32,000 bases of DNA from the NCBI RefSeq assembly GCF_000012545.1, contig NC_007681.1, positions 270,001-302,000 on the forward strand, in the 5' to 3' direction. The number at the start of each line of letters is the position of its first letter. The first letter of the stretch is position 1. Positions 1-32,000 of this stretch are shown here, one piece after another. The DNA is from Methanosphaera stadtmanae DSM 3091. Its GTDB lineage: Archaea; Methanobacteriota; Methanobacteria; Methanobacteriales; Methanobacteriaceae. The position numbers and the translations under genes are program-made. The notes beneath the pieces were generated by a model. It saw nothing but the letters and a program-made list of their open reading frames with translations, made no database searches and had not been told where the DNA came from.

Positions 1-165
1 CAAAATAAAAAAATAAGACATAAATTAGATGAAGTTTTAAATTCTAATTCATGGAAATTAATGAATGGATTTAGAATGATAGGACTTTATAAGTCAGTTG
101 CTTTAGTTATTTTTATTCTTTTATTAATTATTTCTATTATGATTATTTTAATAATAAAATATTAA
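1..165 (+). CDS. 3' end of a truncated CDS (hypothetical; C-terminal membrane anchor)
   Basis: Frame 1 is open from base 1 to a TAA at 163-165. It translates to ...LDEVLNSNSWKLMNGFRMIGLYKSVALVIFILLLIISIMIILIIKY*, which has a hydrophobic C-terminal helix. The SxSWK/R motif before the tail recurs at the C-termini of polysaccharide-biosynthesis enzymes. The gene is cut by the window edge. Confidence 0.35.
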   Translation, partial: QNKKIRHKLDEVLNSNSWKLMNGFRMIGLYKSVALVIFILLLIISIMIILIIKY

Positions 166-203
166 TTAAATACAACAAACATATATTAAAAATCGTGATA
201 ATT

Positions 204-1517
204 ATGAAAATTGGGATTGTACTTGGAACTAGACCTGAAATAATTAAAATGGCGCCTGTAATTGATGAAATAAAAAGAAATAATTCTGAATTAGTTCTCA
301 TACACACAGGACAACATTATGATATTAACATGTCAAAACAATTTTTTATTGACCTGGATTTACCCTTACCTCAATATAATATTGGTATAGGCTCAAATAC
401 TGCTATTAAACAAATAAGTATCATCATATCAAAACTTGAAGAAATACTAAAAAAGGAAGAAGTTGACATAGTATTAGTTCAAGGAGACACAAATGCAGTA
501 TTAGCAGGAGCATTAGCTGCAAATAAACTTAAAATTCCTGTAGGACATGTGGAGGCAGGACTAAGATCATTTGATAAGAACATGCCCGAAGAAATAAATA
601 GATTGGTTGCAGATAGTTGTTCTACACTCTACTTTGTACCAACAAAGGAAACTGGAATAAATCTATTAAATGAGGGAATCAGTCATAAATCAATCTATGT
701 TACAGGTAATACTGTGGTAGATGCATGTAAAAGAAACATAAATCTTGCACTTAAAAATAGTAAGATAAAAGATGAAATAAAATTCAATAATTACATAGCA
801 CTAACACTACACAGAGCAGAAAATGTGGATGATGATGAAAGACTAATAAACATAGTTAATAGTCTTATTAATTTACCATATAACATAGTATTTCCAATAC
901 ACCCACATACAAGAAAATCTCTTGAAAAACTAGATTTATACAAGAAAATTGAAGAATCAGAACATATTCAAATAATAAAACCATTAGGATATCTTGACTT
1001 CCTATATTTAATATCACAAGCTACCCTAGCACTAACAGATTCTGGTGGAGTACAAGAAGAAGCAATAACACTTGATGTTCCATGTGTTACATTAAGATAT
1101 AATACAGAAAGACCAGAAACAATTACATGTGGTGGAAATGTACTTGCAGGAACAGAATCAGAGGAGATTACAAGAAATATTAGCAACATACTAAATAATG
1201 AATCAGTATATGAAAGTATGAGCAGTGCTAAAAATCCATATGGTGATGGAGACAGTGCAAAACAAATATATTCAATAATAGAAGAACATTACAATGAAAA
1301 CAACCTTAAAATAACTCGTGCAGATAAGATAATGGACTTTGAAGGATACTATATGTATGTTATTCAAGAGAATATTACAGTAGCAGAATATGAAAATAAA
1401 AATAAGGGACAAATCATTGAACAAGTATTTACTAATGGAAGGCCAGAATATATAGAAGAACAATTAAATCTAGAAAATAAAACAATTATAGTAAAAAAAT
1501 TTGAAAATGAAGATTAA
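204..1517 (+). CDS. wecB: UDP-N-acetylglucosamine 2-epimerase (non-hydrolysing) with a ~70-aa C-terminal extension
   Basis: MKIGIVLGTRPEIIKMAPV..., HTGQHYD, VQGDTN, HVEAGLRS, LTDSGGVQEEA and NPYGDG are classic WecB/MnaA signatures. I prefer the ATG at 204 over the GTG at 195 because the family normally starts MKI..GTRPE. Confidence 0.85.
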   Translation: MKIGIVLGTRPEIIKMAPVIDEIKRNNSELVLIHTGQHYDINMSKQFFIDLDLPLPQYNIGIGSNTAIKQISIIISKLEEILKKEEVDIVLVQGDTNAVLAGALAANKLKIPVGHVEAGLRSFDKNMPEEINRLVADSCSTLYFVPTKETGINLLNEGISHKSIYVTGNTVVDACKRNINLALKNSKIKDEIKFNNYIALTLHRAENVDDDERLINIVNSLINLPYNIVFPIHPHTRKSLEKLDLYKKIEESEHIQIIKPLGYLDFLYLISQATLALTDSGGVQEEAITLDVPCVTLRYNTERPETITCGGNVLAGTESEEITRNISNILNNESVYESMSSAKNPYGDGDSAKQIYSIIEEHYNENNLKITRADKIMDFEGYYMYVIQENITVAEYENKNKGQIIEQVFTNGRPEYIEEQLNLENKTIIVKKFENED

Positions 1518-1583
1518 ATACTTTCTTTTTTCATCTTTTAAAAAAACTATTAGATAATGTTGAAATATTATTAAGGATAATTA

Positions 1584-2753
1584 TTAAGACTTAGATTTAT
1601 TTTCAATATAATCTAATATATCTTCAGAGGATTTTTTTAAAGTAATACTTCTTTTCTTTTGTTTAGAACTTTGTTGTATTAAATATAAGTTATTATATTG
1701 ATTATTTAATTTTTTGAATAAAATATTTATGTCCTGGTTTATTTTGGATAAATTTTCAGTTTCTTCTTGAATCATTTTTAAATTTATAAATTCATATAAA
1801 GAATTTGATTTTAAAATTAAATTAAACTTTTGCAGAGTCATCATAGGTATTTTTTTCTTTATTTCATCATTTAGAAATTTCTTTTCTATTATTCTAAATT
1901 CAATTTTTGCTTTTTGAAAGTATTCCTCAGATGAGGCTGGTATTAAATAAGCAAGAATTTGATTTATTTTAAATAAAATGAATTCATCTATAAATTCTTC
2001 AAAAAGATTTTCTTTTCTTAAGATTTCTTCAACTAATTTACAGATTTTAAAAATAAATTTACCATGGATTGGATCATTTGAATTTGAATTAGGATTATAT
2101 CTATACCTATATAAGAATTTAGGTACGTATGATATTCTTTTTGCTCTTAACATACTTTTTACATGGAAGGGAACATCTTCAAAAGCAGGGACAGAATCAA
2201 ATATAAAATCATCATAACTATCTAGAAATTCTTTTCTATATAATTTAGTCCATGGTGCAAAAGATGCATTTAAAACATAGTATTTAGTATCATGGTAATT
2301 GAAAACAAAATTATTAAAATCCTTGTTAGGAAATATGTCTTCTAATTTAAAACCTGGTCTACTATAATCTATTTCATCTGTATCTTCTCTAAATCGAGCA
2401 ATTTTTAATAAAACAAAATCAGAATTATTTAATGTAATGTTTTCATATAATTCATATAGTGTATTTTCTACAATATAATCATCAGGATCAAAAAAATATA
2501 TGTAGTCTCCACTAGCCTCATTTAATCCAATATTTCTAGTAACTCCTGTACCTTCATTTTTTTTATCTATAATTTTGATTCTATTGTCTTTTTTAGCAAA
2601 TTTATTTAATATTTCTAAGGAATTATCTGTAGATCCATCATTTATGCAAATTACTTCAATATCTTTTAATGTTTGGTTGAGAACACTCTTAAGAGATTCT
2701 TCAAGAAAATTTGCTATGTTGTATATGGGAAGTATAACTGAAATTTTAACCAT
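1584..2753 (-). CDS. Family 2 glycosyltransferase with C-terminal coiled-coil tail
   Basis: MVKISVILPIYN...ESLKSVLNQTLKDIEVICINDGSTD...YIYFFDPDD is a GT2 (GT-A, DxD) signature. I prefer the start at 2753 (ATG preceded by GGTGA) over 2843. The longer ORF reads through the A17 tract as KKKKK. Confidence 0.85.
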   Translation of the reverse strand: MVKISVILPIYNIANFLEESLKSVLNQTLKDIEVICINDGSTDNSLEILNKFAKKDNRIKIIDKKNEGTGVTRNIGLNEASGDYIYFFDPDDYIVENTLYELYENITLNNSDFVLLKIARFREDTDEIDYSRPGFKLEDIFPNKDFNNFVFNYHDTKYYVLNASFAPWTKLYRKEFLDSYDDFIFDSVPAFEDVPFHVKSMLRAKRISYVPKFLYRYRYNPNSNSNDPIHGKFIFKICKLVEEILRKENLFEEFIDEFILFKINQILAYLIPASSEEYFQKAKIEFRIIEKKFLNDEIKKKIPMMTLQKFNLILKSNSLYEFINLKMIQEETENLSKINQDINILFKKLNNQYNNLYLIQQSSKQKKRSITLKKSSEDILDYIENKSKS

Positions 2754-2793
2754 AAATTCACCTATTCTGTATAGTTTTAGTTTACTACTTAAA

Positions 2794-2810
2794 TTTTTTT
2801 TTTTTTTTTT
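2794..2810. repeat. 17-nt homopolymer (T17 on +, A17 on the coding strand), ~41 nt upstream of the GT2 start codon
   Basis: Read directly from the sequence: aaa + 17 t + gaataaa at 2791-2817. It lies in the 122-bp gap between the stop of the 629-aa gene (2876) and the GT2 ATG (2753). Confidence 0.95.
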
Positions 2811-2875
2811 GAATAAATAATTAATGAAAAAATATAATATCAAAAAAATAATAATAGTTGTTAAATATCAATTAT

Positions 2876-4765
2876 TTATTTAAGAAATGTTAATTCTTTT
2901 AATAATTCTTTTTTAGTTTTTATATTATATTTATTATGTCTATTTGGTTTTCTACCTTCATAGAATCCATGACAAATGTAATGTGTTTCTGGATTTAAAA
3001 GTTTTAACCATTTTATCCGTGATAGGTCTTTGTTTTCACTTAGGTAATATCCTACATTGAACCATGGATTATTTTTTAAAAGAGAATATATTTCCAAATC
3101 CTGGTTTTTATCTGATGATTTAAGTAATATATACACATATGTAAAGAAATCATTAAATATTCGTTTTAAGATACTTGAATTATTTTTATAATAGGTTATT
3201 TCCATGTTTTTATCATTGATAATTTTCTTTTTTTCATCAAGGTCATTGAATGATTTTTTAAGTATTTCATGTATTTCTTCATTTTCTTTAATTATATTAT
3301 CAGATATTTTAGTCTTGTTTTTTATTTCATCATATTTTTTATTTAAATCAGAATATTTTTTATTTATCTTATTAACATTAAGTTTTTCTATTTCTGAACG
3401 ATTTAGCCAATATAATCTCTGTTTATATAATGTTTCAGAAACATTATTCAAAGAAGTTAATCTGGATTTAAAGTAATTTTCATAATCTTTATGTTTCATA
3501 TTAGTCTTATTTAGATAATCTTTTAAATCAGGAAGTTTATCTTGAATTATTTGATGTAATACATCTTCTGATGATTTATAATCATTTAAATATGATTTGT
3601 ATGGTAATTTGAATTTATCCATAGAACTATCTTCTTCACATATGGCCCAAATATCACTTCCACTACCTAAATAATCAGCTAGTTTTGAAGGTAAATATGG
3701 ATTAATTTTAAAATCTTTTTTTGTAGGAGTATCATTAACAATCAAAATATCTAGTTTTGTAGATAAATTTAGGAATTCCAGTAGAGATACTTGGTTGTTA
3801 ATAATAATACTTTCTGAAATGGATAAATCACTTATTAAATTTTTGATAAAGTTTGCATTTGATGTGAAAAAGTGAATTCTAATTCTCTTTTTAATTTTAG
3901 GATGTAATTTTTCAAAAGCATAAAACAGGTATTCTAAATGTCTTTTACCAACATATGTACCAAAATATCCAAAGTTTATAAAATTATTATCAATATTATA
4001 ATCAGATTCTTTCACATGATAATATTTTTTGGGTAGTATGGGGTGGTGTTTTACCTCGGATTTTTCCATTACAAAATTTTTTATATTATATGGAAACTCT
4101 GATAACATGATTTCTCGTTGATTATGGTTGGTAAATCTAATTTTATCTGCAAAGACATATGGTAAATATTCACCAAGTAAATATAATCCATCATCTGGGT
4201 TAATATGAGGTAAATCTTCTTTTAAATCAATGGATTTATTATTATTGATGGTATCAATCGTTTTGTTAATTTTTTCTAGAAATACTTGATTGTGTATAAC
4301 TGAATTTGATGGACGTACCTTATTATTTAAATCATAGAGTAATGGATCTGAAAATTCAGCAGTCCAACAAACATTTGGATGTTTTAATTTATATTCTAAT
4401 GCTAAAAAATGTGAATCAATAGTCCAAGATCTACTTGTAATATTTTTGTACTCATAGTCTACCTTCTCAATTTCAATCATGGCCTCTTTAGTAAATTGGA
4501 TTATATCATCTAATGCAATGGGAATAGCTGTTTTTTCTAAGTAAATTCTTTTATTTATATATTTTTCTATAAGATTATTGAAATCATAATCATATTTAAC
4601 ATTACTATTTAGTTTAATTTGAAAGGTATCTACTTTTTTATTAGCTTCCATAATTCTTTTAGATAGTACAATTCCACTAACATCATTCATAGGAGGAAAT
4701 CTAGATGTAATTATTAAATCTTCACAAATATTTGAGGTATTCTTTTCAGTATTTTTATTTTTCAT
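2876..4765 (-). CDS. Hypothetical protein, probably polysaccharide-biosynthesis associated (unknown N-terminal domain + coiled coil + NP..H...G..EGR tail motif)
   Basis: A 629-aa ORF packed 11 bp downstream of the double-GT2 gene on the same strand. The C-terminus, NPWFNVGYYLSENKDL...LNPETHYICHGFYEGRKPN, resembles a motif seen in glycan-modifying enzymes. I do not recognise a catalytic family. Confidence 0.6.
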   Translation of the reverse strand: MKNKNTEKNTSNICEDLIITSRFPPMNDVSGIVLSKRIMEANKKVDTFQIKLNSNVKYDYDFNNLIEKYINKRIYLEKTAIPIALDDIIQFTKEAMIEIEKVDYEYKNITSRSWTIDSHFLALEYKLKHPNVCWTAEFSDPLLYDLNNKVRPSNSVIHNQVFLEKINKTIDTINNNKSIDLKEDLPHINPDDGLYLLGEYLPYVFADKIRFTNHNQREIMLSEFPYNIKNFVMEKSEVKHHPILPKKYYHVKESDYNIDNNFINFGYFGTYVGKRHLEYLFYAFEKLHPKIKKRIRIHFFTSNANFIKNLISDLSISESIIINNQVSLLEFLNLSTKLDILIVNDTPTKKDFKINPYLPSKLADYLGSGSDIWAICEEDSSMDKFKLPYKSYLNDYKSSEDVLHQIIQDKLPDLKDYLNKTNMKHKDYENYFKSRLTSLNNVSETLYKQRLYWLNRSEIEKLNVNKINKKYSDLNKKYDEIKNKTKISDNIIKENEEIHEILKKSFNDLDEKKKIINDKNMEITYYKNNSSILKRIFNDFFTYVYILLKSSDKNQDLEIYSLLKNNPWFNVGYYLSENKDLSRIKWLKLLNPETHYICHGFYEGRKPNRHNKYNIKTKKELLKELTFLK

Positions 4766-4776
4766 ATTATCACAGT

Positions 4777-7524
4777 TTATTTTTCATCAGAATATTTTTC
4801 TAAGTAGTCTAATTCAACATAACTCCTTGATTTTAAGGTTCTTAAATAAAATAATTTGTTAGGTTCATTTAAATTATTTAACATAAGAGAATCAATTTTT
4901 TTATCTTCATGTAATTTTTGAAAATCATCATGCATTAAATCCCAAAAAGTATTTTTATATTTTTCTTCCATCATATGATACCATTGGGAGATATAATTTA
5001 TTTTATAATTAGTTAATTGGTATTTATACATATTAACTAAATTCAATTCTTTGAAAATACTAATTACTTTATTACTTATGGGTATTACATCAAAGTATTT
5101 ATTATCATATTCAGAAGTTATAGATGATGTATGTCTACTGCGTAAATAAAAATGTTTTTTTAATAACGACATTCTTTTAGCTTGCAACATCACACCCCAA
5201 AAGAAGGGATTATCTTCAAAAAGAAGTTTTTCAGCAAAGTGGACTTTTTTTACTAAACTTCTTTTATATATCTTCTGACATGCACTTATTGATATACTGA
5301 ATATAATGTTAGAAATATCTTCATGTGAGAAAACTTTATTTTCAAAATCATCAGGAATAGGTGTTAAATTGTAGTAACTATCCTCATAATATTCACCAGT
5401 TTCTTCTGAATAATTTTTCATTAAGAATAATAAAATGTCTAAATCATTTAATTTAACTTTTTTATATAATTCTTCACATGTATTTAAGTCTATCCAGTCA
5501 TCAGAATCAAGAAACATAATATATTCTCCAGTAGCCATTTTTATAGCTTTATTTCTAGCTACTCCGGGACCACTATTTTTTTGTGTAAAAAATTTAAATC
5601 TATGATCCTTATTTGCATATTTTCTAAATACATCTAAAGTATTATCTGTAGATCCATCATCAGCACAAATTATTTCAATATTTTTTAATGTTTGATTTTT
5701 TACACTATTTAAACATCTTTTTAGATATTCCTCTCTATTGTATGCACAGATAATGATGGATATTTTTGGTGTGTTAGATTTTTTATTTGAATTATTATTT
5801 TGCATCTGTTCAAATTCAATTTTTTTAAGTGTTATGTCTTCATCTATTTTAATTAATCTTTTTTCATACTCCTTTTGATTTTTTTCTAAATTATTTGTTA
5901 TTTTATTAAGATTATCAACGTATTTCACATGTTTTTGATCTATTTTTTCTTCCTGAACTTTTAATTTTTCTTGTAGTTGTATAATATTAGTTTCTTTATC
6001 TTCCAAGTGTTTAATTTTTTCATTCAGGAGTTCTTTTTCTGTTTCTAATTCCTTGAATTTTGTATTTATGGAACTTTCTTTTTTAATTAATTCTTTTTCT
6101 AGGTTATTGTATTTTTCTATTTTATTATCTAGTTTCTTTTCTTTATTGTCTAGGTTTTCTTGTAATTGTGTGATGCGTGTTTCTTTATCTTCCAAGTGTT
6201 TAATTTTTTCATTCAGGAGTTCTTTTTCTGTTTCTAATTCCTTGAATTTTGTATTTATGGAACTTTCTTTTTTAATTAATTCTTTTTCTAGGTTATTGTA
6301 TTTTTCTATTTTATTATCTAGTTTCTTTTCTTTATTGTCTAGGTTTTCTTGTAATTGTGTGATGCGTGTTTCTTTATCTTTTAAGTTTGCTTCTTTTATC
6401 TGTATAGTAATTTCCCTATTATTTTGATTTTTTTCATTTATTTTCATTTGTTTTTTCTCGTTATCTAGTTTTGTTTTTAGGTTATTTATTTTATTTTCCT
6501 TGTTATTTAATTTTTCAGTCCATTTACTTAGATTACCATTTATAAAATTGAGTTTTTGTTGTTTTTCATCTAGTTTTTCATTGATTTTAGTAAATGTCAT
6601 GTTTAAATTAAATTGGTTAAAATCTTGTGACTTAAGACAATTTTTATAGAATTTAAGATTTTCTTCATTTAATTCATGTAAAAAAGCATCACATAATTTT
6701 TTATTTTGACTTAAATTGATTAAATCTTCTTTCATTAAATTAAAATAATCATTTTTATCTTTAATTTTAGTATAACCTTTTTTTAAAAAGTATATTTTGA
6801 AATTAAGTAATAATTTTTTATAAGTATTGAACATATCATATTTTTTAAATATATTTAATATTAATGTGCTAATTTGAATCATATCTAGTAATTCATTAGA
6901 GGAATATTCAGATTTCATGTTTAATGCAGGTTCTCTTAATAGGATTGAAACATGTTTTGCTGTTAAAAAAGTCTCTAATAGAAATGGTTTGTCTTCGAAA
7001 GATAACATTGTTGGGAATCTTATTTTATATGTATCTAATAAATTCCTACGATATAAATTACCTTTTAAAGTATTACTTAAATAAAATATACTCTTATTCA
7101 TATCTTGAAAATTAAACACATTCTCACACATATTTTTAGATAAAGAATAATCCTTAATTTTTTCATAAGATACTGAAATTAATAGATCTAAATCTTCATT
7201 TTTTGCTTTTTTATAAAGTTTTTCCATAAAATTAAAATCTATATCATCTGTAGAATCTATAAAGGTAATGAAGTCTCCTTGAGCAATATTTAAACTTTTA
7301 TTTTTTAAAAATCCATGGGATCTATTTTTTTCTGAAATAATTTTTAAATAGGCACCGTCATTTTTACAAAAATTTTCTAGTATTTTATTTGTATTTTTAT
7401 CTATTTTATCATAAACAAATATGACTTCAATATTTTCTAATAATTGATTCTTTATATTTTTTAAATATTGCTCAATATTTTTTTCAGTAGTTATGGAGAT
7501 AATTAATGTTATTTTAGGATTCAT
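4777..7524 (-). CDS. Bifunctional double-GT2 glycosyltransferase with a long central coiled coil
   Basis: N-terminal GT2 module: ITLIISITTEKN...IEVIFVYDK...FITFIDSTDD. C-terminal GT2 module: ISIIICAYNREEYLKRCLNSVKNQTLKNIEIICADDGSTD...YIMFLDSDD. About 280 aa of K/E/N/L-rich heptad-like sequence separates them. Confidence 0.85.
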   Translation of the reverse strand: MNPKITLIISITTEKNIEQYLKNIKNQLLENIEVIFVYDKIDKNTNKILENFCKNDGAYLKIISEKNRSHGFLKNKSLNIAQGDFITFIDSTDDIDFNFMEKLYKKAKNEDLDLLISVSYEKIKDYSLSKNMCENVFNFQDMNKSIFYLSNTLKGNLYRRNLLDTYKIRFPTMLSFEDKPFLLETFLTAKHVSILLREPALNMKSEYSSNELLDMIQISTLILNIFKKYDMFNTYKKLLLNFKIYFLKKGYTKIKDKNDYFNLMKEDLINLSQNKKLCDAFLHELNEENLKFYKNCLKSQDFNQFNLNMTFTKINEKLDEKQQKLNFINGNLSKWTEKLNNKENKINNLKTKLDNEKKQMKINEKNQNNREITIQIKEANLKDKETRITQLQENLDNKEKKLDNKIEKYNNLEKELIKKESSINTKFKELETEKELLNEKIKHLEDKETRITQLQENLDNKEKKLDNKIEKYNNLEKELIKKESSINTKFKELETEKELLNEKIKHLEDKETNIIQLQEKLKVQEEKIDQKHVKYVDNLNKITNNLEKNQKEYEKRLIKIDEDITLKKIEFEQMQNNNSNKKSNTPKISIIICAYNREEYLKRCLNSVKNQTLKNIEIICADDGSTDNTLDVFRKYANKDHRFKFFTQKNSGPGVARNKAIKMATGEYIMFLDSDDWIDLNTCEELYKKVKLNDLDILLFLMKNYSEETGEYYEDSYYNLTPIPDDFENKVFSHEDISNIIFSISISACQKIYKRSLVKKVHFAEKLLFEDNPFFWGVMLQAKRMSLLKKHFYLRSRHTSSITSEYDNKYFDVIPISNKVISIFKELNLVNMYKYQLTNYKINYISQWYHMMEEKYKNTFWDLMHDDFQKLHEDKKIDSLMLNNLNEPNKLFYLRTLKSRSYVELDYLEKYSDEK
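5991..6380. repeat. Perfect 189-bp tandem duplication (2 copies + 12-bp start of a third), in frame inside the double-GT2 coiled coil
   Basis: 5991-6179 and 6180-6368 look identical base for base by eye (for example ttccaagtgtttaattttttcattcaggag at 6001 and 6190). They encode DKETRITQLQENLDNKEKKLDNKIEKYNNLEKELIKKESSINTKFKELETEKELLNEKIKHLE twice. Confidence 0.95.
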
Positions 7525-7718
7525 TATATTAAGCCTCTTATAAAAATATTTTCCTTTAAGTATATATAAAGGATTAAAACTTTAAAAAAACATGAATATG
7601 TACTTATATTTTTAAATATATGTATACAAATATTTTTTTAGTTTTATATTCTATTTTTAAAGTTTTTTTTTACATGAGAGTATAAATTATTTTTTTTAAT
7701 TAGTTTCATTAAATAGAA

Positions 7719-8969
7719 TCATATATTTTTTTTCATTATCTCACGTAGTACTGCTGTTGCATAGCAGCCACGTGGAATAAAAAATTCCACATCTATACCA
7801 TCACATGTTTTTGTAACAGAGGTATCTTCTATTTTAAATCTAAGTGATCTTCTAATACCATGACTTCCAAGTTTTGGTGTTTTTGGACATTTAAATGATT
7901 CTTTTGTAATATTTTCTTCTTCTATAATTCTTTTTTCAATTTCTCCTTGTTTTCCTTCAGCATATGGTACCTTTGATCCATATAATGGTCCTGTAGGATT
8001 TAGTGTAAACTTATTCATATCATCTTCTATTGTATCTTCATCTATTTCATGAACCCAACGTTCTTCTTCATTTATGATTATGTCTCCTGGAAGATACTTG
8101 TTTATTCCTATTTTTGAACGTTCATTTACTACTTTGTTAAATAGGTATGATTCATATGCATTTACAAACATTCTTTTTAAGGGTTTTGGTAGTGATTCTA
8201 TTGCTCTGATATAATCTTTTTCAGTAATTTCACCATGTTTTTCTTTTGATAGTATTAATTCTTTAAGCATGGATTTTTCATATCTCATACTTTTTGGCAT
8301 AAGATCATATGATTCTTGTAATTTTCCTTCATCATATAATTGTCTTGCTTCAAAGGGTTGATTATGTTCATTTTTATTAGGATTTCCTATATATGTATCA
8401 ACTGCTTTTTTAATATCTCCTTCTACAAGACATTTACCAACAAGATGGGTTGTACTTCTAACTTCACCAAAGCGTTGAAAACCATAAAAATTAGGAACAC
8501 CAGTAACTTTTAATGATTCAAGAACATCTTCAGCAATATCTTTATCTTCTACAGGATTGTTAGTATTTTTTATATGTATTTTGAATTTATTACCCTTAAG
8601 TTGTCCCATTCTAAGTTTTTTCTGGTTTTGTTTAATATCTAAAACTTTAACATTATGTAATACTTCTTCAAAATCAGGTAATTCTTCTGGTGTAATGTTA
8701 CTAATACAAAGCCATTGTCTTGTAATAGCAGAACGATCCTTCATCCCGGCAAAACCTGTACGTTTACGACTAATATGAAGATATTTTGCCATATCAAGCA
8801 CCACATCAAGTGTTGTTCTACCTTCTTTTTCTATTTGTATCCATGTATTTGAACCATTGCCTGTTGGTAATTGGAGAGGTACCTCTTCAACATAAAAATC
8901 CTTATTTTCATTACGTATTGTTCCACCAATACCTTTATTGTCTGTTATAAAATTCTTAGCATTTAACAT
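7719..8969 (-). CDS. truD: tRNA pseudouridine synthase D (TruD/Pus7 family)
   Basis: Contains FYVEE, GFAGMKDRSAITRQW (catalytic-Asp GxKD motif), NFYGFQRFG and CYATAVLREI. The 416-aa length fits archaeal TruD. Confidence 0.85.
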   Translation of the reverse strand: MLNAKNFITDNKGIGGTIRNENKDFYVEEVPLQLPTGNGSNTWIQIEKEGRTTLDVVLDMAKYLHISRKRTGFAGMKDRSAITRQWLCISNITPEELPDFEEVLHNVKVLDIKQNQKKLRMGQLKGNKFKIHIKNTNNPVEDKDIAEDVLESLKVTGVPNFYGFQRFGEVRSTTHLVGKCLVEGDIKKAVDTYIGNPNKNEHNQPFEARQLYDEGKLQESYDLMPKSMRYEKSMLKELILSKEKHGEITEKDYIRAIESLPKPLKRMFVNAYESYLFNKVVNERSKIGINKYLPGDIIINEEERWVHEIDEDTIEDDMNKFTLNPTGPLYGSKVPYAEGKQGEIEKRIIEEENITKESFKCPKTPKLGSHGIRRSLRFKIEDTSVTKTCDGIDVEFFIPRGCYATAVLREIMKKNI

Positions 8970-9052
8970 TTATTCCCATCCCTAAATTAAAATATAAAAA
9001 AAGAAAATAGGTAAAAATTACTTATTCAATACCAGTATTTTCTGTGGCTATA

Positions 9053-9499
9053 TTAATCCATACTTAGTTCTGTATTAGTATTTCCAGAGTCACCATCAGT
9101 TAATCCACCATTGCCTGAAGTATCAGGATTATTATTTTCATTATTATCAGTAGTAGGTGCATGATTATTATTCTGTGGATTATTATTCCAGTATTTATTA
9201 TTTGAATAACTATTATCTGCACTTGGAGATTTTCTATCATTTGCAGTAGATAATTGTTGATTACTATTATCTACTGGATTAGTAGTAGATTCAACTTCAG
9301 CATTGGTACTGTCTGTTATTTCATTTGTTTTATTAGTTGTATTATTATCTTCACTTAATAATGAAATTACATCATCATCAACCTTAATATTATCCTCAAC
9401 AAGACTTGGTATCATTCCATAAGTAGCCACAATAGATAATATTATAATTGATAATACAAGTAGTAGAACAGATAGTCTTTTATCTTTCATATTAATCAA
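9053..9499 (-). CDS. Small N-terminally anchored/secreted low-complexity (Asn/Thr/Asp-rich) protein
   Basis: MINMKDKRLSVLLLVLSIIILSIVATYG is a signal anchor. It is followed by N/T/S/D-rich low-complexity sequence. I recognise no family and see no clear RBS. Confidence 0.5.
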   Translation of the reverse strand: MINMKDKRLSVLLLVLSIIILSIVATYGMIPSLVEDNIKVDDDVISLLSEDNNTTNKTNEITDSTNAEVESTTNPVDNSNQQLSTANDRKSPSADNSYSNNKYWNNNPQNNNHAPTTDNNENNNPDTSGNGGLTDGDSGNTNTELSMD

Positions 9500-9640
9500 C
9501 TATATATTATATAAGTAATTCTATCTATTTAATAATAGCTAAAAATAAAAATAATAAAAAAGAAAAAAATAATTAAAAAAGGAAAAACTCGAAAAAATAA
9601 CATTAATAATATCATGGATGAAATATAAAGGAGTATAACT

Positions 9641-10738
9641 ATGGAATATGACTATTTAATCGTTGGTTCAGGACTTTTTGGTTCAGTATTTGCACATGAA
9701 ATGAATAAGATCGGAAAGAAATGTTTAATAATAGAAAAAAGAAGTACAATTGGTGGAAATATATACACACAAAACATTGAAAATATTAATGTTCATAAAT
9801 ATGGAGCACATATCTTTCATACAAATGATGAAGAAGTATGGACATATATCAATCAATTTACAAAATTCAATAGATTTACAAATTCACCAGTAGTAAATTA
9901 TAAAGGTAAATTATATAATCTTCCATTTAATATGAATACATTCTATCAAATATGGGGTGTAAAAACACCTGCCGAAGCAAAAGAAATAATAGAAAAAGAA
10001 AAAAGTGAATATAAAATAGAAACTCCTAAAAACTTGGAAGAACAAGCAATAAGTCTAGTTGGAACAACTATCTATGAAATTCTAATAAAAGGATACACAG
10101 AAAAACAATGGGAAAAACCATGTGATAAACTACCATCATTTATCATTAAAAGACTACCTGTACGTTTCACATTTGATAATAATTACTTCAATGATTTATA
10201 TCAGGGAATACCAATAGGTGGATATACACAGATAATAGAAAAACTACTTGAAGGAATAGATGTAAAACTAAATACTGATTACTTTAATAATAAAGAAAAA
10301 TGGGATAAAATTTCAGATAAAATACTCTTTACTGGAATGATAGATCAATACTATGATTATTGTTATGGTGAATTAGAATATAGGGGATTGAATTTTGAAA
10401 CAGAAGTCTTAGATACTGATAATTATCAAGGAAATGCTGTATTTAATTATACAGAAGCAGAAATTCCATATACAAGAATAATAGAACATAAACACTTTGA
10501 AAATGCACAGTCTGATAAAACAGTAATTACTCATGAATATCCAAAAACATGGACTAAAAACGAAGAAGCATACTATCCAATAAATGATGAGAGAAACTCA
10601 GCATTATATGAAAAATATAACAAATTAGCAAAAAAAGAATCAAAAATACTCTTTGGTGGAAGACTTGGAATGTATAAGTACATGAACATGGATGAAGTAA
10701 TAAAAGAAGCATTAAATCTTGTTAAATCAGAAAAATAA
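9641..10738 (+). CDS. glf: UDP-galactopyranose mutase
   Basis: YDYLIVGSGLFGSVFAHE is an FAD GxGxxG motif. Also GGNIYT, VHKYGAHIFHT, KGYTEKQW, YQGIPIGGY, YEYPK, YYPI and FGGRLGMYKY. The match to Glf runs end to end. Confidence 0.9.
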   Translation: MEYDYLIVGSGLFGSVFAHEMNKIGKKCLIIEKRSTIGGNIYTQNIENINVHKYGAHIFHTNDEEVWTYINQFTKFNRFTNSPVVNYKGKLYNLPFNMNTFYQIWGVKTPAEAKEIIEKEKSEYKIETPKNLEEQAISLVGTTIYEILIKGYTEKQWEKPCDKLPSFIIKRLPVRFTFDNNYFNDLYQGIPIGGYTQIIEKLLEGIDVKLNTDYFNNKEKWDKISDKILFTGMIDQYYDYCYGELEYRGLNFETEVLDTDNYQGNAVFNYTEAEIPYTRIIEHKHFENAQSDKTVITHEYPKTWTKNEEAYYPINDERNSALYEKYNKLAKKESKILFGGRLGMYKYMNMDEVIKEALNLVKSEK

Positions 10739-10801
10739 TATATTTTTACTTTCTTTTTTCTTTGTAAAAGTTTTTCATAAAAAAAAGGAATTTAGAGATA
10801 A

Positions 10802-13234
10802 CTATTCTCTAAAAATTTCTGGAACATAACTTCTAAGTAGAAGTGATAATGTAATTACAGTTACAGAACTTAAAGCCATGGCAAGTGCACTGTATTCTGG
10901 TCTAAATAATATATTCCAGGGTATAAGAGCACCAGCAGCAATAGGAATTAAAACAACATTGTATGCAAATGCCCAGAAAAGATTTAATCTAACACGACTC
11001 ATAGTTTTTCTACTTATTTGAATTGATGCAACAGCATTTAATAAATCCCCATTAATCAATATAATATCTCCAGATTCTATTGCAACATCAGTACCTGTAC
11101 CTATTGCAATTCCAACATTAGATTTTGTAAGGGATGGAGCATCATTAATACCATCACCAATAAAGGCAACAATCTCACCTTCACTTTGTAGTTTTTTAAC
11201 ATAGTCGAGTTTTTCTTGTGGAAGAACTTCTGAGACTACATTACTAATACCTACTTGTTTTGCAACAATGGATGAAGTATTTTTATTATCTCCACTAATC
11301 ATTGTGGTTTTAATATTCATTTTATGTAATTGATCAATAGCTTTTTTACTATTTTCTTTTATAACATCACTTACTGAAAGAATTGCTATGATATTTTTAT
11401 TATCTGCAAGAATGATACTTGTTTTCATATTAAGTTCTTCATTTTCAAAATCTTTCAATATATTTTCAGGAATAGGTACGTTATTATCATTAAGTATTTT
11501 TTTATTACCAATAATATAGTCTCTATTATTTATTGTAGCTTGAACTCCTTTTCCTGAAATATTTTCAAACTCATCAACATCATATAATTCAAATTCATTC
11601 TTTTTTTGGTTATTAAAAAGTGCCTGAGCAATTGGGTGTTGTGAATATTGTTCTATTGAACGGGCAATCATAAGTACTTCCTCATCACTTTCTGTAGAAT
11701 AATTTATTATATTAGATAATACGGGTTGACCAACAGTAATTGTACCAGTTTTATCAAGTAGTACATGTGTTATTTGTTGTGATACTTCAAGTGTTTGACC
11801 ATCCTTTATTAATATACCATTTTTAGCAGCAAGTCCAACTCCAACTGTTAGTGCTGTTGGAATAGCAAGTCCAAGTGCACATGGACAGGCCACAACAACA
11901 ATTGATATGAATATACTTAAACTATAGAGTAGTGGACTACCATATATAACATACCATATAATAAAACAGATAACTGCTATTGTTAGTATTCCTGGAATGA
12001 AGTATGTAATTACCTTATCTGCAAGTTTTTGTATTGGAGGACTTGAATTTTGTGCATCTTGTACCATTGATATAATTTGTGAAAGTACTGTTTTATCACC
12101 AGTATTTGTTACTTTGAATTTAAATGTTCCATCCTTATTTATAGATCCACCAATTACAACATCTCCCACATTTTTTTCTATTGGTGTACTTTCTCCTGTT
12201 ACTAATGATTCATCAACATAACTTTTTCCTTCTATTATCTGTCCATCTAAGGGTATTTTTTCACCAGGTTTTATAACAACAATATTGCCCTTTAATACCT
12301 TGTTAATATCAACAGTTTCTGTTATTGTTTTTTCATTTATTGTTTTTTCTATTGTAGCTTCTGTTGCTTTTAATTCAACTAATTTATTTATTGAATCTGA
12401 TGTTTTTGATTTTGCTCTATCTTCAAGATATTTTCCTAGCATTAAGAAAGAACCAAGCATAATACTTGTATCATATAACATGAAATGTGATTCTCCAAGT
12501 AGGCCAAATGTACTAAGTAGACTTGCTATAAATGAAATTCCAATACCTAATGTGTACATTACATCCATGTTTAGGTTATGATGTTTAATGGAATTAATTC
12601 CTGATATTATAATAGGGGAACATACATAGATAAATGGTAGTATTGTTATTGCTAGTTGTATGTATGATTCATTTCCATTAAAATTAAAGTTACTAAACAT
12701 TAAATACATTAAAATTGCTGAAAAGAAGAATCCAACAATAATTCTATGGAGTTTTTTTCTTAGATTCTGGTTATGTTTTTCTTCAATTATATTGTTATTA
12801 ATAGAATTATTGTCATGAATACCCATATATTCATAACCAATACTATTAATCCTATCCCCAATATCTTTAACTGTTACAACAGTAGGATTAAAAATAACTT
12901 CTGCTGTTTCAGAGATAAGATTAACATGTATTGAATAAACTCCGGGCATTTTTGAAATTGTGGAGGTTACAGCTTTTGAACACATTACACAGGTCATTCC
13001 ACCTATGTTTAAGGTTTTTTTTTTGATAGTTGCACTAAATCCTATATTATCAAGGGCACTTATTATTTCTTCAACATCTACTTTTTCTTCATCATATGTT
13101 ACTGATACATCTTTTGATTCAAGATTGCATGAGATGTTACTAATATTTTCATTGTTACTTAGTGTTTTTGTGATTGTGTTAACACAAGCATTACATGCCA
13201 TATCTTCAACTTTGAAAACATCTTCTTTAGTCAT
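10802..13234 (-). CDS. copA: Copper-translocating P1B-type ATPase with two N-terminal heavy-metal-binding domains
   Basis: Two HMA CxxC motifs (MACNACV, GMTCVMCS), a TGES actuator motif, a CPC transmembrane metal site (VACPCALGLAIP), the DKTGTIT phosphorylation site and the GDGINDAP hinge. A strong GGAGGA RBS precedes the ATG. Confidence 0.9.
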   Translation of the reverse strand: MTKEDVFKVEDMACNACVNTITKTLSNNENISNISCNLESKDVSVTYDEEKVDVEEIISALDNIGFSATIKKKTLNIGGMTCVMCSKAVTSTISKMPGVYSIHVNLISETAEVIFNPTVVTVKDIGDRINSIGYEYMGIHDNNSINNNIIEEKHNQNLRKKLHRIIVGFFFSAILMYLMFSNFNFNGNESYIQLAITILPFIYVCSPIIISGINSIKHHNLNMDVMYTLGIGISFIASLLSTFGLLGESHFMLYDTSIMLGSFLMLGKYLEDRAKSKTSDSINKLVELKATEATIEKTINEKTITETVDINKVLKGNIVVIKPGEKIPLDGQIIEGKSYVDESLVTGESTPIEKNVGDVVIGGSINKDGTFKFKVTNTGDKTVLSQIISMVQDAQNSSPPIQKLADKVITYFIPGILTIAVICFIIWYVIYGSPLLYSLSIFISIVVVACPCALGLAIPTALTVGVGLAAKNGILIKDGQTLEVSQQITHVLLDKTGTITVGQPVLSNIINYSTESDEEVLMIARSIEQYSQHPIAQALFNNQKKNEFELYDVDEFENISGKGVQATINNRDYIIGNKKILNDNNVPIPENILKDFENEELNMKTSIILADNKNIIAILSVSDVIKENSKKAIDQLHKMNIKTTMISGDNKNTSSIVAKQVGISNVVSEVLPQEKLDYVKKLQSEGEIVAFIGDGINDAPSLTKSNVGIAIGTGTDVAIESGDIILINGDLLNAVASIQISRKTMSRVRLNLFWAFAYNVVLIPIAAGALIPWNILFRPEYSALAMALSSVTVITLSLLLRSYVPEIFRE

Positions 13235-13384
13235 TTAGTTTCCTCCTTTTTTTTATTTTCTAGATATATTTTTCTTGTATATATGGTTTTTTCTAAAAAC
13301 TATGATATATAAATTGAGGTTATCCTAATTAATACATATGTAACAACATTAAAAAATTAATTAATTAAAAAAATAAGAGGAAGG

Positions 13385-13789
13385 TTAATTGATTACTATA
13401 GTTGAATTATCTGCATCTACAGTAATTTCATCGTTTGTATTAATTGTATTTATAATATCCACATCAGGATTATCAACCATTGGTATTTTAGAAATAATGG
13501 CTCCAATAGCAATAATTGGTTCAGCTTTTTGACAAATAATAGCACGTGGTGCTGTGTTATTCTTAGCCATTTGGTAAATAACATAAGATCCAACAGTAGA
13601 TCCCTTACCTGAAGGTATAACTAGTATTTTATCAGTAATGCATTCATTGTATAATTCATGTTTTTTATCTATAACAATACCAGTTTTAGGATCAACTCCT
13701 CCTAGAAAACTAATAGGATCCTTTGTTACTAAAGCATTACCTGAATCTTTACCCTTAGATATTATTCTACATTTTATATTACTACTCAT
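13385..13789 (-). CDS. DUF126 / aconitase-X swivel-domain protein (candidate small subunit of phosphomevalonate dehydratase)
   Basis: 134 aa with [28 protein letters not shown] and [19 protein letters not shown], typical of the AcnX small-subunit/DUF126 family. A GAGGAG RBS is present. It lies 25 bp downstream of the K/E-rich gene. Confidence 0.7.
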
Positions 13790-13814
13790 CTATAAACTCC
13801 TCTTATTATGATAC

Positions 13815-15074
13815 TTATAACATTCCTTCAGATCTAATTAAATCAATGAATGTTTTTACTTCACCAGATTTTTTAGAATCTTTTGATTTTGGCTCTGTTT
13901 TTGCTTTTGATTGTTCTTTTTTAGGTTCTGTTTTCTGTGTTTCTTTTGGTTTTTCTGTTGTTGTATTATCCACTATTAGTCCTTGTTCTCTTAGTGTTTG
14001 TGTGAATGATTTTTGTGTATCTTGTGTTTCTGGTTGTTCTTTTTTAGTTTCTTTTTTAGTTTCTTTTTTAGGTTCTTTTTTAGGTTCTGTTTTCTGTGTT
14101 TCTTTTGGTTTTTCTGTTGTTGTATTATCCACTATTAATCCTTGTTCTCTTAGTGTTTGTGTGAATGATTTTTGTGTATCTTGTGTTTTTGGTTGTTCTT
14201 TTTTAGTTTCTTTTTGTACTTTCTGTGAAACTTTTTTCTCTGTATCTTTTATTGTTTTTTGTACCTGTTTTCCAACATCTTCTTTTATTTTATCAGTTGT
14301 TTGTTTTAGTTTTTGTGTTTCTTCAGTAGCAACTTTCACCACATCATCTACTATTAATCCTTGTTCTCTTAACACTTGTGTAAATGATTTTCCTGCATCT
14401 TTTATAGTTTTTGCAGCATCTTGTGTAACTTTTTTAGCTACTTCTTTTGCTTTTTGTTGTTCTTTTTTAGCTTCTTTTTGTTGTTTTACTTTTTCTTGTG
14501 TTTTCTGTGCAGATTTTTTAGCTTCATCTTTTACTTTTGTTACTGTTTTTTTAGCTTGTTTAGTAACTTTTTCAACTGTTTTTTTAGCTTGTTTTGTTAT
14601 TTTGTCTTGTGTTTTTTGTTCTTTTTTAGTTTCTTTTTGTTGTTCTTTTTTAGTTTCTGTTTTTTCTGAATCTTGTTTTAATTGTTCTGTTACTTTTTCT
14701 CTTGTTTTGTCAACTTCTTCTTTAAGTTTTTCTGTAGTTTCTTGTGCTTCTTGTTTTAATTTAGCTGCTTCTTCTTTAAGTTTCTTAGCTTCTTCTTTCT
14801 CCCGTTTTTCTTTGTTTTTTCTTATGATAATTTTTGATAATCCTGGAGTCACACGTCTTTTAAGTTCTATTCCTCCTTTTTGTATTAGTTTTATAGATTT
14901 TGGTGTATTATCTTTAGTTTCATCTTTTATAATTATTGGTATTTCATTATCCTGTGATTTAGGTTTTATTTGTGAATTATGAAGAACGTCTACTGATTTT
15001 GGATTTTGTTCTGATGCTTCTGGTACTTTTTTAACTTCTACTTCACTACTAAATTTAATTTTTTTATCACTCAT
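13815..15074 (-). CDS. Highly charged K/E/T/Q-rich repeat protein of unknown function, probably intrinsically disordered
   Basis: A 419-aa ORF apparently co-oriented in an operon with DUF126, with an RBS-like GAAGGGA upstream. It has low-complexity lysine/glutamate repeats plus four copies of an [KS][ST]F[TI][QD]xLR[ES][EQ]G[LM][IL] motif, the last at the extreme C-terminus. Confidence 0.7.
   Translation of the reverse strand: MSDKKIKFSSEVEVKKVPEASEQNPKSVDVLHNSQIKPKSQDNEIPIIIKDETKDNTPKSIKLIQKGGIELKRRVTPGLSKIIIRKNKEKREKEEAKKLKEEAAKLKQEAQETTEKLKEEVDKTREKVTEQLKQDSEKTETKKEQQKETKKEQKTQDKITKQAKKTVEKVTKQAKKTVTKVKDEAKKSAQKTQEKVKQQKEAKKEQQKAKEVAKKVTQDAAKTIKDAGKSFTQVLREQGLIVDDVVKVATEETQKLKQTTDKIKEDVGKQVQKTIKDTEKKVSQKVQKETKKEQPKTQDTQKSFTQTLREQGLIVDNTTTEKPKETQKTEPKKEPKKETKKETKKEQPETQDTQKSFTQTLREQGLIVDNTTTEKPKETQKTEPKKEQSKAKTEPKSKDSKKSGEVKTFIDLIRSEGML
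13914..14215. repeat. ~143-bp direct repeat, two copies at a 159-bp (53-codon) period, inside the K/E-rich CDS
   Basis: 13914-14056 versus 14073-14215 differ at 2 positions by eye (13979 g/a, 14029 c/t). They encode TQDTQKSFTQTLREQGLIVDNTTTEKPKETQKTEPKKE twice. Confidence 0.9.
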
Positions 15075-15471
15075 ACTAATTCCCTTCTAATATAAATTCC
15101 TTATATAAACTCAACACTATTGAAGAATGTAATGATTTTCATTTTTTTATGATTGTTAATATAATAATTATATATCTATTCTATTATAATGAATTTTTTC
15201 TTATAATAAAATAAATTCATCATTATTAATAATTATTTAAATCTTAAATATTATATTTATTCTAAAATTTTAAGAATATTATTTATATAATTCATGTTTA
15301 TTTTAAAAAAATTAATATTAAACAGAATTTATTAATTAAATTATCCTATTAAAATCAAGTTTCTTTTCAAGGAATTATATTTCATACTAATCATATTTAA
15401 AAAAAAATTATTTTTATCTTATAAAACATAAATAAAAAATAATAATAATAAATAATTAATATTTATTTTAT

Positions 15472-16332
15472 ATGGTGATTTGTGTGGTTAGAGATAAACA
15501 TGTAATAGAAGCATTAGGTAAGACAAGGGTTACAATAGAAAATGGTAAAGTTAGTAATGTGGAAAAACCACTTATTGAATATTGTCCTATCTTTGCTAAA
15601 TATAGAAATATAGAAGAAATCACACCTGAATTAGTAAGAGAAAATATTCAATTTAGAATTGATGACTTTGGAATGTGTACAAAAAATAGACAAATAAAAA
15701 TGTCTGATATGCTAAGTGTAGGAATATCAGAGATACTTAGAAGTAATCTTGAAGTTGGAAATATAGACTGTGTTGTAGGGGCATGTGAAGGGGTAGGAAC
15801 ATTGCTTATGACTGATGCAGATATAGTTCAAGGTGTAGGTGGAAGAGCATCAGGACTTGTAAGTACAACACCAATTCCAGAAGTAATGGAAAAAATAGGC
15901 ATTGAAAATGTTCTAGATGCACAAACAGCTCAACTTAATCCTATAAAAGGTTTAGAAAAAGCAATAAATGAAGGTTATAAGAATATTGCTATTACAATAT
16001 TACCTTCTCCTTTAATAAAAAAAATTAGAGAATATGATCTACCATCTGATGTTAATGTGTATCTATTTGTGGCACATACAACTGGTATTTCTATGGATGA
16101 GACAAAGGATGTATTTAAATATGCAGATATTGTAACTAGTTGTGCTTCAAAAAATATACGAGACTATGCAAGTAAGATAAAACCATACTACTATGGAAGT
16201 TCTGTTCCAATCTATGCTGTAAGTGATATGGGACGAAAATTTTTAGATACAAGACTAGAAAAGATTGGTAAATCATTAAGTACAAATAAATATCCACAGG
16301 AAAATAACAATATACCTAATCCATTAGTATAA
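15472..16332 (+). CDS. Conserved archaeal protein, probably DUF2099 / 'methanogenesis marker protein 8'-like
   Basis: HVIEALGKTRVTIENGKVSNVEKPLIEYCPIFAKYRNIEE resembles my recollection of the marker-8 N-terminus. The call is from memory only and has not been checked against an HMM. Confidence 0.45.
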   Translation: MVICVVRDKHVIEALGKTRVTIENGKVSNVEKPLIEYCPIFAKYRNIEEITPELVRENIQFRIDDFGMCTKNRQIKMSDMLSVGISEILRSNLEVGNIDCVVGACEGVGTLLMTDADIVQGVGGRASGLVSTTPIPEVMEKIGIENVLDAQTAQLNPIKGLEKAINEGYKNIAITILPSPLIKKIREYDLPSDVNVYLFVAHTTGISMDETKDVFKYADIVTSCASKNIRDYASKIKPYYYGSSVPIYAVSDMGRKFLDTRLEKIGKSLSTNKYPQENNNIPNPLV

Positions 16333-16377
16333 AAAAAGATTTTGTTTATAAGAAAAAATTATAGAGGAGAGTATTAA

Positions 16378-17667
16378 TTGACTCAATTAGAATATGCAAG
16401 AAAAGGAGAAATAACTCCTGAAATGGAATATGTAGCAAAAACTGAAAATATAGATGTTGAAAAATTAAGAAAAAATATAGCTTCTGGAAAAGTAGTTATA
16501 CCAAAAAATGTGCATAATAATACTCTTCCAACTGGAATTGGTAAAGATTTACATACAAAAATTAATGCAAATATAGGATCATCTACAGAAATGGAAGATA
16601 TTAATGTAGAGCTAGAAAAACTAGATATACTACTAAAATATGGTGCAGATGCTGTGATGGATTTAAGTACTGGACCAAAATTACATGAAATCAGAAAGGC
16701 AATAAGAGACAAAACAAATATACCTCTAGGAACAGTTCCAATATATGAAGCAGGAGTAGAAACAACTTCTCAAGATAAAATTATTGTAGATATGGATGAT
16801 GATATTATCTTTAAAACAATAATAAATCAAGCAAAAGAAGGTGTTGACTTTATAACAGTACATTGTGGGATTACACAAGATGCAATAAAAGCAGTTGATG
16901 ATTCAGAAAGATTAATGGGAATAGTAAGTAGGGGTGGAGCTCTAACAGCTGCATGGATCATGCATAATGAAAGAGAAAATCCATTATATGCAGAATATGA
17001 TTATTTACTAGAAATATGTAAAGAACATGATGTAACACTCTCTCTAGGTGATGGTTTAAGACCAGGTTGTATTCATGATGCAACTGATATTGCACAGATA
17101 AGAGAATTAACAACACTAGGAAGACTTGTAAAACGTTCACAAAAAGCTGGAGTACAAGTGATGGTTGAAGGACCAGGTCATGTTCCTATAACACAAGTAA
17201 AGGCAAATATGCAAATACAAAAAACCATATGTTCAGATGCACCATTCTATGTTTTAGGACCTTTAGTAACAGATGTTGCACCAGGTTATGATCATATTAC
17301 AGCAGCAATAGGTGCAAGTATTGCAGGTGCAAGTGGGGCTGACTTTTTATGTTATGTTACACCTGCAGAACATCTGTGTATACCAAATAAGGAACATGTA
17401 AAACAGGGTGTTATAGCTTCAAAGATTGCTGCAGAAGTATCTGATATAGCCAAACAAATACCAAGTACAATGAAAAGAGAATATGATATGGCTGTTGCAA
17501 GGGATAACTTTGACTGGGAAAAACAATTTGAATTGGCAATTGATGGAGAAACTGCACGTAAGTATTATGAAAGTACATCTACATCTGATGAGGAGATGTG
17601 TAGTATGTGTGGAGATTTCTGTGCTATAAAAATGGTTAAAGATCATGAAAAAGCAAATAAGAATTAG
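16378..17667 (+). CDS. thiC: Phosphomethylpyrimidine synthase (thiamine pyrimidine moiety, radical SAM)
   Basis: TQLEYARKGEITPEM, NANIGSS, DAVMDLSTG, TVPIYEA, FITVHCG, IVSRGGA, GDGLRPG, VMVEGPGH, FYVLGPLVTD, GADFLCYVTPAEHL and the C-terminal CSMCGDFCA cluster motif. The start is a TTG 8 nt after GGAGGAGAG. Confidence 0.9.
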   Translation: MTQLEYARKGEITPEMEYVAKTENIDVEKLRKNIASGKVVIPKNVHNNTLPTGIGKDLHTKINANIGSSTEMEDINVELEKLDILLKYGADAVMDLSTGPKLHEIRKAIRDKTNIPLGTVPIYEAGVETTSQDKIIVDMDDDIIFKTIINQAKEGVDFITVHCGITQDAIKAVDDSERLMGIVSRGGALTAAWIMHNERENPLYAEYDYLLEICKEHDVTLSLGDGLRPGCIHDATDIAQIRELTTLGRLVKRSQKAGVQVMVEGPGHVPITQVKANMQIQKTICSDAPFYVLGPLVTDVAPGYDHITAAIGASIAGASGADFLCYVTPAEHLCIPNKEHVKQGVIASKIAAEVSDIAKQIPSTMKREYDMAVARDNFDWEKQFELAIDGETARKYYESTSTSDEEMCSMCGDFCAIKMVKDHEKANKN

Positions 17668-17912
17668 GTATTAATCTTATTTTTGGAAGTTAAAGTAGTA
17701 TATTTAAAAAATATACGTAATTATGTGTTAAATTGTATTTTATATGGATAATTATTAACTTCCATACTTCTTTTTTTATAAAAATCTTTCTTTTTAATAA
17801 ATTTTTTTTGCAGTTTAATCAAAATTATTTAATATATCTTAAAATATAAATTAAAATAATAATCATTATAATAATTTTAACTAATTAACATTAAAAATTT
17901 GGAGGTAAAACT

Positions 17913-18083
17913 ATGGCACGTAAAGACAAAAAAACCTTACCAGCTAGTGGAGCAGGTATAGTAAGATATTTCAATGATGATACAGCAGGAGTTAAATTAT
18001 CACCTAAACAAGTAGTAATTGGAACAATTATTGTTGCATTAATATGTATTGCTCTAAGATTTACTACAAGTGTAGGTTACTAA
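17913..18083 (+). CDS. secG: Preprotein translocase subunit Sec61-beta (56 aa; below the ORF-track cutoff)
   Basis: My own translation: MARKDKKTLPASGAGIVRYFNDDTAGVKLSPKQVVIGTIIVALICIALRFTTSVGY*. It shows the SAG(L/I)xRYF motif plus a single C-terminal TM helix, typical of archaeal Sec61-beta. A GGAGGT RBS lies 6 nt upstream. Confidence 0.75.
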   Translation: MARKDKKTLPASGAGIVRYFNDDTAGVKLSPKQVVIGTIIVALICIALRFTTSVGY

Positions 18084-18299
18084 AACCATCTATTTTTTCT
18101 TTATTGATTTTTTAAGGTTAAAACTTATTTTAGAATAAGTTCATTTACTTTTTATTCTTTTTGTTTTCTAATTTATTTAAATTAAATATGTATTTTCAAT
18201 TTTAAAACTTGTTTTTTATTCTCTTTTTATATTCTTTTATTTACATATACCACAAAGTATTTATATTACTTTTGATATATACTAATAATAAGCAGCCAC

Positions 18300-18410
<111 letters not shown>

Positions 18411-18612
18411 TATATTTAAAAATGAATATAAGTTAAAATAATTTCAATAAAATGTACATAGTACATTATATATCTTTTTTATTCTTTTTCAATGTATTTT
18501 AGTTTTTAATTATATTTTTTATATTAGAAAATATAACAATTGTTATATATTTTAAGTTTTTAATATAGTATATAATTAAATAAGATCATCTAGTAAAAAA
18601 AGGAGATTATCT

Positions 18613-19347
18613 ATGACAGAATTATATAATCAAATGATTTCAAGACAAAAAGAAATATTTACAGAAAATCAACAGGAAAAAATTAGAAACACACCTGTTT
18701 TAGTAATAGGTTGTGGAGGACTTGGTGGAACAGTAATAGAACAGTTAGTAAGGGCAGGTTTTGAAAATTTAACAATTGTAGATCAAGATGTTTTTGATAA
18801 AACTAATTTAAATCGTCAAATAAGAAGTAATTTAGATACAATAGATAAATCTAAAGTAGAAACAGCAAAAAAGGAATCATTAAAAATAAATCCTAACTTA
18901 AATATTACAGGATATGATACTACTATTACTCCAGAAAACATATCTCAAATCTTTAAAGGAAATGATATTGTAATTGATGCTGTAGATAATGTATATACTA
19001 GGGTGATGATATCAAGGGAAGCAAGAAAACAAAATATGGCATTTATTCATTGTGCAGTAGAAACAACTGTGGGACAACTAACTATAATTACCAATGATAC
19101 TCCATCATATGAGGAATTATTTAAATTAAAATCTAATGGAAAAACACTTGATAAATCAAAAGAATATCTACTAGGTATAAGTACTAAAAAACCACAAGTT
19201 CTAGGAACAACACCTGCAATATTTGGAGCATTAGAAGTTAATGAAACTATTAAATATATATTAGAAAGTAAGGATGCTCTTTTTGCACCAAAAGTATTGT
19301 TATGGGATATATTTGATATGACATCATTTAGGATAATTGATTTTTAA
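18613..19347 (+). CDS. ThiF/MoeB/HesA-family E1-like adenylyltransferase (specific role unresolved)
   Basis: VLVIGCGGLGGTVIEQLVRAG is a Rossmann GxGxxG motif, followed by VDQDVFDKTNLNRQ and DAVDN. There is no C-terminal CxxC zinc motif or rhodanese domain, so I cannot tell whether it is ThiF-, MoeB-/UbaA- or TcdA-like. Confidence 0.7.
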   Translation: MTELYNQMISRQKEIFTENQQEKIRNTPVLVIGCGGLGGTVIEQLVRAGFENLTIVDQDVFDKTNLNRQIRSNLDTIDKSKVETAKKESLKINPNLNITGYDTTITPENISQIFKGNDIVIDAVDNVYTRVMISREARKQNMAFIHCAVETTVGQLTIITNDTPSYEELFKLKSNGKTLDKSKEYLLGISTKKPQVLGTTPAIFGALEVNETIKYILESKDALFAPKVLLWDIFDMTSFRIIDF

Positions 19348-19563
19348 ATGATACTAATGTATATTTACTTATTATTAAATATACTAAAACTTCACATAAC
19401 TTTTTTTAACTACCTTTTTTTATACATATAAAAAGAAATATTATCGATTGTATTTTTTTTATTCTAGATTAGTTGTATTTTAGTAAATGTGATTATTATA
19501 GAATTTTTAATAAATAGGGTATTATAAATATTATATTAAATTTAATAAATATGGGAGATTTTA

Positions 19564-20184
19564 ATGGTTATTTTTAAAAAATATATATCTAAGGATTATG
19601 CTCTTAATTATTGTAGATTAATTAAGCCATACTTCATATTATCTTTAATAATTTTTATAGTATCTATACTATCAGGTTACTTCTTTGCAGATTCATTAAA
19701 TTCTATTTTTGTGGATGTTATTAAGAAGATGGTAGAATCCACAGCAGTTGAGGGAATTACTTTTAAGGGTATTTTTTTCAATAATGTGGAAGTTAATATT
19801 ATCATGATGTTATGGGGATTTCTATTTTCAATCGTGTCAACGGGAATAATGATTTTTAATAGTTTACTAATTGGATATTTAGCATCCGTAATACCTTTGC
19901 ATGTTTTTTTAGCATATGTTCTTCCTCATGGTATTTTAGAACTTCCAGCATTGATTTTATCTCTTGCAACATCATTCATGGTAACTCACATTGTTATTAG
20001 ATGTATTAGGGGTATTTTAGCAAAAAACCATACATTTAAGGCAGAATTAATAACATCAAAAAATTTAATAGTGGCAGTTGGCGTATCTGTAATTTTGTGT
20101 GTTGTGTTACTGTTTTTTGCAGGAATTATAGAAACATATGTTACTAGTGCTTTAGCAGACTTTATTTTATCTTTATTTTCATAG
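19564..20184 (+). CDS. SpoIIM-like (DUF95) integral membrane protein
   Basis: About 5 predicted TM helices. The motif LPHGILELPALILS resembles the conserved PHG..E.P motif of the stage II sporulation protein M family. Confidence 0.55.
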   Translation: MVIFKKYISKDYALNYCRLIKPYFILSLIIFIVSILSGYFFADSLNSIFVDVIKKMVESTAVEGITFKGIFFNNVEVNIIMMLWGFLFSIVSTGIMIFNSLLIGYLASVIPLHVFLAYVLPHGILELPALILSLATSFMVTHIVIRCIRGILAKNHTFKAELITSKNLIVAVGVSVILCVVLLFFAGIIETYVTSALADFILSLFS

Positions 20185-20288
20185 GGATTCATGTTTTAAA
20201 AACAGATCTTCATTATTTTTTTTTAAAGAATTTTTTATTTTTTATTTTTTTTTTCATGGATTTTTTGCTTTTTTTCTTTTCAATTTTC

Positions 20289-21818
20289 GTGGCTTTCCAG
20301 TTGCTGGGTCTTGAAAAAGTTTTGATCAAAAAAAAATTTGAAAATTTATTTGAAGACGTAAAAATTTATTTCTTATCTTAATTTTTATTAAAATAAGAAA
20401 ATAACGTTACACTTGAAATACACGACTCATCAAAATTCAACAAAAACTTTAATATAAAAAATAAGAATAATAAACTATTTATTATAGAAAAGGAATAGAT
20501 ATTAATATGAAAACCCAAATATCTAATTCCTTAAAGGATAATATGTCCTCAATAAAACTTAAACTTAACGATTTTGGTCTCAAAGATCCAATTAAAAAAA
20601 ATACTGAAGAACTCTTTAAAACTAAAAATACAAGACCTATCAACCAAGAATATGTTTATTTAAATGATAATCACTTTGAATATGATAACCCCACCTGTTC
20701 ACATTGTCACAAAAAACACGAAAAACATAAAGTTATTAAAAAAGGATTCCGAACAAGAAAAGTCAGAACAATAAATAAAACCAAAATAACAATATTTTTA
20801 AGACGTTATCAATGTAAAACATGTGGAAAAAAATTCCAAACAGAACTATCATGGCTATATGATAAAAATAAAAGATACACTAAACAATTTTTTGAATTGA
20901 TAGATAAAATAATGGAATTTAGAAATATACCATTATCTCTACTACAACATATAATAAACGTAGTTCTAAATACTAATATAAATCTTCAAACACTTGAATT
21001 TTGGATAAAAATAAAAAATAAATTCTCTAGAAACAAAGAATACTTAAAAATAGAACTAATTAAAGATAAAAACATGATAATCAATCATAACATCATTGGA
21101 TCAGGAATTTATAACTACGACGAACAATACATTAAAATCAACGGAAAAAAATACTATCGATTAACACTATACGACTACTCCAAAGACCAACCAATCGCAG
21201 AACAAATCATAAAGAAAGAATGGAATAAAAAATCACTCTCAAGCAAAACAATAGAAGAATTCATAAAAACAGCAACAAAAGAACGACCATTCAAAGCACT
21301 AATAACAGACGGAAAAAAACAATACAACGAAATAGCAAAAAAACTACGTGTACAACACCAAACATGCATATTCCACGCAATAAAATACATAAAGGACGAA
21401 ACAAAAAAATACTTAAGATCAAAAACACTATTAACATTAGATAAAATGACAATTGCAAACCAAACATCACAAATATGCCAAATATATAGAGAATTAAGTC
21501 TTTATGATACATACAAAACACTAAATGAACTAAAAGACATAGAAAACCAACTATTAAAACCAATCAAAAAAATACTAAACACCACAGTAGAAAACAACAT
21601 AAACAAAATAATAACACACCACTTATACTCTGAAATACCAAGAACAAACAACGCAGTAGAACAATACTACAGAAACTCTTTACCAAAATCAAAGAAAAAC
21701 AAAAAAAGAACCATTGACGGTGTACTAACAACAATAGCAACTGAAATGATGAAAAAATTTAAAAATACAAAAGAAAAATAAATATTCAAAAATCAAGACC
21801 CGACAACTGGAAAGCCAC
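20289..21818 (+). mobile_element. Intact insertion sequence, 1530 bp, 26-bp imperfect terminal inverted repeats, 8-bp target-site duplication (organisation like ISM1 of Methanobrevibacter)
   Basis: IR-L at 20289-20314 is gtggctttccagttgCTgggtcttga. The reverse complement of IR-R at 21793-21818 is gtggctttccagttgTCgggtcttga, a 24/26 match. The direct repeat caattttc flanks both ends (20281-20288 and 21819-21826). A single transposase ORF lies inside. Confidence 0.85.
20507..21781 (+). CDS. DDE-type transposase with N-terminal C2C2 zinc finger
   Basis: CSHCHKK...x34...CKTCGKKF is a zinc-finger-like pair. The candidate catalytic region is YNYDEQYIKINGKKYY ... ALITDGKKQY ... NNAVEQYYRN, a D-D-E pattern reminiscent of the 'DE.YIK..G / TDg..Y / NN.vE' signature of IS6-like transposases. 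The strong A-rich coding strand differs from neighbouring genes. Confidence 0.8.
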   Translation: MKTQISNSLKDNMSSIKLKLNDFGLKDPIKKNTEELFKTKNTRPINQEYVYLNDNHFEYDNPTCSHCHKKHEKHKVIKKGFRTRKVRTINKTKITIFLRRYQCKTCGKKFQTELSWLYDKNKRYTKQFFELIDKIMEFRNIPLSLLQHIINVVLNTNINLQTLEFWIKIKNKFSRNKEYLKIELIKDKNMIINHNIIGSGIYNYDEQYIKINGKKYYRLTLYDYSKDQPIAEQIIKKEWNKKSLSSKTIEEFIKTATKERPFKALITDGKKQYNEIAKKLRVQHQTCIFHAIKYIKDETKKYLRSKTLLTLDKMTIANQTSQICQIYRELSLYDTYKTLNELKDIENQLLKPIKKILNTTVENNINKIITHHLYSEIPRTNNAVEQYYRNSLPKSKKNKKRTIDGVLTTIATEMMKKFKNTKEK

Positions 21819-21832
21819 CAATTTTCAAAACA

Positions 21833-21840
21833 TTTATATA
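21833..21840 (+). promoter_or_regulatory. Candidate archaeal TATA box of the glnA promoter
   Basis: TTTATATA preceded by an A-rich BRE-like caaaaca. It lies ~30 bp upstream of the palindromic operator and ~150 bp upstream of the glnA ATG. A second A/T-rich TATA-like stretch near 21905-21925 cannot be excluded. Confidence 0.45.
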
Positions 21841-21869
21841 CTATAATTTTAATAATTAATCTATAGGTA

Positions 21870-21883
21870 GGAAGTACACTTCC
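21870..21883. promoter_or_regulatory. NrpR-type nitrogen operator, GGAA-N6-TTCC palindrome
   Basis: ggaaGTACACttcc is read directly from the sequence. It matches the operator consensus established for NrpR at nif/glnA promoters in methanogens. It lies between the candidate TATA box and glnA, and nrpR is the next gene downstream. Confidence 0.6.
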
Positions 21884-21989
21884 GACTATTATTATACTAT
21901 AAAAAAATAAATATAATATATATGAAATAACTTATTAACAAGTATCTTTCTTATTAAAACATTATAATATTGAATAGGTGAAAATTTTT

Positions 21990-23327
21990 ATGTCCGCACG
22001 AGATGACAAAATAGATGAAATTGTTAAAACAGTAGATGAACATGGTTCAAAATTTTTAAGGTTCCAATTTGTAGATATACATGGATTACCAAAAAATGTA
22101 GCAGTATCTTTAAATAAACCAGAAGATGTAGAAACAATTATTGAAGATGGATTATTATTTGATGGATCTTCAGTAGCAGGATTTGTAGGAATCAATGATA
22201 GTGACCTTGCATTAAAACCAGATATAAATACATTCTCAACTCTACCATGGAGACCAGATGAATATGGTGCATGTAGATTCATATGTGATGTATACCACAC
22301 AGATGGAACACCATTTGAAGGAGACCCTAGAGGAGTTCTTAAAAAATCATTAAAATTAGCAAAAGATAGAGGTTACCAATACAACATGGGTCCAGAACCA
22401 GAATTTTTCCTTGTTGACCATGATGAAAATGGAAAACTTATTCCAGCAGATAATGCAGAATACTTCGATGTAGAACCATTAGATCAAGGTATAGATGTAA
22501 GAAAAGAAATAGTATTAGGTCTTGAAAAACTAAACTTCAACATAGAAGTAAGCCACCACGAAGTAGCACCAGGACAACACGAAGTTGACTTTAGATTTGA
22601 TGATGCACTAAAAACAGCAGATGCTGTAGTAACATTCAAACAAGCAATTAAAGCATTAGTAGACAACCTAGGATACCAAGTAACATTCATGCCAAAACCA
22701 TTCTTTGGAATTAATGGTAGTGGAATGCACTGTAACCAAAGTCTATTTAAAGATGGTAAAAACATATTCTACGACCCAGATACAGAAACACAACTATCCC
22801 AAGAAGCATTATACTTCATAGGAGGATTATTAAAACACGCAAAAGCATTATCTGCAATACTTTCCCCAACAATTAACTCATACAAACGTTTAGTACCAGG
22901 ATATGAAGCACCATGTTACATAGCATACGGACTTAAAAATAGATCAACTCTCCTAAGAATTCCAGCTTCTAGGGGATTAGGTACAAGAATTGAATGTAGA
23001 TCTGCAGACCCATCATGTAACCCATACCTTGCATTTGCAGTGTTACTTGAAGCAGGTCTCGATGGATTAGACAATAAAATTGACCCAGGAGAACCAACAG
23101 AATTCAATGCATTTGCTCTTACTCCTGATGAATTAGCAGCAAAAGGTATTGATACATTACCTACAAGTCTATGGGAAGCATATCATTCCTTAGAAAAAGA
23201 CGATGTAGTTAAAAATGCTCTTGGAGATTATGTATACGATCAATTCTATAACATTAAACGTGCAGAATGGGATGACTACAGAATACAAGTATTTGATTAT
23301 GAACGTGATAAATTCCTTAACATCTAG
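21990..23327 (+). CDS. glnA: Glutamine synthetase, type I
   Basis: [71 protein letters not shown] and [17 protein letters not shown] prefer the ATG at 21990 because the GTG at 21978 sits inside the AGGTGA RBS. Confidence 0.9.
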
Positions 23328-23509
23328 ATATTATGTTATTATCTAATACTTTTCTCTCACCCTCTTTTTTTAAATATATTACATTGTACCATGTTTTTAA
23401 TAATTATCAACAATAAATAATTATAATAACTACTAATCAAAAAAAATTTATATAATTTTAGTATTAAATAAGGAGACATGATAGTATTTCTATTAAACAA
23501 GAAACTGAT

Positions 23510-25171
23510 ATGAAAATGATGGAAATTCTAAGAATTTTATATAGTAAAAATGAAATTCTTGGTGCTAAAATAATCTCCCAAGAATTAGAAAAGAGAGGAT
23601 ACTCTCTTGGAGAACGTGCAGTAAGATATCATATGCATATTCTTGATGAAAAAGGATTCACTGAAAAAGTTGGTTATAAAGGTCGTCAAATCACAAAAAA
23701 AGGAATAGATGAACTAAAAAAAGGTTTAATTTTTGATCAAGTTGATTTTACATTTTCAAGATTTCAAGAAAAAATGTACAATGTATCACTTGATTACAAA
23801 AAAGCAACAGGTTCAGTAATTGTAAATATATCTTCAATAAATGACCTTGATTCCTCAAAAATAATAACAGATGTTTTCAAAGAGGGATTATCAGTAAGTA
23901 AACATTATAATATAGTTGAAAAAGATGATAAAACATATATTGAAACAGTCTGTGGAACAACTATTGACGGGGTATTTCAACAACAGGGCATAATTACAAA
24001 ACCATTGTATGGTGGACTACTTAAAGTAGAAGATTATGTTCCAATTAATTTCACAGAACAAATTGCATATGAAAATACATCAATAACACCTCTTGAAGCA
24101 TTCACAGGCCATGATAATACATCAGTAATTGATGTTATAAATAATGGAACAGGAGTAATACCAGCAAACTTTAGAATCATACCAGAAGTAAAAAAACAAC
24201 ATGCATTAGCTATTCTAGATAATCTTAAAACTATTGGAATAGGTGGAGTGATACATATTGGTAATCCCGGAGAAGCAGTCTTAGGAATTCCAGTTCCAGA
24301 GGGAATGGTTGGAATAGCAGTTGTTGGAGGTGTAACACCACTATGTGCAGCACGGGAAGAAGGATATGATCTTAGTATAAAACTAGCTGATGGATATGCT
24401 GAATATAGTAATATGATAAATTCATCCATTGCAAAAAATTTTCCCCTAAAACCTGTAACTTATAATAACACAACACCAGTATCTTTTGTATTAAATAAAA
24501 TATACAACTTATTATCCACTGTTAACTTTGATATTGAATCAGGAGAGGGGGATGTTATAGTAAATGTATCATTTGTTGATAGAAATAATTTAGATACTTC
24601 TCTTGAAATATTAAGTAAAATGTACAAGTCAAAACCAGAATTCTGTATTGGAAATAGATATTCTCTGGTTGATGGTCCAGATAATAAGGTAGGTATTGCA
24701 ACTATATGTAGCCTTACAATTGATGGTATATTAACAAAACATGGAATAAGTTCCTTTCCAAAATACAGTGGAATACTTGATATATATGGTAACAGTCGAC
24801 GTTTTATTGAATTAATATCATATAAAGGTTCTTCTGTTGATCCACATGAAATATTTATTAATAAGAACATGTGTGAATTAAATGTATCTGGTGATTCTTG
24901 TAAAATCTTGGCAAGTGTTCATTCAGTACCATACATTGCAAGGGATAAAACAGTAGATATATTAGATAAACTTGGTGAATATGGATTTGAAGTATTAAAT
25001 ATTGGAAAACCAAATGAATACACATATAATGCTAAAATTGAAAAATATCATTTTGGATATGTGCTAGCTGGGGGATTAAATCCAATAGCTGCAATTAAAA
25101 AGGAAGGTATACCAACAGATGTAAAATCTATTGAAACAATGAAGAATTTTAATTCATTTGAAGAGTTCTAA
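23510..25171 (+). CDS. nrpR: Nitrogen regulatory repressor NrpR (wHTH + two NrpR/DUF128 domains)
   Basis: The N-terminal winged helix is ILRILYSKNEILGAKIISQELEKRGYSLGERAVRYHMHILDEKGFTEKVGYKGRQITKKGIDEL. It is followed by two paralogous ~230-aa halves (…TTIDGVFQQQGIITKPLYGG… and …LTIDGILTKHGISSFPKYSG…). The 553-aa length fits the two-domain form. Confidence 0.85.
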   Translation: MKMMEILRILYSKNEILGAKIISQELEKRGYSLGERAVRYHMHILDEKGFTEKVGYKGRQITKKGIDELKKGLIFDQVDFTFSRFQEKMYNVSLDYKKATGSVIVNISSINDLDSSKIITDVFKEGLSVSKHYNIVEKDDKTYIETVCGTTIDGVFQQQGIITKPLYGGLLKVEDYVPINFTEQIAYENTSITPLEAFTGHDNTSVIDVINNGTGVIPANFRIIPEVKKQHALAILDNLKTIGIGGVIHIGNPGEAVLGIPVPEGMVGIAVVGGVTPLCAAREEGYDLSIKLADGYAEYSNMINSSIAKNFPLKPVTYNNTTPVSFVLNKIYNLLSTVNFDIESGEGDVIVNVSFVDRNNLDTSLEILSKMYKSKPEFCIGNRYSLVDGPDNKVGIATICSLTIDGILTKHGISSFPKYSGILDIYGNSRRFIELISYKGSSVDPHEIFINKNMCELNVSGDSCKILASVHSVPYIARDKTVDILDKLGEYGFEVLNIGKPNEYTYNAKIEKYHFGYVLAGGLNPIAAIKKEGIPTDVKSIETMKNFNSFEEF

Positions 25172-25525
25172 TCATATTCAACACTTCTTATTTTTTTTAT
25201 TTATGAATGTATAAGTTAATAAGATATTTCATTCATTTCTAAAATGGGAATATTTTAATTCATATAAACTATATTTGTAAGAAATTATTATCAATTGTCA
25301 TGTTCTAATCTTTAAATAATAATACAATTTATGTTCGCCTAAAAAACAATTTATTTAAATATACATAAAAATAGAACATAAAACATAATTAAATATATTT
25401 TTTTTTATTGAAATATAATAAATAATTCTCTTTAATATAATCTTGATTTAAATAAAAAAGAGATAGGATATTCATATTATTATTGGAAAATATTAAATAT
25501 CTGCTAAAATAAAGAAGTGATTAAA

Positions 25526-25717
25526 ATGGTAGTAACAATGGATACAACTATATGTGGGGGAGTTGATGCATGTCCTGAGGGAGGATTATGTATTGACATC
25601 TGTGCATTAAATGCAATAGATAATGTTAATGGACAACCTATAATAAATCATGAAATATGTCCTGAATGTGGACTATGTGTATTAAATTGTCCAAAACAAG
25701 CTATTTCTAAAACATAA
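25526..25717 (+). CDS. Small 8-Cys ferredoxin-like protein (paralog 1)
   Basis: MVVTMDTTICGGVDACPEGGLCIDICAL...ICPECGLCVLNCP. The Cys pattern is C-x5-CP-x4-C-x3-C followed by a canonical CxxCxxCxxxCP. I prefer the ATG at 25526 (RBS GAAGTGA) over the GTG at 25517. Confidence 0.7.
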   Translation: MVVTMDTTICGGVDACPEGGLCIDICALNAIDNVNGQPIINHEICPECGLCVLNCPKQAISKT

Positions 25718-25733
25718 AAGGAGGGTAATGGCA

Positions 25734-25919
25734 ATGGTTGTGACAGTTTATCAAGACAGATGTGATGGAGTAGAAGCATGTCCAAGAAATGGTGTGTGTA
25801 TGGAAGTATGTGCACTTGATGCTATTGAACATAAGGGTGATTCCATAATAATTACAGAGGATTGTACAAACTGTGGACTTTGTGTTATGAACTGTCCGAG
25901 GGGTGCATTGTCAAAGTAG
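25734..25919 (+). CDS. Small 8-Cys ferredoxin-like protein (paralog 2)
   Basis: MVVTVYQDRCDGVEACPRNGVCMEVCAL...CTNCGLCVMNCP has the same Cys spacing as paralog 1. The start could be 25728 or 25734. I prefer 25734 for its spacing from GGAGGG and the shared MVVT N-terminus. Confidence 0.7.
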   Translation: MVVTVYQDRCDGVEACPRNGVCMEVCALDAIEHKGDSIIITEDCTNCGLCVMNCPRGALSK

Positions 25920-25969
25920 GAAAATAAACTTCAATTATTTATACTTTCTTTTTTTTAAAATATAATTTC

Positions 25970-26179
25970 ATTTAGCCCCTTGATTTAAGTTTATATTAAT
26001 TATGAACTATACTCTTTCTATTTCTTAATATTTTTCTTAAAATTAGTTTTTTATAATAAGCTTTTAAATCCATTAATATGTCCTCTTGACTATTTTAAAA
26101 ATAAGAAAGAAATAAAAATGATAAACTCAACAAAAAAGATAAAGACAGCATTACAACAGTTAAGTTAACAATGTTCTAT
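25970..26179. repeat. Left arm of a long imperfect inverted repeat (IR-L, ~210 bp)
   Basis: By hand alignment, atttagccccttGatttaagtttatattaat... is the reverse complement of 28346-28132. The outer ~140 bp have about 11 substitutions. The inner ~70 bp are more diverged, with indels. Confidence 0.9.
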
Positions 26180-26475
26180 TAAATGAGCTATAGGTGCATT
26201 AAATCTAATATGTATTAAATCTAAATATAATTTCAATTCATTGTCAATATAATTTTTTGGTTAATATTTATAATGTATAGATAACATATTTATATTTATG
26301 TTTCTTTTATTTAATTTAAATAAAATCATATCAATTAATTACTAATTAAAATATTTTTAAAAATTAAATTTTTATTAATTTTTATTTTAAAATATTTCAG
26401 TTCATATAATTTTTTTTGGATTTTTATATTTTTGAAACATTTTTTTAAAATTAGATAGGATGTTTAGTAGATAAT

Positions 26476-27168
26476 ATGAATAATAATTTTATATTTTCAT
26501 GTTTTTTTGTCATGTTATTATTATTATTATGCTTTTGTTTTTCACCAATTTATGCATATAGTGAAAATGATTCTTCTAGTATAGATTATACTGATTATAA
26601 TCAGATTAGTGAAGTAAATAATGAATATGGATTCTAATCATATAAATGATTATTCACCAAATTATCATAATTTAAATAAAAGATTTACATCTTTAGAATT
26701 AGATAAGTGTGTTAATTACTCTAAATTAGATGATAATAAGCATTCTGAAAATATGATTCAATAGTAGCTATACCTTCATCAGATTTATTTACAAAATCTT
26801 TTACAAACATACCTTTTTTAAGTGGTAGAATGATTGAAAAATGTAGTGAAGAATCCTATAAATATACAATGAAAGTATTTAAGGTAATATTTGATTATGA
26901 TACTGTAGAAGAAATATTTAAAGAAGTACCTAAAAAGATAATAAAAACATTATTTACAGTAGAAATATCTAAGTTAATACTTGTAAATCAATTAGTTAAA
27001 AATTACTTTGATGATTTAATAAAAATGGAAGCAATACATATGATGAATTACACTTTATTTCTATTACGGAAAACATATGGTATGAATTTAACATATTTAG
27101 ACTTGACATATGTAGCTAATACAAAAACAAATCAGACAAGGATAAGTGAATATTATGCAACAGTATAA
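26476..27168 (+). pseudogene. Possible disrupted gene for a secreted protein (three overlapping ORF fragments)
   Basis: Fragment A (26476-26637) is MNNNFIFSCFFVMLLLLLCFCFSPIYAYSEND..., which is signal-peptide-like. Fragment B is open at 26618-26764 in the +1 frame. Fragment C is open at 26749-27168, back in fragment A's frame, and contains the 112-aa track ORF. The end-to-end overlaps are what two compensating frameshifts would produce. In such AT-rich DNA this is suggestive, not proof. Confidence 0.3.
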
Positions 27169-27191
27169 AAAAAATATAATGAGGTGAAAAA

Positions 27192-27980
27192 ATGTGGTGG
27201 TATTATTATTGGTTTGTATTTATGACTATAATTTTAATAATATTTCAAATTTCGGATTGGAATGGTAAATTATATTCTATTTTAGGGGTGCAGAAAAATG
27301 TATATTATAATGGAGAATATAGTTCTTTAAGGACTGGAAAATCACAAGGAGTTCTTCTTATTATTTTTGGTTTTATAGTCTTGGGTTATACTGTACCTCT
27401 TCTTAGAGATACAATGGAATTTGCAAAAATGTTCACTATGAGTGTATGGCCAATGACATTTATAATATTTTATGTGGGATGTATTGAATTATTACGTCCT
27501 CATACCTTTGGAGAAGAATCACGATGTGATGTTCCATGTGATGATTATGCAAAAGATGCTCTACTAGAGAAAAGCATGCCTTTATCTTATACAGAACTAC
27601 TTTTAAAAGCAGAAGCATCACTTCTTATGGGAAGTCCAGTGCATTTTGGTCTGACAATAATAAATCCATTTAACTTTCCAACAATAGTATTAATTATACT
27701 CTGGGCAATATATATAGCAGTATTATTAGCATTTACATTTATGGATAAAATTAATGAATATTTATCAAAACATGAAGAAAAAATACTTAATTTTTTATGT
27801 CCTAATGGAGAATATGATAAATTTGATATTAGATATCCACCAGGATATTATTCGTATCTGCTATGTGCATATATACTTCCACTAGTACCAATGTTAATAA
27901 CACTAGGCACAATGTTAATATGGACTGATTATTTTTATACAGGAGTTGTGTATAGGTTAATTCTTCCTTTGATATTATAA
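27192..27980 (+). CDS. Hypothetical polytopic membrane protein (262 aa, ~6 TM)
   Basis: A GAGGTGA RBS sits 5 nt before the ATG. There are several long hydrophobic segments (MWWYYYWFVFMTIILIIF, GVLLIIFGFIVLGYTV, TIVLIILWAIYIAVLLAFTF, LLCAYILPLVPMLITLGTMLIW). I recognise no family. Confidence 0.6.
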   Translation: MWWYYYWFVFMTIILIIFQISDWNGKLYSILGVQKNVYYNGEYSSLRTGKSQGVLLIIFGFIVLGYTVPLLRDTMEFAKMFTMSVWPMTFIIFYVGCIELLRPHTFGEESRCDVPCDDYAKDALLEKSMPLSYTELLLKAEASLLMGSPVHFGLTIINPFNFPTIVLIILWAIYIAVLLAFTFMDKINEYLSKHEEKILNFLCPNGEYDKFDIRYPPGYYSYLLCAYILPLVPMLITLGTMLIWTDYFYTGVVYRLILPLIL

Positions 27981-28131
27981 AGAAGGAAAAAACATTCTCC
28001 TTTTTTTATTTTTTTGTTTTAATTCTTTTATTTTTAAGTTTATTTTTTGATTGATTTTATTAAATGAGATAAATAGGATATTTTCAAATCTTTCTTGGTT
28101 TTTGTAATTATATAAGGGTATTAGTTCTTTG

Positions 28132-28346
28132 ATAGAGTATTGTTGATTTAACTGTTGTAGTGTCATATTGTCTTTTTTGTTGGGGTTATTGCTAGTTTTA
28201 TTTTTTCTTTCTTATTTTTAAAATAGTCAAGAAGATATGTTATTGGATTTAAAAACTTATTATAAAAAACTAATTTTAACAAAAATATTAAGAAATAAAA
28301 AGAGTATAGTTCTGGATTAATATAAACTTAAATTAAGGGGCTAAAT
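28132..28346. repeat. Right arm of the long imperfect inverted repeat (IR-R, ~215 bp)
   Basis: It is the reverse complement of 25970-26179 (see IR-L). It ends 92 bp from the purP stop codon. Confidence 0.9.
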
Positions 28347-28437
28347 TTCATTTTCAACTTACTAAAATTTAATATCCCATTACTCAAAAATAGCTTTTTT
28401 TTACTTCTAAAAAGGGAGGGGAGTGTAAATTGATAAA

Positions 28438-29529
28438 TTATGTTAATATAACATCAAGTTTATCAGTTTCTATAGCATTCTTAATTTCTCTTGAAATTCT
28501 ACGACCCATACTCATAACTTCTCCAAATTGGATATAGGAGTATGCAGATCCATTCATGAATGAATTAGTACCACCATCAATACGAGCACTCATTTCAAAA
28601 ATAACAATTTCTCTATCATCATTTACTAAACATTGTAAACAGAAAGGACCATTCATACCAGGTTTTACTAATTTTTTAGCAGTTTCTACTAATCTATCTC
28701 CATTTTCAAATACTTGTGGAAGGAGAGATTCTCTTATTACAACTGGATGATTTCCACTAACAACATATGATGGGCTAAGATTTGCTTCTATTTGGTCTTG
28801 TGCAGGAATTCTTACAATACCATCAATATTTGTTTCATATCTACTATCCATTCCTAAAACTTCAACTTCATCTTTTAGAGCAGAGTAGAAGTAATGTATA
28901 CAGAAGTTAGTACCACATACATATTCTTCAATATGTGCATCTTTAACATCACTATCTGTAATCCAATTTCTTTCTTTCATTTCCTGAATCTTATTTTGGA
29001 ATTCCTCATAACTAGAACATATGAAGTAACCCTGTCCACCTCTTGCACCAGGGAATTTTACCATAACTTCCTTGTTAATATCTTCTGGTTTATCAAATTT
29101 TCTTGGCATTCTAATACCAGATTGTGTAATCATTTTTCTTTCCTTGTCACGTTCTGCTTCCCAACGTAGTATATCACGGTTTCCAAACATTGGAACGTTG
29201 AATTTATCTTCAACATTACTAAGACCAGCATATGCAACAAAAGATCCATGAGGTACAACAATAGCATTCATTGCTCTTAATTTATCCTGTACATCACTAT
29301 TTACAATATCTTTATATTCATCTACAAATATAAATTCATCAGCTACACCAAATCGTTCATATGGAACTTCTTTTCCTTTTTCACATACAACTGCTGTTCT
29401 AAATCCTTCTTGTTTTGCACCACGAAGGATGTGTAATGCAGTGTGACTTCCAAGAGTTGCTATGGTAATGTTACTTTTATCATATTTTTCTACAATATCC
29501 ATTATATCTTCTTTTTTAACTTTTCCCAT
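28438..29529 (-). CDS. purP: FAICAR synthetase (5-formaminoimidazole-4-carboxamide ribonucleotide synthetase, archaeal PurP)
   Basis: ITIATLGSHTALHILRGAKQEGF, VVPHGSFVAY, PMFGNRDILRWE, VKFPGARGGQGYF, HIEEYVCGTNFCIHYFYS, NHPVVIRESLLPQVFE, GPFCLQ and FEMSARIDGGTN. By recollection it is collinear with the Methanocaldococcus PurP family. Confidence 0.9.
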   Translation of the reverse strand: MGKVKKEDIMDIVEKYDKSNITIATLGSHTALHILRGAKQEGFRTAVVCEKGKEVPYERFGVADEFIFVDEYKDIVNSDVQDKLRAMNAIVVPHGSFVAYAGLSNVEDKFNVPMFGNRDILRWEAERDKERKMITQSGIRMPRKFDKPEDINKEVMVKFPGARGGQGYFICSSYEEFQNKIQEMKERNWITDSDVKDAHIEEYVCGTNFCIHYFYSALKDEVEVLGMDSRYETNIDGIVRIPAQDQIEANLSPSYVVSGNHPVVIRESLLPQVFENGDRLVETAKKLVKPGMNGPFCLQCLVNDDREIVIFEMSARIDGGTNSFMNGSAYSYIQFGEVMSMGRRISREIKNAIETDKLDVILT

Positions 29530-29817
29530 AAATTACACCTAATACATTTGTAATGATTTTTTGTTAATGAATATATTTATATATCTTATTATTATTATAA
29601 TAATCTCCAGAACAGGAGAATAATAATGATATTATTAAGAAAAGTATTTAATAGTAAATTTTTTTATATTATAAAAAATATATTTTTATTCATATTTTAG
29701 TTTTATAATAGAATTTTTATGAAACAAAAAAGGGGTATATTTGAGTAAAAATATAATCTTTATTTTTTTAGAAAATTACATATTAATTACCTAATAATAA
29801 AAAGGAGTATTAAATTA

Positions 29818-30051
29818 ATGTTATGTGTTAATCAAGATCATTGTTTAGGGTGTGGAGCATGTGTTATAGTATGTCCTGTTAATCAAGAAATCTATCCAGA
29901 GGTTATTGGAGGTAATGGGCCAGATACAACAGATGTGGTAATGTTAGTTGAAAATGGAGTAATAAAACTATTCCATCCAGAAAAATGTGTAACATGTATG
30001 AAATGTAATGATACATGTCCAACAAAGGCAATATATCATAAGGGAGACTAA
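29818..30051 (+). CDS. fwdG: 2x[4Fe-4S] ferredoxin-type subunit of formylmethanofuran dehydrogenase (FwdG-like)
   Basis: 77 aa with two CxxCxxCxxxCP motifs (CLGCGACVIVCP, CVTCMKCNDTCP). An AGGAG RBS precedes it. It sits immediately upstream of fwdD, 3 bp apart. Confidence 0.6.
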   Translation: MLCVNQDHCLGCGACVIVCPVNQEIYPEVIGGNGPDTTDVVMLVENGVIKLFHPEKCVTCMKCNDTCPTKAIYHKGD

Positions 30052-30054
30052 AAT

Positions 30055-30507
30055 ATGGATGAAATGGATATTATCATAAATACAGGTACGAGTATTATCC
30101 AAGCATTTTATGAAAAGAAAGGTTCTACATTAAAGGATGAATACAGACAATCTACAGCTGTAGCTTTTATGGATCCAAGGGATATGAAAAAATTATCTCT
30201 AAAACCACGTGATAAAATAAATGTAACATCTAAATGGGGAAGTGTAACAATATATGCAGATAAATCCCATGATGCACCACATGAAGGTATGATATTCATA
30301 CCAAGGGGACCATGGGCCAATATAGTAATAAGTCCAGAAACATATTGCTGTAATATTCCAACATATAAGGGAGTAAAAGCAGTAATTAAAAAAACAGACG
30401 ATGAAGTATTACTCGTAGCAAATCTAATGCATAAAACATACAATAAATATAAATATAACACAAAAACTCTTGGACAAAAGCCAGTATATAAAAAAATAGG
30501 GGAGTAA
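30055..30507 (+). CDS. fwdD: Formylmethanofuran dehydrogenase subunit D (molybdopterin-dinucleotide-binding domain)
   Basis: IINTGTSI..., GSVTIYA and EGMIFIPRGPWANIVISPET...IPTYKG match the FwdD/FmdD family. Confidence 0.8.
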   Translation: MDEMDIIINTGTSIIQAFYEKKGSTLKDEYRQSTAVAFMDPRDMKKLSLKPRDKINVTSKWGSVTIYADKSHDAPHEGMIFIPRGPWANIVISPETYCCNIPTYKGVKAVIKKTDDEVLLVANLMHKTYNKYKYNTKTLGQKPVYKKIGE

Positions 30508-30512
30508 ATAAT

Positions 30513-31856
30513 TTGACGCAAATGCCAATTACTGATTATGATAGACAAGTAAAAAATTGTTCCTGTTCATACTGTGGAAATAATTGTGATGATATTACAT
30601 ACCTACTAAAGGATGATAAAATAGTGGGAGTAAGACATGCATGTAGACTAGGTGCTAGTAAAATAATAAATGATGAAGATCAAAGATTACTAAATCCTAT
30701 GATTAGAAACAAAGAAGGAATACTTAAGGAAACAACATGGGAAAATGCACTAGATAAAATAGCACAACTTCTAACAAACAGTGTACGTCCAGTACTATAT
30801 GGTTGGGGAGAAACATCTGTTGAAGCAATAAAAGAGGGAATAAAAATAGCACAAATAACAGGAAGTGTAATAGATAATCAGTCAACAATATGTCATGGTG
30901 CAACAATCCAAGCATTTCAAAATGTGGGACATCCTGTTATGACACTTGGAGCTGTAAAAAACAGGGCAGATGTAATAATATATGTTGGAACAAATCCAAT
31001 GGATGATCATCCAAGACATCTTTCACGTTACACAACCTTTCCAGAAGGATTTTTCAGACCAAATGGTCGGGAGGATAGAACAATAATAACAATAGATCCA
31101 AAATATACAAACACGGCTAAAGTATCAGATAAATGGATTAGCTATGATATAGGGGAAGACTATGCCTTTTTTAATACTCTACGTATGATACTTGCAGGAC
31201 ATGAAATAACTGATGAAGAAATTGCAGGAGTTAATATAGAAATATTGTATGAACTTGTAGAAATAATGAAAAATGCAGAATATGGTGCATTGTTCTTTGG
31301 ATTAGGTCTTACACAAAGTACTACAAAACAGGGAAATGTTGATGTTCTAATACAACTAATAGAAGATCTAAATAAATACTCAAAATGGTCCATGTTACCT
31401 ATGAGGGGATTTTTCAATGTTAATGGATTTAATATGGCATTAACAACAGAAACAGGATATCCATATGGTGTGGATTATTCAAGAGGATATCCAAGATACA
31501 TGGTTGGAGAAACAACAACAATAGATCTTTTAAATCGTAGAGAACCTGATTTTTTCATGGCAGTAGCAGCAGATCCTGGAGTTCAATTTCCAGGTTACAC
31601 AATCAAACACTTAGTTGACATACCAGTTGTACAAGTAGATACTCATTGGGGCCCATACACTGAACTTGCAGACATAGTACTTCCAAGTACAAGAGTAGGT
31701 GTGGAAACAAAAGGGACAGCTTATAGGATGGATTCAATACCATTATATATGAAAAAAGTTATTGAAAAACCTGAAAACTGTCATTCAGATCAATGGATAC
31801 TCTCCCAGATATACAATAGAATAGAAAAACTAAAACAAGAAAATGGAGATAACTAA
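30513..31856 (+). CDS. fwdB: Formylmethanofuran dehydrogenase subunit B (Cys-type; W or Mo form not distinguishable)
   Basis: An N-terminal Cys cluster ([10 protein letters not shown]...C) is followed by a molybdopterin oxidoreductase-like body, with STICHGAT where the active-site Cys/Sec is expected. There is no in-frame TGA. The start is a TTG at 30513, 8 nt after AGGGGAG (alternative ATG at 30522). Confidence 0.8.
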
Positions 31857-32000
31857 CATGGAATATATTTTAAAAAATGGTATTGTATTTGATCCAGCAA
31901 ATAATATTGATGGAGAAAAAAAGGACATACTAATAAAAGATGGATACATAGTTAGTGAAGTATCAAAGGATGCAAAGATTATAGATGTTACAAATAAATT
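31857..32000 (+). CDS. fwdA: Formylmethanofuran dehydrogenase subunit A, 5' fragment (runs off the window)
   Basis: My own translation: [47 protein letters not shown]... This is a typical FwdA (amidohydrolase-fold) N-terminus. The ATG abuts the fwdB stop. It is absent from the ORF track because no stop lies in the window. Confidence 0.8.

Follow-up and report, generated by a model that had tools for sequence, protein, structure and literature searches.

Long inverted repeats around a decayed surface-protein module in Methanosphaera stadtmanae: possible relics of a single ancient insertion

How did a pair of ~215-bp inverted repeats come to bracket a small gene cassette that holds no recombinase? 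The arrangement lies between a ferredoxin gene and purP in Methanosphaera stadtmanae DSM 3091, the type strain of this common human-gut methanogen, within the 32-kb stretch of DNA analyzed here (the window). An earlier reading made from the letters and open reading frames (the sequence-only reading) had offered three answers: a segment that flips by homologous recombination between the arms, a non-autonomous element with long terminal repeats, or an inverted duplication of an intergenic module. The features of the locus, in window coordinates, are as follows.

25728..25919, + strand: ferredoxin, the second of two small 2x[4Fe-4S] proteins, converging on purP (Pfam Fer4)
25966..25970, unstranded: left TTTCA, candidate target-site duplication, read from the sequence
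25970..26183, + strand: IR-L, the left arm, 214 bp; 85% identical to IR-R and 97-100% conserved across strains
26055..26059, unstranded: AATAA inside IR-L, the IS insertion point and 5-bp duplication in other strains
26184..26475, + strand: AT-rich leader (13-15% G+C) preceding the giant gene
26476..26758, + strand: N-terminal remnant, residues 1-93 of the giant protein with its signal peptide (tblastn with the 2,372-aa protein from locus L003, and nucleotide alignment)
26752..27168, + strand: C-terminal remnant of the giant gene, residues 2234-2372 (tblastn of the same protein, and nucleotide alignment)
27192..27980, + strand: 262-aa polytopic membrane protein of an orphan family, with no Pfam or NCBIfam hit
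27981..28127, unstranded: spacer with T-runs 3' of the membrane-protein gene
28128..28346, - strand: IR-R, the right arm, 219 bp, the 'long' allele; reverse complement of IR-L
28346..28350, unstranded: right TTTCA, candidate target-site duplication, read from the sequence
28438..29529, - strand: purP, formate-dependent FAICAR synthetase (DUF1246 + DUF1297)

The arms had been described as reverse complements of each other, and BLASTN against the window confirmed this, aligning 25970-26183 with 28346-28128 at 85.0% over 220 columns with three gap openings (E = 1.6e-66). A repeat search divided the match into a gapless core of 199 nt at 82% (25970-26168 / 28148-28346) and an offset inner segment (26124-26183 / 28128-28187), and the pair is the sole inverted repeat longer than 60 nt in the 32-kb window. 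We also aligned the two arms with MAFFT. Other details of the sequence-only reading held up as well: we counted 11-12 differences over the outer ~145 nt, close to its ~11 over the outer ~140 bp, and in the MAFFT alignment the inner ~70 nt are more diverged and carry indels. IR-L starts 50-51 bp past the ferredoxin stop (ORF end 25919) and IR-R ends 91-92 bp short of the purP stop codon (28438-40), where the arms had been placed. The arm termini begin TTTAGCCCCTTGATTTAAG, and local alignment of the outer against the inner arm end scored 9, which equals background, in agreement with the claim that the arms lack terminal inverted repeats of their own.

The sequence-only reading had proposed looking for an empty ferredoxin-purP junction in relatives, and we found one: in other Methanosphaera species, the ferredoxin gene is convergent on purP across a spacer of 100-355 bp. 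In these species (purP 90-93% identical, NrpR 62-71%), none of the arms, the giant gene or the membrane gene occurs within 10 kb of the junction. From this empty junction, known from other species, the arms and cargo appear to be an insertion specific to the M. stadtmanae lineage. The 51 and 92 bp that flank the arms together make up a spacer of ordinary length, and the spacer reconstructed from them aligns with the relatives' spacers above shuffled sequence (z 6.1 and 4.2 for the best two). The cargo too is missing from this site in relatives, which argues that arms and cargo came together. The arms show no homology to the relatives' spacers, and we rejected the local spacer as their source. 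The lack of any detectable homologue there makes the proposed inverted duplication of a local intergenic module less likely without discarding it.

Other strains reveal what the cassette once held. There, the cargo consists of a gene for a 2,372-aa secreted, adhesin-like protein with a papain domain and the gene for the 262-aa orphan membrane protein, a two-gene surface-protein module of ~8.4 kb when intact, of which the present cassette is the decayed remnant. Intact cargo is found at loci L003, L010, L023, L024, L113 and L117-L119. The sequence-only reading had noted an extremely AT-rich leader of ~300 bp, which we located at 26184-26475; IR-L runs continuously into it, and the leader is found unchanged upstream of the intact giant gene in other strains. 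Of the giant protein, the type strain retains no more than residues 1-93 and 2234-2372, joined across a deletion of ~6.4 kb whose junction shows a 7-bp microhomology at 26752-26758, and the N-terminal remnant is split by a 2-bp deletion near 26623/26624 that shifts the frame. The supposed signal-peptide ORF broken into three frames is thus the giant gene after these two events: it is indeed broken, into three pieces that occupy two reading frames and not three. Three independent deletions of the giant gene circulate among strains, the window carrying allele 1 of 3, and deletion junctions at the locus typically show 1-7 bp of microhomology.

The 262-aa gene invariably follows the giant gene at a distance of 24-25 bp, and the pair is kept in another species (locus L022) at 40-44% identity. 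Relatives of the membrane protein are rare: we found only 4 clusters in a set of 5.8e9 proteins and 5 representatives in one of 1.84e9, the distant homologues sit on contigs of 0.9-1.9 kb that are too short to show their gene context, and no phage protein matched. Its predicted structure, made from a 4-sequence alignment, has a mean pLDDT of 50.5. The closest homologues of the giant protein share its protease-lectin part only and stand in other gene contexts, with no long inverted repeats around them.

Could the cassette move itself? The earlier claim that it holds no recombinase stands: Pfam found no recombinase or transposase in the cassette ORFs, and Pfam and NCBIfam together found none in these ORFs or in the intact 2,372-aa gene. 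The only transposase in the window belongs to an unrelated ISM1-like IS at 20289-21818. Other strains have IS elements at the locus itself. An 824-bp degraded DDE_Tnp_1 IS is inserted at the AATAA of IR-L in five loci (L002, L010, L016, L023 and L116), and in three others (L006, L008 and L027) a 189-bp deletion (26060-26248) has its left breakpoint at the same AATAA; the 'short' IR-R allele of other strains lacks 28049-28192. These IS copies are secondary insertions, and the arm ends are unlike the ends of either the ISM1-like IS or the DDE_Tnp_1 remnant, the two IS types seen at the locus.

The sequence-only reading had warned that the arm might prove to be a common dispersed repeat; no further copy turned up elsewhere in the window or across ~0.9 Mb of related loci. 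The terminal 21-mer was likewise not found in 185,579 species-representative genomes, a scan that did not return the window's own arms either, the source region evidently being masked, and that informs on other species and the unmasked part of the source genome. None of three arm blocks occurred in IMG/VR viral contigs. Comparison of the arm with phages gave no match, and comparison with plasmids gave one weak 42-bp match to a Clostridium plasmid, taken as chance. With no real match in any of the three comparisons, we rejected a virus or plasmid origin.

These searches bear on an alternative in which the arms are two dispersed short repeats, MITE-like or solo IS ends, that came by chance to lie inverted around resident genes in the style of a composite transposon. 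The locus is an IS hot spot, as such a history would suggest, yet neither arm has terminal inverted repeats or a flanking duplication of its own, no extra copy was found in the window, the related loci or (by the terminal 21-mer) the species representatives, and the cargo as well as the arms is absent from the site in relatives. We regard this history as improbable. As for MITEs proper, we rejected the arms as such: an arm lacks short terminal inverted repeats and is not flanked by its own duplication, and only two copies are known.

The idea of a segment that can flip made a clear prediction about orientation. Across ~45 independent assemblies, we scored 49 arm junctions as parental (19 left, 30 right) and none as inverted; the count includes contigs whose names suggest long-read or hybrid assembly, and each assembly reports the majority orientation only. 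Flipping by homologous recombination is thus unsupported as a current activity. The arms do interact in another way. Over the outer 145 nt they differ at 10-12 positions in most strains and at 1-2 positions in three strains, and mosaic arm alleles turn up repeatedly in independent samples, where they track linked markers in the flanks, so an assembly artefact (bubble popping) is an unlikely cause. The mosaics are non-reciprocal and therefore not footprints of double inversion. The pattern of alleles across strains shows the arms exchanging sequence by gene conversion.

A working invertible element, in which RadA-dependent crossover between the 215-bp arms flips the surface module as phase variation, would gain from this conversion, which runs in both directions, and from a cargo that is a variable surface protein. 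We nonetheless consider it very unlikely. Set against it are the absence of inverted junctions (0/49), the non-reciprocal mosaics and the direction of the flanking genes: ferredoxin and purP both end facing the arms, so inversion would connect no promoter to a gene and alter no promoter-gene junction. Nor did we find a site-specific invertase or recombinase for switching among the ORFs of the 32-kb window or in the gene tables of the flanks at other loci.

We also considered whether the arms were duplicated for a cis-acting function of their own, as a small RNA gene, as a terminator pair serving the two convergent genes, or as a recombinase site similar to dif. Read from the outside inward, the arms contain T5-T6 runs, as terminators would, but T-runs of the terminator type are already present outside them. 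Both arm strands fold worse than shuffled sequence (z +1.32 and +1.51) and have no Rfam match even at E = 1, and on these grounds we rejected a structured RNA gene. The dif of M. stadtmanae has been reported as 'surrounded by imperfect inverted repeats' and ~180 degrees from oriC (PMC2958812), and arm positions ~77-104 weakly resemble P. abyssi dif (PMC2958812). However, the match holds only if 3 mismatches and a 7-nt spacer are allowed, and chance alone gives an expected 2 of this quality per window. With this weak match inside the arms as the only dif-like one in the 32-kb window, and no sign of a replication terminus seen there, we rejected a dif site, without full certainty. Relatives do without the arms altogether, and a cis-acting role of any of these kinds seems to us highly improbable.

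The outer edges of the arms are informative about how the unit arrived. Both edges are sharp, the left outer flank AAAATATAATTTCA being identical at 25 loci and the right outer flank at 28, and TTTCA flanks the whole unit and is invariant in all strains. The motif is weak evidence by itself: it spans only 5 bp in AT-rich DNA, where we estimate the probability of a chance match at ~0.005-0.02, and the length of the candidate duplication ranges from 3 to 7 bp with the choice of repeat terminus. Together with the empty junction of relatives and the lack of an internal transposase, these edges make the non-autonomous element with long terminal repeats the best fit among the options of the sequence-only reading. 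We tentatively favor, at a little under an even chance, the view that one ancient cargo-only insertion into the ferredoxin-purP terminator spacer left the arms as its relic terminal inverted repeats.

Under this favored view, an intact insert of ~8.9 kb would have carried the 2,372-aa adhesin-like protein and its 262-aa membrane partner with no mobility gene, and would have entered as a non-autonomous unit whose repeat ends were recognized in trans by a transposase. The staggered cut of that transposase could have left the short TTTCA duplication. Its later course is shown by the strains themselves: the element has stayed where it was, at one site, in one orientation and with the same edges in all of them, and has been eroding through three independent giant-gene deletions, the frameshift, IS insertions in and beside IR-L and deletions in IR-R, while intrachromosomal gene conversion keeps the two arms partly alike. 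Mobility is something that we infer, because the element is single-copy and no partner transposase was found. A further point against this view is that terminal repeats of 215 bp far exceed, to our knowledge, those of the prokaryotic DDE elements described so far. The structure as it stands looks like a decaying, now immobile relic and not a working DNA switch.

The same edges must be weighed against an origin without transposition, in which lateral transfer or illegitimate recombination brought the cassette in and an error of replication or repair, for instance template switching or fold-back priming, placed an inverted copy of the region upstream of the giant gene at the opposite end. TTTCA would then be microhomology or chance, and the repeat would persist only through homogenizing gene conversion. 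An inverted duplication made in this way during acquisition would leave the same picture. Such an origin fits the single-copy structure with no transposase partner found, the 1-7 bp microhomology junctions usual at the locus, the documented gene conversion and the continuity of the arm with the giant-gene leader. It accounts less well for two outer edges that are equally sharp around flanks that add up to an undisturbed spacer, and for a direct repeat at both outer edges, which is what a staggered cut predicts; there is also no trace of a longer palindromic duplication. We consider this origin rather unlikely, if still a serious contender. A bolder pair of readings is unlikely: that the arms are the ends of an unrecognized archaeal cargo transposon (terminal repeats of ~215 bp, a target duplication of 5 bp, an entire surface-protein module delivered with no mobility gene of the element's own, and a still undiscovered autonomous partner in Methanobacteriales), or that they still mediate rare RadA-dependent flipping below assembly detection.

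Among known systems, the locus resembles mobile insertion cassettes (MICs, e.g. MIC231 of Bacillus cereus) and other non-autonomous, cargo-carrying IS derivatives, which combine passenger genes, no transposase, inverted repeats with a short direct duplication (here a candidate one) and an empty site in relatives; MICs were compared by description only. The ends of MICs match those of a resident IS and span tens of bp, and the MICs themselves are usually multi-copy, whereas the arms here are ~215 bp, match no IS seen at the locus and form one copy. Composite transposons (Tn5, Tn10) share the long inverted arms around cargo and the direct repeat flanking the whole unit, but in this case the arms are non-coding, lack ends of their own and do not derive from copies of an IS. 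Casposons and other archaeal elements with long terminal inverted repeats are similar in host, in repeats of up to hundreds of bp and in target duplication, here a candidate one. Unlike casposons, whose target duplication is ~14-15 bp, the locus has no Cas1 or polymerase, its cargo is a surface-protein module and the candidate duplication is 5 bp.

Two further parallels concern recombination between the arms. Recombination-dependent invertible segments, for example the Campylobacter fetus sap locus, also have long inverted repeats at a surface-protein locus and homologous exchange between them; there the repeats sit within the 5' ends of coding cassettes and a promoter is moved by inversion, whereas the arms here are intergenic, nothing would be switched and no inverted form was seen. 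As in the concerted evolution of tufA/tufB of Salmonella and of the plastid inverted repeats, non-reciprocal patches pass between inverted copies and identity varies by lineage. Those repeats are functional genes, in contrast to the non-coding and apparently functionless arms described here, which offer a natural case, from a population of archaea, of inverted non-coding repeats that undergo gene conversion.

Adhesin-like proteins are leading candidates for the attachment of gut methanogens to partners and hosts. The cassette preserves the remains of a giant papain-domain surface protein that varies among strains, together with the membrane partner dedicated to it; the two appear to have been acquired as one block and then repeatedly lost through the three independent deletions. 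Experiments therefore use a type strain without a protein that is present in many wild strains. Should the transposon reading hold, the arm termini TTTAGCCCCTTGATTTAAG would offer a search handle for the mobilizing element.

A repeat search of the window returned a gapless pair of inverted repeats at 25970-26168 and 28148-28346 (199 nt, 82%) and an offset inner pair at 26124-26183 and 28128-28187. Aligned with gaps, the left arm (IR-L, 25970-26183) and the right arm (IR-R, 28346-28128) are 85% identical over 220 columns (E = 1.6e-66). As the sequence-only reading had described, the arms are real and bracket the cassette; they are the only inverted repeat above 60 nt found in the 32 kb window. 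Its further description also holds: the leader is AT-rich (13-15% G+C), the cassette carries no mobility genes, and each arm lacks sub-terminal repeats. The arms were not reported in the literature we searched. Three proteins at the locus were assigned by exact-sequence match to Methanosphaera stadtmanae DSM 3091 (1,767,403-bp chromosome):

purP protein, ABC56656.1
262-aa membrane protein, ABC56655.1
NrpR, ABC56651.1

The arms and their cargo are an insertion. Scanning metagenomes with purP recovered Methanosphaera-like relatives (purP 90-93% identical, NrpR 62-71%). In every locus long enough to show it, the ferredoxin gene or genes, or in one relative NrpR instead, converge directly on purP across a spacer of 96-355 bp. 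These loci supply the "empty" ferredoxin-purP junction, with the arms, giant gene and membrane-protein gene all absent within 10 kb. The distances from the arms to the flanking genes had been measured correctly (51 bp from the ferredoxin stop to IR-L, 92 bp from IR-R to the purP stop), and together they make a spacer of ordinary size. The rejoined spacer matches relatives' spacers better than shuffled controls (z of 6.1 and 4.2 for the best two), and the outer flanks are identical at 25 left and 28 right junctions. A TTTCA direct repeat lies just outside the inverted repeat on both sides (25966-70 and 28346-50), shortening to 3 bp if the inverted repeat starts at ATTTAGCCCC and lengthening to 7 bp if it may overlap the terminus. 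The estimated chance of such a match is 0.005-0.02, so we regard it as suggestive, not decisive.

The flanking proteins led to ~45 independent same-species metagenome contigs. In several of these (L003, L010, L023, L024, L113 and L117-L119), the arms enclose a single 2,371-2,372-aa gene encoding a secreted adhesin-like protein that contains a papain-family protease domain (Pfam PF00112), and in contigs with an intact copy the 262-aa gene sits 24-25 bp downstream. The window matches both ends of this giant gene (L003 496-7614 versus window 26476-27168) and lacks its middle. A 2-bp deletion near 26623/26624 separates residues 1-47 from 48-93, and a ~6.4 kb deletion, its junction marked by 7 bp of microhomology (26752-26758), leads on to residues 2234-2372. 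The signal-peptide ORF that had appeared broken is indeed broken, and these two deletions explain it as a remnant of the giant gene's ends. Three deletion alleles occur in the population (L003 coordinates 774-7194, 616-7055 and 827-7147); the deletions, in the window, L006, L009 and others, are independent, span ~6.3-6.4 kb and have short microhomology at each junction, and from their coordinates two of the three are in-frame. The type strain thus lacks a giant surface protein that many wild strains keep intact, and this strain-variable protein is a more useful result than the arms themselves.

No close orthologue of the giant protein was found elsewhere, where the next best match covers 16% of it at 36% identity. 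The 262-aa protein, whose gene is broken in a few strains, had no Pfam or NCBIfam match; with four clusters among 5.8e9 proteins and five representatives among 1.84e9, it is an orphan. In another organism (L022), a giant-protein C-terminus likewise precedes a membrane-protein homologue (40-44% identity), indicating that the two genes form a module. In one OPERA hybrid contig (L114 6958-8325), the 262-aa gene runs at window-equivalent 27229 into unrelated DNA with glycosyltransferase and ribose-5-phosphate isomerase genes, yielding a 455-aa fusion ORF; the junction reflects a scaffolding chimera or else a genuine rearrangement.

On the best reading, held tentatively, the arms are what remains of the ends of an insertion that happened once and carried only cargo. 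With terminal inverted repeats of unusual length, it is now fixed, no longer moves and is decaying, and gene conversion has made its arms partly alike. In its apparent way of working it is like mobile insertion cassettes, but their ends match a resident IS and they occur in multiple copies, neither of which was seen here; the arm termini are unlike the ends of the two IS types seen at the locus. An inverted duplication made by repair during acquisition is a somewhat unlikely origin. Derivation of the arms from a dispersed repeat is decidedly unlikely, as they have no further significant match in the window, nor any in ~0.9 Mb of related loci. Three arm blocks were not found in IMG/VR, and the arm matched no phage and, among plasmids, gave only one weak 42-bp Clostridium match, which we take as chance. 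The terminal 21-mer was absent from 185,579 species-representative genomes save for one chance hit, a limited test since the scan also missed the window's own arms, whose source region was evidently masked.

Orientation was read from probes set immediately on either side of each arm, in assemblies some of which are, to judge by contig name, long-read or hybrid. These gave 19 left and 30 right parental junctions and no inverted ones, contrary to the proposal that the segment flips between its arms, and no recombinase was found among the window's ORFs. Against these results, a working switch is very improbable. At 12 arm-distinguishing sites in the outer 145 nt, most strains retain 10-12 differences, while L001, L112 and L115 keep just 1-2. 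Several right-arm alleles carry patches of left-arm states and some left arms carry right-arm states; the patches are non-reciprocal and so are the product of gene conversion rather than double-inversion footprints. Identical mosaics were seen again in independent samples, and they segregate together with linked flank markers, which argues against an assembler artefact. Because of conversion, the 85% arm identity is a poor guide to the repeat's age.

Decay is visible in both arms. Five contigs carry an 824-bp degraded DDE_Tnp_1 IS inside IR-L at 26055-59 (5-bp duplication AATAA), and other strains lack 26060-26248, a stretch beginning at that insertion point. IR-R has a long allele, as in the window, and a short one that lost 28049-28192 by deletion at 14-bp direct repeats. 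The long allele is the older of the two, since its match to IR-L extends further inward. Further IR-R length alleles occur in L025 (11184-11557), L026 and L120: in one, arm positions ~97-149 are partially duplicated internally, making it about 155 bp longer, and another is only 79% identical to IR-L.

A role for the arms as a cis-element is scarcely probable at all. Structured RNA was rejected (no Rfam match; the arms fold worse than shuffles), as were paired terminators, T-runs being already present outside the arms. A M. stadtmanae dif is reported to have imperfect inverted repeats around the site and to lie about 180 degrees from oriC (PMC2958812); we provisionally set aside a dif site here, the window having no terminus-like features and the arms only a weak match. 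This motif, at 26048-26076 and 28240-28268 (AATGGATTTAA-AAGCTTA-TTATAAAAAAC, complementary strand), shares 9/11 and 7/11 positions with the arms of the P. abyssi dif, which is not statistically convincing, and coincides with the IS insertion point and deletion start seen in other strains.

The window also carries an insertion sequence of its own:

20289-21818, intact 1,530-bp ISM1-like IS, with a 424-aa ORF at 20507-21781

It has 26-bp terminal inverted repeats (GTGGCTTTCCAGTTGCTGGGTCTTGA), an 8-bp target duplication (CAATTTTC) and weak ISL3/ISH6 family matches only, and its site is unoccupied in other strains. Copies directly left of IR-L in L014 and L018 are 99.4-99.7% identical to one inside the giant gene in L002; with near-identical copies at varied sites across strains, the element appears to have been recently active. 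Elsewhere, an Rfam tRNA match at 18300-18408 (62 bits, 109 nt; none by ARAGORN) is presumably an intron-containing archaeal tRNA. A 12-nt-periodic repeat array (13848-14703) lies in overlapping 419/378-aa ORFs with no Pfam match, and a 189-bp tandem duplication (5920-6297, 87% identical) lies within a 915-aa glycosyltransferase gene.
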